64,000 bases of DNA. It comes from an uncultured Bacilli bacterium. GTDB taxonomy: Bacteria > Bacillota_I > Bacilli_A > RF39 > UBA660. The notes beneath the pieces were generated by a model. The model had not been told where the DNA came from, made no database searches, and worked only from the letters and a program-made list of their open reading frames with translations. Below are positions 1 through 64,000 of this stretch, in pieces. The stretch spans positions 33,920 to 97,919 of the forward strand of contig CALVRA010000001.1 in NCBI GenBank assembly GCA_944358415.1. Direction: 5' to 3'. A program made the translations under genes and the position numbers. Every line of letters starts with the position of its first letter. The first letter of the stretch is position 1.

Positions 1-52
1 ATATCAAGACATCGAACTTAGTAAAAAGCTAAGTAAACAAGCAGGGGACAAT

Positions 53-439
53 ATGAATTTTAATAAATGTGGATATGATGGTAAGAGCAATCCAAATCAA
101 TTATACGATGTTTATAATGGTTTTATTAGAGGCAATATGTTTCCAGATTTGTTTAATCAGTATAAACTTTCTAGACCTTATGATGTAAAAGGAATGAATG
201 AACAAGCTGAGCTTTTAACGAAGGTCGATGCTTATTCTTTTGCAGCTCACGATATAAATCTATATTTAGACACTCATCCAAATGATAGTGCGATGATTGA
301 TTTATACAATCAATATAGTGCGGATGCATGGACAGCTAAAAATGAATATGAAAGTAAGTTTGGACCACTTTTTGTAAATTCTAATGAAGGGTATCCTTGG
401 ACTTGGAATAATACACCTTGGCCATGGGAAAATAAATAG
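53..439 (+). CDS. cotJB: spore coat protein CotJB, with an N-terminal ~45 aa CotJA-like segment
   Basis: LYLDTHPND and C-terminal PWPWE motifs typical of CotJB. Lies directly upstream of cotJC. N-terminal GNMFPDLFNQY resembles CotJA. Confidence 0.8.
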   Translation: MNFNKCGYDGKSNPNQLYDVYNGFIRGNMFPDLFNQYKLSRPYDVKGMNEQAELLTKVDAYSFAAHDINLYLDTHPNDSAMIDLYNQYSADAWTAKNEYESKFGPLFVNSNEGYPWTWNNTPWPWENK

Positions 440-448
440 GAGGTATAT

Positions 449-1018
449 ATGTGGAAATATGAGAAAAAATTACAGTATCCTGTAAATATTAAGAAAAAAA
501 ATTTAAAGATGGCAAAATGTATTTTGACACAATATGGAGGTCCAGCTGGAGAGCTCGCAGCTGCATGGCAATATTTAGATCAAAGATATATTATGCCTGA
601 TGATAGGGGAAAGGCATTACTTACTGATATTGGCACCGAGGAGCTTGCCCATGTCGAAATTATATCAGCTATGCTTTATCAACTTATGAAAGGAGCAACT
701 AAAGAGGAGTTAAAAGAGGCTGGTTTAGATAGTCAGTATGCACAGTTTGGTATGGATTTATTCCCATCAGATGCTTTTGGTAATCCATTTAACATGACAC
801 ACATTAAGGTTGCAGGTGATTATATTGCGGATATTGAAAGTGATATGGGCGCTGAACAAAGGGCAAGAGCTACTTATGAGCATTTGATGGATTTGACTGA
901 CGATCCTGATATTTTAGGTCCGCTATCGTTTTTAAGGGAAAGAGAAATAGTACATTATCAGAGGTTTAAAGAGTTAAGAGATTATTATTTAAAAATTAAA
1001 AATCAAAGTTTAAAATAA
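449..1018 (+). CDS. cotJC: spore coat protein CotJC (manganese-catalase/ferritin-like family)
   Basis: 189 aa. EELAHVE and ERxxY-type di-metal motifs. GGAGG RBS upstream. Positioned after cotJB. Confidence 0.85.
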   Translation: MWKYEKKLQYPVNIKKKNLKMAKCILTQYGGPAGELAAAWQYLDQRYIMPDDRGKALLTDIGTEELAHVEIISAMLYQLMKGATKEELKEAGLDSQYAQFGMDLFPSDAFGNPFNMTHIKVAGDYIADIESDMGAEQRARATYEHLMDLTDDPDILGPLSFLREREIVHYQRFKELRDYYLKIKNQSLK

Positions 1019-1057
1019 AAAATTATCTAAAAAAATATATGCTATTTAATGTTTTTT

Positions 1058-1086
1058 ATACTTGTTTTTACAAGTATTTTTTTTTA
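1058..1086 (+). terminator. rho-independent terminator after cotJC
   Basis: 8-bp stem (ATACTTGT/ACAAGTAT), 4-nt loop, followed by a T-run. Confidence 0.6.
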
Positions 1087-1109
1087 TAAAAAAAGCATAA
1101 TAATGATAG

Positions 1110-1793
1110 GTGATTATTATGCGGAAGGTACTATTTTTATTGATTTCGTTATTGGTTTTTGGATGTTCCAAAACATTGGATATTCATGGTGATATTACAG
1201 AAATTAAATATAATGATGTTTATATTAATAAAAATGATTTTAAAAAAGTTAAGGAATTAATTAGTAAGACTTATGATAAAAATGAGGATAAGGATTTAGC
1301 TAATAAATTAACAATTAAAACGACTGATGATATATATTATTTTTCTTTGAGTGATGATGAGTTAAAATATGACGGAAAAGTGGCAAGTAATACAAAGCTT
1401 AACAGTTATTTACAAAGTTTGACTAAAAAGTATACAGATAAGAATTTCTATACAATAGATTATATGAAAAATTATGAAGCAACTAACGATGATAAAACTA
1501 TTTTACTGGATAAGACATCTAATTATATTATTATAAATTTTGGCGAGAAGGTAAGTAATTTGAAAATTAATGAGATGGAGTTTGAAAATGACAAGTATAT
1601 GGATATTGATTTACTTTATAGTTTAGATAATGTAGATGATAGTAAGATTATTATAAGGAAAAGTATTAATTATGATAGTCCAGATATTAGAATTTCTTTT
1701 GAAAACAAGTATGGATATGTGGTTTCAATTATTCCTATTTATAATAATGATAAGGATAATGTAGAATTTAAAACTACTTTTAGGTCAAAATAA
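1110..1793 (+). CDS. putative lipoprotein, unknown function
   Basis: Signal peptide with lipobox-like LLVFGCS. No recognisable catalytic motifs. Confidence 0.5.
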   Translation: MIIMRKVLFLLISLLVFGCSKTLDIHGDITEIKYNDVYINKNDFKKVKELISKTYDKNEDKDLANKLTIKTTDDIYYFSLSDDELKYDGKVASNTKLNSYLQSLTKKYTDKNFYTIDYMKNYEATNDDKTILLDKTSNYIIINFGEKVSNLKINEMEFENDKYMDIDLLYSLDNVDDSKIIIRKSINYDSPDIRISFENKYGYVVSIIPIYNNDKDNVEFKTTFRSK

Positions 1794-1885
1794 AACCTCT
1801 TATATGAGTTTTTATTAAACTGTTAATAAAGTTATAAGTTAACCTTTTATCAAGGTTCAAAAAAACCAAGTTTTATTTACTTGGT

Positions 1886-3640
1886 TTATGCTTTTTTCTT
1901 TAAAACAATGAATGCAGTAACCGCAACAATTACAGCAACACCACCAATTACAGCTACTAAAATTATACTATCTGATGTTTTTGGGTTAGTTGCTTCATCT
2001 TTAATATCTTCTTGATCTTTTAACTCTAAACTATCAATCGCTTTTAAAATGTCTTCAGCATATTGATCAACTTCTTTTTGTTCAGTAATGTTTTTATTCC
2101 AATCAACTTTGTTGATTGCATCTTCTACTAAACTAAAGTTTTTGTAGTCGTTTTTATTTAATTTGTTTGCTTTATCAATAGCTTCTTCTACTTTGCTATA
2201 ATCAGCTTTTTTATAAGCTATTGTGACAGTTCCATCTTCATTTGTAGTTACTATTTGGTCTTCATTTACAGTAACTTGATCTAATATTTCTTTAGGGAAT
2301 GTTCCGCCTTCAACGGTTGTTGTAGCACCTGTGTTAGTTGTTGGTATTGTTTGATAAGTACCACCTTTAATTGTTAATTTACCAGAATTTTTAATATTTG
2401 TATTAACTTTGCCAGTTTGGGCTTTACTTGTATCATTGATAGTAATATCTGAGCTATTAGCAATACTAATACCTTTGGTACTGTTAATAGTGTGTCCATT
2501 TAAATCAATGTTAATTTCTTTTCGGCTAATTGAAATGCTACTAGTTTCATTAGTGTCAGCTAATAATTTAACGTTAATGCCTTTAGAATCTAAAGGTACA
2601 CTATTAAGGGCATTTTTTAAATTCGTCCAATATGAATTTGTTGATTCTACATAGACATTAGCATTTTTCATTTCACCTTTTAAATCTAATTGGCCATTTC
2701 CAATTTTAACTCCACCAGTTCCAACAGTTAAAGTTCTTTCTTTAGGAATTACTACTGTAATGCCTTCAGGTATTATTAAAGCACTACTATAGTCAACATC
2801 AATAATTACTTTAGTTCCTTTAACACTATTAGCAATAATTGAACCGTTTGTGTTATTGTGATTAGTTTTAGCAGTTATTTCTCCACTATAAGATTGAACT
2901 GTTCCATTATTATTTCCTGTAGATGTTTTACCAGTAATAGTTGAATCACTAATATTAACTGTTTGCGTAGTTGTTGTACTGTTAAGTCTTTCAGTTCCTA
3001 GAAAATAAAGCCCTGTAATTGTTGAATTTTTAATAGTAATATCTGAATTTTTATTAGCACTAGCACCGCTTCGTGCGAATATGGCATAGTCTTTTTCGGC
3101 AACAACTTTTGTATTATCTACTTTAGCAGTTCCCCAGTTTTGAATAGCACCAGTAAAACCGATTTCTTTGTCCAAAGAGTTTCCCACATGAGTAGAAATA
3201 ACAGTTGAATTTTTAACAGTTAAATTACCATAATGTTCTCCTTCTTCATCTTTACTACTAGTTGCATCATTTTTAATAGTAGCAAAAGCACTTTCAGCTG
3301 TTATGCCATCTACTTCCATTGTGCCTAAGTTTCTAAGGCAAGATGAAGTATTTGATGGACAACTTATTTTACCTTTATTGCTTCCGGTATCGATTATTTT
3401 AACAGTACCTCTATTATCAACAAGATAATCATCAGTTGGTCCTGTTAAGGTATGACCATTTAGGTCAATTGTAAGGCTTTCGCCTTCATTAATGACGTGC
3501 CTTTTTGATAAAGTTACGTCTTCAGTTAGTTTGATTACATTACCACTTTGCATACCATCGAAAGATGTGGCTGCTTTTACGGCAAATGGCAAAGTAATAA
3601 ACAATGCAATAAACCCTAAAGAAAATATTTTCTTTTTCAT
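1886..3640 (-). CDS. large surface protein: N-terminal signal peptide, beta-helix-like Thr/Asn/Gly-rich repeats, helical FIVAR-like module, C-terminal TM anchor
   Basis: Signal peptide. Repeated IDLNGHT(L/I) and ...KNSTI... units. C-terminal hydrophobic helix plus KKKA. Confidence 0.5.
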   Translation of the reverse strand: MKKKIFSLGFIALFITLPFAVKAATSFDGMQSGNVIKLTEDVTLSKRHVINEGESLTIDLNGHTLTGPTDDYLVDNRGTVKIIDTGSNKGKISCPSNTSSCLRNLGTMEVDGITAESAFATIKNDATSSKDEEGEHYGNLTVKNSTVISTHVGNSLDKEIGFTGAIQNWGTAKVDNTKVVAEKDYAIFARSGASANKNSDITIKNSTITGLYFLGTERLNSTTTTQTVNISDSTITGKTSTGNNNGTVQSYSGEITAKTNHNNTNGSIIANSVKGTKVIIDVDYSSALIIPEGITVVIPKERTLTVGTGGVKIGNGQLDLKGEMKNANVYVESTNSYWTNLKNALNSVPLDSKGINVKLLADTNETSSISISRKEINIDLNGHTINSTKGISIANSSDITINDTSKAQTGKVNTNIKNSGKLTIKGGTYQTIPTTNTGATTTVEGGTFPKEILDQVTVNEDQIVTTNEDGTVTIAYKKADYSKVEEAIDKANKLNKNDYKNFSLVEDAINKVDWNKNITEQKEVDQYAEDILKAIDSLELKDQEDIKDEATNPKTSDSIILVAVIGGVAVIVAVTAFIVLKKKA

Positions 3641-3889
3641 TTTTCTACACTCCTCTCTATAATTAAGTATACCCTTTTTTCTACTTTTTTACAATTATTT
3701 TTTTGTTTGAAATTCTTTTTTTAGATAGAAGTGTTAAATAAAGTGACGAATAAAAAAGCATAGCAATATATAGCAATAAATATAATGATAATTTTAATAT
3801 AATCATACAAAATTTCAATGATATTGCCCATAAGTCATAAAGTATAACAGAACCTACATAAAATAAAACTTTCCTTTTTATTGGAAAGT

Positions 3890-5707
3890 TTATTTAGGAT
3901 TTTTCTTGTTTTCGTATTTTTTTCTTTCATTGGTGTTTAGAATTTTCTTTCTTAATCTATAGGTTGCAGGGGTTACTTCGACTAATTCATCTTCATTGAT
4001 ATAGTCTAGGCAAACTTCTAAACTCATTTCTCTTGGCCTTTTTAAGACTACAGTATGATCTTTATTCGCACTTCTAGTGTTTGTTAGTTGTTTACCTTTA
4101 GTAACGTTAACAGCTAAGTCGTTTTCATGGTTATTTTCACCAACTATCATACCCTCATAAACATCTGTTCCTGGTTCAATAAACATAACGCCTCTATCTT
4201 CTAGGGAACCTAGGGCATAGGCTGTAGCTTTGCCATTATCAATAGAAACAAGGACTCCGGCTTTTCTTTCACCAATATTACTTGCAGTAATTGGCTCATA
4301 AGATTTAAAGGCATGAGATAATATTCCATAACCTTTAGTTAAGGTCATAAATTCAGTTGTAAAGCCAATTAATCCTCTTGATGGAATGGTATATAAAAGT
4401 TTTGTCTGATTATCAAAAGGAGTCATATTTTCCATTGTTCCACCACGGTTACCTAATGATTCAATGACTGGTCCAACATATTCTTCTGGGACTTCGATTT
4501 CAACATCTTCAAAGGGTTCACATTTTATGTCATCTATTTCTTTGACAATGATTTGTGGTTTTGATACTTCTAGTTCATATCCTTCTCTTCGCATTGTTTC
4601 AATTAATATTGATAGGTGAAGTTCACCTCTACCAGATACCATCCATGACTCAGAGTCTATTTGTTTTACTTTTAAGGATACATCTTTTTCAGTTTCTTTG
4701 ATTAATCTATCTTCTATTTGTCTTGCGGTTAGAAATTTTCCATCTCTACCATTAAATGGACTGGTATTTACACCAAAGGTCATTTGTAAGGTTGGTTCAT
4801 CAATTCTAAGTGGTTCAAGTGCTTCTTCGTGTCCAACTTCACATACTGTTTCACCAACTGATATATCAGGTAAACCAGCTATAGCGACAATGTCTCCAGC
4901 ATGAGCTTCTTCAACTTCTATTTTATTTAGTCCTAGATAACCAAATATTTTTTGAATTCTAAACTGTTTTTTTGTACCATCTAAACGCATACATGTTACT
5001 GTAGAATTTACTTTGATATGTCCTCTTTTAACGACACCGATACCGATTCTTCCTACAAAATCATTATAATCAAGTAGGGCAGGTTGAAATTGGAAAGGTC
5101 CATTTTCATCAACATTTGGCTCTGGTATATTTTCAATAACGGCATCTAATATTGGATCCATGGTCTTGGCTTGAGTATTTAAATCAGAAGATGTAGAAGA
5201 GGTTCCATTTAGGGCAGATGCATATAATACTGGGAAGTCTAATTGTTCAATGGAAGCGCCTAATTCAATGAATAAATCCATGACTTCATCGACAACTTTT
5301 TCTGGTCTAGCAGATGGTTTATCGATTTTATTGACAACTACTATTGGAGTTACGCCAGCAGCTAGAGCTTTTTTTAGTACAAATCTAGTTTGAGGCATGG
5401 TTCCTTCATAGGCATCAACAACTAATAAAACACCATCAACCATATTCATTATTCTTTCAACTTCACCGCCAAAGTCAGCATGTCCTGGAGTATCTAAGAT
5501 GTTTATTTTATATCCTTTATAATTAATGGCAGTTGTTTTTGCTAAAATGGTTATTCCGCGTTCTTTTTCTAGGGCATTTGAATCCATGACTCTTTTTCCT
5601 ATTTCTTCGTTTTCTCTAAATGTTCCTGACTGTTTTAATAATTGATCGACGAGTGTTGTTTTACCATGATCGACATGGGCAATTATTGCAATATTTCTCT
5701 GTTTCAT
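3890..5707 (-). CDS. typA: translational GTPase TypA/BipA
   Basis: G1 [10 protein letters not shown]3 [12 protein letters not shown]. BipA length. Start moved to the ATG at 5707, which has an upstream AGAGGG RBS. Confidence 0.9.
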
Positions 5708-5776
5708 ACAAATCCCTCTTTTCACACTAGGAACAATTATAACACTTATGTATTTAATTGTAAATAAATTTTTGTT

Positions 5777-6373
5777 TTAAGATTGTTTGCGTTTTAGTGT
5801 GGAAAAGTTATTTATTAATCTAATTATTATTCTAATGGTCCATACAAAGAAACTTCCAATATATAAATCATTAATAGCATCTTCTCTTTTAGAAAAGTAA
5901 TTTGATTTTAAAATCATTTTATTTCTAAGTGAGAGAAGATTTAATATTTTTAAATCATCAAAGGTAATTATTTGACATCTTTTTTCTACTTCTGAGCAAG
6001 TAAATAGTTTACAAGTGAGATTTTTGGTTTTACAACCTTTTTCACTTTGATATTTGCACATTCTACAGCATCCATTTATAGTACCATTATTTAATTTTTG
6101 CTGGACGTAGCACTTATTATTTTTAAAACCACATATATTTTTATTATTATAATGGTTATCTATTTGCGTGCATGCTTCATCATAAATATATGTTATTCTT
6201 TCTTTTCTTTTTTTAATATTTAAAGCTGTAATGGGTTTTATTTCTTTATAGTCGGTTTCTACTTTAAAATATATTTTTTTAAAGATAAATGATTTATAAA
6301 AAAAGAGCTTTCGATAAAATTTATCTAAAGCTTTTTGGTCTTTTATTTTTAATATTTTAAGCATCAATTCCAC
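5777..6373 (-). CDS. cysteine-rich hypothetical protein
   Basis: Long ORF with clustered Cys (GCCRMCKY...GCKTKNLTCKLFTC). Overlaps the NUDIX gene stop by 17 nt, so it is probably co-transcribed. Confidence 0.4.
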   Translation of the reverse strand: MELMLKILKIKDQKALDKFYRKLFFYKSFIFKKIYFKVETDYKEIKPITALNIKKRKERITYIYDEACTQIDNHYNNKNICGFKNNKCYVQQKLNNGTINGCCRMCKYQSEKGCKTKNLTCKLFTCSEVEKRCQIITFDDLKILNLLSLRNKMILKSNYFSKREDAINDLYIGSFFVWTIRIIIRLINNFSTLKRKQS

Positions 6374-6800
6374 CGAAGTAGTTTCTCAATATATAATCAA
6401 AAGATATTTTGACATCTGGAAAAACTGACATTTCTTCTAAATCATGTCTTGAAAACCAACCAATATCATTACTTTCATCACTTACTTTTAATGGTTCTTC
6501 TGGGTTGTTTGGTTTTCCAACATAAACTATATCAACCATTCTATCACCATTATCTTTTCTATTATATTGGATACCTAATGGTCTTATTAAATCATCTTCT
6601 CTTGGGAAGTGCTCACCAATTAAAGTTGTTTTTATGCCTGTTTCTTCATAGACTTCTCTAGTGGCAGCTTCTTCTGGGGTTTCATTATCTTCGATATGTC
6701 CACCAGGCTGAAGCCATTTATTATATTTTTTGTGTTTGACAAGTAATAATTTTTTATTATTTGGATTAATTATATATGCAGATGCGCAAAAATGTCTCAT
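6357..6800 (-). CDS. NUDIX hydrolase
   Basis: Complete Nudix box GGHIEDNETPEEAATREVYEETGI (Gx5Ex7REUxEExGU). Confidence 0.8.
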   Translation of the reverse strand: MRHFCASAYIINPNNKKLLLVKHKKYNKWLQPGGHIEDNETPEEAATREVYEETGIKTTLIGEHFPREDDLIRPLGIQYNRKDNGDRMVDIVYVGKPNNPEEPLKVSDESNDIGWFSRHDLEEMSVFPDVKISFDYILRNYFGGIDA

Positions 6801-6841
6801 ATTATCACCTTTGTCATTATAGCAGTTATTAAAGATAATTA

Positions 6842-7561
6842 CTAGTTTAAGATGTCATAAGTTTTAGAATTGACATTTTTTCCGTAAACTATGAAGTTTT
6901 CTTTTAAATCAAGAGTTGCTAAAATGATATCTTGAAGTTTATAGCCTTTGACTTTTATTTCATGTTTAAGCCATTTTTCATCTTTATGCATTATTTTTAG
7001 AGATTCATAGATAATTTTTCCATCAATGATTAGGTTCGCACATAGTCCTGTTTTTTCTTTATTTATATTTAAATCTTTATTAGTCGGTTTTTGAAAATCT
7101 GGTTTAGCAAGAAAGCTTATTTTTCCATTGGCTTCCATTAAGGCATAGTCAATTTCTTGAATATCAAAGTAACCGTTAATTCTACATTCTTCTAAAAGAT
7201 CGTTGATATCGAATTTCGTTTTTTTTAGATTTTTATATAATATTTTACCATCTTCGATAATGATAGTGGGGTCACCTATAAAAAATCTTCTTAGTTTGAG
7301 GTTTTTTAAAGTAAGGATAGAAACTAAATATGCGACTATTCCAAAGACTATGACGGCAATAGTGCCATGCATATAGTCAGAGTCGAGGTTTAAAGCCATT
7401 TCAGCAGCAAAGTTACCTATGGAAATACCAATGACATAGTCAAAAAGACTAAACTGAGATACTTGTTTTTTTCCAATCATTTTGGTAACAAAAAATAGGG
7501 TAACTAGAGATATTAAACATCTTAATATTACGTCTAATATTTCCATTATTTCCTTTGACAT
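6842..7561 (-). CDS. DUF421 (YetF-like) membrane protein
   Basis: N-terminal TM helices. MIGKKQVSQFSLFDYV motif typical of YetF/DUF421. Confidence 0.7.
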   Translation of the reverse strand: MSKEIMEILDVILRCLISLVTLFFVTKMIGKKQVSQFSLFDYVIGISIGNFAAEMALNLDSDYMHGTIAVIVFGIVAYLVSILTLKNLKLRRFFIGDPTIIIEDGKILYKNLKKTKFDINDLLEECRINGYFDIQEIDYALMEANGKISFLAKPDFQKPTNKDLNINKEKTGLCANLIIDGKIIYESLKIMHKDEKWLKHEIKVKGYKLQDIILATLDLKENFIVYGKNVNSKTYDILN

Positions 7562-7614
7562 ATAATCACCATTAATATTATGAGGTTAAAAAAAATAATT
7601 ATACTTTTTGATAA

Positions 7615-8673
7615 TTATTTTTCTTTATTATGTTTTTTATGGAAAGCGGCTTTATCAACGATGATGTCGGTTTTTAATATGAATATAATAACTATTATAG
7701 TTAATACTGTGTATATTATATAGCCGAGTTTTTGGTCATGAAGGGCATAGATGATAGAAGCAGTGGCAAATAATATATCAATTCCATAAATAATTAAAAC
7801 TGTTGCTTTATGGGAAAAGTTTTTATTTAAAAGTTGATGATGAAGGTGAGATTTATCGGGTTTAGATATTTTTTCACCTTTTAATAACCTTCTTATAATA
7901 GCAAATACAGTATCTAGGATAGGAATAGCTAATATAAGTAATGGGATAATTAGTGAGGTTAAGGTTACACTTTTGAAACCAAGTAAGGCAATAACGGCTA
8001 TCATAAAGCCCATAAATAATGAACCTGAGTCACCGGCAAAGATACTTGCTGGATGAAAGTTATGGACTAAGAAACCTAAGACAGAACCAAGCATGATGAA
8101 TGTTAAAATAAAATCCAAGCCTGTTTTACCCATAATAATAGCAATTATTCCGATGGTAGCAAAGTAAATGGAGCTAATTCCAGCAGCTAAGCCATCTAAC
8201 CCATCAATTAGGTTAATACAGTTAAGGCAGCCTAAGATAAAAAATATGGTAATAGGGTAGGCAAGTAATCCTAAATCTAAGTAAAAACCAAAGGCTGTAA
8301 TATCTTGAATTAAAAGTTTGCCATAACAAGTTACAACGATTGCGGCCATTAATTGAGCAGCAAATTTTACGGAAGCTTTTAATGGTTTAATGTCATCAAT
8401 TGCGCCGGTTAATACTATTATAAAACTTCCTATTAGTATAGAATTCATGGTACTACTAGGTTCACCAAATAAGATATAGCCAAACAGAAAACCAAAGAAT
8501 ATGGCAAGGCCGCCTAATCTTGGCATGGGTTTACTATGGACTTTTCTTTTATTTGGAATATCTAAAGCTCCGACATGAATAGCTATTTTTTTGATAAAAG
8601 GAATTAATAATGCGACAAATATAAATGTCGTAATTATCATTAGAAAAATGTTAGTTATTTCATTTTGTGTCAT
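7615..8673 (-). CDS. MraY/WecA-family polyprenyl-phosphate N-acetylhexosamine-1-phosphate transferase (TagO-like)
   Basis: About 10 TM segments. PNKRKVHSKPMPRLGG, DDIKPL and DGLDGLA motifs of glycosyltransferase family 4. Confidence 0.8.
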   Translation of the reverse strand: MTQNEITNIFLMIITTFIFVALLIPFIKKIAIHVGALDIPNKRKVHSKPMPRLGGLAIFFGFLFGYILFGEPSSTMNSILIGSFIIVLTGAIDDIKPLKASVKFAAQLMAAIVVTCYGKLLIQDITAFGFYLDLGLLAYPITIFFILGCLNCINLIDGLDGLAAGISSIYFATIGIIAIIMGKTGLDFILTFIMLGSVLGFLVHNFHPASIFAGDSGSLFMGFMIAVIALLGFKSVTLTSLIIPLLILAIPILDTVFAIIRRLLKGEKISKPDKSHLHHQLLNKNFSHKATVLIIYGIDILFATASIIYALHDQKLGYIIYTVLTIIVIIFILKTDIIVDKAAFHKKHNKEK

Positions 8674-8712
8674 ATTTTCACCTCTAGTGGTCTATATTCT
8701 ACCATATTTTTA

Positions 8713-9237
8713 TTAAGAATGCGAATTTTCATCATTTTGTTTAAATTGATATATCATACCTAATATGGCTAAAATTAAAATGATAATAATTGATATAGTG
8801 TCATTTTTGATATTTAAAAGGTTTAAGGCAGTTTCTGAGATAGTTCCAGCACCGGCTAGACTTGTCGATATAATCATTAGTGGCCGTGTGAATTTTACAC
8901 CTATTATTCCAGCTATAAGTCCTGCTATGAGACTTACTATCATTTGAATATTTTCTGATAGATTTAAATTTTCACAGAAGATATAAGCAAATAGGGCACA
9001 TAATAGAAAGACTCCTACTAGATATAGTTTAAAGGAAATTAAGCCTAGGGCAATAGCTAGTATTATAGATGCAATGTATACGGCAGTTTCATTTTCAATA
9101 AGATTTGGTAGGTAGGTTATACCTAAGTTAAAACCGATGATTAGTCCTAATACAGCAATTAATCCTTTATTTAGTTTATAGCCAAAGAAACAGGTTATGA
9201 TGGCTATTATAAGAGTTATAATATTTACTATATTCAT
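8713..9237 (-). CDS. integral membrane protein, unknown function
   Basis: 174 aa made of about 6 hydrophobic helices. No other motif. Confidence 0.45.
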   Translation of the reverse strand: MNIVNIITLIIAIITCFFGYKLNKGLIAVLGLIIGFNLGITYLPNLIENETAVYIASIILAIALGLISFKLYLVGVFLLCALFAYIFCENLNLSENIQMIVSLIAGLIAGIIGVKFTRPLMIISTSLAGAGTISETALNLLNIKNDTISIIIILILAILGMIYQFKQNDENSHS

Positions 9238-9281
9238 TTAGTGTCTCCTTTCTTTTATATTATACCATAGAAAAAGACGAA

Positions 9282-10682
9282 TTACTCGTCTTTATAAAAA
9301 ACTTCATAAGCTTTATAGGCATTATATATATCAAATTTACTGGTTATTTCATAAGGTGAGTGCATTGATATGACAGGAATACCACAATCGATGACGTCAG
9401 TTCCTTTATCAGCTAAGATATAGGCGATGGTTCCACCGCCACCGATACCTATTTTACCCATTTCACTATTTTGATAGGCAATATTATTTTTTTCAAATAA
9501 ATTTCTGATATATCCGACGTATTCAGCATTAGCGTCTGAGGCACCGCCTTTAGATGCACTACCGGTATATTTAATTACTGAGATACCATGACCAATATAT
9601 GATTCATTATTTTTTTCATAAATGTTTGGATAGTTTGGATTATAAGCTCCTGTGACATCAGCAGATAAAACTTTAGTATTTTGGAATATTTCATCTAATA
9701 GTCCTGGTTTATTACCGATGGTTTTATTTAATATTTCACTTAAAAAGTATTCAAATGATCTTGATGACATCCCAGTGTTTCCCATACTACCAATTTCTTC
9801 TTTATCTGCCAAAAGACAAATAGCGGTTCTTTTAGGATTATTTATATTTAATAAGGCTTTTAAACTAGTGTAGGCACAGACTCTATCATCTTGACCATAT
9901 CCTGCGACTAAGCTTTGATCGAAACCTAAGCTTTTGGCTTTCATGGCAGGGGTAAATTCAATTTCACTACTGACGAAGTCTCTTTCAACGATACCATATT
10001 TTTGATTTAAAATATTTAAGATGTTTAGTTTAACTTTTTCGGATATTTCTTCATCGGTTTCATAAGGAATGCTTCCGACTAAAATATTTAAGTCTTCACC
10101 ACTTATTGCTTCTTCTAATTTCTTTTTATCTTGCTGTTTTGATAGGTGAGGGAGCAAGTCGGCAATAGTGAATATTGGTTCATCATCTTTTTCACCAATA
10201 TTTATTTCAATTTTTTTATCTTTAGTGACGATGACACCATGCATGCTTAATGGGATATTGACCCACTGATATTTTTTTATACCACCATAATAATGAGTTT
10301 TAAATAAAGCTAAGTCTTCTGATTCATATAATGGATTTGGTTTTAAATCTAATCTTGGACTATCAATATGTGAACCTATTATATTAAATCCATTTTTTAA
10401 ATCATCTGAGCCAATAACAGCTGCATAGATATTTTTATGTCTATTAATATAGTATATTTTGTCGCCAGCTTTAAAGTTTTCTTTTTCTTTTATGTCTTGA
10501 AAATTATTTTCTTCTAAGATTTTTTTGAATTCTTTGACGCATTCTCTTTCGGTTTTGGCTTTATTTAAAAATGATATATAGTTGCGTGCAAAATTTTGTA
10601 TTTGATTTATGTCTATATTCATTTCCCAGCCATTTTGTTTTTTTCTAAACAGTTTTTCTTTTAAGTTTTTTGCTTGTTCCAT
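9282..10682 (-). CDS. M18-family aminopeptidase
   Basis: GSHIDSPRLDLKPNP motif, DDRVC and EEIGS metal-ligand motifs. 466 aa. Confidence 0.75.
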   Translation of the reverse strand: MEQAKNLKEKLFRKKQNGWEMNIDINQIQNFARNYISFLNKAKTERECVKEFKKILEENNFQDIKEKENFKAGDKIYYINRHKNIYAAVIGSDDLKNGFNIIGSHIDSPRLDLKPNPLYESEDLALFKTHYYGGIKKYQWVNIPLSMHGVIVTKDKKIEINIGEKDDEPIFTIADLLPHLSKQQDKKKLEEAISGEDLNILVGSIPYETDEEISEKVKLNILNILNQKYGIVERDFVSSEIEFTPAMKAKSLGFDQSLVAGYGQDDRVCAYTSLKALLNINNPKRTAICLLADKEEIGSMGNTGMSSRSFEYFLSEILNKTIGNKPGLLDEIFQNTKVLSADVTGAYNPNYPNIYEKNNESYIGHGISVIKYTGSASKGGASDANAEYVGYIRNLFEKNNIAYQNSEMGKIGIGGGGTIAYILADKGTDVIDCGIPVISMHSPYEITSKFDIYNAYKAYEVFYKDE

Positions 10683-10712
10683 AGAAATCCCCTTTCTAAT
10701 TTTTATTATGGA

Positions 10713-11720
10713 CTAATAACGTTTATTTAAACCACTTTCTAGTAAAGGAATATTTTCTAGCAAAACACCGGTACCTTCAACTACGCAAGTTAATGGGCTT
10801 TCAGCTACAAATACAGGTACTTTTAGTTCATGAGAAAGCAATTGATCAATACCGTTTAATAAAGCTCCACCACCAGTTATGACAATACCTTTATCAATTA
10901 TATCAGCTGATAGTTCTGGAGGTGTTTGTTCTAAGACTGATTTGGCGGTATTTACGATGATATAAGCACTTTCTCTTAGAGCTTCTTCAACTTCATCTGA
11001 GGTTAAGGTTATGGTATGAGGCAAGCCTGTGACTAAGTCTCTTCCTCTTACTTCCATTTTTTCGTTTTTTGAACCTGGAAATACGGTGCCTATTTCAAAT
11101 TTTATTTCTTCAGCTGTTCTATCTCCAACTAGGAGTTTATATTTTTCTCTAATATATTTTATAATATCATTGTCAAAGGTGTTTCCAGCAATTTTGATTG
11201 ATGATGAAGTTACTATTCCACCTAATGATAAAACGGCTACATCGGTTGTTCCACCACCAATATCAATGACCATATTGCCACTTGGTTTAGAAATATCCAT
11301 GCCAGCTCCAACGGCAGCAACTTTTGGTTCTTCTTCTAGGTATACTTTTCTAGCTCCGGTTTTTTCAGCGGCTTCTCTGATGGCATTTTTTTCTACTTGC
11401 GTGATGTTTGATGGACAGCAAATTAGTATTCTAGGTCTTCCAAAGAAACTTTTACCGTTAACTTTTCTAATAAAGTTATTCAACATTATTTCGGTTATTT
11501 CGAAGTCAGCAATGACACCATCTTTCATAGGTCTTATGGCTCTTACTTGTCCTGGAGTTCTTCCAAGCATTTCTTTAGCGGCGGTTCCAACAGCAACCGG
11601 TCTTTTGGTTTCTTCATCAATGGCTACAACGCTTGGTTCATTTAAAACTATTCCTTGTCCTTTAATATAAATAAGAACATTAGCTGTTCCTAAATCTATT
11701 CCAATATCTTTTGAAAACAT
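10713..11720 (-). CDS. mreB: rod-shape-determining actin homologue MreB/Mbl
   Basis: IGIDLGTANV phosphate-1 motif and DIGGGTTD phosphate-2 motif. 335 aa. Confidence 0.9.
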   Translation of the reverse strand: MFSKDIGIDLGTANVLIYIKGQGIVLNEPSVVAIDEETKRPVAVGTAAKEMLGRTPGQVRAIRPMKDGVIADFEITEIMLNNFIRKVNGKSFFGRPRILICCPSNITQVEKNAIREAAEKTGARKVYLEEEPKVAAVGAGMDISKPSGNMVIDIGGGTTDVAVLSLGGIVTSSSIKIAGNTFDNDIIKYIREKYKLLVGDRTAEEIKFEIGTVFPGSKNEKMEVRGRDLVTGLPHTITLTSDEVEEALRESAYIIVNTAKSVLEQTPPELSADIIDKGIVITGGGALLNGIDQLLSHELKVPVFVAESPLTCVVEGTGVLLENIPLLESGLNKRY

Positions 11721-11970
11721 ATTATCACCCTTTTTCTTAAAATATTATATCATACAAGTGGTTATTTGGGTATTAATATTGGCTTTTTTTTAATACTTTT
11801 TTTGTCACATTTTAAAAGAAAAAGAGTTTGGTTATTAATGTTAGTATCTTAAAGATTACATGGCTACATAAAATGATATTCTTTGTATATTTGTATAATA
11901 CAATCTTGAATTTTATTAATTATTATATAAAATATATTATTAGGTTATATTTGACACTTTAAAATATCGC

Positions 11971-12837
11971 ATGATAAAATTGGAATGTGGTGATTTAATG
12001 TTAAGTAAATTTGATTATAGTAAAAATTTCATTGAAAATGATGAAATATTGGTATGTCCAATATGTAAAAAGAAATTATATATTAAAGAACATTCATTAA
12101 TGTGTGAAAATGCTCATAACTTTAATCTTTCAAAAAAAGGTATTACGAATCTTGTTTCACATAATCATATTAAAGAAAGCAAAATATATAATTATGATTT
12201 ATTTTTCAATAGAAGATGTTTCATTCAAAAAATGTTCTATCAAAAATTATATGATAAAATTGTCAGGATTATAAATAAACATTTTGATAAAAATATAAAT
12301 ATTTTAGATTTAGGCTGTGGAGAAGGGGCTCATACAATTAATATACTAAATAATTTAAAACTAAATTATAAGTATTATGGCTTTGATTATTCAAAAATAG
12401 CTATTCAAATGGCGAGTGATTATAATTCCAATAATAGATTTTATTTTGTAGGTGATGTTAATAATATTCCTATTAAAGATCATTCTACACATTTAATTAT
12501 TGATATACTTTCACCTTATAATCAGTTAGAAGTTAAAAGAGTTTTAAAGAAAAAAGGATTATTTATTAAAGTATCTCCAGGAAAAAACTATTTAAAAGAG
12601 CTTAGATTAGCTACAGGCATATCTATTTATGATAAAGATACAGAAGTTGAACGAAATTTGGAAAAAAATTTTAAAAAAGTGCGGAAAGAGAATATTTTAA
12701 TTACTTATCCTATTACTAATGAAGACTTTATGCTACTTTTAAAAATGTCGCCAATGCAAAGCGAAAAGATTTTAAATAAGCCTAATACAATTACAATTGA
12801 TTTAAATATATATATTATGAATGGAGAAGAATTATGA
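11971..12837 (+). CDS. RlmA-like SAM-dependent methyltransferase with N-terminal zinc ribbon
   Basis: CPICKKKL...CENAHNFNLSKKG zinc-ribbon and LDLGCGEG SAM motif, as in 23S rRNA G745/G748 methyltransferases. Its stop overlaps the next gene's start (ATGA). Confidence 0.7.
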   Translation: MIKLECGDLMLSKFDYSKNFIENDEILVCPICKKKLYIKEHSLMCENAHNFNLSKKGITNLVSHNHIKESKIYNYDLFFNRRCFIQKMFYQKLYDKIVRIINKHFDKNINILDLGCGEGAHTINILNNLKLNYKYYGFDYSKIAIQMASDYNSNNRFYFVGDVNNIPIKDHSTHLIIDILSPYNQLEVKRVLKKKGLFIKVSPGKNYLKELRLATGISIYDKDTEVERNLEKNFKKVRKENILITYPITNEDFMLLLKMSPMQSEKILNKPNTITIDLNIYIMNGEEL

Positions 12838-14150
12838 TTTCTAAATACGCAAATAAAATAAAAATCAAAAAAGATGTTTATGCAATATTTAATAGTTTAG
12901 TTATGTTACCCATTTTTGTTAACGAAAAACAATGTGCAAATATTTTAAATGGTAATATTGATAATTTAACTAATGAGGAAAAAACAGAATTTATAAAAGC
13001 CGGTATAATTATAGAAAATAAAGAAATTGATAATCAACTTTTAAATACACTAAAATCAGCACGTGAGCAATATATGAAAGAACATATCACTATAATGTAT
13101 ATTATTCCTACAAATACTTGTAATTTAAGATGTAAATATTGTTTTATAGGTAAACTTAATGATAAACCAATTAAAATGGAAGAAAGTACTTTGATTAAAG
13201 CCATAGAAATGTTTAATAGTCATTTAGAGAAAATAGGCGAAAAAGGGACTATATTTCTTTACGGAGCAGAGCCATTATTAAACTTTGATTTAATTAAATT
13301 AGGGGTTTTATATGTGAAAAAGCAAAATTATAATATTCAATTTTCTATGGTATCAAACGGAATACTTATAACTGAAGAAATAGCAGATTTTATAAAAAAT
13401 AACAACATCTCATTAGGAATTTCCATTGATGGTCCAAAAGAAATTACTGATGAAAATAGAATATTTAAAAGTAACAACAAAAGTGTGTACGATTTTGTTT
13501 TAAACAAAATAGAGTTATTAAAAGAAAAAAACGTTGATTTTGGTTTATCAATTACAATAGCACCTATTTTTCTTGAAAATGAAGACTATTTTCTAAATTG
13601 GATTTCTAAACTAGGAGTATATAACATTAGCTATAATTTATTACATTTCACTACTAAAACGGATGAATGGAAAGAATATTATAAAAAAGCAACTAAATTT
13701 ATTTATAAATCTAACAAAAAATTGTTTGATCAAGGTTTTAATGAAGATAGAATTAACAGAAAATATGATTCATTTTACAACAGAATATTTAAATTTAGTG
13801 ACTGTGGAGCGATTGGTGGAAATCAAATAACTGTATGTCCAAATGGTGATATTGAAATATGTCATGGTTATTGGAATTATAAAAGAAAAATTTTACCAAA
13901 CATTAATCAAATTCAATCATTTTCCGATTTATTTGATAATCCTGAATATATAAAATGGTCTAATAATATTACATTAAATAAGAAAAAATGTTTGCGTTGC
14001 CCTGCAATATATATATGTGGTGGTGGCTGTGCTATGCAAGCAAAGGATTTATTTGGTAATGAAAAGGAAATTGATAAACCATTTTGTATATATACTAAAG
14101 GAATGCTTAAAAACATATTAAAAGAGGTTTATGATGATAATATAAATTAA
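12834..14150 (+). CDS. radical SAM / SPASM-domain peptide maturase
   Basis: CNLRCKYC (Cx3Cx2C) cluster. C-terminal Cys-rich SPASM region (CGAIGG..CPNGDIEIC..CLRCPAIYICGGGC..FC). About 85-aa N-terminal extension. Confidence 0.85.
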   Translation: MISKYANKIKIKKDVYAIFNSLVMLPIFVNEKQCANILNGNIDNLTNEEKTEFIKAGIIIENKEIDNQLLNTLKSAREQYMKEHITIMYIIPTNTCNLRCKYCFIGKLNDKPIKMEESTLIKAIEMFNSHLEKIGEKGTIFLYGAEPLLNFDLIKLGVLYVKKQNYNIQFSMVSNGILITEEIADFIKNNNISLGISIDGPKEITDENRIFKSNNKSVYDFVLNKIELLKEKNVDFGLSITIAPIFLENEDYFLNWISKLGVYNISYNLLHFTTKTDEWKEYYKKATKFIYKSNKKLFDQGFNEDRINRKYDSFYNRIFKFSDCGAIGGNQITVCPNGDIEICHGYWNYKRKILPNINQIQSFSDLFDNPEYIKWSNNITLNKKKCLRCPAIYICGGGCAMQAKDLFGNEKEIDKPFCIYTKGMLKNILKEVYDDNIN

Positions 14151-14201
14151 TTGACTTCTAAGATATTATCATGATAGAATTAGCGAAAGGAGGGAAATAC
14201 A

Positions 14202-14387
14202 ATGAAAATAGCAAAAATTAGTACAACTAACAAAAAATTTAGAGCATCTAATTCTATGGCTTCTACTTGTAATTGTGGAGCTTGCAATTGCAATTGTGGT
14301 AGTGGAAGTAATTGCAGTAATGTTTTCATTTCACATGAAATAACATCATTGCTAAATGCTCAAGTCGATAACATTTTAAAAGCATAA
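14202..14387 (+). CDS. candidate RiPP precursor peptide (six-Cys, Cys/Asn/Gly/Ser-rich core)
   Basis: 61 aa. Strong RBS GGAGGG 8 nt upstream. Core TCNCGACNCNCGSGSNCSN. Immediately downstream of the rSAM/SPASM gene and followed by a terminator. Confidence 0.6.
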   Translation: MKIAKISTTNKKFRASNSMASTCNCGACNCNCGSGSNCSNVFISHEITSLLNAQVDNILKA

Positions 14388-14408
14388 TTTAGCATCTTTT
14401 TAACACCT

Positions 14409-14446
14409 AAACAGCGCATTATCTTAATTGATAAATGCGCTGTTTT
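14409..14446. terminator. bidirectional rho-independent terminator (copy A)
   Basis: 11-bp stem AAACAGCGCAT/ATGCGCTGTTT with a flanking T-run. Near-identical to the hairpin at 15148-15185. Confidence 0.7.
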
Positions 14447-14462
14447 GTATTAAAAAAAGAGT

Positions 14463-14598
14463 TTAGTTACTCTTTAATTCGTCAGGCGTTTTATCAAAGC
14501 AGTTTTCTGGATTTATGTATCTGCCATCGACAGTGATTTCAAATAGGACATGATTACCTAAGTCTTTTTTTTTAGTTTGACTGGCCATCTTTACCAAT
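14463..14598 (-). pseudogene. decayed duplicate of the 3' end of the SpoIIQ-like M23 gene
   Basis: Roughly 85-90% identical by eye to 15201-15335. The translation IGKDGQSN* is interrupted by a stop and a frameshift relative to IGKAGQSNLEKDLGNH. Confidence 0.7.
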
Positions 14599-14713
14599 TG
14601 TATTTTTTAATAAAATTTATTTGTATTTAAAGTCTTTTTCTATATTTTTACCATTTGATATATATATTGACATTTATAATTATTATATATACTAAAATTA
14701 AGGAGGTTTAGTT

Positions 14714-15145
14714 ATGACAGGAGAAGAATTGGAAGTGAAAAAAAGAGAATTACAAGAGTTACGAAAACTTAAAGCTGAGTTGATAAAGGAACGTCAAAGA
14801 TTTTTAGAGAATAGTTCAATTCAAGATTTTTTAACACTTGAAAAACGGATTAGTGAAACTAGTGAAGACTGTAATAATTTACAAAAAATAATACGAGATG
14901 GATGTCCTCACCCTATATGGTATGCGCTGAAACGTGATGTGCATACATACACAGGTAGAACTTATTTAACATGTATGTGTTTAGAATGTGGAAAAGTTAG
15001 AAAAGCTTATCCTCAAGATTTTTCAGAAGTTATATTTAAAAGTACACTTTCACCTTCTCAAGCAGTTAGTGAATGGGAAAAATTTAAAGATACATTTCCA
15101 AATACAAAAGACAAGGTTAAAACATTTACTAAAGTGATAAAATAG
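14714..15145 (+). CDS. hypothetical protein: N-terminal coiled coil plus C-terminal 4-Cys putative zinc-binding region
   Basis: AAGGAGG RBS 7 nt upstream. 143 aa. Cys at DGCPHP and LTCMCLECG. Bracketed by about 190-bp direct repeats. Confidence 0.5.
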   Translation: MTGEELEVKKRELQELRKLKAELIKERQRFLENSSIQDFLTLEKRISETSEDCNNLQKIIRDGCPHPIWYALKRDVHTYTGRTYLTCMCLECGKVRKAYPQDFSEVIFKSTLSPSQAVSEWEKFKDTFPNTKDKVKTFTKVIK

Positions 15146-15147
15146 AT

Positions 15148-15185
15148 AAACAGCGCATTTATCAGTTATGGTAATGCGCTGTTTT
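15148..15185. terminator. bidirectional rho-independent terminator (copy B)
   Basis: Stem AAACAGCGCAT/ATGCGCTGTTT plus a T-run. Serves ORF 14714-15145 and the convergent M23 gene. Confidence 0.7.
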
Positions 15186-15200
15186 ATATTAAAAAAGAGT

Positions 15201-15848
15201 TTAGTTACTCTTTAATTCATCAATTGTTTTATCAAAGCAGTTTTCTGGATTTATGTATTTGCCATCAATAGTTATTTCAAATAAAACATGGTTACCTAAG
15301 TCTTTTTCTAGGTTTGACTGGCCAGCTTTACCAATGACTGTGCTTTGAGCGACAGTATCGCCTTCTTTTACTGTTACTTCACTTAAGCTTTGATATGTGG
15401 TTATGACATTTGATTCATGTTCAATTGTAACGATTTTACCCATTAGTTTATCTTCTTTGACTGATGTGACGGTACCTGGTAAAACACTTACAACGTCGAA
15501 AATTTCGTTTATACCACCATAAGATGCACCACTATTTTGGATATATGTTGTATCATAGTTTATTATAGAGTTTTGCTGGGTGTTTTCATCGCTTTGGTAG
15601 TCATAGAAAGTATTTAAGGCTTTGACATTGGTGTTTGTATATGGTCTTACGATTACATTTGGGGTACTGACAACGGAAATGACATTATCATCAAATAGTC
15701 TAGAGACATAGATTAGGTCTTCTTCTGGTTTTAGATCTTGTTTTGATGTATTGGCATACATTAGACCACCAATTAGGGCAAGACTGACGGCGATGCAGAC
15801 ACTATAAATGACTGGTTTTTTTATTTTTAATTTTTTCATTTTTTTCAC
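15201..15848 (-). CDS. SpoIIQ-like membrane-anchored protein with a degenerate LytM (M23) domain
   Basis: N-terminal TM helix. M23 fold motifs are present, but HxxxD is absent and HxH is reduced to NHVLFE. Directly downstream of spoIID, as in clostridial spoIID-spoIIQ loci. Confidence 0.6.
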   Translation of the reverse strand: MKKMKKLKIKKPVIYSVCIAVSLALIGGLMYANTSKQDLKPEEDLIYVSRLFDDNVISVVSTPNVIVRPYTNTNVKALNTFYDYQSDENTQQNSIINYDTTYIQNSGASYGGINEIFDVVSVLPGTVTSVKEDKLMGKIVTIEHESNVITTYQSLSEVTVKEGDTVAQSTVIGKAGQSNLEKDLGNHVLFEITIDGKYINPENCFDKTIDELKSN

Positions 15849-15886
15849 CTCTCACTATCATTTTGGATAGTTTTGGGTTTTTTATA

Positions 15887-16798
15887 CTAAATTTTTTTTA
15901 TTTCGGTATTTTGATAATAGTGTTTTAATATTTGATCATATTTATATCCTTCTTTAGCCATGCCATTAGCTCCATATTGACTCATACCAACGCCATGTCC
16001 AAAACCTTTGGTGGTGATGGTTATTTTTTCGTTGTTTTGAGTTATTGTGAAATAATTTGAGCGAAGTGAGAGTTTAGTGGCTAAGTCTCTTCCATTTAAT
16101 TCTTGATTATTTATTTTTAGTTTTTTTATTCTACCAGTTGAGGTTTTTTGGGTTATTTCGATGTTTAATTTTTCATTATAAGGTAGGTTTAATTTTGTAT
16201 AAAAGTCTTTTAGATCAAAGGTATATGTATCATTAAAAACAGGTGAGGCTTCATCCCATTTACTATCAACACTTCTTAGATAAGGTAATTTTGAGACAAA
16301 TACTTCTTCGCTATTTTCGGTTTTGCCGACTGAGGTAGAGAAAAACATGGCATTAACTATTTGATTATTATAAGTTAGATATTCACCGCTTGTTTCTTGA
16401 ATAGCTTTATTTATTTTATTTATTTTTTCTTGATAGTTTTCTTTCCAATTTGTTTTTAACTGTTCATCAGTTAGATATACTTGGTTAGCGGTGGTGTTTA
16501 ATACATCATATTCTTTATCTTTAGTGGCGGTCATTTGATACATGGCATAGCTTCTTGAAGCAACTGCTTGGGCTTTTAGGGCTTCTAGTTCAAATGTGGC
16601 AGGCATTTCACCAGCGACAACTCCTTTTATATATTTTTCAAAAGGGATAGTCATTATTTGATTTGTTTTTTCATCTTTGACTCTAATTATATTATTGGTT
16701 TTATATTTGAATTTTATTTCATCTGTTTGAATGAAAATTTTGGTAAATAAAAAAGGTATTATGACTACTAATAGTGCGGTTATAATAAACTTTTTCAT
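15887..16798 (-). CDS. spoIID: stage II sporulation protein D (lytic transglycosylase)
   Basis: SpoIID/LytB domain motifs: EALKAQAVASRSYA, FFSTSVGKTENS, GHGVGMSQYGA. Confidence 0.85.
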   Translation of the reverse strand: MKKFIITALLVVIIPFLFTKIFIQTDEIKFKYKTNNIIRVKDEKTNQIMTIPFEKYIKGVVAGEMPATFELEALKAQAVASRSYAMYQMTATKDKEYDVLNTTANQVYLTDEQLKTNWKENYQEKINKINKAIQETSGEYLTYNNQIVNAMFFSTSVGKTENSEEVFVSKLPYLRSVDSKWDEASPVFNDTYTFDLKDFYTKLNLPYNEKLNIEITQKTSTGRIKKLKINNQELNGRDLATKLSLRSNYFTITQNNEKITITTKGFGHGVGMSQYGANGMAKEGYKYDQILKHYYQNTEIKKI

Positions 16799-16810
16799 AA
16801 CTTGTCCTTT

Positions 16811-17008
16811 CTATATGAATTTCGTACTTGCGAAGAAATCATAGAAAAAATTTGTGACTAAGTATGATAAAGCCATAGCGACTATTAGATATAATACCCT
16901 TGATGAGTAATATCTATTTTTTTTAAATATGCCAGATATGTTTATGCTTTCTAAAGCCCATAATGTGATGATTACTATTATTATATATATGAAACCTTTT
17001 AGTGCCAT
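16811..17008 (-). CDS. small membrane protein (DUF1146/YwzB-like)
   Basis: 65 aa with two TM helices. Position next to spoIID matches B. subtilis ywzB. Confidence 0.5.
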   Translation of the reverse strand: MALKGFIYIIIVIITLWALESINISGIFKKNRYYSSRVLYLIVAMALSYLVTNFFYDFFASTKFI

Positions 17009-17523
17009 TATTCCCTATAATCGTCAAGCATTTTGATACGTTTTTTATGACGTTCTATATTACTAAAAGGAGTTTTTAGAAATACATCAGTTATGTCTTT
17101 GGCTCTAATTAATGGCATATTTCCATTTATAGCCATGATGTTGGCATCGTTATCTTGTCTTGTGTATTTAGCTTCTTTGATGTTATCTACTTTCGCGCAT
17201 CTTACTTTGCTTATTTTGTTACAGGCGATACTGATTCCAATACCACTGCCACAAATAGCGATTCCTTTTTCAACTTTGCCATCACGAACGGCTTTGCCTA
17301 GTTTGAAACCATATTTTGGATAGTCATGACTGGTTTTATCATCGCAACCATAGTCAATAACAGTGTATCCTTTTTTGGTTAAATATTTTGTTAGTTTTTG
17401 TTTTAAGTCATAACCTCTATGATCACTGGCTATTCCTATCTTATTATCTGGTATGTTTAAGTCTAAGATTGTTTTTTCTTGATAATCATTTTTTACAATA
17501 TCTTTTAATGAAGTTTCTTCCAA
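17008..17523 (-). CDS. rpiB: ribose-5-phosphate isomerase B (RpiB/LacAB family)
   Basis: IGIASDHRGYDLK and GIAICGSGIGISIA motifs. About 27-aa N-terminal extension. Confidence 0.8.
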   Translation of the reverse strand: MEETSLKDIVKNDYQEKTILDLNIPDNKIGIASDHRGYDLKQKLTKYLTKKGYTVIDYGCDDKTSHDYPKYGFKLGKAVRDGKVEKGIAICGSGIGISIACNKISKVRCAKVDNIKEAKYTRQDNDANIMAINGNMPLIRAKDITDVFLKTPFSNIERHKKRIKMLDDYRE

Positions 17524-17605
17524 TTTAATGCCCTCCTTTTAGTTTAATTATAACATTAATTTGTGAAATTTTTAAGAAAAAAACATCTACTGTTTTAGTA
17601 AATGT

Positions 17606-17821
17606 TTATTTTACGAATGGTAATAAAGCCATAAATCTAGCTTTTTTTACTTCGTTTGCGATATATCTTTGATGTTTAGCGCAAGCACCGGTTATTCTTC
17701 TTGGTAAGATTTTACCTTTATCTAAACTGATGTATTTTTTTACAGTATCATCTTTATAGCTTACGTGTTTACCTGCACACATTTGACATACTTTTCTTTT
17801 TCTTCTACGAAATTCTGCCAT
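17606..17821 (-). CDS. rpsR: 30S ribosomal protein S18
   Basis: Conserved S18 sequence ([14 protein letters not shown]). Part of the rpsF-ssb-rpsR operon. Confidence 0.95.
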
Positions 17822-17832
17822 AATTAACCTCC

Positions 17833-18285
17833 TTAATCTAAGAAATTATCATCAATTGAGACATTGTCTCCAAAGTCTGCGAAAGGATCATTATCGACAT
17901 CGACATCATTCATAGGAGCAGGAGCTTCTTGATAGTCATAAGGTGTTTGAGTTTTTGCTTCTGTTTGGCGTCTTGAATCTAAGAATTGAATATTATCTGC
18001 GACAACGTCAGTTGTATATCTTTTACTTCCATCCTGAGCTGTATAGCTTCCTGTTTGGATTCTTCCTTCGATTGATACTTGACTACCTTTGTCTAAGTAA
18101 TTTGCGACATTTTCGGCTTGTCTACGCCATACTACTATGTTTATGAAGTCGGCTTGTCTTTCTCCTTGGGCATTATTAAATGTACGATTTACTGCGAGTG
18201 AGAATCTTGTATAAGGAACATTTCCTCCTGTATATCTCAATTCTGGTTTGGCCGTTAATCTACCAACTAAACATACTCTATTCAT
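17833..18285 (-). CDS. ssb: single-stranded DNA-binding protein
   Basis: OB-fold N-terminus [11 protein letters not shown]. Acidic C-terminal tail DDNFLD. Confidence 0.95.
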
Positions 18286-18301
18286 AAAACTACCTCATTT
18301 C

Positions 18302-18592
18302 TTATTTTTCTATTTTTGTAATTAAATGACGAATGATGTCATTATTGATAAGAGCTAAACGGTCAAATTCTTTAATTGCTTTGTCAGTTTCTGATTCAAC
18401 TTCAAAAACAAAGTAATAACCGCTTTTGAAATCTTTTATTTCATAAGCTAATTCTCTTTGTCCCATGTTTTCCTCTTTAGTTACTTTACCATCATTTTTA
18501 GTGATGATTTCTTTAAAGTCGTTTACTACTTTTTTTACTTCATCTTCACTTAATGTTGGTCTTACGATAAACATGATTTCATAGTTTTTCAT
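18302..18592 (-). CDS. rpsF: 30S ribosomal protein S6
   Basis: MKNYEIMFIVRP N-terminus. Operon position. Confidence 0.95.
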   Translation of the reverse strand: MKNYEIMFIVRPTLSEDEVKKVVNDFKEIITKNDGKVTKEENMGQRELAYEIKDFKSGYYFVFEVESETDKAIKEFDRLALINNDIIRHLITKIEK

Positions 18593-18714
18593 TTTCTACA
18601 CCTCCTTGTGGTCTAATTCGGCTTTTGTAATAAAAGCAAGGAGTAAATTAATTACTCGGCTTTGATTATACCAAAATATATTAGAAAAGTAAATATTTTA
18701 TGTTTAAGTTTGTT

Positions 18715-19125
18715 TTAAAATTTTAGTAAAATTTTTTCTATATTTTCTAGGATAGTGTTGATATTAGGGTTATTTTTTAAAATGTTTAATTTATTTGTTA
18801 TTTTGTTTATTTTTTCCTCAATGGTTAAATTATTTGGAATATAATTACTATAATTATTTTGTTTGAATGTTTTTTTAGTTATATCATCTTCAATAATTAT
18901 ATAATTTATTTTGAATTCTTTTAGTTTTGTTATTACTTTATCATAACTATTAGTAGGAAAACCTAGTCTTTTATTATTGTTTATTTCTTTTATTTTATAA
19001 TTAAATAAATTATTTAATATATAGGCATCTTCATTATATGTTTCATAGAATATTCCTACTTTTATTAATATTATGTATTTTGGATATTTGTTTTTATTTA
19101 AGTTATATTTTTCGATTATTTTCAC
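18715..19125 (-). CDS. standalone MutS-domain-I-like protein (candidate DGR accessory, MSL-type)
   Basis: Residues 14-80 align by eye to the MutS N-terminal mismatch-binding domain, including GIFYETY versus MutS GDFYELF (Phe-x-Glu motif retained). Immediately downstream of the TR. Confidence 0.6.
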   Translation of the reverse strand: MKIIEKYNLNKNKYPKYIILIKVGIFYETYNEDAYILNNLFNYKIKEINNNKRLGFPTNSYDKVITKLKEFKINYIIIEDDITKKTFKQNNYSNYIPNNLTIEEKINKITNKLNILKNNPNINTILENIEKILLKF

Positions 19126-19222
19126 AGCTTACCTCCAATTAAAAAAGCAGTATTAAATATTAGACAAAAATATGTCTTATATATGGTACTGCTTTAAAAT
19201 ATATTTTATTTATAGGGAAATG

Positions 19223-19390
19223 GTGTATGGATTTGACTGGGTTCCAGTTCCTCCTGTAATTTGGACATCAGAGGAAAGAGTTATGGCAGGGCGGACCGCG
19301 TTGTTCGTATTGTTCGCGTTGTTGTTGTTGACGTTGCCGTTGTTGTTCACATTGAACACGTTGTTAGAGTTACTAGAATTAGGCGACAAG
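19223..19390 (-). repeat. DGR template repeat (TR)
   Basis: 168-bp copy of the target gene's 3' end, rich in AAC/AAT codons. All but one difference from the VR lie at adenines of this copy (coding strand). Confidence 0.8.
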
Positions 19391-19523
19391 CAAAACAGTC
19401 CAAACATATTAGTATTGCCCCATATATTGTGCCAAAAATATTTTTTCGGCCATGGCGAGGCATTCGCCCCGCTACCAAACTCCTATCGGAGTTTGCGAAA
19501 TCATTCTATCCACTGTTTTATTC

Positions 19524-20453
19524 TTAACTCAAAGTGTATGGATTTGACTGGGTTCCAGTTCCTCCTGTAATTTGGACATCAGAGGAAAGAGTTATGGCAG
19601 GGCGGACCGCGTTGTTCGCAGAGAACGCGTAGGTGCTGTAGACGTTGCCGTAGTTGGTCACCTCGAACACGCGGCCAGAGACACCAGAATCAGGCGACAA
19701 TGTCCACCAAAAACTACTTGAACCAAACATCCAATCACTATTATTACATGTATGAGAATTACTATTATATGTACTGAATGTTTTACAGCTTGTATTTGAT
19801 CCCGCTCTTATATATTCGCTTACGGTTGGTAAGGCTACTTTTACATTTGATGTTGTTCCTTTTTCATCATTTATTTGATCTTGCATATCATTATTATTAT
19901 TTGTTACTGCCCCTGTATAATACGTTGACGTAACTATTTGACTTTGGGCAGTTGATGTTAAACTATTATAATAATCTTTATTCAAATATGTATTAAGACT
20001 TGCTGGACGATTCCAATTATTTGACATTGATGTGTCCCAAACTCTATTATCTATACTTGCATCCCTCATTATTTTTATAGTTCCATCTGAATTTATCGAT
20101 ATGATTCTCCAGCCGGCTTTCTCATTATTAAACGTTACATAATTATTGGGATTGGCTCCTTTATAGGTGTATTTTCCATCTTCATATTCATCTTCATATA
20201 AACCATCTCCTGAGGTTACTATATCTACATTATCTAATATTGTATCTCCGGTTGTTGGTGGGAAACAGACATTATAAAGTTCATCTATTGCTCCTTGGAC
20301 ATTAGTTGATGAAAGGCCACTTGCACTATTATCATATGTTGTTTGATTACTTGGAAAATATGTTGTTGCATATACTCCTACTACAGTAAATAATATTAAT
20401 CCGATAAAAAATCCTATTAAATATTTCTTTGAAAATTCTTTTATTTTCTTCAT
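19524..20453 (-). CDS. membrane-anchored surface protein, DGR target (C-terminal variable ligand-binding-type domain)
   Basis: N-terminal TM anchor. Conserved YDNSASGLSSTNVQGAIDELY module. C-terminal WWTLSP...AVRPAITL region contains the VR. Confidence 0.8.
   Translation of the reverse strand: MKKIKEFSKKYLIGFFIGLILFTVVGVYATTYFPSNQTTYDNSASGLSSTNVQGAIDELYNVCFPPTTGDTILDNVDIVTSGDGLYEDEYEDGKYTYKGANPNNYVTFNNEKAGWRIISINSDGTIKIMRDASIDNRVWDTSMSNNWNRPASLNTYLNKDYYNSLTSTAQSQIVTSTYYTGAVTNNNNDMQDQINDEKGTTSNVKVALPTVSEYIRAGSNTSCKTFSTYNSNSHTCNNSDWMFGSSSFWWTLSPDSGVSGRVFEVTNYGNVYSTYAFSANNAVRPAITLSSDVQITGGTGTQSNPYTLS
19534..19701 (-). repeat. DGR variable repeat (VR), at the 3' end of the target CDS
   Basis: The 3' 85 bp are identical to the TR. 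The 5' 73 bp (19619-19691) carry 21 substitutions, 20 of them opposite TR adenines. Confidence 0.8.
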
Positions 20454-20664
20454 ATAGATTTCCTTTCTAGTTTAGATTTATTATAAATGTTAAGCAGTGT
20501 CGAATGTTGTCTATTATTGTGATATTTTCTATTATTTTCATTATATAATATATATGAGATTTTTGCAATACAATTGCATTACAAACGTAATGTATCATTT
20601 GCTTATTATGTATACTAAAATTGTATTGACATATGCATTATGTTTATAGATAGGAGAGGGATAA

Positions 20665-20853
20665 ATGTTTAGATTAAAACCTGACAGGAAAGAGACTGAA
20701 AACAAATCAATTAGATTTCCCATAGATTTAATTAATCGTATTGAGAAAATATTAGTGGGAAAAAATATTTCTTTTACTGCTTTTGTAATTCAAGCCTGTG
20801 AATATGCGCTTGCTAATATGGAGGTTGAAGAAAAAAAGAAAGTAAATTCTTAA
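20665..20853 (+). CDS. small ribbon-helix-helix-type DNA-binding protein (putative)
   Basis: 62 aa. KSIRFPIDLINRIEKIL resembles an RHH beta-strand plus helix. Divergent from the DGR target gene. GGAGAGG RBS. Confidence 0.45.
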   Translation: MFRLKPDRKETENKSIRFPIDLINRIEKILVGKNISFTAFVIQACEYALANMEVEEKKKVNS

Positions 20854-21380
20854 ATAAAATTACTTTCTTTTAATTTGGTTATTATTGTTATTATTAAATC
20901 TACTAAAAATAATATACTTAATATTATAGTTAAGGATTTAGGAATTTTCTTTTCAATTTTATCGATAATTGGTTTTACAAAATAAATTACTAAGATACTA
21001 ATTATTCCCCAAGCTAAGGCCATTTCTAAAGTTATATATTTACCAATATTAAAGGTGAAATTTTTATAGTTCCACATAGTAATATTAAAAAGTTTTTCAA
21101 TTAAAATACCACCAAGCCATTCTATTAAGGTTAGGGTTACAGTTAGTACTAGGAAAGTTACTATTGTTTCAGTTACTCTACTTTTATGCATTTTTTTAAA
21201 TATTTGATTAGATATTATTATGGTTATAATCGCACCTATTCCATATATTGGGGTCCAAGGTCCGTATAGGATTCCACTTTCAAAGCTTTTAATTGAGATT
21301 AAATTAAAGATACTTTCTAAGAGAAAGCCTAAAATAGAGTAAATAAAAAAACAGTTAAGTAAATACATGTTAATCACCAT
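20850..21380 (-). CDS. polytopic membrane protein (DUF1113 / putative ABC-transporter type IV family)
   Basis: 176 aa, 4-5 TM helices. N-terminus FFIYSILGFLLESIF is typical of this family. Confidence 0.55.
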   Translation of the reverse strand: MVINMYLLNCFFIYSILGFLLESIFNLISIKSFESGILYGPWTPIYGIGAIITIIISNQIFKKMHKSRVTETIVTFLVLTVTLTLIEWLGGILIEKLFNITMWNYKNFTFNIGKYITLEMALAWGIISILVIYFVKPIIDKIEKKIPKSLTIILSILFLVDLIITIITKLKESNFI

Positions 21381-21392
21381 TATTAGTATGTA

Positions 21393-22001
21393 TTATTTAA
21401 CTGTTTTTAAACGGTATTTTTTATATATTTTTTTAGCGTTTTTTTCTAATTCTTCTAGTGAACCACTATTATTATATACAAAATCATATTCTATATTATC
21501 ATCATTATTAGTGAGTTTACATCTATAGTCTGATAGTTCTAGTTCTTTTGTGGTATTGGTTTTGCGTTCTCGTTTAGCTTTTCTAATTAGTCTATTTGAA
21601 TAATCACAAGTTACTTTTATTCGGTAATCAATAGGTATATTTAAATGATTTAAGTTAACACCTTCAATAATAATTAATTGGAAATTTTGTTTTTTTAATT
21701 TGTATAATTCTTTTTTTATTAAAATATTTACTAAAATATTTCTTAAAAATTCATAACCTTTAATTATTATTTTTTGATCACTTGTAGTAATAGGATTTTC
21801 ATTTAAACAAATGTGAGTATGATCATCATAAGGTATATATTTTATATGTTTAGAAAACAAGGTTCTTTTTAATTTATCAAAAACACAGTCCATTTCAATA
21901 ATATGAGATGAGATTTGTTTATCAAGTGCGCATTTATTAAGATATCTAGATAAGGTTGATTTCCCACAGCTAGATAATCCACATATTCCAATGATATCCA
22001 T
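21393..22001 (-). CDS. P-loop NTPase, nucleoside/nucleotide-kinase-like
   Basis: Walker A GLSSCGKST at the N-terminus. 202 aa. Start abuts the ychF stop. Confidence 0.5.
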   Translation of the reverse strand: MDIIGICGLSSCGKSTLSRYLNKCALDKQISSHIIEMDCVFDKLKRTLFSKHIKYIPYDDHTHICLNENPITTSDQKIIIKGYEFLRNILVNILIKKELYKLKKQNFQLIIIEGVNLNHLNIPIDYRIKVTCDYSNRLIRKAKRERKTNTTKELELSDYRCKLTNNDDNIEYDFVYNNSGSLEELEKNAKKIYKKYRLKTVK

Positions 22002-23107
22002 TAGACATTAAACCTAAAATGACAGATATCACCATCTTGCATGATATAGTCTTTTCCTTCTAGTCTTAGTTTGCCAGCTTCTTTGACTTTTAGTTCTGAA
22101 CCATATTTTTTTAAGTCATTAAAGCTCATGATTTCAGCTTTGATGAAGCCTCTTTCAAAGTCAGTATGTATTATACCAGCGCACTGTGGGGCTTTCATTC
22201 CTTGTTTATAGGTCCATGCTCTTACTTCATCTGGTCCAGCTGTGAGATATGTAGATAATCCTAGTAATTTATAAGAAGATTTAATTAATTTATCTAATCC
22301 ACTTTCTTCTATACCTAAGTCTTTTAAGAATTCTTTTTTATCTTCATCATCTAGTTCTGATAGTTCTGATTCTATTTTGGCACATATTGTTACAACTTCA
22401 GTTTTTTCTTTACTTGCGTATTCTTTTAATGTTTTAACATATTTATTTTCTTTATTTATGTCCTCTTCATTAACATTTGCGACATAGATGATTGGTTTTA
22501 AGGTAAGTAGGTTAAATGGTTTTAAGATTTTTAATTCTTCTTCAGTTAAATCTAAGTTTCTTGGATTGATATTTTTTTCTAAGTTTTCTTTTAGTTTTTC
22601 TAAAAGTTCAGCTTCTTTTAAGGCTTCTTTATCGTTTGCGAGTCTTGCTTTTTTTCCCATTTTGTTTAGTCTATTTTCGATTACTTCTAAGTCAGCTAGT
22701 TCTAATTCAACGTTAATTACTTCGGCGTCTCTTATAGGGTCAACATTACCAGATACATGGGTAATATTTGAATCTTCAAAACATCTAACTACTTCACAAA
22801 TGGCATCAACTTCTCTTATATGGGATAGAAATTTATTGCCTAATCCTTCTCCTTTAGATGCACCTTCGACTAGACCAGCAATATCTGTGAATTCAAAGGT
22901 GGCTGGGATTGTTTTTTTTGGTTTATACATGTTTTCTAGAAATGTTACTCTTTCATCTGGAACAGTAACCATTCCAACATTTGGTTCGATTGTTGCGAAA
23001 GGGTAGTTAGCAGCCAAAATATTTTGTTTTGTTATGGCATTAAATAAAGTTGATTTACCGACGTTTGGCAAGCCAACAATTCCTGCAGTTAAACTCATTT
23101 TCATCAC
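22001..23107 (-). CDS. ychF: ribosome-binding ATPase YchF
   Basis: GIVGLPNVGKSTLFNA, DIAGLVEGAS and a C-terminal TGS-like domain. 365-aa class. Confidence 0.95.
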   Translation of the reverse strand: MMKMSLTAGIVGLPNVGKSTLFNAITKQNILAANYPFATIEPNVGMVTVPDERVTFLENMYKPKKTIPATFEFTDIAGLVEGASKGEGLGNKFLSHIREVDAICEVVRCFEDSNITHVSGNVDPIRDAEVINVELELADLEVIENRLNKMGKKARLANDKEALKEAELLEKLKENLEKNINPRNLDLTEEELKILKPFNLLTLKPIIYVANVNEEDINKENKYVKTLKEYASKEKTEVVTICAKIESELSELDDEDKKEFLKDLGIEESGLDKLIKSSYKLLGLSTYLTAGPDEVRAWTYKQGMKAPQCAGIIHTDFERGFIKAEIMSFNDLKKYGSELKVKEAGKLRLEGKDYIMQDGDICHFRFNV

Positions 23108-23235
23108 CAGTAAGTATTATACTATAAAATAAGTTTTTTTAAAAGAAATTTATATTTTGATTTATTTTTACAAATATTTTTTTAAAATGATGTATAATGG
23201 TATAAATTGGAAGTGTTTTAGTAACTGAAAATGAA

Positions 23236-24769
23236 GTGATTCAAGCTATTGAATTAATTAGAAAATATAAAAGTGAAACTAATATGATTGAAGTTAAGAG
23301 TGCGGCTGTAGGTTTTCCTAGAAGGTGTTATGATTCTTTTTCTAGTTTTGCTAATAAAAATGGCGGATTAATTATTTTTGGAATAAATGAAGATAAAGGT
23401 TTTATTTCAGAGAATGTTTACAATGTTAAAGAATTACAAAAACAAATATCTTCATTGTGCAATGATTCAATGAAACCAAAAATTAGGGCTGAAATATTAC
23501 CTATGGAATTTGAAGGCAAAAATATTTTGGCTGTAAAAATTAACGAATTACAGCAAAATAAAAAAACCTTGCTTTTATAAACCAAAAGGGATGAAAGGCG
23601 GTTCTTATATTAGAGTTGGCGATAGTGATATGCTAATGACAGACTATGAAATCTATTCATTACAAAGTTATAATGATCACATTATTGAAGATAAAAGACC
23701 TAATAAAAGTGCTTCAATTGATGATTTAAATAAAGATTCACTTATTAAATATATTAACAAAGTTAAGATAAATAAACCTAATTTTTCAAAAAATTTTTTT
23801 GAAAAAAATTTAAAGTTATGTGGTATAACTGATTCTTCTGAAAATAACATATATCCAACATTAGCTGGTACTATGATATTTGGTGAATATCCACAATGTT
23901 ATTACCCTCAATTATTTGTAGCTTGTGTTGTTGTTCCTGGAAAAGTATTGGGGGAAACTGGAGATTTGGGCGAAAGATTCATTGATAATAAAAGAGTGGA
24001 AGGTACTATTGAAGAAATGCTTGAAGGAACAATGAATTTTTTAAGAAGAAATATGAAAAATACAGTTATTATTGATGATAATGGAATACGAAGCAATAGA
24101 GCAGAATATCCTATAGAGGCTTTAAGAGAAGCTGTGGCAAACGCTTTAATACACCGAGATTACAGTACTCAAACAGAACATGCTTATATTTCCGTATATA
24201 TGTATGAAGATAGATTAGAAATTATTAATCCTGGTGCTTTATATGGTACAAATAAATTAGAAAAATTAGGAACTGATAATATGATGGAAGTTAGAAATCC
24301 TAATATTGTGAGAATTTTGGAAGAAAAAGGTTCTGTGATTGAAAATCGACATTCTGGTATTCCAACTATGAAAAGAGAAATGAAAAAATATAATTTACCA
24401 GAACCTGAGTTTTATGAAGAAAGAGGAAGTTTTAAAGTTATATTTAGAAATAGTTTAGGAATAACTAAAGAGTATGTTGAAAATCAATGGATAAGTCAAT
24501 TAAATGAACAAAATAGTGGACTACAAATTAGTGGACAACAACGTAATAAAAAAAGAAAGAAATTGATTGAGGAATATAAAAATCGTATACTAGATTTTTG
24601 CATAAAACCAAAAAGTGCAAAAGAAATTAGTAATTATTTACAAATAAAATCTAGACAATACCTTTCTTCAAACATTATTAATCCCTTAATTATTGAGGGT
24701 AAACTGGAATATACTAACAAAAGAAGTGTAAATGCGAGAAATCAAAAATATATAACTAAAAATAAATAA
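23236..24769 (+). pseudogene. frameshifted AlbA_2 (Schlafen-like) / HATPase_c_4-type putative transcriptional regulator with C-terminal wHTH
   Basis: ORFs 23236-23580 and 23591-24769 form one protein family architecture. The frame changes in an A7 run (23560-23566). The alternate frame reads KKPCFYKPKG, continuous with MKGGSYIRVG. Confidence 0.65.
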
Positions 24770-24830
24770 GCTATTAAATTTATTAGTAGCTTTTTATTTT
24801 AAATATACTAAATAAAAAATATGGTCATAA

Positions 24831-25100
24831 ATTAGTGGACTACAAATTAGTGGACTACAAATTAGTGGACAACAACGTATTAAAAAAAGAAAAGAATTGA
24901 TTGAGGAATATAAAAATCGTATACTAGATTTTTGCATAAAACCAAAAAGTGCAAAAGAAATTATTGATTATTTACATTTAAAATCTAGACAATATATCAA
25001 CAATAAAATAATAAAGCCACTTATTGAACTTAATTTATTGGAATATACTAATAAAAAACATATAAGGTCTAATAATCAAAAATATATAACGAAAAAATAA
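24831..25100 (+). pseudogene. orphan duplicate of the C-terminal wHTH module of the upstream regulator gene
   Basis: About 110 bp nearly identical to 24520-24640, then diverged. No upstream ATG in frame (a stop at 24828-24830 precedes). Carries 3 copies, versus 2 in the parent, of a 15-bp ATTAGTGGACTACAA unit. Confidence 0.5.
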
Positions 25101-25297
25101 ATATTTTAGGAGCTTAGTTTATACGTTACTATTTTATACTAGTATACAAGTTAGTATACAAGTTCGGCATAATGAAATAAACTATATAAATAAAGTATTA
25201 TGATGTACTATAATGCTTTATTTTTGCTGTTTTTCGTTCTTTATTACGTTGTTTCGTGATATTTTATATTTTTTATTACGGTTTAAACTTTAAAAAT

Positions 25298-26515
25298 TTA
25301 GTTTTCACTAGAATTTTTATATAATATATCAATATCAACATAGCCATCAATACCATCTATTTTACCATCATCACACATTTGCCACATGAAATATTCTTTA
25401 TCATAATCTGTTTGGTCTGTGTAATGGGCAAGCCATACTGATGAGGTATGATATTTCCATATAGCATTTAAATAATTTTTACTACCATATAGAACACCTT
25501 CATAACCGGCATTATTTATAGTATTTATAAAAGATTCTGCGACTTCATTTAATCCAAAGAGGCTTAAGTTCATATCATTAAAAGCATCAAAGCTTTCGAA
25601 GTCAAATACAATAGGTAATTTGATTTCATAATTTTTTATTTGTTTAATAATCCAATTGGCTTGTTTTTTAGCTTCTTTTTTACTATCGGCATAGGAGTAA
25701 AAATATATTCCAACTTTTAGATTATTTTTTAAGGCATTTTCAATGTTTTGTTTAAAATAAGGGTCTATGATATATTCACCTTTTGTTCCTTTTTGGGAAC
25801 CAACTCTTATCATAACAAACTCTGCTCCGGCACTTTTTACTTTGGTAAAGTCAATATTTCCTTGCCATTTAGATACATCGATACCAATTTCGGTGTTCTC
25901 ATTTTTATAATTATTTAAAACTTCTTTAAAGTCTGTATACTTAGGTTCAGATGGGGTTTGAGGAGTTTGATTTGAATTTTGAACAGGTTCATAAACTGTT
26001 AAGGTGAAGTCTTTTTGAAATGTATTATTACTACTATCTTTAGCTATATATGTTAGATTATATGTTCCTTTAGTATTTATGTCATAGGTTCCTTCTATTT
26101 TGCAAGTTGGTTTATTATCATAGTTATCGACGCATATAATGTCATCTTCTAAAGTTATTTTATTTCCTACTTTACTATTATAATTACTATTTATCCAAAC
26201 TAGAGGTTTTTCGGTATCAACTATTTCTATTTCAAAGGTTCCTCTTCTTTTTTTATTATCTTTATTTAGGTAGATAAAAGTTAATTCTTGTTTACCTAAT
26301 TTTTTAGTATTTATTTTAGGTTCTTCTATTATTTTTCCTTCAATAGTATTAATATAATCTTTGATATTGGCTTTAGTATAGACTTCGGTTTTTAGATTAT
26401 CTTTTAAGGTAAAACCTGAGTTATCGTCTATTATTCTATTATTTAAGTAAATAAATATTATTATTGATAATATTATAACAATGATTAAAGAAATTATTAT
26501 TACTTTTTTTCGCAT
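25298..26515 (-). CDS. membrane-anchored GH25 muramidase (lysozyme) with an Ig-like domain
   Basis: N-terminal TM helix. GIDVSKWQGNIDFTKVKSAGAEFVMIRVG GH25 signature. Central Ig-like (DUF5011-type) segment. Confidence 0.8.
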   Translation of the reverse strand: MRKKVIIISLIIVIILSIIIFIYLNNRIIDDNSGFTLKDNLKTEVYTKANIKDYINTIEGKIIEEPKINTKKLGKQELTFIYLNKDNKKRRGTFEIEIVDTEKPLVWINSNYNSKVGNKITLEDDIICVDNYDNKPTCKIEGTYDINTKGTYNLTYIAKDSSNNTFQKDFTLTVYEPVQNSNQTPQTPSEPKYTDFKEVLNNYKNENTEIGIDVSKWQGNIDFTKVKSAGAEFVMIRVGSQKGTKGEYIIDPYFKQNIENALKNNLKVGIYFYSYADSKKEAKKQANWIIKQIKNYEIKLPIVFDFESFDAFNDMNLSLFGLNEVAESFINTINNAGYEGVLYGSKNYLNAIWKYHTSSVWLAHYTDQTDYDKEYFMWQMCDDGKIDGIDGYVDIDILYKNSSEN

Positions 26516-26559
26516 GTTACCACCCTTTTAATTGTATCAAATTCTTTTAAAAACTCCAA

Positions 26560-28074
26560 CTATAATGTTGGAGCGGCAGCGGTAGGTCCAAGAGGAATAC
26601 CAATGACAAAGAAGCCAATTACTATTAGGAACCATAAAACAGCAAATATTAAAGCGGTTGGTCTTAAAAGGTTTAAGGTTCCAAAGACGGTTATTTTATT
26701 ACTTTCTTTATTATTATATTTTTCTAAAAAGGCAAGCATAACGATAAAGTATACAAAGAATGGGGTCATACCTTTTCCGACACTATCGGCGGCTTTAAAT
26801 ATAAATTGCGTGAAGTCTGGAGTGATATTGGCTTTCATAAATAGTGGTACTAAGATAGGAGAGGCCAAAGTCCATTTTGCCATAGCATCTGGAATTAAGA
26901 ATGACATTAATATTATAGCAATAAACATTGTAACAATTAATGGAATTCCAGTGAATTCTAAGTTACTCATGAACGAGATTAGCCATGAGGCCACTACGGT
27001 TCCTAGGTTAGTCCAATTTAAAATACTAACTAATAATGAAGCAAAGAACATTAAAATAAACATATAACCTAAGTTATCAAATTCTTTTGAAAGACCTACA
27101 CTAAAGTCATTAGTGTTTTTAATGTTTTTAGAAATAAATCCATATATACCTGAACAAATCATCATGATTATTAGAAAGACAAAAGCAAAAGCGTCAGTGA
27201 ATGGAGCATCTGGTCCAAGAAGCTGAGCAACATAATCAGTTTGATTTTGGTCTAATAATATTCCTGAGCCAGGAAGTCCTGGGATGATAGTATAGATAAA
27301 TATTAACATTAGAATTATAAAGGCTATAGTACTAGCTAAAAGGCCTTTTTTAGAAATGATTAATTCATCTTCTTCTTTGATCGATTCTTTGACTTTTGGC
27401 CTTAAGATATTTTCGACAATAAGGGTTCCAAAAAATGATAAGATTAAAGTGGCGGCTATCATTGCATAAGAGTTAGACCAAGCATTGAAGATATAGTTTT
27501 CATCAACATCTACGGTGGCAGCTGCTTTAGTTAAAAGGCCTAATTGGTAGTCATCATAGTTAAATACTAAACCGGCACCATAGCCCATACTAACTCCGAT
27601 GAAAGCGGTTAGTATTCCAAGCATGGAGTTACGTCCTAAGTACTGATAAATAACAGCGGTTAGTGGAAGTACTAAAACGAATCCATATTCACCTAGGAAT
27701 GAGGATATTATTCCAGCAAATAAAGTAAAGAAAGTAACAACACCTGGCTTTAATCTTTTTAATGGGGTAAACATTGCTTTGAATAAGCCACTTGCTTTAC
27801 CAATTGATACAGCCATTAGGGAAATAATTAATAAAACAAGGGGTTCAAAGGTTTTAAAGGTATCAACTGGTGAAGAGAAAATATATTTTAATCCTTCTTC
27901 TGAGAAGATACTTTTAACGGTAACCATGGATGTCTCTAAGCTATTATTATTTATTTTAGTAATTTCTCCTTGAACACCTAAGGCGGAACAGATGCCACTT
28001 AATATCATAATTGATATGGTTAAGATAATAATAGTTATAACTGGTCCAAGTAGTATTTTTTTCTTTTTTTTCAT
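26560..28074 (-). CDS. AbgT-family transporter
   Basis: 504 aa, polytopic. Aligns by eye with MtrF/AbgT blocks (..FEPLVLLIISLMAVSIGKASGL.., ..GRNSMLGILTAFIGVSMGYGAG.., C-terminal GIPLGP). Confidence 0.8.
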   Translation of the reverse strand: MKKKKKILLGPVITIIILTISIMILSGICSALGVQGEITKINNNSLETSMVTVKSIFSEEGLKYIFSSPVDTFKTFEPLVLLIISLMAVSIGKASGLFKAMFTPLKRLKPGVVTFFTLFAGIISSFLGEYGFVLVLPLTAVIYQYLGRNSMLGILTAFIGVSMGYGAGLVFNYDDYQLGLLTKAAATVDVDENYIFNAWSNSYAMIAATLILSFFGTLIVENILRPKVKESIKEEDELIISKKGLLASTIAFIILMLIFIYTIIPGLPGSGILLDQNQTDYVAQLLGPDAPFTDAFAFVFLIIMMICSGIYGFISKNIKNTNDFSVGLSKEFDNLGYMFILMFFASLLVSILNWTNLGTVVASWLISFMSNLEFTGIPLIVTMFIAIILMSFLIPDAMAKWTLASPILVPLFMKANITPDFTQFIFKAADSVGKGMTPFFVYFIVMLAFLEKYNNKESNKITVFGTLNLLRPTALIFAVLWFLIVIGFFVIGIPLGPTAAAPTL

Positions 28075-28085
28075 GGCTTTCCTCC

Positions 28086-28277
28086 TTATAGTTTAACGAT
28101 TTTTTTTAATTTTTTATTAAATTCAATTCTTGGAAGCATAATGCTTCTTCCACAGCCTAAGCATTTTATTTTTATATCGGCACCTAACCTAGTTATTTCC
28201 CATTCGTTATGTCCGCACGGATGGGCTTTTTTCATTATGACTATGCTGCCTAATTTATAATTGTTCATTTGTAACAT
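28086..28277 (-). CDS. DUF951 (YyzM-like) small zinc-ribbon protein
   Basis: KKAHPCG...WEI.R.GADIKIKCLGCGR motif of DUF951. Confidence 0.7.
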   Translation of the reverse strand: MLQMNNYKLGSIVIMKKAHPCGHNEWEITRLGADIKIKCLGCGRSIMLPRIEFNKKLKKIVKL

Positions 28278-29049
28278 TTATTTTATCATAAGATAAGGTT
28301 AGGTTATTAGCTTCGGCTTGTTTTAATATTTCTTTTAGGAAAATACGATTGAACTCAAAGTTTTTCATTGGTTCAACTTCGGCTTCAACACGGTATACGA
28401 TTGAATCATTGTTTAATTTTTCAATACCTAAAATAGTTATTGGTCTTTTTAGGTAAGTTATTTGTTTTGCGGTGTTTTCAATAGCTGTTTTTAAAACTTC
28501 TTCGGTTTTTTCTATTTTATTATCATAAGATAGTCCAACATCAACTACACAAACAGCAGGCATAACACTATAATTAATTACTTCATTAATATTTCTATTG
28601 GCAATAATTTTTACTTCGCCGGTATAGGCTCTGATTTTTGTTATTTTCATACCTAAGTAAATAACATTACCTCTAAAGCCTTTTATTTCAATGTTATCGC
28701 CCACTTTAAATTGGTCTTCAGTTAAAATGTCAGCACCACCAATGAAGTCTTTTAGCATGTCTTGCATAGCTAAACCAGCAACGGCACCAGCAACTCCTAA
28801 TGAGGCGATTAAAGCTTTAGTATCAACCCCCCATGTAGCTAAAATCATTAGTAGGGCAATAGCTAATATGATATATTTAACAACGTTGGTTAGGATTGTT
28901 AATAAAGTTAAGGCTTTTTTATTTGATCTTCTTCTAGCTTTTTTTAGAAATACTTTTGTGATAAGCTGTTTGATTGCAATATAAAAAAGAAAAGCAAATA
29001 GGATTATACATATTGTAGTGATTACTTCTTTGGTTAAAATATTTTCCAT
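28255..29049 (-). CDS. small-conductance mechanosensitive channel (MscS family)
   Basis: 3 TM helices followed by the FKVGDNIEIKGFRGNVIYLGMKITKIR beta-domain motif. Confidence 0.8.
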   Translation of the reverse strand: MENILTKEVITTICIILFAFLFYIAIKQLITKVFLKKARRRSNKKALTLLTILTNVVKYIILAIALLMILATWGVDTKALIASLGVAGAVAGLAMQDMLKDFIGGADILTEDQFKVGDNIEIKGFRGNVIYLGMKITKIRAYTGEVKIIANRNINEVINYSVMPAVCVVDVGLSYDNKIEKTEEVLKTAIENTAKQITYLKRPITILGIEKLNNDSIVYRVEAEVEPMKNFEFNRIFLKEILKQAEANNLTLSYDKINVTNEQL

Positions 29050-29053
29050 TTAA

Positions 29054-29929
29054 TTACTCCTTTATATTTAATATTTCTAGTATTCTATTTAAATCAGCGG
29101 TGTTTGTAAAGGATATTTCTATTTTTTTATCTTTTATTTTGACTTTGGTATCTAGTTTTTCTCTAAGCATATCTTGGACGTATTTGAATTCTTCGTTTTT
29201 TGGTTTTCTATTTGTTTGATGTTTTTTTGGAATGTTTTCGCTTTTTTCTTCAACATCTCTGACAGTTAAGCCTTTTTCAGTAATGGCATTAGCCATTTTT
29301 ACAATTTCTTCTTTGTCTTCTAGTTTACTTAGAGCTCTAGCGTGACCCATGGTAAGTTTTTGAGTAGATATCATATCTTGAACTTCACCAGGAAGTCTAA
29401 GTAGTCCAAGCATATTAGTGATATGGCTTCTACTTTTACTTACTTTTTTAGCTAGTTCTTCTTGGGTTAGATTTAGTTTTTCAATTAAACTTTTATAAGC
29501 TTTTGCTTCTTCTAAGGCGTTTAAGTTTTCTCTTTGTAAGTTTTCGAGTAAAGCTATTTCAGCCATTTTTTCATCACTTATTTGTCTTATGATTGCCGGT
29601 ATTGTTTTTTTGCCGGCTATTTTACTAGCTCTAAGTCTTCTTTCTCCAGCAATAACGTCATAACCTTTGATGCTTTTTTTTACAATAATTGGTTGGAAAA
29701 CACCATTTTCTTTGATTGAAGAAGCAAGTTCGTTTAAAGCATCTTCATCAAATATTGTTCTAGGTTGATATGGGTTTGGTCTTAATTCATCGACGTTTAA
29801 TTCAATTATTTCTTCATGCTTTGTATCTTCATAGATGTTTTTTTCAAATTCACTGACATTATTGACATTTAAGTTATCTAAATCAAATAATTGTTCTAGG
29901 CCTTTACCTAGGGCTCTTCTATTTTCCAT
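29054..29929 (-). CDS. spo0J: chromosome partitioning protein ParB/Spo0J
   Basis: ParB box GERRLRAS, HTH (LTQEELAKKVSKSRSHITNMLGLLRL). Downstream of parA. Confidence 0.9.
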   Translation of the reverse strand: MENRRALGKGLEQLFDLDNLNVNNVSEFEKNIYEDTKHEEIIELNVDELRPNPYQPRTIFDEDALNELASSIKENGVFQPIIVKKSIKGYDVIAGERRLRASKIAGKKTIPAIIRQISDEKMAEIALLENLQRENLNALEEAKAYKSLIEKLNLTQEELAKKVSKSRSHITNMLGLLRLPGEVQDMISTQKLTMGHARALSKLEDKEEIVKMANAITEKGLTVRDVEEKSENIPKKHQTNRKPKNEEFKYVQDMLREKLDTKVKIKDKKIEISFTNTADLNRILEILNIKE

Positions 29930-30704
29930 TTCTTTTAATCACCTCTTTAGCTAAGTTTATATAGGCTTCAGCTCCTCGACTTTTAGGGTCATAGTTAATT
30001 ATTGGTTTACCATGACTTGGGGCTTCAGATAGTCTAACTAATCTTGGAATGATTGTATCATATACTCTTTCTTTGAAATAACTTTTAATATCTTGAACGA
30101 CTTCTAAGCCTAGATTAGTTCTATTGTCTAACATGGTTAACAATACTCCTTCAATATCTAAGTCAGGGTTTAATGTTTTTTGAGCCAGCATGATTGAGTT
30201 TAATAATTGCATAATCCCTTCTAAGGCGAAGAATTCACACTGAACTGGGATAATTACTGAGTTTGCGGCTGTAAGTGCATTGGTTGTAAGTAAACCTAAA
30301 GAAGGGGGACAGTCGATTATTATATAGTCAAATATTTCTTTTGCACTTTCTAAATTATTTTTTAATTGTTTATTTTTTGAAAATTCAGGGTCTAATCTAC
30401 TTTTTTCAGCTAGTTCTAAGTCAGCTCCAGCTAGTGAGATAGTTGCTGGAATAATATATAGATTTTTGAATTTTGTTTTTTTAATGACTTCTTTTAAGTT
30501 TGCATTTCCAACTAGTAAGTCATATATACTTTTTTTTATATCACCTTTGTCAATTCCTAGGCCTGTTGTACTATTTCCTTGTGGGTCTAAATCTATTAAT
30601 AAAGAACGTTTGCCTAGATAACCTAGGCATGCGGCTAAATTAATACTAGATGTTGTTTTTCCGACTCCACCTTTTTGATTGACAAGTGCAATTATTTTTC
30701 CCAT
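29919..30704 (-). CDS. soj: chromosome partitioning ATPase ParA/Soj
   Basis: Deviant Walker A NQKGGVGKTT. 261 aa. Overlaps the parB start. Confidence 0.9.
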   Translation of the reverse strand: MGKIIALVNQKGGVGKTTSSINLAACLGYLGKRSLLIDLDPQGNSTTGLGIDKGDIKKSIYDLLVGNANLKEVIKKTKFKNLYIIPATISLAGADLELAEKSRLDPEFSKNKQLKNNLESAKEIFDYIIIDCPPSLGLLTTNALTAANSVIIPVQCEFFALEGIMQLLNSIMLAQKTLNPDLDIEGVLLTMLDNRTNLGLEVVQDIKSYFKERVYDTIIPRLVRLSEAPSHGKPIINYDPKSRGAEAYINLAKEVIKRNGK

Positions 30705-30803
30705 TTATACCACCAGATTCCATATTTATAGCTATAACCATTTTAACACATTGGGTGAAATAAATCTATGGTAAATGATTATATATTTTAAAAACGCCTT
30801 ATT

Positions 30804-31139
30804 TTATTTGGCGTTTTCTTTGATAATATTTTTCATTTTATCATACTGTTTATATAAATATTGTACATGATTTTCTAAAAAGAAATAATGTCTAACGTAA
30901 AAAAGTAATATAATTAAAGCGAGATATAGAATTATTAAGAAAAGATTTATTTTTAAAGATATTATTACTGACATGAAAACAAATATTCCGTAGGCAAGGG
31001 TTACTAAAAGATGAATTAGTCGTTCGTGCTGGAAAAATTTTATTTTTATTAAATGGTTATCAATATCTTTTTGAGTTATTTTTTTTGATTTTATTAAAGT
31101 ATCAATTTCTTTTGTATAGTTTTCTAAATATTTACGCAT
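30804..31139 (-). CDS. hypothetical membrane protein
   Basis: 111 aa with two central TM helices. No recognisable motifs. Confidence 0.4.
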   Translation of the reverse strand: MRKYLENYTKEIDTLIKSKKITQKDIDNHLIKIKFFQHERLIHLLVTLAYGIFVFMSVIISLKINLFLIILYLALIILLFYVRHYFFLENHVQYLYKQYDKMKNIIKENAK

Positions 31140-31179
31140 TTTATCATTCCTTTTTTTTAGTATATCATAAATAGTTGAA

Positions 31180-31701
31180 ATGGGGTATAATTATAGTAAG
31201 GAGATGATAAAAATGGAATTATTTGACACAATTAATAGTCGGTTTTCTAATAGGAAATTTTTAGACAAACAAATTAAAGATGAAGATTTAAAGAAGATTT
31301 TAAAAGCTGGTATGCAGGCACCTATTGGAAGAGGTAAGTATGATGATATGCATATTACGGTTATTCAAAATAAGGATTTGTTAAACAAAATTGGCACTCT
31401 TATTGATAGAAATGTATTTTATAATGCACCCACTTTAGTTATTATTTCAGCTAAGGATGATGGTCATGGTTTAGATAAAGAAAATAGTGCCTGTGTGGCG
31501 ATGAATATGTTACTTGCAGCAACAGCTTTAGGGCTTGGAAATATTTATTTGAATTTAGTTATTGGTTTGATTAAAGAAAATAAAGATGTTTTAGATAAAT
31601 TAAATTTACCTGAAGGGTTTATTCCTATTGTTGGGGTTGGACTTGGTTATGCGGATGGAAGTCATATTGTAGAGCATTCAATTGATGTTGATTATGTTTA
31701 A
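31180..31701 (+). CDS. nitroreductase-family protein
   Basis: RFSNRKF motif and overall nitroreductase pattern. About 170 aa. Confidence 0.7.
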   Translation: MGYNYSKEMIKMELFDTINSRFSNRKFLDKQIKDEDLKKILKAGMQAPIGRGKYDDMHITVIQNKDLLNKIGTLIDRNVFYNAPTLVIISAKDDGHGLDKENSACVAMNMLLAATALGLGNIYLNLVIGLIKENKDVLDKLNLPEGFIPIVGVGLGYADGSHIVEHSIDVDYV

Positions 31702-31732
31702 AAAACCAAGAAGAATTTAATTCTTGGTTTTT
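31701..31732. terminator. bidirectional terminator between convergent genes
   Basis: 12-bp stem AAAAACCAAGAA/TTCTTGGTTTTT with an 8-nt loop. A- and T-runs on either side. Confidence 0.6.
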
Positions 31733-33141
31733 AATATATCTCTTGCAGCAACTAAACCAGTAGCTGCGGCTGTGACAATATTTCCAGCTTTACCAGCGCC
31801 ATCACCTATGAAATAGACATCATATTTTTTTAATTTGAAGTGATTATCTGTTTCGATTTCATTACTGAAAAATTTAATTTCTGGTCCGTATAATAATGTT
31901 TCACCATTATTGACTCCAGGAATTATTTCATTTAGTTTATCTAATCCTTCAATGATATTGGTGACTATTCTATAAGGTAAAACTAAGGCAAGGTCTCCAG
32001 CTACACAATCTTTTAGAGTAGGGGTTATAAAGCCTTTGTTTATTCTATTCCAATCACTTCTTCTTCCTTGTTTTAAATCTTTTAGGGTTTGAATGATTGG
32101 TTTTCCATCACCTAATACATTAGCAATATGGGCAATGCTTTCACCATATTCTCTTGTGTTTGTGACAGGTTCTGTTAGATTTACTTTTGAGATAAAGGCA
32201 AAGTTACTATTGTTTGATTTTACATCTTTTAGGGCATGGCCGTTGACGCATATATATCCATAGTAATTTTCTTTAGCTACAAAGCCACCTGGGTTGGTAC
32301 AGAAGGTTCTGATTTCATCATTATAAGTATCTGTTTTAATAAATATTGTTGGGTCATATATGATATTACAAAGTTTTTCTAATATTTCTTTTCTAACTTC
32401 AACTCTGACACCAATTTCAATACTTTGTGATAGATATGGAATTTTATATTTATCAGCTAAGGTTTGAACCCATTTAGCTCCGGTTCTACCTGGAGCGATG
32501 ACAACCTTTTTGGCTTTATAGATTATTTGTTTATTTTTTGTATTACATATTACTTCATGATTATCTTTTGATATACTTTTGACATCTTCAACTTTTGTTT
32601 GATCTAATAAATGAACATTTGATTTTTTTAAATATTCTGTGAATTTTTCGATATAGCTTGGTAATTTATCACTACCTAAGTGTTTTTGTTTTATTAAAAG
32701 CAATCTAGCTCCGGCTAGGGCAACTTTACTTTTTATTTGTGTGGCTTCTTCTAGGTTAGAAGGGTATATATCACTATCCATGCCAAACTCTTTAAATATT
32801 TCTTCACAGTCATCAATTAGTTTATTTGCTTCATTTTCATCCATATATTTAAATAAGTCGCTTTTACCAAGTTTTGGAATAAAGTTTAATTTACCATCAG
32901 AAAAGGTTCCGGCTCCACCATAGCCAGATAAAATTTGACAAGGTTTACAATTTACGCATTTTCCTGTTTTTTTCATAGGACAGTTTCTTTTATCAGCAAA
33001 TCTTCCTTCATCTAAAAGTAAAATATTTAATTTTGGGTTATTTTTTATTAATTCATAGGCTGTAAATAAACCAGCAGGTCCTGCACCTATTATTATTACA
33101 TCATACATTTTTATCACCAGTATTATTTTATCAAAAAACAA
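31717..33141 (-). CDS. NAD(P)/FAD-dependent oxidoreductase (COG2509-like)
   Basis: YDVIIIGAGPAGL dinucleotide-binding motif and C-terminal GDGAG motif. 474 aa. Confidence 0.75.
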   Translation of the reverse strand: MFFDKIILVIKMYDVIIIGAGPAGLFTAYELIKNNPKLNILLLDEGRFADKRNCPMKKTGKCVNCKPCQILSGYGGAGTFSDGKLNFIPKLGKSDLFKYMDENEANKLIDDCEEIFKEFGMDSDIYPSNLEEATQIKSKVALAGARLLLIKQKHLGSDKLPSYIEKFTEYLKKSNVHLLDQTKVEDVKSISKDNHEVICNTKNKQIIYKAKKVVIAPGRTGAKWVQTLADKYKIPYLSQSIEIGVRVEVRKEILEKLCNIIYDPTIFIKTDTYNDEIRTFCTNPGGFVAKENYYGYICVNGHALKDVKSNNSNFAFISKVNLTEPVTNTREYGESIAHIANVLGDGKPIIQTLKDLKQGRRSDWNRINKGFITPTLKDCVAGDLALVLPYRIVTNIIEGLDKLNEIIPGVNNGETLLYGPEIKFFSNEIETDNHFKLKKYDVYFIGDGAGKAGNIVTAAATGLVAARDILKTKN

Positions 33142-33143
33142 GA

Positions 33144-35174
33144 CTATTTGTCTTGCTTTTCTTTTAATTTATTAAGGATTTCTTTTTTATTTAATTTATA
33201 GTAATCCTTGATGCCTTCTTCTTTAGCTATTTCTTTTAAGTCTTCTAATGATAAATCGTCTAACTTAGCTACTTTGATATCTTCTTTTTTATCTTTTTCT
33301 ACTTCTTTTTCAAATTCTTCATGAGCTTTGATATCATCTTCTGGCATTTTGCCATTTTTTACTAAATAGTCGATTTGTTCTTTAGTGATTGTTTCATATT
33401 CTAATAGAGTTTCAGCTATTAGTGTTAATAAGTCTTTATTTTCACTAACGATTTTTTTAGTTACTTCATATTGAGTTGTAATGATTTTTCTAACTTCTTC
33501 ATCTATTTGTTTGGCAACTTCATGTGAGAAGTTTTGAGCTTTATTATAATCTCTACCTAAGAAGACACTTGACTGTTGTTCTTCAAATTGGATAGGTCCT
33601 AGATCACTCATTCCATATTCAGTGACCATGGCTCTAGCAATTTTAGTAGCTTGTTCAAAGTCATTTTGAGCGCCTGTTGTTACTTCGTTAAACATTAATT
33701 CTTCGGCAACTCTTCCAGCTAAGAAACCACTAATTGAATCTAAAAGTTCTTTTTTAGTTCTTAGATATGTTTCTTCTTTTGGAAGCATTAAGTTATAACC
33801 GCCAGCTCTTCCTCTTGGAATGATAGTTATTTTTTGAACATCATTAGCGCCATCTAATTTGATTCCAACAACGGCATGACCTGCTTCATGGTAAGCGACT
33901 GTGCGTTTTTCTTTATCAGTATATTTATGACTTTTTTTAGCTGGGCCCATTAATACTCTATCATGAGCTTCATCTATTTCAGCCATTGTTATAGCATTTT
34001 TGTTTCTTCTTACAGCAAGTAAAGCAGCTTCATTAAGTAAGTTTTCCAAATCTGCACCACTAAATCCAACTGTTCTTTTAGCAATGTTAGTTAATGTGAT
34101 ATTTGGGGCAAAAGTTTTACCTTTGGCATGAACTGCTAAAATTTCTTCTCTTCCTTTGGCATCTGGATAATTAACTGTTACTTGTCTATCAAATCTTCCT
34201 GGTCTTAAAAGAGCAGGGTCTAAGACATCTGGACGGTTTGTAGCAGCTATGATAATAATTCCTTCGTTAGCTCCAAAGCCATCCATTTCAGTTAATAATT
34301 GATTTAATGTTTGTTCTCTTTCGTCATGTCCACCACCTAGGCCAGCACCTCTTTGACGACCAACGGCATCTATTTCATCGATGAATACTAGACATGGGGC
34401 ACTTTGTTTGGCTTGTTTGAACATATCTCTTACTCTTGATGCTCCAACACCGACGAATAATTCGACAAACTCTGATCCACTTATGAAATAAAATGGAACG
34501 TTTGCTTCTCCAGCAACGGCTTTTGCTAGTAAGGTTTTACCTGTTCCCGGAGGACCAACTAATAGGACTCCTTTAGGAATTCTAGCGCCCATTTTTTGGA
34601 ATTTTTTTGGATTTTTTAAGAAGTCAATTAGTTCTGACATTTCTTCTTTTTCTTCTTCTAATCCAGCAACATCTTTGAAGGTTACTTTAGTTTCTCCACC
34701 ACTTAATCTAGCTTTTGAGCGACCAAAGTCCATTGATTTTCCGCCACTACCCATTTGTTTGGTGATGAAGTAAAAGGCAGCTCCAACAATTATTAACATT
34801 GGTAAGACATTGATTAAGAATAATAAGAATGGAGAAGAGCTTGGGTCTGTTGATGTTGTTAGTTTAAAACCGGCTTTTTCTTCTGCATCTAATAGTTTAA
34901 CCATTGTCTCATTAGTTAATGGCATATTGAAAGTGAATGTCTCGTTATCCGCATAGTCTTTTAGTTTACCTCTAATATTATAAACTGTACTTTGACTATT
35001 TGGGGTAACATTTATTTCTTTAACTTCTTTTTCTTCTACAGCTTCCATAAATTCGCCATAGGTAAGTTCGTTAACTTTTGTATTCATTGAACCAACTAAA
35101 GCGTACATACAGAATAAGAAAACTGCAAGAAATATATAAGGGAGTAATCCTCTTTTAACTACTTTTTTATTCAT
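33144..35174 (-). CDS. ftsH: ATP-dependent zinc metalloprotease FtsH
   Basis: Two TM helices, Walker [17 protein letters not shown] zinc motif. Confidence 0.95.
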
Positions 35175-36502
35175 TATAAACTTCCTTTCTTTCGATACCT
35201 AATTATTATATCATAGTTTTTATCTTTTTCTCTATCAAATTTAGTTTTTTTTAGGCCTGGAAGCCAAATTATTTGATTATTATTATCGGTAAGAATAGGG
35301 TATGATTTTCTTTGGTCTATAGGAATTTTTTCATTTATGAAAATATCTTTGATTTTTTTTGTTTGATTTGTTCCTTTTAATATTAATTTATCACCTTTTT
35401 GTTTGGTTCTTATATGAAGAGGTAAAGTTATATCTTTAGAGTTTATTTTAGTGACGAAGTTTGAGTTATCTTCAGTATTATCTATAATTTCAATTACATC
35501 TTTATTTGGAAGATTTATTTTATCTTTTAAAATATAATCATATTTTGGGTTTTCTTTCTTTTTTTCTATCCAAGCATAATTATAGGCTTTTATAAATTCC
35601 ATGTTATTTGGAAGATTTAGTTTTTTGTTTGGTTTTTTATTTTTTATGGTGGATAAAATGTTGTTAACATGAGTGTTTGTTATTTTTGTAATATCTTCTT
35701 TATAGGTTTTGATTAAAATGCTGTGGATAATTTTTTCTTTAATTATTGGCTTTTCTTTTAAGAAAAGGTTAATGTTTAGTTTATTATTCCAAAAAATTTT
35801 ATCTATTTTTTTATTTATTTCATCGTTTAAGTAGTCATCTATTTCGGCTAGTTTTTGACTAAATTTTAAAAATTTTAAGTGAACATTTTTGTTTTCTTTT
35901 TTTAAGCTTGGTAGGATATATTTCCTTATACGATTTCTTGTGAACTTATCACTATTATTTGTTTTATCCAAGGCATAAGGAATATCATTTTTTTGGACAT
36001 AGTCAAATATTTCTTCTTTGGTTTTAGTAATTAATGGTCTATATATTTTATAATTTTCTTTATATGTTATTTCACTAAATCCTGCATAGCCTTTTATAGA
36101 TGAGCCTCTAATTAAACGCATGATGATTGTTTCGGTTAAATCATCACCATGATGGGCAGTTAAGAGATATTTTGCTTGGTGTTTTTTGATTAGATTTTCA
36201 AAGAATTCATAGCGTTTTTTTCTAGCGTAATTTTCAGTATTACCCCTATAATTATTAATTCCCATGTATTCAAAGATTAAGTTATTTTTTTTACAATAAT
36301 TTTTTACCATTATAGCCTCTTTATCACTTTTTTTTCTTAGGTTATGATTAACATGGGCAGAGATGATGTTTAAATGTTTTTCTTTTTTGATTTGATTTAA
36401 AAGACTTAGCAAAGCCATAGAATCTGGGCCACCAGATGTAGCTACTATGATAGATGTGTTATTAGGAATTTCAGTTTTTAATTTATTTAAAATATCATTC
36501 AT
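35174..36502 (-). CDS. tilS: tRNA(Ile)-lysidine synthase
   Basis: PP-loop SGGPDS. Position upstream of ftsH. Confidence 0.85.
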   Translation of the reverse strand: MNDILNKLKTEIPNNTSIIVATSGGPDSMALLSLLNQIKKEKHLNIISAHVNHNLRKKSDKEAIMVKNYCKKNNLIFEYMGINNYRGNTENYARKKRYEFFENLIKKHQAKYLLTAHHGDDLTETIIMRLIRGSSIKGYAGFSEITYKENYKIYRPLITKTKEEIFDYVQKNDIPYALDKTNNSDKFTRNRIRKYILPSLKKENKNVHLKFLKFSQKLAEIDDYLNDEINKKIDKIFWNNKLNINLFLKEKPIIKEKIIHSILIKTYKEDITKITNTHVNNILSTIKNKKPNKKLNLPNNMEFIKAYNYAWIEKKKENPKYDYILKDKINLPNKDVIEIIDNTEDNSNFVTKINSKDITLPLHIRTKQKGDKLILKGTNQTKKIKDIFINEKIPIDQRKSYPILTDNNNQIIWLPGLKKTKFDREKDKNYDIIIRYRKKGSL

Positions 36503-37160
36503 CTATATCACCCCATTTAATTGGTGTGATACCTTTTGATACTAAAAAATTATTTGTTTTAGAAAATGGTTTACTTCCAAAGAAACCTCTATGAGCAGAT
36601 AGGGGAGAAGGGTGAGGGCTTTCTATAATATAGTGGTTAGGATTAGTTATTAGAACTTTTTTACTTCTAGCATAGCTTCCCCATAAAATAAATACTATTG
36701 GTTTTTCTCTTTTGTTTAAAAGTTTGATTAGGTTATCAGTGAAAGTTTCCCAACCTTTATCTTTATGAGAAAGTGGGGTGTCTTTAACAACTGTCATGAT
36801 TGAGTTTAATAAAAATACTCCTTGTTTAGCCCAATCAGTTAAGTTATTATTAGTTCTAGTAATGCCTAGATCGTTTTTTAATTCTTTAAATATATTATCA
36901 AGTGATGGTGGTCTTTTAACACCTTTTTCGACTGAGAAAGAAAGTCCATGAGCTTCGTGTGGTCCATGATATGGATCTTGACCTAAAATAACTACTTTTA
37001 CTTCATCATAATCTGTGAATCTTAAGGCATTAAAAATATTTTTATATTCTGGATAAACTATCTTTTTTCCATATTCATTTTTTACAAAGATTCCGAGTTT
37101 TTTAAAGTAAGGTTTTTTTAATTCGTCTTTTAAAACTTCATCCCATTTTTTATTAATCAT
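36495..37160 (-). CDS. ung: uracil-DNA glycosylase
   Basis: GQDPYH water-activating loop and HPSPLS motif. Start set at the ATG with an AGAGGTG RBS (the track ORF starts 11 codons upstream). Confidence 0.9.
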   Translation of the reverse strand: MINKKWDEVLKDELKKPYFKKLGIFVKNEYGKKIVYPEYKNIFNALRFTDYDEVKVVILGQDPYHGPHEAHGLSFSVEKGVKRPPSLDNIFKELKNDLGITRTNNNLTDWAKQGVFLLNSIMTVVKDTPLSHKDKGWETFTDNLIKLLNKREKPIVFILWGSYARSKKVLITNPNHYIIESPHPSPLSAHRGFFGSKPFSKTNNFLVSKGITPIKWGDIDE

Positions 37161-37234
37161 GAAAAACACCTCTTTCGAGGTATATTGTAACATTTTTTGT
37201 TTTAAATTTAAAGGAAATTATAGCCAATGTTTTA

Positions 37235-38080
37235 CTAATTTAAATTATTAGCTATTTCAGCAAATATTTCTATTGAAAGGGCTTCAGCTCTGACAGATAA
37301 ATCTAGGTTATGTTTTTTTAATACTTCTTCTATTTTTTCTAGGTTATAGTTTTTTAAATTATTTTTTAAGGTTTTTCTTTTTTGTTTAAATGAATCTCTT
37401 ACTAGTTTAAAGAAAATTTGTTCATTTTCAACTTTTATTTTGTTTTCTTTTTTAGTAAATGAAACTACTATACTATCGACATTGGGTTTTGGAATGAAAA
37501 CATTTTTACTAACATCTAATATTTTTTCCACAGTATAGTAATAGTTTAAAAATATAGATAGAGAATTATATTCTTTAGTATTTGGTTTGGCTTTAAATCT
37601 ATCTCCAACTTCTTTTTGAACCATGACAACTATTTTATCAATGTTTATCTTATCTTCTATTAGTTTAATTATTATTGGAGTTGTAATATAATATGGAAGA
37701 TTGGCAACAACGTAAGTATATTTAAAATTATATTTTTTTAAATCTTCTAAAATATTTCTTTTTAAGAAATCTTCATAAATTATAGTTGTATTATTTAGGC
37801 TTTGTTTTTCTAATATAGGTTTTAAGCTTTTATCTATTTCATAGGCAATGACATGACCTGAAACTTTATCTAGTTCGGTTGTTAATGATCCAGCACCAGG
37901 ACCTATTTCAATTACTAGAGTATCTTTATTAATGTTTGCTTTATTTATTATACTTTTGATAATGTTTTTATCCACAATAAAATTTTGACCAAATTTCTTT
38001 TTAAAGTTAAAGTTTTCTTTATTAAGTTTTTCTTTTAGATTTTTAGGAGAATATTCCATGTGCATTACCTCCAAATTCAT
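37235..38080 (-). CDS. rsmA: 16S rRNA (adenine1518/1519-N6)-dimethyltransferase RsmA/KsgA
   Basis: KKKFGQNFI, EIGPGAGSLT and NLPYYITTPI motifs. Confidence 0.9.
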   Translation of the reverse strand: MNLEVMHMEYSPKNLKEKLNKENFNFKKKFGQNFIVDKNIIKSIINKANINKDTLVIEIGPGAGSLTTELDKVSGHVIAYEIDKSLKPILEKQSLNNTTIIYEDFLKRNILEDLKKYNFKYTYVVANLPYYITTPIIIKLIEDKINIDKIVVMVQKEVGDRFKAKPNTKEYNSLSIFLNYYYTVEKILDVSKNVFIPKPNVDSIVVSFTKKENKIKVENEQIFFKLVRDSFKQKRKTLKNNLKNYNLEKIEEVLKKHNLDLSVRAEALSIEIFAEIANNLN

Positions 38081-38120
38081 TATACCAAGAAAAATTATAG
38101 TATTCTAGTATATTTTGGAT

Positions 38121-38149
38121 TTGCATATTTCTTTATTAAATGTTATAAT
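38121..38149 (+). promoter_or_regulatory. candidate sigma-A promoter (TTGCAT-17-TATAAT)
   Basis: Near-consensus -35/-10 with a 17-nt spacer. Would drive a transcript of about 140 nt ending at the terminator at 38264-38299. Confidence 0.4.
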
Positions 38150-38263
38150 TTATGTGTAGGAGAAAATTTATAATGTATTATTTGTAAATTTTTTCATAAA
38201 ATAATAAAGAGATACACCAATGCGTTTATTAGGTGTTAATCTCTGTCCAATGTATTGGCTTTG

Positions 38264-38299
38264 AAAAACACCGTATCATTGTTGATTCGGTGTTTTTCT
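38264..38299. terminator. bidirectional rho-independent terminator
   Basis: 8-bp stem AAACACCG/CGGTGTTT, with an A-run upstream and a T-run downstream. Confidence 0.6.
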
Positions 38300-38300
38300 T

Positions 38301-38363
38301 TTAGTTCTTTGATTTTAAAGCTACAATGATAAATAGAACTAGTGTCAAATACAATATTTCCAT
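38301..38363 (-). CDS. candidate 20-aa hydrophobic peptide (MEILYLTLVLFIIVALKSKN)
   Basis: Not in the ORF track because it is too short. A weak GAAAGG lies upstream. Ends at the bidirectional terminator. A near-consensus promoter lies about 105 nt upstream. Confidence 0.3.
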   Translation of the reverse strand: MEILYLTLVLFIIVALKSKN

Positions 38364-38467
38364 TATATTGCCTTTCTTTTCATATCACTGAACATCACCT
38401 CCGTCCTTTATAACACTTATAATGAACAGAGATTTGAAAAACACCTAACTTGGCATATCTCTATTTA

Positions 38468-38496
38468 ATTATAACATTTAGTGATGTTCTTTTCAA
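38468..38496 (-). promoter_or_regulatory. candidate sigma-A promoter (TTGAAA-17-TATAAT) on the minus strand
   Basis: Reverse complement reads TTGAAA, N17, TATAAT. Points toward the 20-aa ORF. Confidence 0.4.
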
Positions 38497-38590
38497 TTTA
38501 TTTTATGCCTTATTTTCTTAAATTTGATTGGTAAAAGTATGTACTAAATCAAAATAGTAGAATCTTTATTTTAATACATTTTTGAAATAG

Positions 38591-39673
38591 TTATTTTTGT
38601 GGTAAGGTTATTGTGAACGTAGTTGTTTCATTTTCACTTTCAACAGTTATGTTTCCGTTATGTAATTTTATTATTTCTTTAGCAATTGCAAGGCCTAGGC
38701 CTGAACCACCTAGTTTTGTATTTCTTGAATAGTCTACTCTATAAAATTTTTCAAATAGTTGATCTAACTGCTTTTTAGTTAGGGTTTTACTTTTATTAGA
38801 TACGGTTATAATTAGATTTTCTGTTTCTTTTATTTTTATATTAATTGGACTATTTTCATAGCTATAGTTAATGGCGTTTTTGATTAGATTATTAAAGACT
38901 CTAGCCATTTGAATGGAATCGGCTTTTATGAAAATATCTTTTTGAGTTTGAAAGTTTATTTTTTTCTTGTTTTCTTTTAATATTGGATAGAATTCATCTA
39001 TTACTTGATTTATCAATAAAGTTAAGTTTATTTTTTCTTTTTTAAGGGTTATTGTTTCGGAGTTATATTTAGTTATTTCAAATAGTTCATTTATGAGCGT
39101 TTCTAATTTATTTGATTTTTCTAAAGCTATTTTAATGAATTTATTTTTTTGTTTATTACTTAAGTTTTTTTCTTCATCTAATAAGGAAAGATAACCGATG
39201 ATAGAGGTTAGGGGAGTTTTTAAGTCATGAGCTAGATAGACAATTAAATCATTTTTCTTTTGTTCATTTTCTTTGGCTAATTTTTCATTAAATAAGGCTT
39301 CTTTTTTTATTTGGTTCATGGTTTCTTCGGCTTCTTTTAATTCATCTGGTAATATTATTTTATCATCTGTTTTAGTTATTAGTTTTTTACTTTCTGAAAC
39401 TAAGGCATCAATATAAGAAAGCGATTTCATTAAGGTTATACTAAATATTATTATAAAGCCTATAAACCAGAAAATTAGAAGAAAAAAACCTTGATAAAAT
39501 ATACCTGTTAGAAAAATATACAAAGGATCATCTGGATACCAAGTTATGCTTGCACACAATTTTCTTCCTATTATATAGAAAATGATGAAGCAAAGTGTAT
39601 ATAATATTGTTATTTTAAATAGTCTTTTTAAGAATTTAAATGTTAGATCTTTACCATATTTATTTGTTTTCAT
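38591..39673 (-). CDS. sensor histidine kinase (VanS-like, two TM helices)
   Basis: H-box YLAHDLKTPLTSIIGY. N and G boxes (NLIKNAINYS, GGSGLGLAIAKEI). Confidence 0.85.
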   Translation of the reverse strand: MKTNKYGKDLTFKFLKRLFKITILYTLCFIIFYIIGRKLCASITWYPDDPLYIFLTGIFYQGFFLLIFWFIGFIIIFSITLMKSLSYIDALVSESKKLITKTDDKIILPDELKEAEETMNQIKKEALFNEKLAKENEQKKNDLIVYLAHDLKTPLTSIIGYLSLLDEEKNLSNKQKNKFIKIALEKSNKLETLINELFEITKYNSETITLKKEKINLTLLINQVIDEFYPILKENKKKINFQTQKDIFIKADSIQMARVFNNLIKNAINYSYENSPINIKIKETENLIITVSNKSKTLTKKQLDQLFEKFYRVDYSRNTKLGGSGLGLAIAKEIIKLHNGNITVESENETTTFTITLPQK

Positions 39674-39766
39674 ATTTATATCTCCATTTTACTAATTTTT
39701 TTAGAGGCTGAGCCGGTTAAGTTTTATTTATTCATGAATGTGAATGAGGTAGGTGATTATCTGATA

Positions 39767-40450
39767 TTATTTTTCTATTTTGTAACCCACACCCCAAATG
39801 GTATTTATATATTTATTTTTTTCGGTTTCGTTTAATTTTTCTCTTAGGTGACGAATGTGAACCATAAGCGTGGCAGAAGATGATTGATAGTAAGGTTCGT
39901 TCCATATTTTTTCATATAATTCTTCGGTGGTTACTACTTTATTTTCATTTTGAGCTAGATGGTAGAGGATAGAAAATTCGGTTGGGGTAAGATTTATTTT
40001 TTGATTATTTTTTAAACATTCGTGTTTATCTTTATCTAAAACTAAGTCTTTAATGGCAATTATTTTATTTTGGTTTTGATTATAGCTTATATATCTTCTT
40101 AATTGAGCTTTGACTCTAGCTAAGAGTTCGAGGGGCATGAATGGTTTGGTTATATAATCATCGGCTCCTATATTTAAGCCTTTTATTTTATCGGCATCAG
40201 TTATTTTTGCGGTAAGCATGATGATGGGAAAGTTATGTTTTTTTCTTATGGTTTGGCACAAGGTAAAGCCATCTATTTCTGGCATCATAATGTCTAAAAT
40301 GGCAAGGTCTATTTTTCTTTTTTTGATTATTTCTAAGGCTTTTTTAGGTGTATAACATTTATATACATTATAGTTTTCGTTTTTTAAATATAATTCAATT
40401 AAATCAGCTATTTCGATTTCATCATCAACAACTAGTATATTCATTTTCAT
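39767..40450 (-). CDS. OmpR-family response regulator (VanR-like)
   Basis: Receiver domain (ILVVDDE, DLAILDIMMP) plus a winged-helix output domain (TIWGVGYK). Confidence 0.9.
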   Translation of the reverse strand: MKMNILVVDDEIEIADLIELYLKNENYNVYKCYTPKKALEIIKKRKIDLAILDIMMPEIDGFTLCQTIRKKHNFPIIMLTAKITDADKIKGLNIGADDYITKPFMPLELLARVKAQLRRYISYNQNQNKIIAIKDLVLDKDKHECLKNNQKINLTPTEFSILYHLAQNENKVVTTEELYEKIWNEPYYQSSSATLMVHIRHLREKLNETEKNKYINTIWGVGYKIEK

Positions 40451-41094
40451 CCTCCTAGGTATTCTTCTAAAGTAATATTTTGATTTGTTATTTCTTTTGC
40501 GGCCTTTTTACCGACGTAGCGGTAGTGCCAGGGCTCATAGTTTATTTTGGTTATTTCATATTTATCTTTTGGATACCTTAAAATAAAACCATATTTATAG
40601 GCATTATTTTTTAGCCAGTTCCACATTTTTTCATTTTCATCATAATGCCCTTGGTTACTAAAGTCAATAGCAAGTCCTGTTTCATGTTCAGAGTAACCTG
40701 GTATTTGAACTGTTAGGTATGTCATTTTATAAGCTTTTTCTTTATTATATCCTTCATTTATATATTGATTTACTTGTTCGTTAAATATTTCTGTTTGTTT
40801 TTCTTTGGAACGGTAAGCATTATTTATTTTTAAGGTTATGTTACTATTTAGGGCAGCATTATACATATCTTTTAAATCATTATATATTGTATCAGCTACT
40901 TTATTATTTTGAAATGTTACTAAGTTTAAGCTTATATTATCTGGAAAGGCATTTTCACTATTAACTAATATTAAGGGATCTATTTCACTGATTGGATTTA
41001 CTGATGAATAGACATAAGGTTTTTGAAGATAGTAAACTAGATATATAAGTAGGATACTGATAATTATTATTAAAATTTTTTTCATTAATATCAC
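40447..41094 (-). CDS. M15B D-alanyl-D-alanine carboxypeptidase (VanY-like), membrane-anchored
   Basis: SEHETGLAIDF and EPWHYRYVG zinc-ligand motifs. N-terminal TM helix. 4-nt overlap with the response regulator gene. Confidence 0.8.
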   Translation of the reverse strand: MILMKKILIIIISILLIYLVYYLQKPYVYSSVNPISEIDPLILVNSENAFPDNISLNLVTFQNNKVADTIYNDLKDMYNAALNSNITLKINNAYRSKEKQTEIFNEQVNQYINEGYNKEKAYKMTYLTVQIPGYSEHETGLAIDFSNQGHYDENEKMWNWLKNNAYKYGFILRYPKDKYEITKINYEPWHYRYVGKKAAKEITNQNITLEEYLGG

Positions 41095-41189
41095 CTCTAG
41101 GGCAATATTAATATATTCTGGTTTGATTATAAACTTTTTTAATTAATAATTAAGGTATTTTAAGAAAATATTAAGAAAAAAGATGAGGT

Positions 41190-41894
41190 TTAAAAGCCCC
41201 ATCTTTGTACGCTATATTTGACGTTAGAACTTGTGGATAGATGAATGGCTGGATCAGTTTCTGTTTCGTAGGCAAGGTCGATAAGGACTGTGCCTCTGTT
41301 CCAAGCGTTTTGCATTGCTCCACCAGTATCTAATACAATAGCGTTAAAGGTGCCTAGGTTTGGATTATCTACTTTGATAATTGTTCCACAAGGAAATTTA
41401 TCTAAAGCAGCAGCTATTATTCTAACTTCGCCAAATTCATCATCAATGTAGGTCATACCATCATTTGTTAGACTATGGTAAGAGCCAGTTTTGGTTTTAC
41501 AAGCTAGAGTTCCGTTTCCAGAGCACCCTATGCAGTCAGCACCATAACCTGTCATTTTTCCTACGTAATCGGCTTTATCACCAGTTCCAATTTCGATTTC
41601 TGCATTTTTTGGACTTTCAATGATTTGTTCGTTATTTTCTTCATCGATATAAGCAAGTCCGTTATGCCCCTTTTCCTTTGTGATAGTTACGCCTGTAGGA
41701 ATTTTTTTATTATAGGTTTTGACTGTATCATATTCTATAACTTTAGTTAAAGCTACAGAATTTTTTGTCTGGTTTAAATTTTTTACTTCAAATTTCGTTT
41801 CTGAAAATAGGTTACCAGATGTAATTATTCCTGTGATAGTTAGGATACTTATTAATAGAGGTATGCCTAAATATCTCAGGGGATATTTTTTCAT
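41190..41894 (-). CDS. G5 and 3D domain cell-wall protein (YabE-like)
   Basis: G5-like segment, then a 3D domain (MTGYGADC..GRIIAA..CGTIIKV..AIVLDTGGAM). Next to tatD, as in B. subtilis yabD-yabE. Confidence 0.7.
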   Translation of the reverse strand: MKKYPLRYLGIPLLISILTITGIITSGNLFSETKFEVKNLNQTKNSVALTKVIEYDTVKTYNKKIPTGVTITKEKGHNGLAYIDEENNEQIIESPKNAEIEIGTGDKADYVGKMTGYGADCIGCSGNGTLACKTKTGSYHSLTNDGMTYIDDEFGEVRIIAAALDKFPCGTIIKVDNPNLGTFNAIVLDTGGAMQNAWNRGTVLIDLAYETETDPAIHLSTSSNVKYSVQRWGF

Positions 41895-41941
41895 ATTTCA
41901 CCTCATATTTCAAAATTGAAACCATTTAAAGTATACCATAT

Positions 41942-42700
41942 TTATAGTTTTAAGTCAAATTGTCTAATAGCTGTTTGGCTTGTAATTTCAACGATTTTTG
42001 CGTATTTTATACCCGTTAATTGGGATATTTTGGCAGCTACTAATTGGACGTTTTTAGGTTCGTTTTTTTTGCCTCTTAGAGGTTCTGGTGTAAGGTATGG
42101 ACTATCGGTTTCTAAGACAAAGTTATGAATGTCTAGGGTGGTTACTATTTCCTTTAATTTTTTTTCGTTTTTAAAGGTTAGAACACCTCCTATGCCTAGA
42201 GTTACACCTAAATTCACAAATCTTTCTGCCATTTCAAGGCTACCACTAAAACAATGCATATTACATTTTGTTTTTTTGTTTTTATACTGCTTTATTATAT
42301 TATATGTATCTTCTATAGCATCTCTACTATGTATGACTATGGTTTTTTTATATTTATTAGCAAGTTTTATTTGTTTTATGAATAATTCTTTTTGTTTTTC
42401 TTTATTTTCTTTAGTATAATGGTAGTCTAAACCAATTTCACCAATACCTACTATTTTAGGATGGGTTAAATATTTTTCTATTTTGTTTAAGTCGTCAATA
42501 GTGTAGGTATTAGCAAATTCTGGATGAATACCGATAGTACCATAGATATTTTTATGTTTTTCACAAAGGTCTATTACTTCTTTTATATCTTTTGGACTAG
42601 CGGTACTTACTATCATTATATTATTTTCCATGTGTTTTATGATTTCTTCTTTATTTTCGTAATCTTCATCACTTATGTGACAGTGGGTATCTATTAACAT
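41942..42700 (-). CDS. tatD: TatD-family metal-dependent hydrolase
   Basis: MLIDTHCH, GEIGLDY, VIHSRDA and ETDSPYL motifs. Confidence 0.9.
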   Translation of the reverse strand: MLIDTHCHISDEDYENKEEIIKHMENNIMIVSTASPKDIKEVIDLCEKHKNIYGTIGIHPEFANTYTIDDLNKIEKYLTHPKIVGIGEIGLDYHYTKENKEKQKELFIKQIKLANKYKKTIVIHSRDAIEDTYNIIKQYKNKKTKCNMHCFSGSLEMAERFVNLGVTLGIGGVLTFKNEKKLKEIVTTLDIHNFVLETDSPYLTPEPLRGKKNEPKNVQLVAAKISQLTGIKYAKIVEITSQTAIRQFDLKL

Positions 42701-42748
42701 TTTTCATCACCTTTTTTATTATATCATTTTAAGAGAAAAAAGACCTAT

Positions 42749-42922
42749 TTAAAGGTCATTTTTGTGTTCAATTTTCTTGATATAGATAAATCTGATGAAG
42801 CAGGCAATTATAAATAACAAATAGGCGAGGTCTAGGTAGTTAAATTTATTTATAATACTCATGGTCAAGTAAATTATTATTAAAACAAACATCACACCGA
42901 TTCCATTAATATGTTTGTTCAT
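42749..42922 (-). CDS. possible 57-aa two-TM membrane peptide
   Basis: ORF below the track's size cutoff (MNKHINGIGVMFVLIIIYL...). Ends in a hairpin (GACCT/AGGTC) plus a T-run. No homology evidence. Confidence 0.3.
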   Translation of the reverse strand: MNKHINGIGVMFVLIIIYLTMSIINKFNYLDLAYLLFIIACFIRFIYIKKIEHKNDL

Positions 42923-43027
42923 TTTATTCCCTCTCTATTTATTCGTCCTATTTAAGGATAACATAATGTATATTGTATGGGCAAGAGGAATTTGTGGAAA
43001 GATGACGACAATTTACAACAATTTACG

Positions 43028-44587
43028 TTAGTTAGGTAATTTTTTTGAAAATTCATTTTTATCAATTCTGGCAAATAGTATTTCTGGTTTATTTAAAATA
43101 ATACCTGAATCCATACCATCAAATGTTTTTGTAGAAAGTGCGGAACGATTTTGGGTATTTAATTGTTTGAATATTTTATCTGCTGTTTCTGGTAAGAAAG
43201 CAGATAGATAGACAGCAGATATTCTTATGCTTTCAAGTAGGTTATATAAAACCGTTTTTAATCTTTCTTGTTTTGTTTCATCTTTAGCTAAAATCCAAGG
43301 GGTAGTTTCATCGATATATTTATTACTTTTTCTTGAAAGTTCGATTATTTCTTCTAAGGCTTCGGCTACTTTGAATTTACTCATTTTATCTTCGATTCTC
43401 TCACCTAGAGTTTTCGCACTTTCAATTAGATCACTATCTATTTCTTCTAGTTTTTCTGGTTTAAAAACTTCACCATTAAAATATTTATGGGTCATACTTA
43501 CTGTTCTATTGACTAAGTTACCTAATGTGTTTGCGAGGTCAGCGTTTATTCTATCAATGATTAGGTCATAACTGATGTTACCATCATGGCCATAAGGGAT
43601 TTCGTGAAGTGTATAGTATCTTATGGCATCGGTTCCAAATAGGTTAGCTAGTTCATCGGCATATAAAACATTACCTTTTGATTTACTCATTTTATCGCTA
43701 TCAGCTGATAGTATCCAAGGGTGGCCAAAGATATGTTTTGGCATTGGTAAGTTTAAAGCTTTAAGTATTACTGGCCAATATATGGTATGAAATCTTAGAA
43801 TATCTTTACCGATGATATGAACATCAGCAGGCCAATATTTTTGAAACTGCTCTGATGGTTTATCTGGGTCATAGCCTAGGAAAGTAATATAGTTTGTTAG
43901 GGCATCTAACCAAACATAGATAACGTGTTTTTGATCAAATGGAACTTTTACTCCCCAGTCAAATGAGGTTCTTGAGATACACAAATCTTCGACGCCTGGC
44001 TTTATAAAGTTATTTACGATTTCATTTTTTCTATTTTCTGGAATGATAAAATCAGGGTGCGTTTCGATATATTCTTCTAGCCATTTATTATATTTACTTA
44101 GGTTTAAGAAATAGGCTTCTTCTTCTGTTTTGTGAACTTCTCTTCCACAGTCTGGACATTTTCCATTTATTAACTGTTTGTCAGTGAAGAATGACTCACA
44201 AGGTGTACAGTATAAGCCTTCATATTTTCCTTTATAGATGTCACCTTGGTCATATAATTTTTGAAAGATTTTAGCGACTATTTCTTTATGATGTGGGTTT
44301 GTTGTTCTAACAAATTTATCATAGCTTATATTCATGATGTCATCAATTCTTCTTACTTCAAGAGCAATTTCATCAACATATTCTTGTTCAGTTTTACCTG
44401 CTTCTTTAGCTTTATTTTGAACTTTTTCGCCGTGCTCGTCAGTTCCAGTTGTGAATATGACATCATAGCCCATTAGTCTTTTGTATCTTGCTATGGCATC
44501 TGTTAATATTCCTTCATAAGTGTTTCCTATATGTGGTTTGCTTGATGCGTAAAATATTGATGTTGTTATATAAAATTTTGGGTTCAT
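43028..44587 (-). CDS. metG: methionine--tRNA ligase (short form)
   Basis: HIGN (HIGH-type) and KMSKS motifs. CPDCG zinc knuckle. Confidence 0.95.
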   Translation of the reverse strand: MNPKFYITTSIFYASSKPHIGNTYEGILTDAIARYKRLMGYDVIFTTGTDEHGEKVQNKAKEAGKTEQEYVDEIALEVRRIDDIMNISYDKFVRTTNPHHKEIVAKIFQKLYDQGDIYKGKYEGLYCTPCESFFTDKQLINGKCPDCGREVHKTEEEAYFLNLSKYNKWLEEYIETHPDFIIPENRKNEIVNNFIKPGVEDLCISRTSFDWGVKVPFDQKHVIYVWLDALTNYITFLGYDPDKPSEQFQKYWPADVHIIGKDILRFHTIYWPVILKALNLPMPKHIFGHPWILSADSDKMSKSKGNVLYADELANLFGTDAIRYYTLHEIPYGHDGNISYDLIIDRINADLANTLGNLVNRTVSMTHKYFNGEVFKPEKLEEIDSDLIESAKTLGERIEDKMSKFKVAEALEEIIELSRKSNKYIDETTPWILAKDETKQERLKTVLYNLLESIRISAVYLSAFLPETADKIFKQLNTQNRSALSTKTFDGMDSGIILNKPEILFARIDKNEFSKKLPN

Positions 44588-44588
44588 T

Positions 44589-45068
44589 TTAATTCCTCCT
44601 TGTACTTCCTATACCGCCAGTGCGGTTTTCTTTTATTTCTATTTCGTTATCGGTAGTTAAATATTTAATAAAAATTCCTTGGGCAAATCTATCATTTGCT
44701 TTCATATTTATGGTTTTATTTCCTTCGTTTTGAACAGCTATAAAAATATGACCTTCGTTATTTTCATTATTATAGTAATCGCTATCTATTATGCCAGTTT
44801 GGTTACATAATCTTAGGTTATATTTAAATCCTAAGCTACTTCTTATGTGCAGCATTAATACTTCGTCATCATTCATTTTGGCTTTTATGCCGGTGGGAAT
44901 TTTTTTGATTTCATTTGGTTTTAAGGTTAAATCTTCTAATATATGAAAGTCATATCCGGCACTATTTTTTGTAGCTCTTTGTGGAAGGGTTATTTCATTA
45001 TATTCTTTTTTTGTTAGGTTTGTATCCTTGATGAACTGATTTAAAGATATTTTTTCAAATTTTCGCAT
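44589..45068 (-). CDS. dut: dUTP diphosphatase (trimeric dUTPase family)
   Basis: SAGYDF, RSSLGFK, GIIDSDY and C-terminal RTGGIGST motifs. Confidence 0.8.
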   Translation of the reverse strand: MRKFEKISLNQFIKDTNLTKKEYNEITLPQRATKNSAGYDFHILEDLTLKPNEIKKIPTGIKAKMNDDEVLMLHIRSSLGFKYNLRLCNQTGIIDSDYYNNENNEGHIFIAVQNEGNKTINMKANDRFAQGIFIKYLTTDNEIEIKENRTGGIGSTRRN

Positions 45069-45079
45069 ATTTCCTCCTT

Positions 45080-45300
45080 TAAATAAAAAAACATCCTTAG
45101 GATAAGGACGTTTATGAGCGTGGTACCACCTTAATTCGTAAGATTTTCTTACCTTTGAACATATAACGGTGTTTACCGCTTTAGCTTAAATATCGGCTAA
45201 AGTGCTTAGGAGCCATTTAGAGTAGTCACCTTGTTTATTTCCACCAACCATAAACTCTCTATAAAGTTACCTACTTTTCTTTCCTTCACAGCATTTATGG
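45080..45300 (-). promoter_or_regulatory. T-box riboswitch leader (probable Met specifier AUG)
   Basis: Minus strand reads AATTAAGGTGGTACCACGC (T-box consensus) at 45118-45136, followed by a terminator hairpin plus U-run. Stem I begins with an AGAGAG motif. AAAUGG specifier candidate at 45214-45216. Confidence 0.8.
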
Positions 45301-45322
45301 GTACATTATAGCATGTTTAATT

Positions 45323-45847
45323 TTAGTTTTCAATATGTTTGGCTAAAATATTTGATAGGATATTTATGTTGTTTACTGTTTGATTATTTATTTCTTTATT
45401 TGTAATTAATATTATCGCACCTAAAGCATCACCTGATGAAATAATTGGAGAAATAATTATATTTCCTTTTTCTTTTTCGGTTTTGGTTAAGTTTATTGTT
45501 TCATTATTTAGTGAAATGATTTTTCTATTATTAATATATTTTAATACGGTTTCGCTGATTTCTTTTGTTAGATATTTAGTTTTTAAATTACCAGATATAC
45601 TTATGAATTTATCGGTATCAGATATTAATATATTGGCTTTTAATGTTTGATTTAATGTTTCGGCAATAGTGTCACTTAGTTCTTTAATGTTACCAAGTTC
45701 TGAGTATTTTTTTAAAATTATGTTACCATCATTTATGAATATTTCTAAGTTTTCACCATTTTTGATGTGCAGTGTTTTTCTTATTTCTTTGGGAATTACT
45801 ATTCTTCCAAGTTCATCTATTCTTCTTACGATTCCAGCTAATTTCAT
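45323..45847 (-). CDS. spoVT: stage V sporulation protein T (AbrB-family regulator)
   Basis: SpoVT/AbrB swapped-hairpin N-terminus GIVRRIDELGRIVIPKEIRKTL plus a GAF-like C-terminal domain. Confidence 0.85.
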   Translation of the reverse strand: MKLAGIVRRIDELGRIVIPKEIRKTLHIKNGENLEIFINDGNIILKKYSELGNIKELSDTIAETLNQTLKANILISDTDKFISISGNLKTKYLTKEISETVLKYINNRKIISLNNETINLTKTEKEKGNIIISPIISSGDALGAIILITNKEINNQTVNNINILSNILAKHIEN

Positions 45848-45952
45848 TTTTTTCCCTCTTTCTAGGTGTTAGTATGGACTTAAATAAGTTATTTATACTT
45901 TAAATATAAAGAAAAAAATGTTATAATTTACGTTGTAAGGAGGAGATTTAAC

Positions 45953-47572
45953 TTGAGTAAAATTTTAATTTTTGGACATCAAAAACCTGATACTGATAGT
46001 GTGACATCAGCTTTAGTTTTATCTTATTTAAAAAACCAATTAGGAATGGATACTGAGCCTAGAGTTTTGGGTGATATTAATAGTGAAACAGAGTTTGTTT
46101 TAGATTATTTTAAGTTTGATAGACCTAAGTTTTTAAATGATGTAAGACTACAGGTTAAAGATGTTGATTATACTAAAGGGTGCTTTTTAAAGGAAAATGA
46201 TTCTATTTATAAAGCTTATAAGTACATGAATGAAACTAGTATTGGAACAATTCCGGTTATTGATAATGATGGCTTTTATAAAGGTGCGGTTTCGATGAAG
46301 GATGTCGCAAGTAATTTGATTAATAATGATTTAAGAAAAATTAATACGTCTTACGACAATTTACTTGAGGCATTAAGTGGTAAAGAAGTTTTAAGATTTG
46401 ACAAGGAAATACGCGGAAATATAATTTCACCAAGTTATAGAAGTACGACTTTTAAAGAAAATATCAAGATAGATAAGGAAAGTGTTTTAATTACTGGTGA
46501 TAGACACAGTATTATTGAGTATGCGGTTGAAAATAGCGCATCAATTATTATTTTAACTAATGGAGTTAAAATGAAGAAGGAGCACTTAGAGATAGCTAAG
46601 AAAAATCATGTGGATGTTATTAGTACTAAGCATGATGGCTTAACGACTGCGAATTTGGTTGTTTTAAGTAATTATGTTAAAGAAAAAATGAAAACTAAGG
46701 ATATTGTTTATATTAATGAAAATGATATTTTAGGTGAAGTTTTAGATTTAGCTAATAAGAAAAAATACAGTAATTATCCAGTTGTGGATAATGAAGGTAA
46801 GTGTTTAGGAGTATTTAGAGTTAGTATGGCTTATAGCCGTCATCCTAAACAAGTTATTTTAGTTGACCATAATGAGAAAGAGCAGAGTGTGATTGGTTTA
46901 GATGAAGCGTTGATTACAGAGATTGTTGACCATCACAAAATTGGTAATATTGGTACAAATATTCCGATTAATTTTAGAAATATGCCTTTAGGATGTACTG
47001 AAACTATTTTATATTTAATGTTTAAGGAACATAATATTAAAATTCCTAAGAAGTATGCAGGTTTAATGATGTCAGGTATTATTTCTGATACACTACTTTT
47101 AACATCACCTACAACTACTGAGGTTGATAAGGAAGCTTTGGAGGAACTTTCTAAGATTGCAGGAGTAAACTTTAGAGAGTATGGTATGGAAATGTTTAAG
47201 GCTGGATCATCTATGAAAGGTAAAAGTATTTCTGAGATTATTCATGGTGATTTTAAAAATTTTACTGTGGATAATCAAAAGGTTGGTATTGGTCAAGTTT
47301 CTACTATGAGTACTGAGGAAATTATGAATATGCAAGATGAGTTTATTAAGGAACTTAATGCTGATGCGGATGATGAAGGTTATACTGCTATTGCTTTATT
47401 TGTTACAGATATACTTAAAAATGGTTCTTATATTTTATTTAATGATAAGGCAAAAGAGATATTTTCAAATTCATTTGGCGTTGAAGATATTAAGCAAGGA
47501 CATTTCTTTGAGGGAATGGTTTCACGTAAGAAACAAATTGTTCCAAAACTTATGAATTATATGGATAATTAA
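45953..47572 (+). CDS. ppaC: family II (Mn-dependent) inorganic pyrophosphatase with a CBS-domain insert
   Basis: DHH N-terminus (GHQKPDTDS, VDHNE), a central CBS pair, DHHA2 C-terminus. TTG start with an AGGAGG RBS. Confidence 0.85.
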   Translation: MSKILIFGHQKPDTDSVTSALVLSYLKNQLGMDTEPRVLGDINSETEFVLDYFKFDRPKFLNDVRLQVKDVDYTKGCFLKENDSIYKAYKYMNETSIGTIPVIDNDGFYKGAVSMKDVASNLINNDLRKINTSYDNLLEALSGKEVLRFDKEIRGNIISPSYRSTTFKENIKIDKESVLITGDRHSIIEYAVENSASIIILTNGVKMKKEHLEIAKKNHVDVISTKHDGLTTANLVVLSNYVKEKMKTKDIVYINENDILGEVLDLANKKKYSNYPVVDNEGKCLGVFRVSMAYSRHPKQVILVDHNEKEQSVIGLDEALITEIVDHHKIGNIGTNIPINFRNMPLGCTETILYLMFKEHNIKIPKKYAGLMMSGIISDTLLLTSPTTTEVDKEALEELSKIAGVNFREYGMEMFKAGSSMKGKSISEIIHGDFKNFTVDNQKVGIGQVSTMSTEEIMNMQDEFIKELNADADDEGYTAIALFVTDILKNGSYILFNDKAKEIFSNSFGVEDIKQGHFFEGMVSRKKQIVPKLMNYMDN

Positions 47573-47610
47573 TTTATCCTTTTTTTATAAATAAAAACAA
47601 CCTCTAACTT

Positions 47611-48080
47611 TTAAAGGTTGCTTGAGAGCTTAATTATTTCTTTTTGCTTTAAACCTGTAAGCTTTGACACATCGGCAATATCCATATTTGCTTTTAACAT
47701 ATTGAGTGCTATTTCTTTAGCTTTTTGCGCAAGACCTTGTTTTTTACCTTTTTCTTTGGCATCTTCCATGTCAATTTGTCTTACAAATTCATCAGCTGCT
47801 TCTTTATCGTATACACCAATTTCTTCATTTGCTCCTTCAATACTTTTTCCAAATATCATAAGCATTTAATCTCCTTTTGCTATTTTTCTAATATCTTCTT
47901 TTTTTTCTTAACTGCATTATTACTAAAATCTTCTCAAATCTTGTAAGTTTAACATTACTATACCACTTTTTCAAAGCCAATTCCATATTCACATGAATAG
48001 TTTCATAATTATCATCAGTTATAATTAATCCTTGATTATCCTGCATCTTAGATTTATGAACTAATTTTTTTATCTTACTT
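47611..48080 (-). pseudogene. remnant of an Rpn/YhgA-like (PD-(D/E)XK) recombination-promoting nuclease gene
   Basis: The 84-aa ORF matches only the C-terminal helical tail (EKGKKQGL..IALNMLK..ADVSKLTGL). Upstream fragments (..IHVNMELALKKW..) are in another frame and the nuclease core is missing. Confidence 0.4.
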
Positions 48081-48368
48081 TTTTTAGACGAATATTTTTC
48101 AATATTATGGTATATTAATTACGAATTTGTGGTAAAAATGTCAAAAATTTGGAATGGTTTACAATTTTGGAAACTATTTTTATAAAAATTAAAGATTTTT
48201 TCACAAGACTTATTATTGTTAAAGATAATATTAAAAGATGGCGAGATGATAAAGGTATTGTAATTATGGGAATTACTGATTTTCTTTTAGATGATGATAG
48301 TTTGAATTATTAAAAGCACATAATTTGTTTAGATTATATGTTTTTTAGCAATATAATTGATAGATAAT

Positions 48369-49325
48369 TTATTTTATTGTATAGGGATTTGACTGACTTC
48401 CATCTCCTCCTGTGATTTGGATTTCAGAAGAAATATAAACAACTGGTCGAATTGCACCTTCGTATTTAACAAAGTAGTCATTAATTTGTCCGGCTTTTTG
48501 ATTTGTATATCCAAATATGGCAAATACATGATCAGATTGATTGGCATCTGGAGTCAAAGTATATAAATTTTGAACATATGATGTACTATACAACCATGTA
48601 GTATTTTTACAGGTACTATAATTATTATTATATTTACTAAGCGTTCCGCAATTATTTTGATTACTATTACTTCTTAGATATTCTGATGCTGTTATTAATG
48701 CAACTTTATCGTTCCATATTTTTGTTTTCTCATCATTTATTTGATCTGATAAATTATTATTCCTTATTACTGAACCTATACTCCAATCTTTAGATATAAT
48801 TTGATTTTTAGCAGCCACATTTAACCCATTATAATATGTTCCATTTAAATATGTATTTAATGTGGCTGGCATTGTCCAGTTATTTAAAGTGGCACTGCCT
48901 CCACTGCCATTCCAATACATTGCTCCTATCGTTTCATCTTTTATTATTTTAATTATTCCATCACATTCGACTGATATGATTCGCCATGTTTCATTATTAA
49001 ATATTATGTAATTGTTAGGATTTGTTCCAGCAAAAAAATAACGACATTCATATTTGTCTGGATATAATCCATCACCAGTTGTTACTATTGGTACTTTTTC
49101 TAATATTTGAATTCCACCTATTGATGAAGTCTTGCACTCCTTATAAAGCTCATCTATTGCTCCTTGGACATCAGTACTTTGAAGTCCACTTGTTTTGTTA
49201 TCATATGTTACTTGGCTACTTGCAAAATAAGTTGCAGCTGATACTCCTATAGTACTAAAAACTAGGGAAGTTATTATAAAAACGAAAAGTTTGCTATTAA
49301 TAAACTTTTTTATTTTTGATTTCAT
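48369..49325 (-). CDS. membrane-anchored surface protein, non-diversified paralogue of the DGR target
   Basis: Same architecture and many conserved blocks as 19524-20453 (TM anchor, YDNKTSGLQSTDVQGAIDELY, ...IRPVVYISSEIQITGG). No matching TR. Confidence 0.6.
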   Translation of the reverse strand: MKSKIKKFINSKLFVFIITSLVFSTIGVSAATYFASSQVTYDNKTSGLQSTDVQGAIDELYKECKTSSIGGIQILEKVPIVTTGDGLYPDKYECRYFFAGTNPNNYIIFNNETWRIISVECDGIIKIIKDETIGAMYWNGSGGSATLNNWTMPATLNTYLNGTYYNGLNVAAKNQIISKDWSIGSVIRNNNLSDQINDEKTKIWNDKVALITASEYLRSNSNQNNCGTLSKYNNNYSTCKNTTWLYSTSYVQNLYTLTPDANQSDHVFAIFGYTNQKAGQINDYFVKYEGAIRPVVYISSEIQITGGDGSQSNPYTIK

Positions 49326-49492
49326 ATTTTGTTCCTCCTAGTTTAATATTAGCATTATTTGATGTTTGTTTTTATATAGTCACAAATATATTTTGTCGTT
49401 TATATTGATATTTTATTGATTTTAGTTAATAGCTTATTAATTATAATAATGAGATAATTTATTTCAGAAAGTAATAAAATGTGGGTGATTTT

Positions 49493-49745
49493 ATGTCTGA
49501 TAATGAATTATTTGATATTATTGGAAAAAATATTAGTTATTATAGAAGATTATACAGTTTAGAGAAGGAAAAGTTGACACAGGAAAAGCTTGCGGAAATT
49601 GTTGGAGTATCTACTTCTGTTATTGGGGGGACTTGAAAGTAGTAAGGTTAATCAAGGGGTAAGTGTGCCTACTTTATATAGAATAAGTGTTGCATTAGAA
49701 GTTTCTATTGATAAGTTAGTTACTAAAAGAGAAAAGGGTATATAA
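49493..49745 (+). pseudogene. frameshifted XRE-family HTH regulator
   Basis: The N-terminal HTH (LTQEKLAEIVGVSTSVIGG) stops at TGA after a G6 run (49625-49630). Removing one G restores ...LESSKVNQGVSVPTLYRISVALEVSIDKL. Confidence 0.6.
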
Positions 49746-49750
49746 AAAGC

Positions 49751-50089
49751 TCACCTTAAAGTGAACTTTTTTTGTTTTTCTTTTTTATGTAAGTATAAGT
49801 TTGTTATAGCATATACTAATGAACAACCACTGATAATGTATAGGCAATTTTGGGTTATTGTATTTTGATCTAATGATGCTCCTAAAATAAAAGTAGTAGG
49901 TGATGTGATTAAGGCTACTTTTATGTCATTAGTAACTAGTTTTATATTTCTTCTTAGTTGATATTTTTCTAATTTTTGTTCTCTATATCTATTTAAATTT
50001 ACTGTGGAATATTTTGTATATTGTGGTTTCATAGAACCCCTTCTTTCTTTTTTTTGATGTATTTTAGCAATTTTCTTACTTTTTGTCAA
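49751..50089 (-). CDS. hypothetical small membrane protein
   Basis: ORF downstream of mfd, overlapping its stop. A more likely start is the MKPQY ATG at 50032, which has a GAAGGGG RBS. One or two TM helices. Confidence 0.35.
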   Translation of the reverse strand: MTKSKKIAKIHQKKERRGSMKPQYTKYSTVNLNRYREQKLEKYQLRRNIKLVTNDIKVALITSPTTFILGASLDQNTITQNCLYIISGCSLVYAITNLYLHKKEKQKKFTLR

Positions 50090-53000
50090 ATTGTTTGATA
50101 GATTTTTTTATTATTTCTAATAGGTCTAATAAGTAATATATAAAGTGTTTATCTAGTTTTATTGTGTCTAAAGTGATAGTTAGTCTTTCAAATTTAATAC
50201 TAAATCTAAACATTCTTGAAAGATTAGTTGTTTCAAAAAATAATGTTTCACCGTCTATTTTATTAGTTAGTTCTTTATCTAATGTTATTTCAACCGAGTT
50301 TTTCGTTTGTCTAATATTTGTAATATTTAACTGTTTAGCCAATTTTTCGAATAATTCTTCATGCATATAGATTATTAAGTCATCTGATAGTTTTCCAAAT
50401 CTATCTTCTAGTTCGGTTTTAACTTCTTTTAATGTTTTGTATGAATCAATATCACATATTTTTTTATGGATTTCAATTTTTAAATCTTCATCACTAACAA
50501 AGTTATCACTAATTGAAGTTGATACGTCGATAAGTGGTGGGGTATCTTTGGTTTCTTCTTCTTTTGGTTTTTCACCTTTTAGTTTATTTACTTCTTCATT
50601 AAGCATTTGCAAGAAAAGTTCTATACCGATACTATCGATGAAACCAGCTTGCTGGCTACCTAAGATATCACCAGCTCCTCTTATGGATAAATCACGCATA
50701 GCTATGGCAAAACCACTGCCTAGTTCGGTGAAGTCTTTGATTACTTTTAGTCTTTTAGTGGCTATTTCGGATAATATTTTATTAGGGGCATACATTAGAT
50801 AGCAGTAGGCGATTTTATTACTTCTACCAATTCTTCCTCTTATTTGATAGAGCTGTGATAATCCAAAGTGATCGGCATCAATTATTATTAAGGTGTTTGC
50901 AGTTTCAATATCAATACCAGTTTCAATGATGGTTGTACATAGTAAGATGTCATATTTTTTATTGGTAAAGTCAATCATGACATTTTCTAATTCCGTTTTA
51001 TTCATTTGTCCATGAGCAATACCAATTTTAGCTTCAGGAACTAGTTTTTGAAGTTCATATTTTTGTGATTCAATGTTTTCAACTCTATTATATAAAATAA
51101 ATGTTTGGCCACCTCTAGCTAATTCTTTATAAATGGCATCTTTAATTATTTGTTTATTTTGAGCTAAAACATAGGTTTGAATAGGGTATCTATCTATAGG
51201 TGGGGTTTCAATTAATGATAGGCTTCTTATTCCAGCAATCGACATTTGTAAGGTTCTTGGAATTGGGGTGGCGGATAAGGTTAGGACATCGATGTTATTT
51301 TTATATTCTTTTATTTTTTCTTTATGTTTGACGCCAAATCTTTGTTCTTCATCAATTACCAATAAACCTAGATCTTTAAATTTAACATCATCTGACAATA
51401 TTCTATGGGTTCCTATTAACAGGTCGATTTGACCTTTTTCTAATTTTTCTAGTGTTTCTTTAGTTTCTTTTGGGCTGACAAATCTATTTAGAAGGGCAAT
51501 ATCAACAGGGAATGATTTAAATCGCTCGATGGCATTTTGAAAGTGCTGGGAAGAGAGGATAGTAGTGGGGCATAAAATGGCGGCTTGTTTACCTGATATT
51601 ATAGCTTTGAATATGGCTCTAAAGGCTACTTCGGTTTTTCCATAACCAACATCACCACAAAGTAATCTATCCATTGGTTTATCTGACTCCATATCTTTTT
51701 TTATTTCTTCGGTTACTCTTAATTGGTCAGGAGTTTCTTCATAAGGAAATTCTTTTTCAAATTCGATCTGTTCTTGACCATCTTTATCAAAAGCATAACC
51801 TTTTTTAGATTCTCTTATGGCATACATTTTTAGTAAATCTTCAGCTATATCTTCGGCATGTTTTCTAGCTTTGGCCTTGGTTTTTTCCCATTCATGGCTA
51901 CCTAGTTTATTTAATTTAGGAACGACACCATCTTTTGATGAATATTTTGTTATTAAATCTAGTTTTTCAACTGGTATATAAAGTTTATCATTATCTCTAT
52001 AAGCTATGGTTAGGTAGTCTTTTTTTAATCCATTTTTTATGATTGTTTTTAAACCTTCATATCTTCCAATACCATGAATGCCATGAACTACATAATCACC
52101 AATTTCTAATTTAGTTATATCCTTTATTCTTGTTCCATATTTGAATTTTGTTTTATAAGTTGATTCTTCTTTTTTATTGAATAGTTCTTTTTCGGTTATG
52201 ACGATGTATTCATCTGTTTTGAAGCCACTATTTATTTTTTTGACTATTATATTTATTTTTCCTTTATATAGTTCGTTTTCATTAGTATATGTTATATTTG
52301 GGTTTTCTAAGTATTCTATTAGTTTATTTACTTGGTATCTATTATCTAGGCAGATTATTACTAATTTATTTGTTTTTATATAAGTGTTTAGTGTTTCATT
52401 TATTTGTTTTTTATCTTTAGGAAATGGTTCTATGCCGACTTTTTTATAGATTTTAGATGATGGATTATTATCAAATTCTTCGAATATTATTGGGTCATTA
52501 TCTTTTACTTCATCAAAGTCAAACATATATTTAGTGTTTGGATTTAATTCAATACTGATATTATAGTTTTTTATTTCTTCTAAAAGAAGTTTATAATTGA
52601 CGATTAAAGAGTGATAGTTATTATATATGGTTATTGGATTATTTAGGTATCCTTTTATATTAGTGATATTTTTTTCATACTGCATTTCTAGGTGTTTTGC
52701 TTCGAATTTATAGTTTTCTAATAAGGTTTCAGTATTTGAGTAAATGGTTATTTCATTTATTTTTTTTATAGTTAATTGATTTTCAATATTGAATATTCTG
52801 ATAGAATCTATTTCATCGCCCCAAAATTCAATTCTGATTGGATTATCGTTATTGATTGGAAATATATCTATTACATAGCCTCTAGTAGCTATTTCACCGG
52901 TCATATTAACGGTTGTTTCTTTTCTATAGCCCAAATTAAACATTTTTTCTACTAGGGTATTTATTTGAATGGAGTCACCAACTTTTAGTTTGATTTGACT

Positions 53001-53363
53001 TTGTTTGAATTTTTCTTTTGAAGGTAAAAATCTTAAATAGCCCATTAAGTTAGTGATGACAATGGCTTTATTTTCTTTTATAATGGAATTCATGGTTTCT
53101 AGTCTTGTTATTTTAAATTCAGGTGATATGGCAATGGCTTCGCTTGTTATGAAATCATCCATTGGAAAAAACCATACTTTATCTGTATAGTTGATTAGTG
53201 AATTATAAATTAGTCCGGCTTCATGGAGGTTTGAGGTGACTAGAATAATAGAATTATTTGATGTTTTGAATTTTTGATAGATATAAATACTTTTTAATTC
53301 GTTATTTAATCCGATTAGTTCTTTATTTTCAACTTTATTAAATATTTTATCTAGGAAGGTCAT
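50076..53363 (-). CDS. mfd: transcription-repair coupling factor
   Basis: 1095 aa. Superfamily-2 helicase motifs (GDVGYGKTEVA, DEEQRFG) and a CarD/TRCF RNAP-interaction domain. Confidence 0.95.
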   Translation of the reverse strand: MTFLDKIFNKVENKELIGLNNELKSIYIYQKFKTSNNSIILVTSNLHEAGLIYNSLINYTDKVWFFPMDDFITSEAIAISPEFKITRLETMNSIIKENKAIVITNLMGYLRFLPSKEKFKQSQIKLKVGDSIQINTLVEKMFNLGYRKETTVNMTGEIATRGYVIDIFPINNDNPIRIEFWGDEIDSIRIFNIENQLTIKKINEITIYSNTETLLENYKFEAKHLEMQYEKNITNIKGYLNNPITIYNNYHSLIVNYKLLLEEIKNYNISIELNPNTKYMFDFDEVKDNDPIIFEEFDNNPSSKIYKKVGIEPFPKDKKQINETLNTYIKTNKLVIICLDNRYQVNKLIEYLENPNITYTNENELYKGKINIIVKKINSGFKTDEYIVITEKELFNKKEESTYKTKFKYGTRIKDITKLEIGDYVVHGIHGIGRYEGLKTIIKNGLKKDYLTIAYRDNDKLYIPVEKLDLITKYSSKDGVVPKLNKLGSHEWEKTKAKARKHAEDIAEDLLKMYAIRESKKGYAFDKDGQEQIEFEKEFPYEETPDQLRVTEEIKKDMESDKPMDRLLCGDVGYGKTEVAFRAIFKAIISGKQAAILCPTTILSSQHFQNAIERFKSFPVDIALLNRFVSPKETKETLEKLEKGQIDLLIGTHRILSDDVKFKDLGLLVIDEEQRFGVKHKEKIKEYKNNIDVLTLSATPIPRTLQMSIAGIRSLSLIETPPIDRYPIQTYVLAQNKQIIKDAIYKELARGGQTFILYNRVENIESQKYELQKLVPEAKIGIAHGQMNKTELENVMIDFTNKKYDILLCTTIIETGIDIETANTLIIIDADHFGLSQLYQIRGRIGRSNKIAYCYLMYAPNKILSEIATKRLKVIKDFTELGSGFAIAMRDLSIRGAGDILGSQQAGFIDSIGIELFLQMLNEEVNKLKGEKPKEEETKDTPPLIDVSTSISDNFVSDEDLKIEIHKKICDIDSYKTLKEVKTELEDRFGKLSDDLIIYMHEELFEKLAKQLNITNIRQTKNSVEITLDKELTNKIDGETLFFETTNLSRMFRFSIKFERLTITLDTIKLDKHFIYYLLDLLEIIKKSIKQFDKK

Positions 53364-53941
53364 TTAATCACTTCCTTGCTGTTATATTTATTCATTAGAT
53401 TATCAAATGTCATATTTAAGTAATCTATCAATATTTCTTCGGCTTTATCTGTGACTTGTTCTAATATGTTTAGTTCTTCTTTAGGCATTTTACCAATTAC
53501 ATAGTCTATTTTATCTTTGTCTTTATTATTTGATATGCCGATTTTAATTCTTTTATATTCATTTGAATGAAGGTGCGATTCGATGTTTTTTAAGCCATTA
53601 TGGCCTCCAGATGAGCCTTTATATTTCAATTTTATTTTACCTAATGGTGTATCTAAATCATCACAGATGACTAGAATATCATTTAAGTCTATTTTATAGA
53701 AATCTTTGAATTTTATTAAGACTTCGCCTGAGAGGTTCATATATTTTTGGGGTTTTAATAAAATAATTTTTTCATTTTTATAATTAAATTCTGTGTATAT
53801 TCCATCAAATTTTTCTTTATTGAAGTTTAAGTTTTGGCTTTCTGCGAATTTATCTATGAATTTAAATCCAGCATTATGTCTTGTATTTTCATAAGTTTTC
53901 CCTGGATTACCTAAACCAACAATTAATTTCATTTTTATCAC
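53360..53941 (-). CDS. pth: peptidyl-tRNA hydrolase
   Basis: LIVGLGNPG..Y..TRHN and GGHNGLK motifs. Confidence 0.95.
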   Translation of the reverse strand: MIKMKLIVGLGNPGKTYENTRHNAGFKFIDKFAESQNLNFNKEKFDGIYTEFNYKNEKIILLKPQKYMNLSGEVLIKFKDFYKIDLNDILVICDDLDTPLGKIKLKYKGSSGGHNGLKNIESHLHSNEYKRIKIGISNNKDKDKIDYVIGKMPKEELNILEQVTDKAEEILIDYLNMTFDNLMNKYNSKEVIK

Positions 53942-54025
53942 CTGCTTTTTTGATGATAATATTATACCACATTTAGATAGTCATTTTGATTATTTTTGAA
54001 TAGAATAATTTAGGAGATGATTTGA

Positions 54026-54967
54026 TTGAATGAAAAGTTTGGATGTGAAGGGTGCGATATAAATAATAATTATGGCCTTTTATATGTGAATGAGTGTAAT
54101 GATGGGATTTTAGGAAAGGAATATAAAATTAAGGCTTGTCCACAATATCAAGTTAAACAACCTGGAATGGAGTATTTAATGGAACCAAAGCCTATTTTTG
54201 ATAATTATAATTACAAGGGTAGTGGTAAATTAAAAGATAAGGTGGCTATTATTACTGGTGGAGATTCTGGGATAGGTAGGGCAGTTGCGGTTTATTTTGT
54301 AAAAGAAGGAGCAAGAGTAGTTATTGTTTATTATAATGAACATGAAGATGCGGAATATACTAAGAAATATATTGAAAATTTAGGAGGTCAATGTTTATTA
54401 ATTTCTGGAGATTTGAAAGATAGTAATTTTTGTAGGATGGTAGCTGATAAAACAATGGAGTGTTTTGGAAGAATTGATATTTTAGTTAATAATGCAGGGG
54501 TACAATTTCAACAAAAAAAATTAGAAGATATTTCTAATGAACAATTTGATTATACGATGAAAACTAATATTTATTCGATGTTTTATTTGACAAAGTATTG
54601 TTTACCTTATATGAATAAAGGAGCAATTATTAATACAACTTCGGTTACTACTTTTTATGGCGAACCAGAGTTAATTGATTATGTTACAAGTAAGGGGGCA
54701 ATAGTGGGATTTACTAGGGCGCTTGCAACTAATTTAGCGACTAAAGGTGTAAGGGTTAATGCGGTGGCACCTGGATATTTTTGGACGGCATTACAACCTA
54801 GTTGCTGGATGCCTAATAAAATTCCAACACTTGGAGCAGACAGTGATATGAGAAGATGTGCGGATCCTTATGAGATTGCTTCTATTTATGTTTATTTAGC
54901 TAGTGATGATGCTTCATATACAACAGGACAAGTATTTCATATTAATGGGGGACAGTATAAAGGATAG
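54026..54967 (+). CDS. SDR-family oxidoreductase (YhdF/YghA-like)
   Basis: TGGDSGIGRA cofactor motif, NNAG and YxxxK (YVTSK). TTG start 8 nt after AGGAGA. Confidence 0.85.
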   Translation: MNEKFGCEGCDINNNYGLLYVNECNDGILGKEYKIKACPQYQVKQPGMEYLMEPKPIFDNYNYKGSGKLKDKVAIITGGDSGIGRAVAVYFVKEGARVVIVYYNEHEDAEYTKKYIENLGGQCLLISGDLKDSNFCRMVADKTMECFGRIDILVNNAGVQFQQKKLEDISNEQFDYTMKTNIYSMFYLTKYCLPYMNKGAIINTTSVTTFYGEPELIDYVTSKGAIVGFTRALATNLATKGVRVNAVAPGYFWTALQPSCWMPNKIPTLGADSDMRRCADPYEIASIYVYLASDDASYTTGQVFHINGGQYKG

Positions 54968-54981
54968 ACTTTATACTGTTT

Positions 54982-55551
54982 TTATTTAACTATTATTTCA
55001 CTATTTATATAGTTTCCATATAATTCTTTTATATTTGTATCAGAAGTACCGTCTAGATTCATTCTACGAATGTATTGGTAACTATTTGAATAAGCGTATA
55101 TATAATATATATACTGCTGTGTAACATATAAATGATATACATTTTTACTTGTACTTAATCTTACTTGATTATTACCATCTATATCCATTCTATAAATCCC
55201 TGAACTATTAGCATAATATATATAATTATCTTTAATAAAAATACTGGTAGGATTAATACCATATTTTCCAATTCTACTTGTCTTTCCACTATTTAAATTC
55301 ATTTGGAAAATGCCATCTTGGGGTTCTATATAATATAAATAATTATTTAATTCAGTTAAATGGCCACATTGATTATATAACTCATCTATGGCATCTTGAA
55401 CATTGGTTGCATTAAGGCTACTTGCTTTATTATCATATGTTGTTTGATTTGACGGAAAATATGTTACAGCACATACACCTACTATACTACATAATATTAT
55501 ACCTATTACAGTTCCTATTATTATTTCTTTAAAATTTCTTTTTTTTCGCAT
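54982..55551 (-). CDS. membrane-anchored protein: shared N-terminal module plus DUF5050-like beta-propeller repeats
   Basis: N-terminus (TM anchor, YDNKASSLNATNVQDAIDELY) is homologous to 19524-20453 and 48369-49325. C-terminal repeats YIYY..GIYRMDIDG / IRRMNLDG. Confidence 0.55.
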   Translation of the reverse strand: MRKKRNFKEIIIGTVIGIILCSIVGVCAVTYFPSNQTTYDNKASSLNATNVQDAIDELYNQCGHLTELNNYLYYIEPQDGIFQMNLNSGKTSRIGKYGINPTSIFIKDNYIYYANSSGIYRMDIDGNNQVRLSTSKNVYHLYVTQQYIYYIYAYSNSYQYIRRMNLDGTSDTNIKELYGNYINSEIIVK

Positions 55552-55565
55552 ATTTTACCCTTTCT

Positions 55566-55605
55566 TATAATTATTACTTCAATTATTTTTGAAGTAATAA
55601 TTATA
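55566..55605. promoter_or_regulatory. perfect 17-bp-arm inverted repeat in a divergent promoter region (candidate operator)
   Basis: TATAATTATTACTTCAA-N6-TTGAAGTAATAATTATA between 54982-55551(-) and the XRE gene 55653-55991(+). Confidence 0.4.
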
Positions 55606-55652
55606 TAATTTTTGTAGATAATTCAAATTTTGTAAAATTATAAGGAGTAGAT

Positions 55653-55991
55653 ATGAAAAATTTAAAGAAAATTGCAAAAGCTAAAAATAAATCATTAACA
55701 TCACTTGCTGTAGAACTTGGGGTTTCACAAGAAGCTATAAGTCAATATATTAGTGGTAAAATAAAACCTAAGTTATCTATCATTATTAAAATGGCTAAAA
55801 TTTTTGATGTGTCAGTTGATTATTTGTTGGATTTAAGTGATAATGTTTCTAATTCTAATTTAAATGAAGATGAGTTTGCTTTAATTGAAAATTATAGAAA
55901 ATTGGATAATGAAAACAAATTAAAAGCTGAAGCTTATTTGCAAGCAATGGTCGATTTTGCAGATGAAAAAAATAAGGTTTTCACCTTATAA
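55653..55991 (+). CDS. XRE-family HTH transcriptional regulator
   Basis: HTH LTSLAVELGVSQEAISQYISG. 112 aa. AAGGAG RBS. Confidence 0.75.
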   Translation: MKNLKKIAKAKNKSLTSLAVELGVSQEAISQYISGKIKPKLSIIIKMAKIFDVSVDYLLDLSDNVSNSNLNEDEFALIENYRKLDNENKLKAEAYLQAMVDFADEKNKVFTL

Positions 55992-56831
55992 ATTATGATA
56001 TTCATTATAAATTATACTTTTTGGTAGTCCACGTTCTTTGGCTACTTTTTTTATAGCATCATTTGGTTTTAGACCATCTTCTATATACAAATTCACGTGG
56101 TTTTTTATTGATAGATTAGAGAAATCTTCTTTTTTTTGACTTCCTTCTACTACAATGACTATTTCTCCTTTTAAGTTTTCCACAGTTTTAAGTAAGTTTT
56201 CCACATTATCTCTAATTACTTCTTCATATTTTTTACTTATTTCTCTTACAATAGCAATTTTTCTATTACCAAATATTTCATATATGTTATTTAATGTTTT
56301 CATCAATCTATGTGGAGCTTCATAGAAAGCTATAGGATATGGTGTATTTTTTAATGTTTCTAATTCTTTTTTTCGTTTGCTTTCTTTACTGTTTAAAAAG
56401 CCATAGAATGTGAATGGGCCTCCACTTAAACCTGACATTACTAAAGCTGGAATTACAGCAGTTGGGCCTGGTAAACAAACTACGTTATAACCATTTTCAA
56501 TGGCTGTTTTGACTAAAATATAGCCTGGGTCACTGATTACAGGTGTACCTCGATCACTTACAATAGCGATGTTTTTTTTATTTTTTAGATAATCAATTTC
56601 TTTTTCTTCGTTTTGATTTTCATTATATAAATGACTTGATATTAGTTTTTTATTTATTTCAAAATGATTTAATAATTGTTTGGTTGTTCTTGTATCTTCG
56701 GCAAATATTACATCTACTTCTTTTAAAATATTAATAGCTCTTATGGTAATGTCTTCTAAGTTTCCAATTGGAGTTGGAACGATATATAAAGTAGGGGAAC
56801 CATCATAACTTTTTTGTATCATTTTTATCAT
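55986..56831 (-). CDS. rsmI: 16S rRNA (cytidine1402-2'-O)-methyltransferase
   Basis: LYIVPTPIGNLEDIT and AEDTRTT motifs of the tetrapyrrole-methylase-fold RsmI. Confidence 0.9.
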   Translation of the reverse strand: MIKMIQKSYDGSPTLYIVPTPIGNLEDITIRAINILKEVDVIFAEDTRTTKQLLNHFEINKKLISSHLYNENQNEEKEIDYLKNKKNIAIVSDRGTPVISDPGYILVKTAIENGYNVVCLPGPTAVIPALVMSGLSGGPFTFYGFLNSKESKRKKELETLKNTPYPIAFYEAPHRLMKTLNNIYEIFGNRKIAIVREISKKYEEVIRDNVENLLKTVENLKGEIVIVVEGSQKKEDFSNLSIKNHVNLYIEDGLKPNDAIKKVAKERGLPKSIIYNEYHNL

Positions 56832-56832
56832 C

Positions 56833-57552
56833 TCACTTAAAATATTTTTTTATTTCTTCGGTATAAGAACCATCTTCATTATGACTATATAATGGAGGAA
56901 GTATTTTTAGTCCTTTTTTTCCATTTTTTTTACCTTCAACTAATAGTATATTAGCTTCTTTATTTTTTCCTGGATAAATTAACATTATTTTTTTAGGTTC
57001 AATATTGTATTTTCGCATAATGGTTAGAATATCAATTAATCTTTCTGGTCTATGAACTAGACCTAAAGTTCCACCATTTTTTAAAAGTTTTTTTGCTATT
57101 TTTAATATATCTTCTAATTTTAAATTTACTTCATGTCTGGCAATTGTTTTATAATCATTTTTATTAAATTTTGAGCTTTCTTTTACTTCAAAATATGGAG
57201 GGTTGCAGGTTATGATATCATAAAAGTCAGTAGGGGATGTTTTATAAAAATGTTTTACATCATCATTAATTATGGTTATTTTATTTTCAAGGTTATTTAA
57301 TTTTACTGATTCTATGGCCATATCATAGGCTTCTTTTTGTATTTCTACTCCTGTAATATGAGCATTTGTTTTTTGTGATAATATTAAAGGAATAGGAGCA
57401 TTTCCTGTTCCAATATCTAATATATTTTTTGTACTTTCGTTTATTGTTATAAAGTTTGGAAGTAATACAGAATCTAATGAAAAGTTAAACATTTGATTAT
57501 CTTGGACTATTTTTATATTTTTGTAACCAAGAAGATAATTAGTTACTTTCAT
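56833..57552 (-). CDS. tRNA (adenine37-N6)-methyltransferase-like (YabB/TrmN6 family)
   Basis: DIGTGNA SAM motif and NPPY catalytic motif (CNPPYF). Confidence 0.75.
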   Translation of the reverse strand: MKVTNYLLGYKNIKIVQDNQMFNFSLDSVLLPNFITINESTKNILDIGTGNAPIPLILSQKTNAHITGVEIQKEAYDMAIESVKLNNLENKITIINDDVKHFYKTSPTDFYDIITCNPPYFEVKESSKFNKNDYKTIARHEVNLKLEDILKIAKKLLKNGGTLGLVHRPERLIDILTIMRKYNIEPKKIMLIYPGKNKEANILLVEGKKNGKKGLKILPPLYSHNEDGSYTEEIKKYFK

Positions 57553-58330
57553 TTATGTTTATTTCTATCGTTCCATAATTTGGAACATTTACCTTATATT
57601 TTTTATTTAAGACATCTAAACTAGTAATTGTTCCTTCACCATATTCTGTATTTATTTTTTCGCCTGGTTGTTTCATACTGTTTCTGATTTCTTCATAAAT
57701 TTCATCTTCATATTTTAGACAGCACATTAATCTCCCACATACACCATTTATTTTAGTTGGATTTAAAGCAATATTTTGGTTTTTAGCCATATTTATGGAT
57801 ACTGCATTTAAGTCTTTTAGAAAACGAGCGCAGCATAATTTTTGACCACATGGACCGAAACCGCCAACTTCTTTGGCTTTATCACGAACACCAATTTGTC
57901 TTAGTTCGATTCTGACTCTATAGATTGAAGCAAGTTCTTTAGCTAAATCCCTAAAATCAATACGGTTATCAGCTAAAAATCTAAAAATTAGTTTATCTCT
58001 ATCAAAAGTGTATGTGGCATCAATTACATGCATTTTTATGTCATTTCTTTCAACGATTTGACGGCATTTTTTTAAAGCAAATGTGGCATCTTTTAAATTT
58101 TTTTTATGTTTTAAGTAATCTTGTTTGGTAGCTATTCTTATTACTTCTTTAAGGTTGTTTTGAATTTTACTATCAGAAATTTCTATATCTTTATTAACTA
58201 CTGAGCCAAATTGAAGTCCATGTTCTGTTTCAACGATTACGGTAAGATTATCTTTTAACTTTAGTTTTCCTGGATTAAAATAATATATTTGTCCGTGTGG
58301 TTTGAATCTAATGCCGACTACTTTGGTCAT
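57539..58330 (-). CDS. ricT: PSP1-domain regulatory protein RicT (YaaT)
   Basis: PSP1 C-terminal domain with the CGQKLCCARFL / CGRLMCCLKYE cysteine pairs. Confidence 0.85.
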   Translation of the reverse strand: MTKVVGIRFKPHGQIYYFNPGKLKLKDNLTVIVETEHGLQFGSVVNKDIEISDSKIQNNLKEVIRIATKQDYLKHKKNLKDATFALKKCRQIVERNDIKMHVIDATYTFDRDKLIFRFLADNRIDFRDLAKELASIYRVRIELRQIGVRDKAKEVGGFGPCGQKLCCARFLKDLNAVSINMAKNQNIALNPTKINGVCGRLMCCLKYEDEIYEEIRNSMKQPGEKINTEYGEGTITSLDVLNKKYKVNVPNYGTIEININESN

Positions 58331-59277
58331 TTTATCACTCCTTCTAAACTCATTATTAATTTATCCATTAATAATGAAGTATTGATGTTATATTTTATTA
58401 AGTCTTTTAATGAAGATATTTTATTTATTTTCATACATATTTCTTCAATGTTATTTGTTTTGGCAATGCTTTTGATATTATCATTTAATTCAAATATTTC
58501 TAATGGTTTATTTAACAGATAATTTAGAATATCTTTATAATAATTTATCATTACTTCAAAGGATATTAAATATTCTTCTTTGTTTGTAATATATTCATTC
58601 CAAAGTTTATTTATATAAAGTATTGTATTTAAATGATATTTTTCATAGTAATTAACAAAATCAATAGTTTTTTCTATTTTTTGGTTAAGAATATCATCTT
58701 CTAAATTAGACTTAGAAGCAGTTATTTGTTTTAATTTTTGATATTCATTTAGGGCTTCTTTGGAAATATTAGTAGCTTTTAGTTTTAAAATTTGACATCT
58801 TGATATAATTGTTGGTAAAACATTATAAATATTATCAGTTAAAAGTATAGCTACAAGATTATTATCTGGTTCTTCTAGAAATTTTAAGATTGAGTTGGCT
58901 GATGATTTATTTAATCTATCAGCTTGCGTGATAATATAAATTCTTTTATTTCCTATTAAAGCTTTGGTGTTGAATTCTTTTTGTAGATTTTGAAGTTGCT
59001 CTTTTTTTATCCAAAGACCTTCTGGTTTAATTATTTCAATTTCCGGAAAGTTACCTGAGTCAATCACTTCACATTGATGACAGTTTCCACAGTTTTCTTT
59101 ATTGAGTTTTTTTTGAGGACATAAAAGGGATTTAACAAAAGCCATGGTAAAACCCATTGAATCATAAAAACCGCCTGTTTCTATTAAATAGGCGTGGGAG
59201 CATTTATCATTTAAAATGGCGTTTTTTAATATTTTATATACAATTGGTTGTGAATTTTTATAACCATCTAACATCAC
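58327..59277 (-). CDS. holB: DNA polymerase III subunit delta'
   Basis: HAYL motif, zinc module CGNCHQC. Position upstream of ricT. Confidence 0.85.
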   Translation of the reverse strand: MMLDGYKNSQPIVYKILKNAILNDKCSHAYLIETGGFYDSMGFTMAFVKSLLCPQKKLNKENCGNCHQCEVIDSGNFPEIEIIKPEGLWIKKEQLQNLQKEFNTKALIGNKRIYIITQADRLNKSSANSILKFLEEPDNNLVAILLTDNIYNVLPTIISRCQILKLKATNISKEALNEYQKLKQITASKSNLEDDILNQKIEKTIDFVNYYEKYHLNTILYINKLWNEYITNKEEYLISFEVMINYYKDILNYLLNKPLEIFELNDNIKSIAKTNNIEEICMKINKISSLKDLIKYNINTSLLMDKLIMSLEGVIK

Positions 59278-59287
59278 TTATATCCTC

Positions 59288-59473
59288 CTAATATACAACG
59301 AGTCTTATTATAATTAAAAAAATAAATGCGGGAATACTGAAGATTGTTATTAATAAAACGGTAACTAAATTAATAGGGATAATAGCAGCTGCTGGAACTA
59401 AGACGTTATAGCCATATAACATGAAGAAACTCATAATAAATTTTTTGAAAATTTTAAAAATTTTATTAAGCAT
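59288..59473 (-). CDS. bofA: BofA-family pro-sigma-K processing inhibitor (probable)
   Basis: Small 2-TM protein with IPINLVT, matching BofA VPINLVT. Lies after recR as in B. subtilis. Start set at the ATG preceded by GAGGTG. Confidence 0.6.
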   Translation of the reverse strand: MLNKIFKIFKKFIMSFFMLYGYNVLVPAAAIIPINLVTVLLITIFSIPAFIFLIIIRLVVY

Positions 59474-59511
59474 GAAACACCTCAATAAATTATATAATAA
59501 TGAAGTGATTT

Positions 59512-60111
59512 TTATGAGATAGTTGTACGATCCATGATAGCCATTTCTAAAGTTAATGGATCAATATAGTCAATATCAGCACCCATTGGTATACCATGAG
59601 CAATTTTGGTTATTTTTACATCAGTATTTTCTAGCATTTTACTTATATAAAGAGCGGTTGTTTCACCTTCTATGCTTGGTTTTATGGCTAGAATTACCTC
59701 TTTAATATTTTCATTTTTAATCCTTTCAATTAGTTTATCAATATGGATATCTTCAGGATTAATACCATCTAATGGGGAAATTAATCCACCTAGGACATGA
59801 TATAAACCTTTATATGAGCCTATTTTTTCAAAAAGAATTACGTTTTTACATTCTTCGACTACGCAAAGAGTAGTGGTATCTCTTGATTTATCTTGGCATA
59901 TTTGACACAATTCTTCTTCAGTAAGACTACCACATCTGGGACATTTCTTTATTTTCGTCTGAATATTATTTAATGATGTACTAAAAAGTTCGATTATTTC
60001 ACTATCTATATTTAAGGTGGCTAGCGCTAGTCTTTCAGCGGTTTTTTCTCCTATTCCTGGAAGTTTTTTAAAGCATTCTATTAAGTTTAATATTGTTTTT
60101 GGGTAGTTCAT
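59512..60111 (-). CDS. recR: recombination protein RecR
   Basis: HhH (LPGIGEKTAERLA), C4 zinc finger (CPRCG...CQIC), Toprim. Confidence 0.95.
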   Translation of the reverse strand: MNYPKTILNLIECFKKLPGIGEKTAERLALATLNIDSEIIELFSTSLNNIQTKIKKCPRCGSLTEEELCQICQDKSRDTTTLCVVEECKNVILFEKIGSYKGLYHVLGGLISPLDGINPEDIHIDKLIERIKNENIKEVILAIKPSIEGETTALYISKMLENTDVKITKIAHGIPMGADIDYIDPLTLEMAIMDRTTIS

Positions 60112-60407
60112 TAGAATAACCCTGGCATTCCTTTAGTGTATTTTCCCATTTTTTCTTCAGTTTCTGCATCTATTTTATGATTAGCTTCATTTACAGCAAC
60201 TAAAATCATGTCCTCAAGCATTTCTATATCATCTTTTTCTAAACTTTCGGCATTGATTTTTACTTCTGTTATTTCTTTAGTACCTTTTACTTTAACTGTA
60301 ACAAGAGATGATTTTCCTTCAAAGATTTTTTCATCAATTTGTTTTTTTTCTTTTAACATATCATTTTGTAATTTTTGTGCTTGTTTCATCATAGCTTGAA
60401 TATTCAT
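60111..60407 (-). CDS. ybaB: nucleoid-associated protein YbaB/EbfC
   Basis: 98 aa. MMKQAQKLQ N-terminus. Lies between dnaX and recR. Confidence 0.9.
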   Translation of the reverse strand: MNIQAMMKQAQKLQNDMLKEKKQIDEKIFEGKSSLVTVKVKGTKEITEVKINAESLEKDDIEMLEDMILVAVNEANHKIDAETEEKMGKYTKGMPGLF

Positions 60408-60422
60408 ATTTATTCCTTCTTT

Positions 60423-62147
60423 CTAATTATATTCTATTATATCTTCAAACATTGTTTCGATGTTGTTTTTAATTTCTTCGTCTTTGAAGATATCTTCTAG
60501 GTTAAATTGTTCTTCTTTATAGATAAATGGCTTTAGTTTATTATTGAAATCATTTTTAATTATTTCCCATTCATCTAAATCGGTTGCAATTAAATTATAT
60601 TTTTTATTTAATATTTTTTCAATAGTTTCTTCAAGAATTAGTAAATTTTCGTTAAATTGATCTGATAATCTTTTTGTTTTATAGACAAATATTAGATTTT
60701 CTTCACTTGCGGCTTTGAGTGTACCATCTAATATGATAGATGCGGCATTACTATATTCTTGATCTAATAGTAAATCGTTAAGAAGTTCAAGTGATGGAAT
60801 AATACTTTTCATGGTTTGTTTATTGAAGTGGGCGAGAGTATTATCAATTCTTATTTGTTTTATTTTTTCTATTGTTTTGCGAATTTTTTCATTAGCTTTT
60901 GGCTTTTTTAATGAACCAATTATTTGTTTGTTTGTATTTTGTTCGCTTTCTTGGGGCTCGTTTTTTTGTTTTTCCACAATTTCAGTTTGTTTTTCTTGTT
61001 TTTTTTCTATTTTTTCTGGATTTTGAGATGATTTTTCATTATTTTGATCAATTTTTTGGACTTTTTCCACATTTTTGTTATTTTTTTCAGAAATTATTTT
61101 TATAAGGGCAAGTTCGAATAACAATTTTGGGTTATTGCTATTTTTCATTTCAAAAGAGTACTTATTTAATGTTTCAATTATTTCAAAAAGGTGGTTAATT
61201 TCTATTTTCTTTGATATATCTTTGTAATTTTCAAGATTTGGATGTTTTTCTTCAAAATATTTAGGGGCTTCTTTATATAGAATAATATTTCTTATAAAAT
61301 CAATAAATTCTTCAATTAGTTTAATGAAATTTTTTCCTTTATCATTATATTCATCTATTTTTTCTAAAATAATATCTAATTTATTATTTAAAATGTTTTC
61401 TAATAGGTTATTTAAGTCTTGTTCGGTTAAGGTGCCATTTATATCATGAATATCATTAACTGTTATTTTTCCTTCAGTATAGGCCCTTGCTTGGTCTAAC
61501 ATACCAACGGAATCACGCATTCCGCCATCTGCTTGGTTTGCTATTTCATATAAAGCTTGTTCATCAATGTCGATATTTTCTTTTTTAGCTATTTTTTTTA
61601 AATTTTGTACAATAGCTTCGTTACTAATTTTTTTAAAGTCTAACCTTTGACATCTTGATAAAATTGTTTCTATTACTTTATGTGGGTCAGTAGTGGCTAG
61701 AATAAAGATTACGTGAGCAGGTGGCTCTTCTAAAGTTTTTAATAGGGCATTAAAGGCACCTTGGGTAAGCATATGGACTTCATCTATTATATATACTTTA
61801 TATTTTCCATATGCTGGAAGGAGATTGACTTTATTTCTTAATTCTCTTATTTCATCAACTCCATTATTACTGGCGGCATCTATTTCGATAATATCACTAT
61901 TATTTTCTTGTGTACAGCTGAGACATTTTCCACAAGGAGTACAATTTACTGGATTTTCACAGTTGATTATTTTGGCAAATATTTTGGCAATACTAGTTTT
62001 TCCTGTACCTCTTGGTCCAGCAAATAGATAGGCGTGATTGATTTGATTGTTTAATATAGAGTTTTTAATAATTTTAACGATAATGTCTTGTCCGTATATA
62101 TCATCCAAGGTTTTAGGTCTATATTTTCTATATAGTGCTTGATACAT
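60423..62147 (-). CDS. dnaX: DNA polymerase III subunits tau/gamma
   Basis: GPRGTGKTS Walker A, Cys4 zinc module, DEVHML, SRC motif. Low-complexity Lys/Glu/Gln linker. Confidence 0.95.
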   Translation of the reverse strand: MYQALYRKYRPKTLDDIYGQDIIVKIIKNSILNNQINHAYLFAGPRGTGKTSIAKIFAKIINCENPVNCTPCGKCLSCTQENNSDIIEIDAASNNGVDEIRELRNKVNLLPAYGKYKVYIIDEVHMLTQGAFNALLKTLEEPPAHVIFILATTDPHKVIETILSRCQRLDFKKISNEAIVQNLKKIAKKENIDIDEQALYEIANQADGGMRDSVGMLDQARAYTEGKITVNDIHDINGTLTEQDLNNLLENILNNKLDIILEKIDEYNDKGKNFIKLIEEFIDFIRNIILYKEAPKYFEEKHPNLENYKDISKKIEINHLFEIIETLNKYSFEMKNSNNPKLLFELALIKIISEKNNKNVEKVQKIDQNNEKSSQNPEKIEKKQEKQTEIVEKQKNEPQESEQNTNKQIIGSLKKPKANEKIRKTIEKIKQIRIDNTLAHFNKQTMKSIIPSLELLNDLLLDQEYSNAASIILDGTLKAASEENLIFVYKTKRLSDQFNENLLILEETIEKILNKKYNLIATDLDEWEIIKNDFNNKLKPFIYKEEQFNLEDIFKDEEIKNNIETMFEDIIEYN

Positions 62148-62180
62148 TTTACCACCTCATACTGTTTTATTATATCATAG

Positions 62181-62189
62181 TTATCCACA
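62181..62189 (+). promoter_or_regulatory. consensus DnaA box TTATCCACA
   Basis: Perfect 9-mer in the tadA-dnaX intergenic region. Confidence 0.35.
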
Positions 62190-62224
62190 AAAAAAGGAAA
62201 TAAGTTGGGATTTTTTTATGATAA

Positions 62225-62632
62225 TTACTTATTTCGCTTATTTTTAAAGAAATCTTTTAGCAAATTCCTAGAGTTTTCCACATTTTTAATTTGAATAAGT
62301 TCTGGAGTTTTTAAGTTCGCTTGTTTTTCTTGTTTAGCTGCGTATTTTATACACTTTATTCTAGCTTGCTTTGCGACTTCTATACACATATTACACGGTT
62401 CAAGTGTAACATACAATTCACAGTTATTGAGGTGCCAAGACTTTTTCTTTTTGCATGCTTTTTCAATAGCATTTATTTCAGCATGTTTTGTAATTAGATG
62501 TGTTTTTTCTCGTGTGTTATGACCTTTAGCAATGATTTTGCCGTCTTCTACAATGAGTGCACCTACTGGAACATCATCTGTTTTTAGGCTTTTTTTTGCT
62601 TCTTTTAAAGCTATTTCCATATATTTATCCAT
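62225..62632 (-). CDS. tadA: tRNA-specific adenosine deaminase
   Basis: HAE and PCxxC (EPCNMC) deaminase motifs. Start set at MDKY (AGGTGA RBS), because the longer track ORF would run into the SRP RNA. Confidence 0.9.
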   Translation of the reverse strand: MDKYMEIALKEAKKSLKTDDVPVGALIVEDGKIIAKGHNTREKTHLITKHAEINAIEKACKKKKSWHLNNCELYVTLEPCNMCIEVAKQARIKCIKYAAKQEKQANLKTPELIQIKNVENSRNLLKDFFKNKRNK

Positions 62633-62651
62633 ATTATCACCTATATAAAAA

Positions 62652-62724
62652 GGTACACACATTTAGAGGACCTTAAGGCTGCTATCTTCCGATTCTGACC
62701 TGGTTCAGCCATAAATGTTGTACC
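62652..62724 (-). ncRNA. ffs: small (4.5S-type) signal recognition particle RNA
   Basis: Minus strand reads GGUACAACAUUUAUGGCUGAACCAGGUCAGAAUCGGAAGAUAGCAGCCUUAAGGUCCUCUAAAUGUGUGUACC. Domain IV core ACCAGGUCAG..CGGAAG..AGCAGCC and a closing helix are present. Lies near tadA/dnaX as in Bacillus. Confidence 0.75.
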
Positions 62725-62815
62725 AATAATTATATTATAATAATTAGAGAAAAATGTCTATATTTTTTTATAAGTTTTTATAAGTTTTGTATGGTTTTCC
62801 ACAGTATTTATTTTT

Positions 62816-62841
62816 ACCTATGTTTCACGTGAAACATAGGT
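62816..62841. promoter_or_regulatory. parS site 1 (26-bp perfect palindrome)
   Basis: Core TGTTTCACGTGAAACA at 62821-62836 equals the Firmicute parS consensus TGTTNCACGTGAAACA. Confidence 0.8.
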
Positions 62842-62928
62842 TTAATATCTTACTTTTTTTATACTAAAGCTAAAATGATTTTCTTTTTTTACATTAATCT
62901 AATGTGTATATATTTGATTTTTTATCGC

Positions 62929-62954
62929 AGCAATGTTTCACGTGAAACATTGCT
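62929..62954. promoter_or_regulatory. parS site 2 (26-bp perfect palindrome)
   Basis: Core TGTTTCACGTGAAACA at 62934-62949. Confidence 0.8.
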
Positions 62955-63106
62955 AGTAAAGTTAAATTATATTTATTATTGTTTTAAGTATGAGATTATT
63001 TACTGTTATTATATGTAAATATTAATTGTACTTAAATATTTTTAGTTGTATTTACAATTATCTTTATACTGTTTTGCACATTATCAAATTATATATAATT
63101 TTAAAT

Positions 63107-63138
63107 GATCACCAATGTTTCACGTGAAACATTGGTGA
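63107..63138. promoter_or_regulatory. parS site 3 (32-bp perfect palindrome)
   Basis: Core at 63115-63130. Arms ATCACCAA/TTGGTGAT. Confidence 0.8.
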
Positions 63139-63146
63139 TGTGGATA
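63138..63146 (-). promoter_or_regulatory. consensus DnaA box (TGTGGATAA = TTATCCACA on the minus strand)
   Basis: Perfect 9-mer abutting parS site 3. Confidence 0.35.
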
Positions 63147-63303
63147 ATTAATGTTTTTAATATGAAGTGTATAAAATTTTAATTATACAGGTAAATTAAT
63201 CTAAATTTTGTTTAAAATATTAGATTTTAATTTTAATTATTAACAACATTTTAACAATTTTATTTTTAAAATTTGAAAACTTAATACATTTTAGTATTAT
63301 TTG

Positions 63304-63333
63304 GCATTAATGTTTCACGTGAAACATTAATGC
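63304..63333. promoter_or_regulatory. parS site 4 (30-bp perfect palindrome)
   Basis: Core at 63311-63326. Arms GCATTAA/TTAATGC. Confidence 0.8.
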
Positions 63334-63496
63334 TGTGGAAAAATTATAATTATAGTTTTTAATAAGCAATGCTTTTTATTTAAAAATATTATATGTATTA
63401 ATCTTTATATAAAATATTAGCTTTAAAATTCATTGTAAATTTTTTTATAGTAGTTTTTTTTAGTTGTTAGTTATTAATTATTTATTTATTTATTTA

Positions 63497-63524
63497 TTCT
63501 AATGTTTCACGTGAAACATTAGAA
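63497..63524. promoter_or_regulatory. parS site 5 (28-bp perfect palindrome)
   Basis: Core at 63503-63518. Confidence 0.8.
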
Positions 63525-63598
63525 CTGTGGAAATTTTAAAAATGTTTTTGGAATTTTTAAATTATAAATTTGAATGTATTTACTATATTGTTAGTAGT

Positions 63599-63628
63599 GT
63601 ACCAATGTTTCACGTGAAACATTGGTAC
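63599..63628. promoter_or_regulatory. parS site 6 (30-bp perfect palindrome)
   Basis: Core at 63606-63621. Arms GTACCAA/TTGGTAC. Confidence 0.8.
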
Positions 63629-63732
63629 TAAAAATGTTGTTTTTATATTTTGCACGTAGTAATAATATATAAATTTGAATTAAAAACTTGGACACACATT
63701 TATAAAAAATATATTTTAGTATGGTTATTGTG

Positions 63733-63770
63733 TTTAAAACTAATGTTTCACGTGAAACATTAGTTTTAAA
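63733..63770. promoter_or_regulatory. parS site 7 (38-bp perfect palindrome)
   Basis: Core at 63744-63759. Arms TTTAAAACTAA/TTAGTTTTAAA. Confidence 0.8.
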
Positions 63771-63848
63771 ATATATTGTAATACTATTTTAGTGTCCTAT
63801 TTTTTTATATATATTTAATATAAAAAAGAACGCACTAAACGTTCTTTC

Positions 63849-63870
63849 CAATGTTTCACGTGAAACATTG
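63849..63870. promoter_or_regulatory. parS site 8 (22-bp perfect palindrome)
   Basis: Core at 63852-63867, 3 nt downstream of the gyrA stop codon. Confidence 0.8.
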
Positions 63871-63872
63871 AG

Positions 63873-64000
63873 TTAATTTTCTGATTTTTCTTGTGTTTGT
63901 TCTTGGTTTTCTTCGGATGTTTCTTTATCTAATAAAGCAATACTGCTTACGTTTTGATTATCTTTTAAATTAATTAATCTTACACCTTGAGCAACTCTAC
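63873..64000 (-). CDS. gyrA: DNA gyrase subunit A, C-terminal end (partial, continues beyond the window)
   Basis: Minus-strand translation ..RVAQGVRLINLKDNQNVSSIALLDKETSEENQEQTQEKSEN* resembles the last GyrA beta-pinwheel blade plus an acidic tail. The gene neighbourhood is consistent. Confidence 0.55.
   Translation of the reverse strand, partial: RVAQGVRLINLKDNQNVSSIALLDKETSEENQEQTQEKSEN

Follow-up and report, generated by a model that had tools for sequence, protein, structure and literature searches.

A putative thioether-forming RiPP cassette, sister to FibroRumin systems and linked to an RlmA-like methyltransferase gene, in an uncultured Bacilli bacterium

The window analyzed in this study, a 64,000-nt stretch of forward-strand DNA from an uncultured gut Bacilli bacterium (RF39; UBA660; GCA_944358415.1, CALVRA010000001.1, positions 33,920-97,919), contains a gene cluster that is likely a RiPP cassette, in which a radical SAM (rSAM)/SPASM enzyme would install several intramolecular thioether cross-links in a 61-aa Cys-rich peptide under the guidance of its leader; this reading draws on sequence comparison, a structural model, and analogy with related systems. 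All genes of the cluster lie on the plus strand, in the 5'-3' order RlmA-like methyltransferase, rSAM/SPASM enzyme, and 61-aa peptide, followed by a terminator. Peptide and maturase together probably represent a previously undescribed RiPP family, sister to the FibroRumin systems, a grade that applies to our best explanation as a whole. The RiPP interpretation given in the original prediction for this DNA is supported by the comparisons presented below, but the cluster described there was a two-gene system starting at position 11971. That position belongs to an RlmA-like methyltransferase ORF (279-288 aa), not mentioned at the time, rather than to the rSAM gene. From the gene layout, this third partner is predicted to be co-transcribed and translationally coupled with the maturase.

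Results

The precursor peptide gene (61 aa; 14202-14387, +) begins 51 nt after the rSAM gene, whose stop codon ends at 14150, and its ATG at 14202 is preceded at a distance of 8 nt by the Shine-Dalgarno sequence AGGAGG (14188-14193, +), in agreement with the strong ribosome-binding site originally reported. The peptide is composed of a basic leader (residues 1-20) with a KKFR motif, a Cys-rich core, and a conserved follower. The core, STCNCGACNCNCGSGSNC (residues S21-C38; 14262-14315, +), holds six Cys within 18 residues limited to C, N, G, S, A, and T, spaced C-x-C-xx-C-x-C-x-C-x5-C exactly as first described, whereas the tail past the last Cys is 23 aa long and not 21 aa as had been given. 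Since Cys makes up 1.0% of residues across the long ORFs of the window, and since, among the 77 ORFs of 40-100 aa in its six frames, the 61-aa gene alone has at least five Cys per 18 residues, the Cys pattern is not explained by chance.

Synonymous changes (TGT/TGC, AAT/AAC, GGN, TCN/AGY) leave the core STCNCGxCNCNCG intact across nine homologous loci, and the peptide gene is preceded by a strong AGGAGG-type Shine-Dalgarno sequence in eight of them, the ninth (L109) having a weaker GGGAG. Judged from its conservation, the 61-aa ORF is a genuine gene that evolves under purifying selection. The family consensus of the core is [ST]-x-C-N-C-G-x-C-N-C-N-C-G, with 4-8 Cys per core, and the family comprises ~145 clusters at 90% identity or 44 at 50%, all unnamed. 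Conservation is found at both termini of the peptide, leader and follower, an unusual feature if the design were a simple leader-core one. Profile searches with the 61-aa peptide against NCBIfam (E up to 1) and Pfam gave no match, and neither a name nor a literature counterpart for the family was found in the sources searched, so that the earlier impression of a core outside the described families holds.

The terminator anticipated after the peptide gene was recovered as an intrinsic hairpin with a T-run (14409-14445, +; -21.9 kcal/mol, z = -5.9, 0 of 200 shuffles equally good); it escaped a simple terminator scan and was found by folding. The bidirectional terminator is present in two copies, at 14409-14445 and 15148-15198. 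Two promoter-like sites, both on the plus strand and both defined by consensus match only, were located: TTGACA-18-TAAAAT with TG (11951-11980; 11 of 12 consensus matches, the best in the region) ahead of the methyltransferase-rSAM operon, and TTGACT-18-TAGAAT with TG (14151-14180; 10 of 12) directly upstream of the peptide gene, so that separate transcription of the precursor would be possible.

The rSAM gene (12834-14150, +) encodes a 438-aa protein which, on the basis of Pfam and NCBIfam profiles, an AF2 model, and Foldseek searches, is predicted to be a peptide maturase of CteB-type architecture, combining an RRE, an rSAM domain, and a seven-Cys SPASM domain. The Cys of the rSAM cluster motif CNLRCKYC (C96-x3-C100-x2-C103; 13119-13142, +) and the seven SPASM Cys (C324, C343, C386, C389, C395, C399, and C418; 13803-14087, +) are invariant in an alignment of 29 homologs, which bears out the motif and the full SPASM Cys set first noticed in this enzyme. 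Six of the SPASM Cys (C324-C399) match CteB residue by residue and C418 lies outside the aligned span, while C335 is conserved neither in the family nor in CteB. Pfam Radical_SAM (PF04055) scores 76.8 bits (cut-off 29.5); Pfam SPASM scores 20.1 bits for the window enzyme, slightly below the cut-off of 21.5, and is called in most homologs.

The N-terminal domain (residues 1 to ~85; 12834-13088, +), delimited from the AF2 model and alignments, is RRE-like and predicted to bind the leader. In the AF2 model of the enzyme (pLDDT 93.4), it adopts a beta3-alpha3 fold (strands 6-12, 15-20, and 27-29; helices 31-38, 47-55, and 63-80), with residues 6-80 modeled at pLDDT >90. The best structural matches found with Foldseek are CteB (E 3e-21, TM 0.70) and TigE, with anSME, SuiB, and ChlB also among them. 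CteB (~21% sequence identity) and TigE (8vpo, residues 11-430) are the closest solved relatives in sequence and fold alike, and they match over the full length, including the RRE-like domain. The top NCBIfam scores all belong to Cys-peptide maturases (FibroRumin 218.2 bits, PapB 160.2, CefB 137, and CcpM 132), and the enzyme reaches the curated cut-off of no NCBIfam maturase model.

Another reading of these data is that the small ORF is not a substrate: the rSAM protein would be anSME-like or another enzyme that modifies proteins or small molecules, and the Cys-rich ORF would be a metallothionein-like gene that is independent of it or next to it by coincidence. anSME does occur among both the sequence and the structure matches, and the peptide has no database family. 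This reading is nevertheless very improbable. An anSME identity was rejected on profile scores (TIGR03942, 105.3 bits against a cut-off of 349; PRK13758, 68 against 441), the best matches being peptide maturases, and the RiPP reading thus withstands the comparison with anSME suggested at the outset. The extra N-terminal RRE-like domain also opposes such an identity, as it lies outside the anSME alignments, which start not before residue 93, whereas those of the FibroRumin, CefB, and Clo7bot models begin at residues 2-3. No neighborhood examined contains a sulfatase gene beside the rSAM gene. Also opposed to this reading are the two-way co-occurrence of enzyme and peptide (exceptions L004 and L089) and their co-loss on either side of the methyltransferase gene.

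In enzyme-seeded loci of at least 35% identity, a Cys-rich peptide is encoded within ~1.2 kb in all but L004 and L089; between 37% and 75% identity, the peptide found within this distance is a related one except in L089, where no clear cognate peptide lies near the enzyme homolog (45% identity). In the opposite direction, all complete loci seeded with peptides of four subfamilies encode the homologous rSAM enzyme. The co-occurrence proposed as a check on the original prediction is therefore seen from either search direction. Peptide subfamilies track enzyme clades, and no flanking gene is common to different contexts. Across loci, the peptide gene differs in where and on which strand it lies relative to the enzyme gene; the maturase-first order pointed out initially holds in the window but is no family trait.

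Peptide and enzyme are co-absent in two near-isogenic pairs. L084 and L133 have 98% identical flanks, and L133 lacks both the peptide gene (upstream) and the rSAM gene (downstream); the same co-absence is seen in L114 versus L113. The co-lost genes lie on opposite sides of the methyltransferase gene. As part of the best explanation, for which the odds are good overall, these sequence patterns suggest that enzyme and peptide form an obligate pair. The L119 and L131 contigs keep the peptide and methyltransferases and have lost the rSAM gene; these contigs, the L089 enzyme without an obvious peptide, the conservation of both peptide termini, and maturase scores below all cut-offs count against the RiPP reading.

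Across the neighborhoods examined, neither a protease nor an exporter proved to be conserved, in keeping with the original remark that none is adjacent; a secreted, leader-cleaved product is therefore not evident, which likewise counts against the RiPP reading. The product may instead be intracellular and non-secreted, with a SCIFF-like signaling or housekeeping role, a metal-binding or redox role, or a role as a peptide-derived cofactor like PQQ or mycofactocin. The latter two are rSAM/SPASM peptides without a dedicated exporter. SCIFF is another such peptide (PMC9389541). In addition to the lack of a conserved protease or transporter in any context, the conservation of both leader and follower and the predicted co-transcription with an RNA-modification gene favor an intracellular product. 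So does the likeness of the Cys-dense core to metal-binding sequences; that such cores could alternatively be metal ligands also counts against the RiPP reading. We regard an intracellular role as possible but doubtful, as further cofactor-tailoring enzymes are absent and the presence or absence of the cassette is polymorphic in near-identical backgrounds, which, together with the small and patchy family (44 representative clusters), indicates an accessory rather than a core trait.

Among curated families, the best for the enzyme is FibroRumin (TIGR04136/TIGR04135), itself defined by bioinformatics alone, which aligns end to end (residues 2-433) at a score that fails the TIGR04136 cut-off of 400 bits. 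In the enzyme tree, true FibroRumin enzymes (L006-L008, ~30% identity) branch as the immediate outgroup. FibroRumin precursors, with ~50-65 aa, a dense C-x-C-xx-C-N-x-C-x-C core, and conserved N- and C-terminal parts, resemble the window peptide. Neither the window peptide nor any of seven relatives is matched by the precursor model TIGR04135 (cut-off 45 bits) at E up to 10, whereas peptides from L006-L008 reach 34-70 bits on this model; hhalign of the window peptide family against it yielded a probability of 9% over 12 core columns only. The two families have unrelated leaders (basic KKF/Y-R in the window family, Y-x-KMFG in FibroRumin) and unrelated followers (...IYxK and acidic ...DELDWE, respectively). 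The precursor gene of the window family is single and variable in position, whereas FibroRumin loci have two to three in tandem upstream, and linkage to an RlmA-like methyltransferase or GNAT gene is found in the window family but not in FibroRumin loci.

The likeness to SCIFF noted in the original prediction is borne out in structure, the SCIFF maturase CteB/ScfB (5wgg/5why) being the nearest solved one, with the same RRE-rSAM-SPASM layout and SPASM Cys pattern, but the closest curated family is FibroRumin. Both the SCIFF and the window systems are minimal, with no protease or exporter and a precursor of about six Cys. In contrast, the window enzyme scores 95.6 bits on TIGR03974 (cut-off 425), and its peptide is not matched by the SCIFF precursor model TIGR03973 in the NCBIfam search (E up to 1). 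The Cys spacing in the window is much tighter, the Thr and acidic acceptors that SCIFF has are missing from the core, and the gene order is variable, with methyltransferase coupling. SCIFF is near-universal within a class, whereas the window system is accessory and patchy.

Parts of the core also recall other thioether-containing peptides. NxxcB joins the Cys sulfur to the Asn beta-carbon of streptococcal NxxcA through an auxiliary-cluster-bound thiolate (PMC9389541), and the window core likewise holds an N-x-x-C (N29...C32) and alternating Cys and Asn; however, NxxcB is absent from the top NCBIfam matches of the enzyme, and NxxcA has one ring as compared with 4-8 Cys in the window family. PapB, the freyrasin enzyme and the second-best NCBIfam match, remains below its cut-off (NF047865, 340 bits), as does QhpD (98 bits; cut-off 453). 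Both make multiple Cys-to-Asp/Glu beta/gamma thioethers per peptide, whereas the window core contains no Asp, no Glu, and no CxxxD repeats. In hairpin sactipeptides with tight CxCxC...GxGxG cores (StsA/BlaA; streptosactin), closely spaced Cys donors and Gly acceptors yield sactionine rings that are small and either nested or tandem (PMC10288494; PMC9389541). The window core has CNCG units and a G-x-G segment, but the MftC-like and GggB groups, from which the enzymes of these sactipeptides come, are not the best matches of the window enzyme, and no precursor sequence homology to these peptides was detected.

The first gene of the cluster (11998-12837, +) encodes a 279-aa RlmA-family Zn-ribbon class-I SAM methyltransferase, as recognized by Pfam, NCBIfam, and PDB matches. 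Its longest ORF starts at 11971 (288 aa), but the true start is probably the ATG at 11998, because the promoter-like site overlaps 11971 and homologs begin with MLSK or MQSK; the end of the gene and the start of the rSAM gene share 4 bp (ATGA). Zn_ribbon_RlmA (PF21302) scores 35.3 bits (cut-off 27), the methyltransferase domain (PF13847) scores 43.7 bits, and Escherichia coli RlmA (PDB 1p91) matches with E = 2e-23. The CPxC...C...H ligands and LDLGCGEG (GxGxG motif) are invariant in 11 orthologs. The Zn ribbon and class-I methyltransferase fold are those of the m1G745/m1G748 enzymes RlmA(I)/RlmA(II), but the score on PRK11088 (23S rRNA m1G745 methyltransferase, NCBIfam) of 142.7 bits is short of the equivalog cut-off of 303, and the rRNA target is putative.

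The methyltransferase gene adjoins the rSAM gene in ~18 distinct contexts, and this adjacency is conserved across 37-75% enzyme identity. The 4-bp overlap recurs in L081, L084, L086, and L087, and again in L107/L109, where the order is permuted to peptide-rSAM-methyltransferase. A sister clade carries a GNAT in place of the methyltransferase, which is kept in two non-sister clades flanking the GNAT clade in the enzyme tree, and the QCTCSNCNCNC clade has an extra class-I methyltransferase. To our knowledge, no RlmA gene is known in an operon with a RiPP maturase, and a literature search found none.

Stand-alone and linked methyltransferases are intermingled in the methyltransferase tree; for example, the stand-alone copies of L121 and L113 share 94% and 90% nucleotide identity with the linked copies of L126 and L114, respectively. 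In L112, the stand-alone gene sits by a SpoU-like methyltransferase gene, a NUDIX gene, and pheS. As it persists without the peptide and rSAM genes, the methyltransferase has a function of its own, and its survival alone in sister genomes makes retention of its own rRNA methylation (putatively m1G745/748-type) the most likely role. Its link to the cassette may reflect co-regulation or self-protection rather than dedicated peptide tailoring.

Dedicated tailoring would mean N-, S-, or O-methylation of the peptide, for example on Asn/Cys side chains or a terminus, with the sister-clade GNAT and the second methyltransferase of the QCTCSNCNCNC clade as analogous tailoring enzymes. The conserved adjacency and 4-bp overlaps, permuted order included, agree with this, as do the GNAT filling the same slot in one clade, the extra methyltransferase in another, and the loss of the latter together with rSAM and peptide in L121, as tailoring genes behave. 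We judge such a role unlikely, however, since intact, nearly identical methyltransferases persist without peptide or rSAM (L113, L121, L133, and L112), linked copies form no clade of their own, and every RlmA hallmark is retained, including the RNA-binding Zn ribbon.

Self-protection would fit a toxin: the cross-linked Cys/Asn peptide, densely caged by thioethers, would bind in or close to the nascent-peptide exit tunnel of the ribosome near 23S hairpin 35, and the RlmA-type methyltransferase would protect through m1G745/748. The methyltransferase-only loci would then be orphan immunity genes, and the sister-clade GNAT would detoxify or confer immunity in its stead. Thiopeptide producers are known to gain immunity to a RiPP through rRNA methylation. 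The methyltransferase matches include the macrolide-producer self-resistance enzymes Erm(32)/TlrB, ChrB, and MyrA, and the best GNAT matches are RimI and aminoglycoside acetyltransferases. The methyltransferase is coupled to the maturase in two gene orders, outlasts the loss of peptide and rSAM genes as orphan immunity genes do, and appears to have been exchanged along with the cassette, because the L084 and L133 copies are 74% identical at the nucleotide level within the 98% identical flanks. Still, a toxin is quite unlikely: antibacterial activity is without evidence, conserved exporter and lysis functions are absent, RlmA homologs are common as housekeeping genes, stand-alone RlmA-like genes also occur in ordinary housekeeping contexts (e.g., L112), and the GNAT matches are generic and under cut-offs. 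If true, the cassette would provide the first pairing of an rSAM-RiPP with an RlmA-class rRNA methyltransferase, and it would point to uncultured gut Bacilli as the source of a new peptide scaffold that binds the tunnel.

Discussion

In the thioether-forming RiPP cassette that we favor, the precursor would consist of a ~20-aa basic leader (KKFR), a Cys/Asn/Gly core (CNCG-x-CNCNCG...C), and a ~20-aa conserved follower, and would be bound by the RRE domain at the N-terminus of the enzyme. Reductive cleavage of SAM would allow the enzyme to take a hydrogen atom from core residues, and the resulting carbon radicals could couple to Cys thiolates bound at the open site of auxiliary cluster I. Several intramolecular thioether rings of the sactipeptide or ranthipeptide type would result, each with a mass change of -2 Da. 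The sequences establish that the genes are real, how the enzyme is built, which families it is related to, and that peptide and enzyme occur and are lost together. We infer the role of the peptide as substrate, the identity of the acceptors, and what becomes of the product and what it does, as well as the thioether chemistry itself, the last from relatives such as CteB at ~21% identity. Precedents among rSAM enzymes are NxxcB, which makes Cys-to-Asn beta-thioethers, and the formation of Cys-to-Gly sactionines within tight CxC motifs (PMC9389541; PMC10288494). The Asn residues of the window peptide, named as plausible acceptors in the original prediction, are putative ones.

Enzyme, peptide, and their linkage to the methyltransferase, as read from the genes alone, point to a new modified-peptide family whose chemistry and function are putative.

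Genomic setting of the cassette

The cassette consists of three plus-strand open reading frames (ORFs): a methyltransferase (MTase) gene of 279-288 codons (11971 or 11998 to 12837), a radical SAM (rSAM)/SPASM gene of 438 codons (12834-14150), and a gene encoding a 61-aa cysteine-rich peptide (14202-14387), which starts 51 nt past the rSAM stop codon, with AGGAGG positioned 8 nt ahead of its ATG. The original prediction had described a two-gene operon beginning at 11971; this coordinate belongs to the upstream MTase gene, absent from that description, and not to the rSAM gene. Its sequence reading was confirmed for the CNLRCKYC motif with a C-terminal cysteine set, the 51-nt gap, the peptide exactly as quoted, and a terminator after the peptide gene, seen here as a hairpin with a T-run at 14409-14445 (-21.9 kcal/mol, z = -5.9) that was not picked up by a consensus terminator scan.

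The cassette forms a plus-strand island amid minus-strand housekeeping genes (mreB, an M23 peptidase gene, and spoIID), and the GC content of its MTase-rSAM segment (11600-14200) is 21-25%, compared with 30-36% in the flanking mreB and M23/spoIID genes, a setting that fits an accessory, exchangeable cassette. None of the flanking genes (mreB, M18 peptidase, M23, spoIID, or a 143-aa ORF) recurs in the other loci compared. The 143-aa ORF (14714-15145, plus strand), with a coiled-coil N-terminus and a cysteine-containing C-terminus (CPHP...CMCLECG), has a weak sub-threshold similarity to Pfam Rz-lysis as its sole database match and none in NCBIfam, PHROG, or PADLOC. It lies between the copies of a direct repeat of approximately 165 nt, 91-96% identical (14434-14598 and 15173-15335), which takes in a terminator hairpin plus the final ~35 codons of an M23/LytM-like gene (15201-15848, minus strand), so that the terminator 3' of the peptide gene is one of two copies and the segment 14463-14597 is a fragment of the M23/LytM-like gene. 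The two copies fit an insertion or duplication of ~740 bp. Elsewhere, the window carries two ordinary Bacillota features on the minus strand, a T-box leader (45101-45298, 115.7 bits) and a bacterial small SRP RNA (62637-62734, 58.5 bits).

Maturase

The 438-aa protein matches Pfam Radical_SAM with 76.8 bits and SPASM at a borderline level. None of the curated NCBIfam cut-offs was reached, and peptide maturases rank first: the top match is TIGR04136, the maturase of the curated FibroRumin system (218 bits over residues 2-433, cut-off 400), with further scores for PapB (160 bits), CefB (137 bits), and CcpM (132 bits), as well as for the models of the anaerobic sulfatase-maturating enzyme (anSME; 105 bits, cut-off 349) and the SCIFF maturase (96 bits, cut-off 425). 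Cysteines C96/C100/C103 and SPASM cysteines 324, 343, 386, 389, 395, 399, and 418 are common to 29 homologs, and the SPASM cysteines inside the aligned span show, residue by residue, the same pattern as the SCIFF maturase CteB. In the AlphaFold model (pLDDT 93.4), a three-strand, three-helix N-terminal domain (residues 6-80) precedes the rSAM barrel, and its modeled layout is that of a RiPP recognition element (RRE). The best Foldseek match is CteB (E 3e-21, TM 0.70), followed by TigE, anSME, SuiB, and ChlB, and the anSME alignments start only at residue 93. Judged by family scores, cysteine pattern, N-terminal domain, and fold matches, the enzyme is an RRE-rSAM-SPASM peptide maturase, and its reading as an unrelated anSME-like enzyme is effectively excluded by the scores, the additional N-terminal domain, and the gene neighborhoods.

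Among the matches listed at ≥42% identity there are more than 120 enzyme homologs, nearly all metagenomic and none with a specific name. A genome-collection scan with the enzyme alignment gave, among the matches listed, mostly distant rSAM enzymes, together with eight useful loci (L001-L008; L numbers denote homologous loci or contigs retrieved for comparison).

Probable precursor peptide and its family

The six cysteines of the peptide lie within STCNCGACNCNCGSGSNC, composed solely of C, N, G, S, A, and T, whereas cysteine accounts for 1.0% of residues in the long ORFs of the window. Only one of the 77 small six-frame ORFs of the window has at least five cysteines in 18 residues, and it is the 61-aa peptide ORF. 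Across nine homologous loci the STCNCGxCNCNCG core is kept despite synonymous codon changes, and a Shine-Dalgarno sequence precedes the peptide gene in all nine (strong and of the AGGAGG type in eight). This outlying cysteine density, together with a core preserved through synonymous changes behind a Shine-Dalgarno sequence, establishes the 61-aa ORF as a real gene and not a chance reading frame.

Used alone as the query in a word-indexed search, the peptide returned one relative (84% identity); the family was recovered by collecting peptides from the enzyme-seeded loci and then searching with a profile, which, built from 13 peptides, gave about 145 clusters at 90% identity, all unnamed or annotated as 'hypothetical'. 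When 1.84 billion representatives were searched exhaustively with an HMM, 45 matches emerged, 44 of them peptides of 48-76 aa and the last a false positive comprising zinc-finger repeats. Members share a three-part plan. The leader is basic (median length 23 aa, net charge +3) and in many cases contains KKF/Y(R); the core spans ~20 residues, 4-8 of them cysteines; and the follower, ~18 aa long, frequently has ...[IV]Y-x-K at its end. The cores fall into at least seven subtypes, the commonest consensus being [ST]-x-C-N-C-G-x-C-N-C-N-C-G. The cassette relatives are confined to uncultured, low-GC Bacilli of animal and human guts.

In locus L004, a 50-aa ORF with four cysteines and a KKMFG leader-like motif (4406-4558, plus strand) lies ~1.4 kb 5' of an enzyme with 35% identity; its sequence resembles FibroRumin leaders and may represent an intermediate family. 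A Cys/Trp-rich reverse ORF downstream in L001 was rejected as an artifact of a collagen-like repeat on the opposite strand.

Coupling of enzyme and peptide

Enzyme-seeded loci carry a related small peptide within ~1.2 kb, in varying position and strand: downstream on the strand of the enzyme (the window, L003, L005, L090, and L116), downstream on the opposite strand (L081 and L085), upstream of the MTase gene on the opposite strand (L001, L002, L084, L086, L087, and L117), or between the MTase and rSAM genes (L088). In the reverse direction, with four peptide subfamilies as seeds, the enzyme is present in every complete locus. The co-occurrence of small-ORF and enzyme homologs thus holds in both search directions, with the exceptions of L119, L131, and L089. 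Moreover, L133, whose flanks are 98% identical to those of L084 at the nucleotide level, has neither the peptide gene, located upstream of the MTase gene in this comparison, nor the rSAM gene, located downstream, and the same joint absence distinguishes L113 from L114. These two comparisons show that enzyme and peptide are gained or lost together.

Two independent contigs, L119 and L131, have lost precisely the rSAM gene (L126 positions 5124-6486) and retain the MTase, a second MTase, and the peptide gene; they look like naturally decaying alleles. The L089 enzyme (45% identity) lies in a multi-rSAM cluster (2098-7721) with no clear cognate peptide and no CNCG-type peptide nearby; other members of this cluster are a MiaB/RimO-like methylthiotransferase, a B12-rSAM C-methyltransferase, and a second SPASM protein.

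In several loci the cassette is bordered or split by mobile-element genes: a 57-aa ORF and a 683-aa large serine recombinase 3' of the peptide gene in six contexts (L091-L096, 4303-6520), a DDE transposase between the rSAM and peptide genes (L097, 2562-3848), and a ~1.5-kb insertion between the two MTases (L128, about 4392-5918).

A phage or defence-system origin was also considered. The enzyme (residues 68-432) matches phrog_1802, a PHROG family of phage-encoded rSAM-domain proteins, with 163 bits, and PADLOC found in the cassette only generic viperin-core or MTase similarity. The core DNA pattern had no match in viral contigs, and the closest viral relative of the enzyme shares 27% identity over most of the protein, with short partial matches reaching 38%. 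By the viral-contig and PADLOC searches, the system is neither phage-borne nor a known defence system.

Methyltransferase and alternatives in its slot

The upstream protein matches Pfam Zn_ribbon_RlmA (35.3 bits, cut-off 27), class-I MTase domains, and NCBIfam PRK11088 (143 bits, cut-off 303), with weaker matches to ChrB, Erm(32), and MyrA, and aligns with Escherichia coli RlmA (1p91) at E = 2e-23; on these matches it is an RlmA-type methyltransferase. Its start is likely ATG 11998, since a promoter-like site (11951-11980) overlaps 11971 and the orthologs begin with MLSK/MQSK. The MTase stop and the rSAM start overlap by 4 bp in the window and likewise in L081, L084, L086, and L087; in L107 and L109, with the permuted order peptide-rSAM-MTase, the overlap is again 4 bp. 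In the enzyme tree, MTase-linked systems fall into two non-sister clades, one of which bears a second class-I MTase, and the clade between them has a GNAT acetyltransferase in the same overlapping upstream slot.

In the GNAT-linked clade, a conserved ~313-aa protein beginning with MIIDTHSHVGRD follows the peptide gene (L005, 7552-8493; L090, 5571-6554; L102-L106, 4222-5169). It has no family match, looks from its sequence like a metal-dependent hydrolase, and might serve in processing. Upstream of the GNAT gene, L005 and L102-L106 have an ArpU-like gene (138 aa), which was not detected in L090.

An MTase-seeded metagenome scan found intact close MTases with neither rSAM gene nor peptide in L112, L113, L118, L121, and L133. 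Stand-alone copies are interspersed among linked ones in the MTase tree (L121 is 94% identical to L126 and L113 90% to L114 at the nucleotide level), and more distant relatives are all stand-alone. The tree and the MTase-only loci rule out a dedicated, system-specific subfamily. The L084 and L133 MTase genes share 74% nucleotide identity within their 98% identical flanks, which indicates that the MTase was exchanged along with the cassette. We read these observations to mean that the MTase-cassette linkage is under selection and that the MTase has an additional, peptide-independent function, most simply rRNA methylation. We regard it as unlikely that the MTase tailors the peptide, and likewise unlikely that it confers immunity against a ribosome-targeting product.

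Relation to known systems and proposed chemistry

We classify the cassette among the rSAM/SPASM-matured Cys-rich RiPPs; what sets it apart within this known kind is its core of CNCG repeats and its conserved coupling with an RlmA-type MTase. The nearest curated family, FibroRumin, itself uncharacterized, branches as sister in the enzyme tree and has precursors (TIGR04135) whose core is similarly dense in cysteines. However, the enzyme and the peptide both fall outside its models, leaders and followers are unrelated, and homology between the precursors was ruled out by hhalign, which aligned only 12 core columns with a probability of 9%. A search of the accessible literature returned no relevant paper on FibroRumin, TIGR04135/TIGR04136, or core strings such as CNCNCG. 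Among relatives with solved structures SCIFF/CteB is the closest, and the likeness to SCIFF originally proposed holds for the minimal gene content and the CteB-like architecture, but not for family membership, as enzyme and peptide lie outside the SCIFF maturase and precursor models. The view that the core pattern matches no described family has stood, the peptide relatives being nameless in the databases searched.

Radical SAM/SPASM enzymes acting on Cys-rich peptides have repeatedly been a source of new bonds (alpha-, beta-, and gamma-thioethers). CteB, sactisynthases, and ranthisynthases share the domain architecture and SPASM cysteine pattern of the cassette enzyme. By analogy with these enzymes, with NxxcB, which forms a Cys-to-Asn beta-thioether via an auxiliary-cluster-bound thiolate (PMC9389541), and with hairpin sactionines, which arise from tight CxCxC...GxGxG cores (PMC10288494), the RRE domain would most likely bind the 61-aa precursor, and the enzyme would then most likely cross-link the core through several intramolecular thioethers, with a loss of 2 Da each. 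Asn, Gly, Ser, Thr, and Ala would all be available as candidate acceptors. As no protease or exporter is conserved among the loci compared and both peptide ends are conserved, the product may stay intracellular, or unlinked functions may process and export it; that it is an intracellular, metal-binding or cofactor-like peptide seems a possible, though doubtful, reading.

Biological significance

The CNCG-x-CNCNCG core is unusually dense and repeated, nearly every residue being a potential donor or acceptor, and could yield a very compact polycyclic cage, possibly with Asn-linked thioethers, in a family that is nameless in all databases searched. With two or three genes, the system is small enough for direct reconstitution, and presence/absence alleles in near-identical backgrounds are ready natural comparisons for function. 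The translational coupling to an RlmA-type MTase, replaced by a GNAT acetyltransferase in a sister clade, provides a connection that can be tested between a RiPP and either ribosome modification or self-protection.

Follow-up and report, generated by a model that had tools for sequence, protein, structure and literature searches.

Organisation of the locus

The locus lies in a 64 kb stretch of DNA (64,000 nt, hereafter the window) from an uncultured member of the Bacilli with 28% GC from chicken gut. On the minus strand, a DUF6273 target gene carrying a VR is followed by a structured spacer, a TR, an ORF with a MutS_I domain and rpsF (Table 1); this gene order, which had been predicted originally, was confirmed by ORF and Pfam analysis. 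DGR targets characteristically carry the VR at the C-terminus, in a ligand-binding (C-type-lectin-like) fold; here the VR lies within the last 60 codons of the DUF6273 domain of the target. More than 2000 homologues of the target protein were found, and in many of them the VR is the main difference. A paralogue of the target family elsewhere in the window resembles the TR only in its conserved 3' tail.

Table 1. Features of the DGR locus, its flanks and a target paralogue (window coordinates).
Feature	Position	Strand	Remarks
rpsF, first gene of rpsF-ssb-rpsR (flank)	18302-18592	-	Pfam Ribosomal_S6, E 2e-30
MSL-rpsF intergenic region	18593-18714	-	122 nt from MSL to rpsF; expected site of Avd-RT
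MSL, MutS-domain-I DGR accessory protein	18715-19125	-	136 aa, GTG start; Pfam MutS_I, E 4e-9
Long hairpin with T-run, terminator-like	19141-19195	-	inverted repeat I12; directly 5' of the MSL ribosome-binding site; common to relatives
TR, full repeat	19223-19389	-	167 nt, 87% identical to VR
Anomalous 65-nt TR extension	19223-19287	-	exact copy of the target gene 3' end (19534-19598)
TR proper, adenine-rich template	19288-19389	-	36 A in 102 nt
Conserved structured spacer, target stop to TR	19390-19523	-	134 nt; conserved in L010, L016 and L001
DGR target gene	19524-20453	-	ORF, 309 aa; N-terminal membrane anchor; C-terminal VR-bearing DUF6273 domain (Pfam E 9e-12)
VR, full repeat	19534-19700	-	167 nt, 87% identical to TR
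GC-rich element GCGGTCCGCCCTGCC at 3' limit of VR mutagenesis	19596-19610	-	putative IMH position; window mismatches all 5' of the element
Templated part of VR	19599-19700	-	carries all 21 mismatches to TR, 20 at TR adenines
Small YlcI/YnfO-like ORF, divergent from target	20665-20853	+	NCBIfam NF041551, E 4e-7, just under cut-off
Target-family paralogue	48369-49325	-	318 aa, 48% identical (tblastn); without VR matching the TR

The original prediction had the cassette wedged between ychF and the rpsF operon. On one side this holds, as rpsF directly follows the MutS-like ORF, but three more genes (an AAA_18 kinase, a CmpB-like membrane protein and the YlcI-like small ORF) separate ychF from the target, and the supposed wedge, of about 3.4 kb, is of mixed content. 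The small ORF may be a regulator. Small HTH genes also lie upstream of other target paralogues, adjacent and divergent in L024 and L025, and about 2 kb upstream with another gene between in L023. A promoter scan placed an rpsF promoter-like site (TTTACT-17-TGnTATAAT) at 18693>18665, inside the intergenic region behind the MutS-like ORF.

Absence of RT and integrity of the junction

The RT that a DGR cassette would encode was found nowhere in the 64 kb. Searching the window by tblastn with an RT and an Avd of the clade gave no match at E <= 1e-3, and the best scores of clade-specific HMMs were E 0.4 (RT) and 0.09 (Avd). A [YF]xDD motif (x = A, V, I, L, M, C or T) occurred just once among ORFs of 150 aa or more, as YIDD at 41450; the protein that contains it (234 aa) is not an RT. 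The predicted lack of an RT is therefore real. The loss is wider than had been claimed, as Avd is missing besides RT, and the avd gene that accompanies MSL in Architecture D is likewise absent from the window.

It had been suggested that an RT might lie just beyond a misjoined junction between MSL and rpsF, and TR/VR repeats do break assemblies: the contigs of L006, L007 and L008 begin inside the repeat. Comparison of related strains showed the same MSL-rpsF junction in four independent contigs (L002, L003, L006 and L007), which represent no fewer than four samples and three assemblers. In X1, one of the metagenome runs described below, a 906-nt unitig (18347-19252) spans the junction at single-copy depth, and in X2 the junction is covered by overlapping unitigs with zero differences (18438-18677 and 18648-19252). 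Since the junction recurs in independent assemblies, a misassembly is effectively refuted, and we consider an artefact of this kind extremely improbable.

The TR/VR pair

Only one of the TR/VR mismatches, a T>G change (TR 19351, VR 19662), falls outside the TR adenines (P = 1.5e-10 for 20 of 21, given 36 A among 102 templated positions); the two repeats thus differ almost exclusively at TR adenines, as is characteristic of DGRs. The Asn-rich open frame that had been predicted in the TR was found at 19210-19407 (65 aa). By its position, the GC-rich element GCGGTCCGCCCTGCC is a candidate IMH-like 3' boundary, and in L010 and L016 the TR/VR homology stops at this element, after about 110 nt.

The window TR was also compared with five VRs, that of the window and four further ones, from three loci (window/L022, L023 and L024/L025) and from L026, which is unassigned as to locus. 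Within the templated part the differences were restricted to adenines (18/18, 20/20, 23/23 and 21/21), the exceptions being the T>G of the window and a 3-nt insertion in L026. To judge from these sequences, a single TR would fit at least three or four target loci.

The VR sequence of the window is identical in L006, L022 and a unitig of X1/X2, and X1 holds this VR without a variant unitig. The identical VR of L022 was considered as proof of a frozen VR and rejected: L022 departs from the window in clusters, and the two have a single haplotype in common over their 3' 450 nt, so that their VRs are not independent. The identity of the VRs is weak evidence of stasis, since they stem from one clone or from a recombinant that has the same 3' segment. 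In X4, two VR haplotypes (depth 4.4 and 5.7, Logan unitigs) were observed, both unlike the window VR and with L023-type-like flanks, which leaves their assignment to a locus uncertain.

The TR extension, the spacer and the post-TR RNA module

The 3' block of the repeats is identical at 85 of 85 positions (19223-19307 and 19534-19618). This identity had been put forward as a sign of recent activity; it is exact, but it is largely explained by the 65 nt copied from the 3' end of the target and hence does not indicate recent activity. Other VRs derived from the window-type TR show normal divergence past the GC-rich element. In an alignment with eight RT-bearing loci, the extension occupies the site of a post-TR RNA module of about 230 nt, which lies between TR and MSL in RT-bearing relatives, is conserved and shows compensatory pairs and covariation. 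Every RT-bearing relative with enough sequence upstream of MSL carries the module (L015 and L033 begin too near the gene). Across the window it is absent, with 0 matches at up to 3 mismatches and without a match by blastn. Rfam holds no family for the region, the module included. Of the two readings of the local TR copy, dead duplicate or working template, the former is the more likely.

The spacer contains a hairpin, CAAACTCC-GATA-GGAGTTTG, and a promoter-like site at 19435>19406 (promoter scan), and it folds jointly with the TR and the hairpin (z = -3.97). It is structured as had been predicted, but the length of 116 nt then given to it applies only up to the ATG of the TR ORF, whereas 134 nt separate the target from the start of TR homology. 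The terminator-like hairpin upstream of MSL shares a conserved AAGCAGTACC...GGTACTGCTTTTTT with its relatives, and was not called by a simple terminator scan. RNA runs gave a patchy signal over 19355-19438 and MSL, with thin coverage from an ambiguous library type that may include DNA.

Another allele of the same species, L002/L003, keeps the module beside an RT-less MSL. Its reading as a TR-less allele was rejected because the upstream sequence is the post-TR module; the TR probably sits past the contig end.

The accessory gene MSL

The MutS-like ORF is no oddity: it corresponds to MSL, an accessory gene already described from DGRs, and its homologues are followed by Avd and RT. Such a MutS-domain-I gene adjoins the TR in MSL-type DGRs (Architecture D), as it does here. 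Compared with MSLs situated ahead of Avd-RT, the window MSL shows 51-68% identity; a paralogue with 63% identity to it is MSL', which lies beside Avd-RT in L010, the locus on CALVVS010000002.1 of the MAG BRZ_EQ__bin60. Among strains with the common rpsF junction, pN/pS of MSL is 0.11-0.16; the changes among these strains comprise four nonsynonymous and six synonymous ones (P = 0.003 against neutrality). Purifying selection has continued to act on MSL since the cis RT was lost, and the gene is probably still in use at this locus.

Related loci

About ten related loci show the order target-VR, spacer, TR, RNA module of about 230 nt, MSL, Avd and RT, as far as their contigs reach (L001/L013, L009, L010, L011, L014/L027, L015, L016, L017, L018, L030-L032 and L033), and their RTs carry YMDD and IGNxTSQ motifs. 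Some members of the clade are reduced: only target and MSL are kept in L004/L005/L012, the RT of L016 is interrupted by a three-integrase insertion, and the RTs of L011 and L015 are truncated or frameshifted.

A complete DGR in the same metagenomes

Seven metagenome runs (X1-X7) holding the window strain were analysed by using Logan unitigs. A 5274-nt unitig of X1 and a 4023-nt unitig of X2 carry the order module-MSL'-Avd-RT; both match L010 at 95.7% identity, and their coding part is without indels. The depth of this DGR matches that of the single-copy window unitigs in X1 (17.2 against 16.6-20.6, ca. 18), X2 (9.7 against 8.6-13.6, ca. 10), X3 (3.2 against 2.6-3.9, ca. 3.2) and X4 (3-9 against 6-11, ca. 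8.4); the match rests on these four runs, in which the single-copy depth of the window is clean. L010-like RT fragments occur at low depth in X5-X7, so that all seven runs contain sequence of such a DGR. An L023-type target locus and another paralogue are also present in X1 at depth 17.

This DGR is joined to a TR identical to that of the window. In X1-X4, a contig equals the window TR down to 19288 and then continues with TTGAACTCTCTAAAACACTATGGATTATGA, the start of the module, and in X3 a single unitig links module, TR and spacer up to 19506 with zero differences. The TR unitig 19299-19410, also with zero differences, has a depth of 32.5 in X1 (about 2x) and 15.3 in X2 (about 1.5x), and the depth of the spacer is about 1.5-2x in both runs. 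An identical TR that adjoins an RT is thus found on separate contigs of X1-X4 at window-like depth, as would be expected for a remote target if both lie in one genome. TR and spacer of the complete DGR are 100% identical to those of the window over 219 nt, whereas the neighbouring MSL genes are only 63% identical, a pattern that is hard to explain with different organisms. From co-occurrence and depth, the complete DGR most likely resides in the same genome as the window, although a second organism that closely accompanies the window strain might also account for the co-abundance. The window-type MSL has no match in the species-representative MAG that holds L010; this MAG either lacks a window-type locus or belongs to a different species. 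L011 was rejected as the trans-acting DGR despite a TR that is 100% identical over 75 nt, as it occurs in disjoint runs and the 5' part of its TR misfits the VRs.

Interpretation of the locus

The locus is best explained as a remote target together with a decayed partial duplicate of an MSL-type DGR, on which the RT of a complete DGR elsewhere in the genome would act in trans; we give this reading a probability of about 0.6. The locus would have kept a functional-looking target with its VR, the conserved spacer, a TR copy and the MSL paralogue, and would have lost Avd, RT and the post-TR module of about 230 nt. The complete element, about 96% identical to the DGR of BRZ_EQ__bin60, would comprise spacer, TR, post-TR module, MSL', Avd and RT. 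It would transcribe TR and module together, and its RT and Avd would produce adenine-mutagenised cDNA, which would overwrite VRs at several loci ending in the same GC-rich element, the window VR being one such remote target. The TR RNA of the window would end in target-gene sequence and the terminator hairpin, and lacking the module it is probably not usable as a template; the supposed need for the module in templating is an extrapolation, based on its conservation and on the DGR of a Bordetella phage. The original prediction had offered an RT in trans or a frozen cassette, and the former is the better supported of the two, given an identical TR joined to module-MSL'-Avd-RT at matching depth in X1-X4. 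It had also called action in trans unusual, which is not borne out: 45 of 372 DGRs have documented remote targets, and avd, TR and brt function in trans experimentally (PMC5758913).

If the cassette were instead a fossil, in a genome without a DGR RT, the VR would have been frozen since the deletion of Avd-RT, and the complete DGR would be that of another organism. DGR decay is recurrent in the clade (L004/L005/L012, L016, L011 and L015), the module is lost from the window, one non-A change lies on the VR side, and the VR is the same in all of the window, L006, L022 and X1/X2, with X1 free of variants; these identities, however, carry little weight in view of the shared clone or recombinant. 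The depth of the complete DGR tracks that of the window over a roughly sixfold range in X1-X4, with RT fragments of the same kind in X5-X7, and this together with the contrast between identical TR and spacer and divergent MSLs, and with the purifying selection on MSL, makes a fossil quite unlikely.

The local copy might, on the other hand, be a working satellite cassette, the TR RNA of which, with or without the module, is used by RT-Avd acting in trans while the local MSL serves its own target, so that TR-MSL modules are deliberately distributed without RT. The TR is intact with all its adenines and a conserved 5' spacer, the low pN/pS of MSL and the thin signal of the RNA runs, which may include DNA, are compatible with use, and co-transcription of the TR with the RT is not obligatory (Wu et al. 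2018, PMC5758913). The module retained beside the RT-less MSL of L002/L003 suggests that satellite TR cassettes might be functional. Against this, the window allele has target-gene sequence where all RT-bearing relatives have the conserved module, and the identical TR next to an RT makes the local copy unnecessary to explain the VR; we regard a working satellite as unlikely here. The broader notion that RT-less TR-MSL modules are maintained satellites rather than debris, for which a master DGR would supply RT-Avd in trans and each MSL paralogue would be local to its own target, is doubtful but somewhat easier to entertain. If true, it would explain why MSL is intact and under purifying selection after loss of Avd-RT in at least two lineages; the local MSL might, for example, shield cDNA:VR mismatches from repair.

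With the remote target and decayed duplicate as the preferred reading, one RT probably serves several surface-protein genes in a gut bacterium with a small genome, and the TR and accessory gene of a DGR can be duplicated and then decay independently. Surveys of DGRs that are anchored on the RT miss remote targets (PMC8144416), and loci like that of the window would be missed with them. The point of wider interest is that MSL is retained and constrained without an adjoining RT. The two natural alleles, with and without the post-TR RNA module, offer a ready comparison for the roles of MSL and of the module RNA.

Comparison with known systems

In the DGR of the Bordetella phage BPP-1, RNA 3' of the TR takes part in priming and the IMH is GC-rich. 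The window resembles it in having a GC-rich element at the 3' boundary of mutagenesis and structured RNA flanking the TR, and the complete relatives share its pair of Avd and RT. In contrast, the post-TR module of the clade, altogether absent from the window allele, has no sequence relation to that of Bordetella, and MSL is absent from BPP-1.

DGRs with remote targets, such as that of Treponema denticola with seven of them (PMC5758913), have one RT and TR that serve several VRs scattered over the chromosome, an arrangement that the VR of the window probably shares. The remote targets described are bare VR genes, whereas the target of the window brings along a duplicate spacer, a TR and a paralogue of the accessory gene.

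MSL DGRs correspond to Architecture D of Wu et al. 2018; the Legionella DGR has one MSL, and all MSL DGRs of that study carry avd and RT in the cassette (PMC5758913). They share with the window a small MutS-domain-I protein encoded behind the TR; in both, the VR sits at the C-terminus of the target, and TR and VR differ specifically at adenines. Close relatives of the window locus have MSL, Avd and RT in just this order. In the window, by contrast, MSL stands alone beside rpsF, and a 63%-identical MSL' accompanies the RT elsewhere. The locus is most likely a modest variation on a known arrangement and otherwise an ordinary consequence of DGRs that act in trans.

Gene content and organisation

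The window is chromosomal DNA of 28% GC, with housekeeping genes that include dnaX, mfd, metG, ftsH and ychF. The features around the repeat pair are collected in the table.

Features of the locus, in order from ychF to rpsF-ssb-rpsR (window positions)
Feature	Position	Strand	Remark
ychF	22001-23107	minus	first in order
AAA_18 kinase		minus	after ychF
CmpB-like membrane protein		minus	after AAA_18 kinase
Small YlcI-like ORF	20665-20853	plus	between CmpB-like gene and target gene
DUF6273 target gene	19524-20453	minus	309 aa
VR	19534-19700	minus	of 167-nt repeat pair
TR	19223-19389	minus	of 167-nt repeat pair
Long hairpin and T-run	19141-19195	minus	between TR and MSL
MutS-domain-I ORF (MSL)	18715-19125	minus	136 aa
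rpsF-ssb-rpsR		minus	begins 122 nt past MSL

A small HTH/YlcI-like gene tends to occur upstream of the target-gene paralogues, including those in other assemblies (L024:9658-9894; L025:142-378; L023:1087-1302). In the window, in L024 and in L025 it is the divergently transcribed neighbour of the target; in L023 it is about 2 kb away on the upstream side, with another gene in between. It is possibly a dedicated regulator. Two more members of the target family, with the common N-terminal anchor and TTYDN...VQGAIDELY motif, are encoded at 48369-49325 and 54982-55551; one has the full length but no VR, and in the other a DUF5050-like domain is fused on. A 438-aa radical-SAM/SPASM enzyme and the 61-aa Cys-rich peptide that comes after it (...CNCGACNCNCGSGSNC...; 12834-14387) are likely a RiPP maturase/precursor pair. 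At 23236-25100, a stop or frameshift appears to have broken a single gene into an ORF with a Schlafen AlbA_2 domain (114 aa) and one with HATPase_c_4 (392 aa), and the C-terminal Fic-like winged-helix end of this split gene has a 67-aa duplicate at 24897-25100.

Missing RT, Avd and post-TR module

The MutS-like ORF is MSL, one of four classes of DGR accessory genes (Wu et al. 2018, PMC5758913). Its homologues (51-68% identical) come from uncultured Bacilli of the chicken and human gut. In about ten independent loci the gene order is target-VR, ~130-nt spacer, TR, ~230-nt conserved non-coding stretch, hairpin, MSL, Avd and RT; the Avd start overlaps the MSL stop, and the RTs have YMDD as well as IGNxTSQ, a motif typical of DGRs. 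Searches of the 64-kb window with clade proteins (tblastn), with HMMs specific to the clade (best E 0.4 for RT and 0.09 for Avd) and for YxDD motifs found neither RT nor Avd, which bears out the original prediction as to the RT and adds the absence of Avd.

In all RT-bearing relatives whose contigs reach far enough, TR/VR homology spans ~110 nt and ends at a GC-rich element, past which lies the post-TR module (...AACTCTCTA..ACTATGGnTTATGAACnAATATGGTCATAA..AGATTAGAGA...ATATAGTCAGAGAT...). Every MSL-type DGR of the clade that extends so far has it, over ~230 nt from TR to MSL (L001, L009-L011, L014, L016-L018 and L028-L032; for example L010:9711-9990). One hairpin, TTATGAAC-loop-GGTCATAA, is invariant and a second stem keeps its pairing through compensatory changes; no Rfam family matches the module, a candidate RNA for priming or RT binding. 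Scanning of metagenome contigs with the module motif gave six further loci, with MSL-Avd-RT wherever the contig was long enough. No module copy was found anywhere in the window. Since the sister allele of the same species (L002, L003) still has the module ahead of this RT-less MSL, loss of Avd-RT predates loss of the module.

TR/VR pair and MSL-rpsF junction

TR and VR differ at 21 positions, of which 20 are TR adenines (P = 1.5e-10). Every difference is located 5′ to the GC-rich element GCGGTCCGCCCTGCC, and the final 85 nt are without difference. In place of the module, the 65 nt that the window TR runs beyond the T at 19288 duplicate the 3′ end of the target gene exactly; a diverged stop-codon region and then the hairpin come next. 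The VRs of paralogous targets diverge beyond the GC-rich element at ordinary, non-adenine positions, so this stretch is not templated sequence. The identical block thus comprises 20 nt of true TR and a 65-nt anomaly, and is therefore uninformative on recent homing, of which it had been taken as a sign.

The MSL-rpsF junction recurs in contigs of at least four samples (L002, L003, L006 and L007; 97-100% identical to the window). In metagenome run X1 it lies within one 906-nt unitig of single-copy depth, and in X2 overlapping zero-difference unitigs cover it. The junction is real, and a misassembly with the RT beyond a misjoin is excluded. The end of the window MSL lies three or four residues beyond that of its relatives, which would fit a deletion whose breakpoint lay at the MSL/Avd overlap.

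Among strains with the common RT-less junction, MSL shows six synonymous and four nonsynonymous changes (pN/pS 0.11-0.16; P = 0.003 under neutrality). A second lineage (L004, L005, L012) has lost TR, Avd and RT and kept an intact MSL beside the target. From both observations MSL seems to be in use without a neighbouring RT. In L004:3-1449 and L012:67-1630 the intact MSL directly follows the target, and the VR region is degenerate.

A complete DGR in the metagenomes

Seven runs hold window sequence (X1-X7, mostly chicken-gut or faecal metagenomes). Module-MSL′-Avd-RT, where MSL′ is the MSL paralogue beside Avd-RT, is covered by unitigs of 5274 nt (X1) and 4023 nt (X2), which are 95.7% identical to L010 (MAG BRZ_EQ__bin60) with a sole indel in non-coding sequence. 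Depths were compared with the window in X1-X4; X5-X7 contain L010-like RT fragments at low depth.

Sequencing depth of the complete DGR and of the window
Run	Complete-DGR contig	Window single-copy unitigs
X1	17.2	16.6-20.6
X2	9.7	8.6-13.6
X3	3.2	2.6-3.9
X4	3-9	6-11

The depth of the TR unitig (19299-19410), of window sequence, is roughly doubled, at 32.5 in X1 and 15.3 in X2. In X1-X4 a contig follows the exact window TR down to 19288 and then continues with TTGAACTCTCTAAAACACTATGGATTATGA, the module start; in X3 module, TR and 117 nt of spacer lie in one unitig with zero differences from the window. The window-type allele is the only one present in X1 at the window locus, and X1 has a single module-bearing contig; its TR-module junction can therefore be assigned to the complete DGR. 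Between the two contexts, identity is 100% for TR and spacer but 63% for the neighbouring MSL genes, so that two copies homogenised in one genome would fit far better than two organisms.

Probable remote targets and VR variation

Near-identical target genes occur at other chromosomal loci, beside Dus/Flg_new...DnaG (L023) and WhiA/HTH (L024/L025), with no TR or MSL nearby; X1 contains an L023-type locus and another paralogue at depth 17. Over the templated part, adenines are the only positions of the window TR from which their VRs depart (18/18, 20/20 and 23/23); the same applies to the VR of L026 (21/21, plus a 3-nt insertion; locus unassigned). These VRs retain the T at TR position 38; the single T>G of the window is therefore a VR-side change.

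The same VR is present in the window, L006, L022 and X1/X2, as a single unbranched unitig of single-copy depth in X1; these sources are one clone, or a recombinant with the same 3′ segment. X4 holds two other VR haplotypes (window 19561-19741; depths 4.4 and 5.7, summing to about one genome copy; locus uncertain), whose tabulated changes are either at TR-adenine sites or restore the TR base in place of the window T>G. They could be within-sample diversification or two paralogues. Runs labelled RNA-Seq gave thin, patchy cover.

Interpretation

The locus probably (about 0.6) serves as remote target to a complete MSL-type DGR at another place in the genome, alongside a decayed TR duplicate and an apparently still-used MSL paralogue. 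That the window TR is a functional satellite is unlikely. Slightly less likely again is a true fossil, with no RT anywhere in the genome. DGR decay, which would speak for a fossil, occurs commonly in the clade: the RTs of L011 and L015 are broken, and the RT gene of L016 is interrupted by a 3.4-kb insertion (L016:4249-7445) with three tyrosine recombinase genes in tandem, resembling a recombinase-in-trio element. Against a fossil, the complete DGR accompanies the window at like depth in X1-X4.

The locus represents known DGR biology in a varied form, not a new mechanism. Judged from the repeats, the system appears to be a multi-target DGR of an already documented kind: targets are non-adjacent in 45 of 372 DGRs, and avd, TR and brt function in trans experimentally (Wu et al., PMC5758913), which contradicts the original prediction that action in trans would be unusual. 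Of MutS-like genes, recent work notes no more than a hint of interplay with mismatch repair. In the survey of Wu et al. (2018, PMC5758913) MSL is always found together with avd, whereas the window MSL stands without it.

Follow-up and report, generated by a model that had tools for sequence, protein, structure and literature searches.

The MutS-like (MSL) gene described here lies on the minus strand of a 64,000-nt stretch of DNA from an uncultured Bacilli bacterium (GenBank assembly GCA_944358415.1, contig CALVRA010000001.1), and this whole stretch is referred to below as the window. Read along the minus strand, a DGR target gene ends in a variable repeat (VR) and is followed by a template repeat (TR), a terminator-like hairpin, the MSL gene, a short spacer and the genes rpsF-ssb-rpsR (Table 1). 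The MSL reading frame opens with a GTG codon (19123-19125) and closes with a TAA codon (18715-18717). Two DUF6273 paralogues of the target gene are present elsewhere in the window (48369-49325 and 55186-55494). The first of these was considered as the site of a second VR and was rejected, as its 3' region carries no A-specific match to the TR.

The surroundings of the locus (Mfd, FtsH, BipA, DnaX, MetRS and rpsF-ssb-rpsR) are those of an ordinary core chromosome. A phage or plasmid origin was rejected on this ground, and also given that searches of IMG/VR contigs, GenBank phages and PLSDB plasmids returned no relatives.

Table 1. Features of the DGR region, with positions numbered from the first nucleotide of the window
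Feature	Position	Strand	Basis or remark
MSL-rpsF spacer, 122 nt	18593-18714	minus	rpsF promoter-like site TTTACT-17-TG-TATAAT
MSL gene, 136 aa	18715-19125	minus	ORF list, Pfam, profile alignment, predicted model
Shine-Dalgarno sequence GGAGG	19132-19136	minus	6 nt 5' of the MSL GTG; direct sequence reading
Terminator-like hairpin, AGCAGTA...TACTGCT + T6	19141-19193	minus	between TR and MSL
TR	19223-19389	minus	5' flank and AAC-rich body of TR type; variable-templating part 19300-19389
3' 77 nt of the TR	19223-19299	minus	100% identity to the 3' end of the target gene (VR 19534-19610)
Promoter-like site TTGGCA-18-TAATAT	19406-19435	minus	just 5' of the TR; consensus match only
DGR target gene, 309 aa	19524-20453	minus	Pfam DUF6273, N-terminal hydrophobic anchor; ORF list, Pfam
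VR	19534-19700	minus	3' end of the target gene; 20/36 TR adenines substituted within 19611-19700

Sequence and predicted fold of the MSL protein

The original prediction, made by eye, was that this reading frame corresponds to the N-terminal mismatch-recognition domain of MutS, and profile and structure comparisons to MutS_I (PF01624) bear this out. Pfam MutS_I matches residues 4-71 of MSL (E 4.3e-9 and 37 bits, with a gathering score of 20.6), and residues 17-88 of Taq MutS (1EWQ) are recovered at an E-value of 8e-4 with a profile built from MSL and 16 homologues (17 sequences). The AlphaFold model of the protein, for which the homologue alignment served as input, has a mean pLDDT of 85, with values above 88 at residues 1-95 and of about 65-70 in a C-terminal hairpin. 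All 50 of its 50 best Foldseek matches in the PDB are domain I of MutS or MutSbeta, led by 1ewq_B (E 1.8e-6, TMq 0.52). The predicted fold is shared with domain I of the Taq (1EWQ) and E. coli (1E3M) proteins, although sequence identity is only about 18-20%.

As had also been proposed, the protein carries no ATPase, clamp or dimerisation domain. MutS_I is the sole match in its 136 aa, and by Pfam and the predicted model the ATPase, clamp, lever and connector domains are absent. Canonical MutS possesses domains II-V (clamp, ATPase, dimerisation and MutL coupling), and MSL should not be called a MutS because all of these are missing. What MSL adds instead is a two-helix hairpin of about 35 aa (residues 100-136) that follows the domain I part (residues 1-95) and that is conserved throughout the family and foreign to MutS. 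A reading of this hairpin as an Avd-like half-bundle was rejected (hhalign probability 0.2%). Judged from its sequence and predicted structure, MSL is a standalone MutS mismatch-recognition domain with a base-stacking phenylalanine and a short helical hairpin. The protein has a mass of 16 kDa and is basic, with a pI of 9.5 (mean of 8.6 for the family).

Conservation of the Phe-x-Glu motif

Residues F26-Y27-E28 of MSL represent the Phe-x-Glu motif of MutS domain I, and in the profile alignment they fall on F39-Y40-E41 of Taq MutS (K-V-G-I-F-Y-E on Q-V-G-D-F39-Y-E41). The glycine of this G-x-F-Y-E segment is aligned as well, and the G-F-P of MSL falls on the conserved G-I-P loop. The 17 closest sequences keep G24, F26, Y27 and E28 without exception (17/17). 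Among 128 standalone relatives of 115-160 aa, F26 is retained in every sequence (128/128), G24 in 98%, Y27 in 91%, D33 in 95% and Y43 in 97%, and G55-F56-P57 is kept at 95% or above, whereas E28 is kept in only 53 of the 128 (41%) and is replaced elsewhere by N, I, L, H, R, K and others. A case in point is locus L024, which has bAvd and an RT fragment 3' of its MSL gene and carries F-Y-I.

The stacking Phe is thus the constant of the family and the Glu an option. The motif is intact in the window copy, as was originally claimed, but its diagnostic value is lower than was assumed, since the family as a whole can do without the Glu. Canonical MutS, in contrast, needs this Glu, which couples mismatch recognition to downstream signalling (as seen with E. 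coli E38 mutants).

Relatives and their gene order

A word-indexed search recovered 26 homologues, all of them metagenomic and all with MutS_I. Most are about 133-139 aa in length, with a few fragments of 74-115 aa and a few proteins that reach 165-166 aa. An exhaustive HMM search returned 1251 clusters (at 50% identity) with E<=1e-3 and 355 with E<=1e-10, and the best 150 of these 355 clusters are nearly all 100-150 aa long and match the whole profile, including the tail. The loci obtained from GTDB genomes and metagenomes all have a GC content of 22-32% and are mostly labelled 'uncultured Bacilli'.

Enough flanking sequence is available for 14 distinct lineages, and the order (target)-TR-MSL-avd-RT is found in 11 of them (L001/L007, L003, L004, L005, L008, L009, L010, L011, L012, L024 and L025). 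The gene directly 3' of MSL encodes bAvd in L001, L003-L005, L008-L011, L024 and L025. The exceptions (3/14) are the window species, L006 and L026. Homologues thus co-occur with DGRs, as would be expected from the original prediction. A single MAG carries two MSL-avd-RT loci (L010 and L011), and the RTs of L005, L008 and L009 are truncated, frameshifted or interrupted.

The MSL, avd and RT reading frames of the relatives overlap by 4-26 nt. Furthermore, MutS_I and bAvd are joined in single proteins (P0047, P0059, P0107 and P0158), and in P0172 RVT_1 is followed by MutS_I; the bAvd scores in the fusions are near or below the Pfam cut-off, with E-values of 1e-6 to 1e-10, and individual cases may represent gene-calling read-through. 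Given the overlapping frames and the MSL-Avd and RT-MSL fusions, MSL probably works with the RT-Avd particle.

A TR/VR pair without its retroelement proteins

The TR and VR of the window form a 167-nt direct repeat. They differ at 21 positions, 20 of which are TR adenines, and all of the differences are confined to the 5' 90 nt, which has changes at 20 of its 36 adenines and at 1 of its 54 other bases (binomial P ~1e-7). The GC content of the VR is 0.53, compared with 0.28 for the window. The 77-nt segment in which TR and VR are identical runs up to a stop codon and includes 21 adenines that are unmutated. The window repeat is a TR/target chimera, because its 5' flank and body are of the TR type but its 3' half copies the end of the target gene. 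Over 75 nt, the window TR matches that of L005, an RT-bearing locus, at 100% identity, even though the MSL proteins of the two loci are only about 61-63% identical.

MSL starts 97 nt 3' of the TR, in agreement with its earlier placement directly downstream. The hairpin that lies between the two folds at -15.9 kcal/mol (z -6.5). Its position and shape are conserved: the window, L001, L003-L006, L009 and L010 share a hairpin that stops 12-33 nt short of the MSL start, with compensatory changes in L009. A simple terminator scan did not flag the window hairpin because its inner loop and stem are long. It nevertheless looks like an intrinsic terminator or attenuator that would end the TR transcript, such that MSL (and in relatives avd and RT) would be reached by read-through only. 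MSL sits behind this hairpin and has no promoter of its own.

The region searched around MSL, which reaches about 28 kb downstream and 45 kb upstream of the gene, yielded neither RT nor Avd. Specifically, a scan of the 64-kb window for the RT motifs YxDD and SQxxAN under codes 11 and 4 yielded none, and the Avd and RT of a relative gave no match in the window when used as tblastn queries. Profile HMMs of 6 RTs and 7 Avds from relatives, searched against all six frames of the window, gave best E-values of 0.39 (RT) and 0.17 (Avd), and neither protein was found in the 10 kb past the low end of the window. The position at which avd and RT sit in the relatives is occupied by the MSL-rpsF spacer.

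An RNA element is missing as well. In five RT-bearing relatives (L001, L003, L004, L005 and L009), the TR body ends in ...GCGGTCCGxCC and is followed by a near-invariant element of about 60 nt (CTCTCTAAAACACTATGGTTTATGAACTAATATGGTCATAATGAAAAGATTAGAGA), which includes CACTATGGNTTATGAACYAATA. The element folds into a stem-loop, after which come two further stems, one of them with compensatory changes, and its sequence stays almost unchanged even where MSL proteins have diverged to about 60% identity. We infer, by analogy with the spacer region of Bordetella, that RT-Avd uses this stretch of the DGR RNA for recognition or priming. The element has no match (0) in the whole window with up to 3 mismatches allowed, and its place is taken by the 77-nt copy of the target gene 3' end. 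The promoter-like box GATATGATATGAG of the relatives is absent from the window repeat, and an Rfam scan of the DGR region at gathering thresholds returned no family.

The window element fails as an autonomous DGR: the TR/VR pair is present, but RT, Avd and the post-TR element are not. It resembles degenerate or partial DGRs, in which a TR and a VR with A-specific substitutions occur with no RT in cis. It differs from them in that the accessory gene is fully intact, whereas RT, Avd and the post-TR RNA element are all cleanly absent.

Strain variation and probable recent decay

Strain L033 differs from the window at more than 30 positions within 19979-20556 and at none within 19384-19978, a segment that includes the whole VR. 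In the conspecific strains L014-L020 an IS stands in place of the TR and the target paralogues are different ones, and in conspecific strain L013 an IS lies directly after MSL, within the MSL-rpsF spacer. A 393-aa reading frame between target and MSL in conspecific strains was considered as a cryptic RT and rejected: it has no Pfam match and is absent from the window, and it is assigned to an IS because it has a DDE-like motif and terminal inverted repeats. An apparent second MSL copy in L014 was also rejected, as it is the 3' end of another target gene.

MSL itself is intact in all 8 conspecific variants, and the window copy retains every family-invariant residue. Pairs of conspecific MSL genes differ by 1-3 nonsynonymous and 2-3 synonymous substitutions, for a pN/pS of about 0.1-0.2 that is not significant given so few substitutions. 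Strains with MSL proteins that are 97-99% identical have target genes at this locus that differ by about 40%. A second lineage, L006, has a target and MSL but lacks TR, avd and RT, and the GC content of its VR-equivalent region has drifted to 0.38, compared with 0.53 for the window VR and 0.49 for that of the complete locus L004. Pairwise identity led us to reject a shared ancestral loss of the RT in these two lineages. The avd-RT losses are taken to be independent because the L006 MSL is 70-73% identical to those of RT-linked relatives and 68% identical to that of the window.

We conclude that the window element was probably disabled recently, with a VR that is probably no longer rewritten and an MSL gene that is left as an orphan. 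Either inactivation was recent or an RT acts in trans, because the GC content of the VR has stayed high and the TR shares 75 identical nt with that of L005; the single non-A mismatch between TR and VR is a sign of recency. If the second option applied, the locus would be a working satellite whose VR is diversified by an RT-Avd pair from another part of the genome or from a phage, and MSL would be a local helper. An RT-Avd acting in trans could use the window TR or one nearly identical to it, as the stretch shared with L005 illustrates, and more than one DGR can occur in a genome (L010 and L011 share a MAG). However, the post-TR RNA element that is present in every RT-bearing relative aligned is absent from the whole window, and no RT lies between about -28 kb and +45 kb. 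Similarly, the TR-like GC content of the VR, its one mismatch in 54 non-A positions and the intact MSL genes of all 8 conspecific variants are what a satellite should display, but none of the 21 adenines in the shared 77-nt segment is mutated, a second strain has the identical VR despite differences upstream of it, and other conspecific strains have lost the TR entirely to an IS. We regard operation in trans as unlikely.

These observations also bear on the idea that MSL adjoins an element that creates heteroduplexes. The window element cannot do so alone, as it has no RT, Avd or post-TR element, and its VR is unchanged in L033. The original suggestion of a heteroduplex role for MSL is reasonable, but it is not applicable to the window locus as it stands.

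Discussion

MSL is one of four classes of DGR accessory genes, and was found in 16 of 372 DGRs, always with avd (PMC5758913). These DGRs constitute 'Architecture D' of Wu et al. 2018, with MSL proteins of 112-283 aa whose function was unknown there (PMC5758913). The same survey described three RTs with MutS_I extensions or tails (PMC5758913). Msl is also present in the Bacteroides DGRs Bfr, Bth and Bun, with no function assigned (bioRxiv 10.1101/2024.11.15.621889). The accessory class that the original prediction had named is thus documented, and its remark that the mechanism had not been worked out holds true: the literature searched offers neither a mechanism nor biochemical or genetic data for an MSL.

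By its sequence features the window gene is a member of this class, as judged against the 16 published MSLs by description only. Its 136 aa (131-143 aa in relatives) fall within the published range and MutS homology is detected; it adjoins a TR/VR pair in the window without RT or avd, and a full cassette is present in 11 of the 14 related lineages. Like the proteins of Wu et al., the window MSL is small and MutS-like, and its DGR-linked relatives lie in DGR cassettes together with avd, as in all 16 published cases. Unlike them, the window gene is not flanked by avd or RT, its pI of 9.5 compares with a published 7.2 +/- 1.7, and its host lineage belongs to uncultured low-GC Bacilli. The Bacteroides DGRs with Msl come from a different phylum and target type V pilus tip proteins, whereas the target here is a membrane-anchored DUF6273 protein. 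The MSL class is therefore already known. What is new is a member from uncultured low-GC Bacilli in a recently disabled cassette, and not a new system.

The explanation of the locus that we favour, and that we hold with moderate confidence, is that an intact MSL-class gene has outlived a recently wrecked element, and that its product is an RNP-tethered wedge that would shield heteroduplexes from MutS. MSL would travel with the RT-Avd-cDNA particle, because its gene comes first in an overlapping MSL-avd-RT operon and is sometimes fused to Avd or RT. The mutagenised cDNA would pair with the VR to form a heteroduplex dense in mismatches at former A positions, at which point the Phe wedge of MSL would insert at these cDNA:VR mismatches and occupy them without repair signalling. 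Host MutS would thereby be kept from an all-or-nothing reversal to the parental sequence, and it would be blocked because MSL presumably cannot signal. In the window, transcription would have to read through the terminator-like hairpin for the orphan gene to be expressed.

A role for MSL on cDNA:target heteroduplexes is plausible because deletion of the host mutS gene raises VR mutagenesis 5-10-fold in B. ovatus, whose element (Bov) lacks Msl, with the mutation pattern unchanged (bioRxiv 10.1101/2024.11.15.621889). The authors read this result as all-or-nothing repair of heteroduplexes (bioRxiv 10.1101/2024.11.15.621889). In engineered DGR systems, a dominant-negative MutL is co-expressed or mutS is deleted. 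Both precedents argue by analogy for a protein that occupies mismatches unproductively, as do the universal Phe (128/128), the signalling Glu kept in 41% of relatives and the lack of connector and ATPase domains in MSL. The use of dominant-negative MutL(E32K) or mutS deletion in engineered DGRs and in recombineering is a functional analogy only, with no homology to MSL. The aim would be shared, in that suppressed mismatch repair preserves the mismatches brought by cDNA or ssDNA, as we propose for MSL. However, the engineered block is on genome-wide mismatch repair, whereas MSL would be a natural factor, probably delivered locally, that acts at the recognition step.

Several considerations weigh against such a function. 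The persistence of orphan MSL genes is one. Mismatch binding by a 16-kDa MSL monomer is an assumption because an isolated domain I is without the clamp domain to which MutS owes its affinity for DNA, and it may bind DNA weakly. Furthermore, the Bacteroides elements reported to be constitutively active (Bov and Bfi) are those without Msl (bioRxiv 10.1101/2024.11.15.621889), which is a misfit with any simple view that MSL boosts output.

More tentatively, and with less than even confidence, MSL could be described for the class as a retroelement-encoded anti-mismatch-repair factor that is tethered to Avd/RT, caps cDNA:VR mismatches and also acts as a stand-alone damper of MutS. The natural MSL-Avd and RT-MSL fusions would be the counterpart of physical tethering under this anti-repair reading. 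In the window species and in L006, which are without an RT and lost it independently, the MSL genes are intact. This hints at a use without an RT in cis, and if the anti-repair reading is true, this survival would imply that MSL is also a local or global damper of MutS.

The same evidence for membership in the RNP can be read in another way. MSL might act within the RT-Avd particle, with the TR-RNA:cDNA hybrid as its substrate and apart from host mismatch repair, for example by stabilising mismatched primer termini once a base has been misincorporated opposite A, or by assisting in cDNA priming or hand-over. The fusions to Avd and RT and the overlapping reading frames would suit this role, the dispensable Glu suggests a substrate or task other than classical mismatch verification, and the protein is basic. 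However, MutS domain I is known for mismatches in B-form DNA and not for RNA:DNA hybrids, and retention of MSL after loss of the RT would be left unexplained. The RT-Avd of Bordetella, moreover, carries out A-specific mutagenesis without any MSL. Most DGRs lack MSL as well (PMC5758913). We regard this possibility as unlikely.

It is decidedly improbable that MSL promotes repair, as an adaptor that marks the heteroduplex and biases removal to the parental strand so as to fix the new sequence. The fold and Phe wedge are those of MutS domain I, and MutS acts on DGR heteroduplexes in an all-or-nothing manner (bioRxiv 10.1101/2024.11.15.621889), which shows that strand choice matters, but MSL has no connector and no recognisable module for binding MutL, the clamp or a nuclease, its only extra part is the 35-aa hairpin, and the Glu is lost in 59% of relatives. 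More improbable still is a job for the orphan MSL that is independent of DGRs, such as to damp MutS generally or to permit recombination between the diverged DUF6273 paralogues that are shuffled at the locus: two independent lineages keep MSL without avd and RT, within-species pN/pS is low, and target genes have diverged where MSL has not, with paralogues in the window, but the substitution counts are tiny and not significant, persistence may reflect mere recency and gene order, MSL sits promoterless behind a terminator-like hairpin, and 11 of the 14 lineages are DGR-linked.

Because the organism is uncultured and its element is broken, the window locus is a poor experimental model for the shielding of heteroduplexes that we favour. 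This instance adds comparative facts on the MSL class rather than surprise. Specifically, the class comprises hundreds of clusters at 50% identity, mostly with proteins of about 135-140 aa; MSL is translationally coupled, and at times fused, to Avd and RT; and it can survive loss of the rest of the element. Given that host MutS erases most homing events in Bacteroides, MSL is the obvious candidate for how some DGRs cope, and it could replace dominant-negative MutL in engineered DGR mutagenesis.

A conserved RNA element follows the template repeat

Directly 3′ of the TR in five of the loci that carry MSL homologues (L001, L003, L004, L005 and L009), we find a near-invariant element of ~60 nt, CTCTCTAAAACACTATGGTTTATGAACTAATATGGTCATAATGAAAAGATTAGAGA, whose conservation is far above that of the adjacent proteins. 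The element folds as a stem-loop and is followed on its 3′ side by two more stems, one of which has compensatory changes. Rfam holds no family for it, and it is absent from the window. We consider this RNA a candidate recognition or priming element for RT-Avd in this DGR lineage.

The TR itself is also shared to an unexpected extent. A stretch of 75 nt (window 19300-19374) is 100% identical to L005:2116-2190, despite MSL proteins that have only ~61-63% identity between the two loci and the absence of any further shared DNA. This identity points to either strong constraint on the TR or a recent transfer or conversion event.

Cassette decay and turnover

Several relatives carry broken core genes. 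The RT of L005 is truncated at 293 aa, the RT gene of L009 is split by an insertion of ~3.4 kb (L009:4152-7598), and in L008 both avd and RT are broken into two frames each. Core-gene decay is common in this lineage, although some of the breaks may stem from MAG assembly errors. The L005 contig has no target gene, and two neighbouring tyrosine-recombinase genes (L005:11-2030) lie directly upstream of its TR-MSL-avd-RT cassette. The same low-GC Bacilli-type cassette also occurs on three contigs (L010, L011 and L012; GC 25-29%) titled ‘uncultured Muribaculaceae’, which are probably mis-binned.

Among conspecific strains, the TR has been replaced by an IS encoding a 393-aa DDE-type transposase, with inverted repeats TACTGGACAGTTTT (L015:8420-9900; L014, L016-L020), and in L013 the interval from MSL to rpsF holds an IS of the rve family, which has a duplication of ~25 bp (L013:608-1722). 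Strains with 97-99% identity in MSL have target genes at this locus that are ~40% different.

Other features

The full-length DUF6273 paralogue was ruled out as a DGR target because it has no variable region matching the TR. Elsewhere in the window, a radical SAM enzyme and the small peptide encoded after it look like a RiPP maturase/precursor pair. A MutS_I-like stretch, LVLYQVGNFYEFYGEDA, was also found within a 2842-aa ORF on a 53%-GC contig (L028:3595-12120), which is an unrelated giant protein with the same domain.

Coordinates of features in the window and in related loci
Feature	Location	Strand	Remark
Radical SAM enzyme	window 12834-14150	+	SPASM-type by size
61-aa peptide	window 14202-14387	+	Cys-rich core CNCGACNCNCGSGSNC; after radical SAM gene
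Terminator-like hairpin + T-run	window 19141-19193	-	conserved
T-box leader	window 45101-45298	-	ordinary; upstream of methionyl-tRNA synthetase gene
DUF6273 paralogue, full-length	window 48369-49325	-	48% identity to DGR target
DUF6273 paralogue, partial	window 55186-55494	-	
Small SRP RNA	window 62637-62734	-	ordinary
Post-TR element	L001:412-470		
Post-TR element	L003:152-210		
Post-TR element	L004:7716-7775		
Post-TR element	L005:2198-2257		
Post-TR element	L009:2452-2510		

A hairpin precedes MSL

The terminator-like hairpin and T-run before MSL occupy the same position in L001, L003-L006, L009 and L010. Since only 12-33 nt separate them from the MSL start codon, which leaves no space for a promoter, this arrangement suggests that MSL-avd-RT expression depends on read-through or attenuation.

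Follow-up and report, generated by a model that had tools for sequence, protein, structure and literature searches.

Probable target, template repeat and MutS-like gene of an incomplete diversity-generating retroelement in an uncultured low-GC Bacilli bacterium

RESULTS

A surface-protein gene, a repeat pair and a MutS-like gene in the Bacilli chromosome

The locus is chromosomal and lies among housekeeping genes (ychF ... rpsF-ssb-rpsR) of an uncultured low-GC Bacilli bacterium, in a 64-kb stretch of DNA that was analyzed as a whole and is called the window here. Its features run from a gene for a membrane-anchored protein, whose 3' end holds a variable repeat (VR), through a template repeat (TR) to a small MutS-like (MSL) gene (Table 1). 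Related uncultured Bacilli MAGs are about 1.5 Mb in size.

TABLE 1 Features of the locus, in window coordinates, from the target gene down to the accessory gene
Feature	Position	Strand	Description
Target gene	19524..20453	-	309-aa protein; N-terminal hydrophobic anchor MKKIKEFSKKYLIGFFIGLILFTVVGVYA and C-terminal DUF6273 domain with the VR
VR, templated segment	19596..19700	-	105 nt; changed positions 19691 to 19619; 20 adenine-site changes and 1 non-adenine change relative to the TR
GC-rich 3' boundary of VR	19596..19613	-	AACGCGGTCCGCCCTGCC; candidate IMH-like element; limit of adenine-only divergence in four other VRs
Gene 3' end beyond VR	19534..19595	-	100% identical to 19223-19284; outside the templated segment
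Spacer A	19431..19495	-	Three predicted hairpins (19476-19495, 19455-19472, 19431-19451), just 3' of the stop codon
Spacer B, conserved TR leader	19390..19427	-	ATATATGGGGCAATACTAATATGTTTGG...; kept 5' of the TR in L005, L014, L023, L170 and RT-linked L084
TR, templating segment	19285..19389	-	36 A in 105 nt; 17 Asn (AAY) codons
Target-gene 3'-end copy	19210..19284	-	Fused to the TR; ...TLSSDVQITGGTGTQSNPYTISL, then stop; sits in place of a spacer of ~230 nt
Long hairpin and T-run	19141..19195	-	Terminator-like inverted repeat; stem AAGCAGTACC/GGTACTGCTT; fold energy -17.7 kcal/mol
MSL (MutS-like) DGR accessory gene	18715..19125	-	136 aa, intact; Pfam MutS_I E = 4e-9

The DUF6273 match in the target protein (Pfam, aa 124 to 290, E = 9e-12) covers the VR. 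Homologs of this protein in the database number 2,292, and an alignment of 29 target homologs is well conserved save for one hypervariable block that coincides with the VR. Within this block the homologs retain the scaffold WWTLSPxSxxSxxVFxVxxxGxVxxxxAxxTxxAVRPAITLSS, with the x positions free to vary. An AlphaFold model built on 29 close homologs had a mean pLDDT of 41, too poor for use, and a sequence search of the PDB gave no relative. A paralog within the window (48369-49325) was considered as a second target and rejected, as it is AT-rich at the equivalent place and unmatched by the TR. It is an example of an untemplated copy in the source genome.

The repeat copies differ at adenines of the downstream copy

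A direct repeat of 167 nt occurs twice on the minus strand (19223-19389 and 19534-19700), with a start-to-start spacing of 311. An earlier note on this DNA, made from the sequence alone, had described the pair as 168 bp long; the repeat itself was recovered, with its length corrected by one, since position 19390/19701 is mismatched and forms the repeat edge. Realignment returned the counts of the earlier note, 21 mismatches with 20 at adenines of the downstream copy, the remaining one being at a T. Tabulated by template base, the mismatches are not spread over the four bases. From downstream copy to gene copy the adenine-site changes are A to G (9), A to T (7) and A to C (4), and the only non-adenine mismatch is a T-to-G difference at 19351/19662, exactly where one had been reported. 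Adenine enrichment is strong both over the whole repeat (Fisher exact, P = 5.4e-10) and within the 73-nt segment (19380..19308) to which all 21 mismatches are confined (P = 8.7e-9).

That segment contains 32 adenines, as had been estimated, and 41 non-adenine positions rather than the approximately 43 given before, and 62.5% of its adenines are changed, in line with the rough figure of 60%. The 3' 85 nt of the two copies are identical, again as claimed, and the non-adenine identity of TR and VR is 109/110 over the whole repeat and 68/69 over TR positions 1 to 105. The GC content of the variable segment of the VR, 56.6% compared with 28.4% for the 64-kb window, bears out the impression that it is GC rich.

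The downstream copy translates as LSPNSSNSNNVFNVNNNGNVNNNNANNTNNAVRPAI, the string rich in Asn codons that had been noticed, and this poly-Asn string was never found in expressed copies. Over its first 105 nt the adenines are placed at codon positions 1, 2 and 3 in 21, 17 and 1 cases, respectively. Such AAY codons, with adenines at the first two positions, are the design by which a diversity-generating retroelement (DGR) achieves mutagenesis without stop codons. All of the AAY codons are kept, and the window TR is still pristine; the downstream copy reads as an AAY-rich, nonmutated master copy.

One template accounts for five VRs

The window TR was compared with the VRs of the closest target homologs, L003, L081, L082 and L083, four contigs from three other metagenome samples, L003 and L081 being two scaffolds of one sample. 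Relative to positions 1 to 105 of the window TR, the adenine and non-adenine changes in these four VRs number 18/0, 17/0, 20/0 and 18/0, respectively, so that each is identical to the TR at 69/69 non-adenine positions. The five VRs pooled have 93 adenine-site changes and 1 non-adenine change over this segment, the TR matching them at every non-adenine position but one. L082 also bears a 3-nt insertion in its VR. The five are mutually different; L003 and the window VR, for example, have 13 changed positions in common and the identical base at 5 of these. The gene neighborhoods of the four other targets differ, and no TR was found near them in the available flanks. VRs at several unlinked loci in related populations can thus be traced to a single TR, which is the behavior of a DGR with remote targets.

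These VRs also define how much of the repeat is template. In L081 and L083 the adenine-only divergence stops at AACGCGGTCCGCCCTGCC, and ordinary divergence, with non-adenine changes, sets in past position 105, so that AACGCGGTCCGCCCTGCC marks the end of the templated segment. By analogy with the Bordetella phage DGR, AACGCGGTCCGCCCTGCC is a candidate for an IMH-like limit of transfer. The reading of the whole repeat as template thus holds for its first 105 nt, and the last 62 nt of the window repeat are not template, being a copy of the gene's own end.

Wider searches for further templates and targets gave little. About 30 other targets were scanned, ungapped and with tolerance for changes at adenines; none had a full TR nearby, and the scans recovered nothing beyond truncated stubs in L005, L014 and L023. 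Exact-pattern scans for VR variants of the TR (A to N) gave 0 matches in JGI metagenomes and IMG/VR, collections from which the lineage seems to be absent.

Two alleles downstream of the template repeat

Spacer A occurs behind many targets, whether these have a TR or not, and is nearly invariant 3' of those in L005, L007, L009, L013, L014, L023, L049 and L170. It is missing at the diversified remote targets L003 and L083 and is therefore not required at a VR. RNAalifold predicted hairpins in spacer A, the sequences being too invariant for covariation to appear. Patterns of spacer A and the spacer region gave 0 matches in IMG/VR, and Rfam has no family that covers either the spacers or the TR-downstream region. 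Spacer B, the leader of the TR, is shared with L084 at 77% over 123 nt extending into the TR. A weak sigma-70-like match overlaps it (TTGGCA-18-TAATAT at 19435-19406), at the consensus level only.

Downstream of the TR, a conserved region of ~230 nt precedes the terminator-like hairpin in L084, L080, L087 and L089 and lies directly 3' of the TR in L084 and L080. The window and L088 are without this spacer between TR and hairpin and have the gene-3'-end copy instead, consisting in the window of 62 nt identical to the adjacent gene followed by ...TISL and a stop codon; the sequence rejoins that of the sister strains at the breakpoint, 19207. L088, which comes from an independent sample, reaches into the repeat for just its final 21 nt (19223-19243), and a second full copy of this TR was not recovered. 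The contig carries the junction of TR tail and hairpin (window 19243-18902) at 98.8% identity. This speaks for a genuine allele and excludes a misassembly, and the stretch 3' of the TR is structurally polymorphic, holding either the spacer or the gene-end copy. The layout of leader, TR and gene end also occurs in P0147 and P0148/L170, TR-like open reading frames of other organisms; in L170 many adenines are gone from the copy, and neither MSL nor RT lies close by. The hairpin stem is kept upstream of MSL in all relatives (L080, L084, L085, L087 and L089).

An MSL gene next to the template, with avd and RT absent

The MSL gene directly follows the TR, and its product is 97 to 99% conserved among strains. 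It is 52% identical (E = 1e-32) to an open reading frame of L080, an uncultured Bacilli MAG (OZ007038.1) with the gene order DUF6273 target, TR, MSL homolog, Avd, RT, and 66% identical to the homolog in L084, which directly precedes bAvd and an RVT_1 protein (RT). The window thus has an accessory gene, as a DGR does, whereas the combination of MSL, avd and RT in one cassette that marks the MSL class is present in L080 and L084 and not here.

A six-frame scan of open frames in the 64-kb window for the RT motifs YxDD and IGxxxSQ found nothing RT-like, and tblastn of the window with two DGR RTs (L007 and L084-type) and relatives' Avd gave no match at E <= 10. A DGR-clade RT encoded with the TR was found neither in the window nor at the same locus in sister strains. 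In the sister contigs L087 and L089 (98 to 99% identical, other samples), MSL is followed by rpsF-ssb-rpsR as it is in the window, so the absence of avd and RT from this locus is a stable feature of the species and not an assembly quirk. The proposal that a DGR cassette acts on a surface-protein gene stands as to the TR/VR pair and its DGR origin, with the qualification that the cassette is incomplete. The idea that the C-terminal 40 aa of MSL are a fused Avd remnant was rejected, as the BLASTP similarity was not significant; it is also countered by the conservation of this tail at full length across the MSL family. A scan of metagenome contigs with an MSL profile recovered only full-length MutS genes (700 to 1,100 aa), with no RT nearby, and was uninformative on the context of MSL.

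Decay is visible in related loci: the TRs in L005, L014 and L023 are truncated, L085 has a target without a VR, the TR copy in L170 is partly depleted of adenines, and the RT genes of L080 and L065 are split by insertion.

DISCUSSION

We interpret the locus, with a probability of about 0.85, as the target, TR and MSL part of an MSL-class DGR. As an incomplete DGR, it would either rely on a distant RT that acts in trans or have been inactivated recently. The mechanism of misincorporation by the RT opposite adenine, followed by cDNA replacement of the VR, is taken from the DGRs of Bordetella phage and Legionella (PMC5758913, PMC3240598). Applied here, an RNA containing the TR would be made, possibly from the conserved leader at 19390-19435, and would end at the hairpin. 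It would be copied by an adenine-error-prone RT with an Avd, both encoded elsewhere in the genome, and the cDNA would replace the VR up to the GC-rich boundary. The outcome would be diversification of some 15 to 20 residues of a ligand-binding surface in several paralogous surface proteins.

Agreement of the VRs with the TR at nearly all non-adenines, together with free variation at adenines, indicates recent and repeated homing in this species. An RT is then needed somewhere in these genomes, which points to a split system with avd-RT acting in trans, the arrangement that we favor. Diversification in trans has an experimental precedent with a plasmid-borne avd-TR-brt, as cited in the survey of Wu et al. 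(PMC5758913), and has been proposed for incomplete loci in Thiohalocapsa (PMC10907252). A more specific version, which we put forward tentatively and consider rather unlikely as it stands, is that target, TR and MSL form a maintained RT-less satellite of a split DGR, in which a distant avd-RT copies the TR and diversifies dispersed paralogs.

The serious alternative is a recently inactivated relic, which has the same DGR origin and departs from our reading only as to whether the locus is active now: mutagenic retrohoming would have shaped the repeat pair, after which avd, RT and the priming spacer were lost and the VR was frozen. We give this a real, if minority, chance. It would account for the failure to find RT and Avd in the window or at the sister-strain locus, and for a spacer that is gone here though the alleles L087 and L089 have it. 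Decay is, moreover, widespread among relatives, L088 has a truncated MSL open reading frame in the same allele, and one non-adenine mismatch already separates TR and VR. Against the relic stand the near-full non-adenine identity of TR and window VR and the complete identity in four VRs that differ mutually at adenines, which argue for very recent, repeated homing, as well as an intact and strongly conserved MSL and a TR with every AAY codon in place.

Explanations that dispense with a DGR fare far worse. The repeat takes in the gene's 3' end to 3 nt before the last codons, as would be expected if a duplicated gene end had simply diverged without any retroelement, but this is refuted by the mismatch spectrum (20/21 differences at the adenines of one copy, P = 5e-10), by the recurrence of the pattern in four independent VRs with 0 non-adenine changes, by the AAY codon design of one copy and by the linked DGR accessory gene; we regard it as practically impossible. 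Silent-cassette antigenic variation, in which a promoterless 3' cassette recombines into an expressed gene as in pilS or vls, is very improbable. It would fit a downstream copy that begins exactly at the VR boundary and continues through the stop codon, and P0147 and P0148/L170 show the same layout with their own conserved C-terminal coding ends. There is only one cassette, however, its poly-Asn string does not appear in expressed copies, and all five expressed copies differ only at cassette adenines, a result that recombination cannot yield. Equally improbable is a chimera in which metagenome assembly fused TR reads to gene-end reads: contigs of relatives do often break at or near these repeats, but the same junction was recovered in the independent contig L088.

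The locus resembles the DGR of Bordetella phage BPP-1 (mtd-avd-TR-brt) in its adenine-specific transfer from TR to VR, in a GC-rich 3' boundary and in the place of the VR at the C terminus of a ligand-binding protein. It differs in having no cis-linked RT or Avd and no TR-downstream spacer, and its predicted hairpins, rather than adjoining the GC-rich boundary, are placed about 100 nt past it. The 3' flanks of TR and VR in the window are identical, unlike those of BPP-1, which leaves no difference between an IMH and an IMH*. For the Bordetella phage DGR, the spacer equivalent to the ~230-nt region downstream of the TR is needed for priming, and a TR with a VR-like 3' flank would be open to self-mutagenesis, an idea with which the loss of adenines from the L170 copy agrees. 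In the satellite reading, a TR with the VR's own 3' flank instead of the spacer would be a distinct, possibly self-targetable TR architecture. This TR copy, without the downstream spacer, may still be a competent template, or another identical copy of the TR may do the work.

Standard DGR finders use the RT as anchor and look for a TR nearby, so that RT-less modules of this kind would escape them; should the one here work in trans, RT-anchored surveys count too few TRs and understate how far DGRs reach. If the locus is dead, it is a dated snapshot of DGR decay. The locus is also a natural test of which DGR parts need linkage, with TR and MSL together and avd and RT elsewhere or lost, and with two alleles, with and without the TR-downstream spacer, coexisting at 98 to 99% identity. 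It adds to the known DGRs a well-documented chromosomal one, from uncultured Bacilli of animal guts with small genomes; in this lineage one short template appears to program the binding surface of a large membrane-anchored DUF6273 family.

DGRs, MSL genes, DUF6273 targets, remote targets and incomplete loci have all been described before; what is unusual here, and possibly informative, is an RT-less TR-MSL module present as two alleles in one species. The MSL accessory class corresponds to Architecture D of Wu et al. (2018), who list one MSL protein in a Legionella DGR and found MSL only together with avd, and TRs usually directly beside the RT (PMC5758913). Compared with those MSL DGRs, the locus has the same small MutS-domain-I protein beside the TR, C-terminal VR and AAY-rich TR, and the complete order TR-MSL-avd-RT is seen in its relatives L080 and L084; it is unlike those MSL DGRs in the absence of avd and RT from the locus and the surrounding 64 kb. 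Incomplete loci of Thiohalocapsa PB-PSB1 (PMC10907252) are similar in that structural locus variants coexist in a population. They belong to another phylum, target class and RT clade, and the RT-less locus here, unlike those, retains its TR and accessory gene.

The DUF6273 domain is known as a DGR target domain, modeled as C-type-lectin-like (PMC10743442). In gut phages and Faecalibacterium prophages, the same Pfam domain bears the VR of DGR targets (PMC10743442, PMC11792537). Those targets are receptor-binding proteins in phage-borne cassettes, whereas the protein described here, which had no IMG/VR match, is chromosomal and membrane anchored.

DGRs with remote targets, among them that of Treponema denticola (PMC5758913), likewise have a single TR sequence for several unlinked VRs. 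In those, TR and RT lie together and the targets are remote; here the TR lies with one of the targets, and it is the RT that is remote or absent. Relatives of the present bacterium, moreover, have far more paralogs than such DGRs, with at least 17 target paralogs, not all shown to be active targets, in OZ007022.1. The same genome has a separate complete DGR of another type, consisting of bAvd, RT and four tandem TRs.

Disruption and rearrangement of DGR components in relatives

Both the RT gene and the template repeat (TR) of the diversity-generating retroelement (DGR) occur in broken form among relatives. In two different MAGs (L080 and L065), the RT gene is broken after about residue 225 by an insert with three consecutive tyrosine recombinase genes, resembling in this arrangement the recombinase-in-trio element. 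TRs adjoining target genes are cut off at two further loci, after 58 nt in L005 and 30 nt in L014, both at ...AACGT and both followed by the identical sequence GTTTTATTAGACATGTCTAATAA; in L005, as in L001, the genes that come next encode two integrases and a transposase of the IS3 type. The shared motif and following sequence, together with the integrase and transposase genes, suggest a mobile element inserting at AACGT motifs of the TR.

Variation is also apparent between the TR and the MutS-like accessory gene (MSL), where two alleles coexist among strains 98 to 99% identical, with a breakpoint at window position 19207. One, carried by L087 and L089, has a conserved spacer of ~230 nt upstream of a terminator-like hairpin and MSL, and this spacer lies directly 3' of the TR in the RT-linked relatives L084 and L080. 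In the other, present in the window and in one other contig, L088, a copy of the target gene 3' end replaces the spacer. The L088 MSL reading frame ends at residue 74 and is followed by unrelated sequence, a break reflecting either rearrangement or a chimeric contig. A TR-like copy at locus L170 likewise carries a gene-end tail, and its leader is the same. Many of its Asn codons have adenine changes (ISIGIVGDNGANGTNTALN), and housekeeping genes lie downstream, without MSL or RT; self-mutagenesis or decay of a TR may explain this copy.

Target paralogs and other features

The single genome OZ007022.1 (1.52 Mb) contains at least 17 scattered paralogs of the ~310-aa target (loci L004-L009, L013, L016, L023, L026, L033, L034, L037, L043, L044, and L050). 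The conserved hairpin element follows several of them, and no full TR was found within 10 kb of any. The same genome encodes a complete DGR of another type, with four tandem TR-like copies, each ending in GGCTACGGCGTCCGCCCAATTTCC, and a conserved region of ~220 nt after copies 2 and 4.

A second target paralog in the window shares the overall architecture of the target. The part corresponding to the variable repeat (VR) is AT-rich in this paralog, with a GC content of about 30%, and does not match the TR, likeness to the repeat being confined to the final ~55 nt. The small ORF divergent from the target gene has no Pfam match; its position is occupied by small HTH (XRE-type) genes in relatives L001, L081, and L083. 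The T-box leader and small SRP RNA of the window are ordinary in a Firmicute.

Coordinates of features in the window and in related loci
Feature	Locus	Position	Strand	Remark
ORF	window	20665-20853	+	62 aa
T-box leader	window	45101-45298	-	115.7 bits
Second DGR-target paralog	window	48369-49325	-	318 aa
Bacterial small SRP RNA	window	62637-62734	-	58.5 bits
RT-splitting insert	L080	12626-16067		3.4 kb
RT-splitting insert	L065	about 2750-6196		3.4 kb
Truncated TR	L005	11074-11135
Truncated TR	L014	about 990-1025
Other-type DGR	L007	17329-18500		996-aa target, bAvd, RT
Allele comparison	L087	1-156
Allele comparison	L089	1-131
Allele comparison	L088	1-343
MSL break	L088	120-344
TR-like copy	L170	597-797
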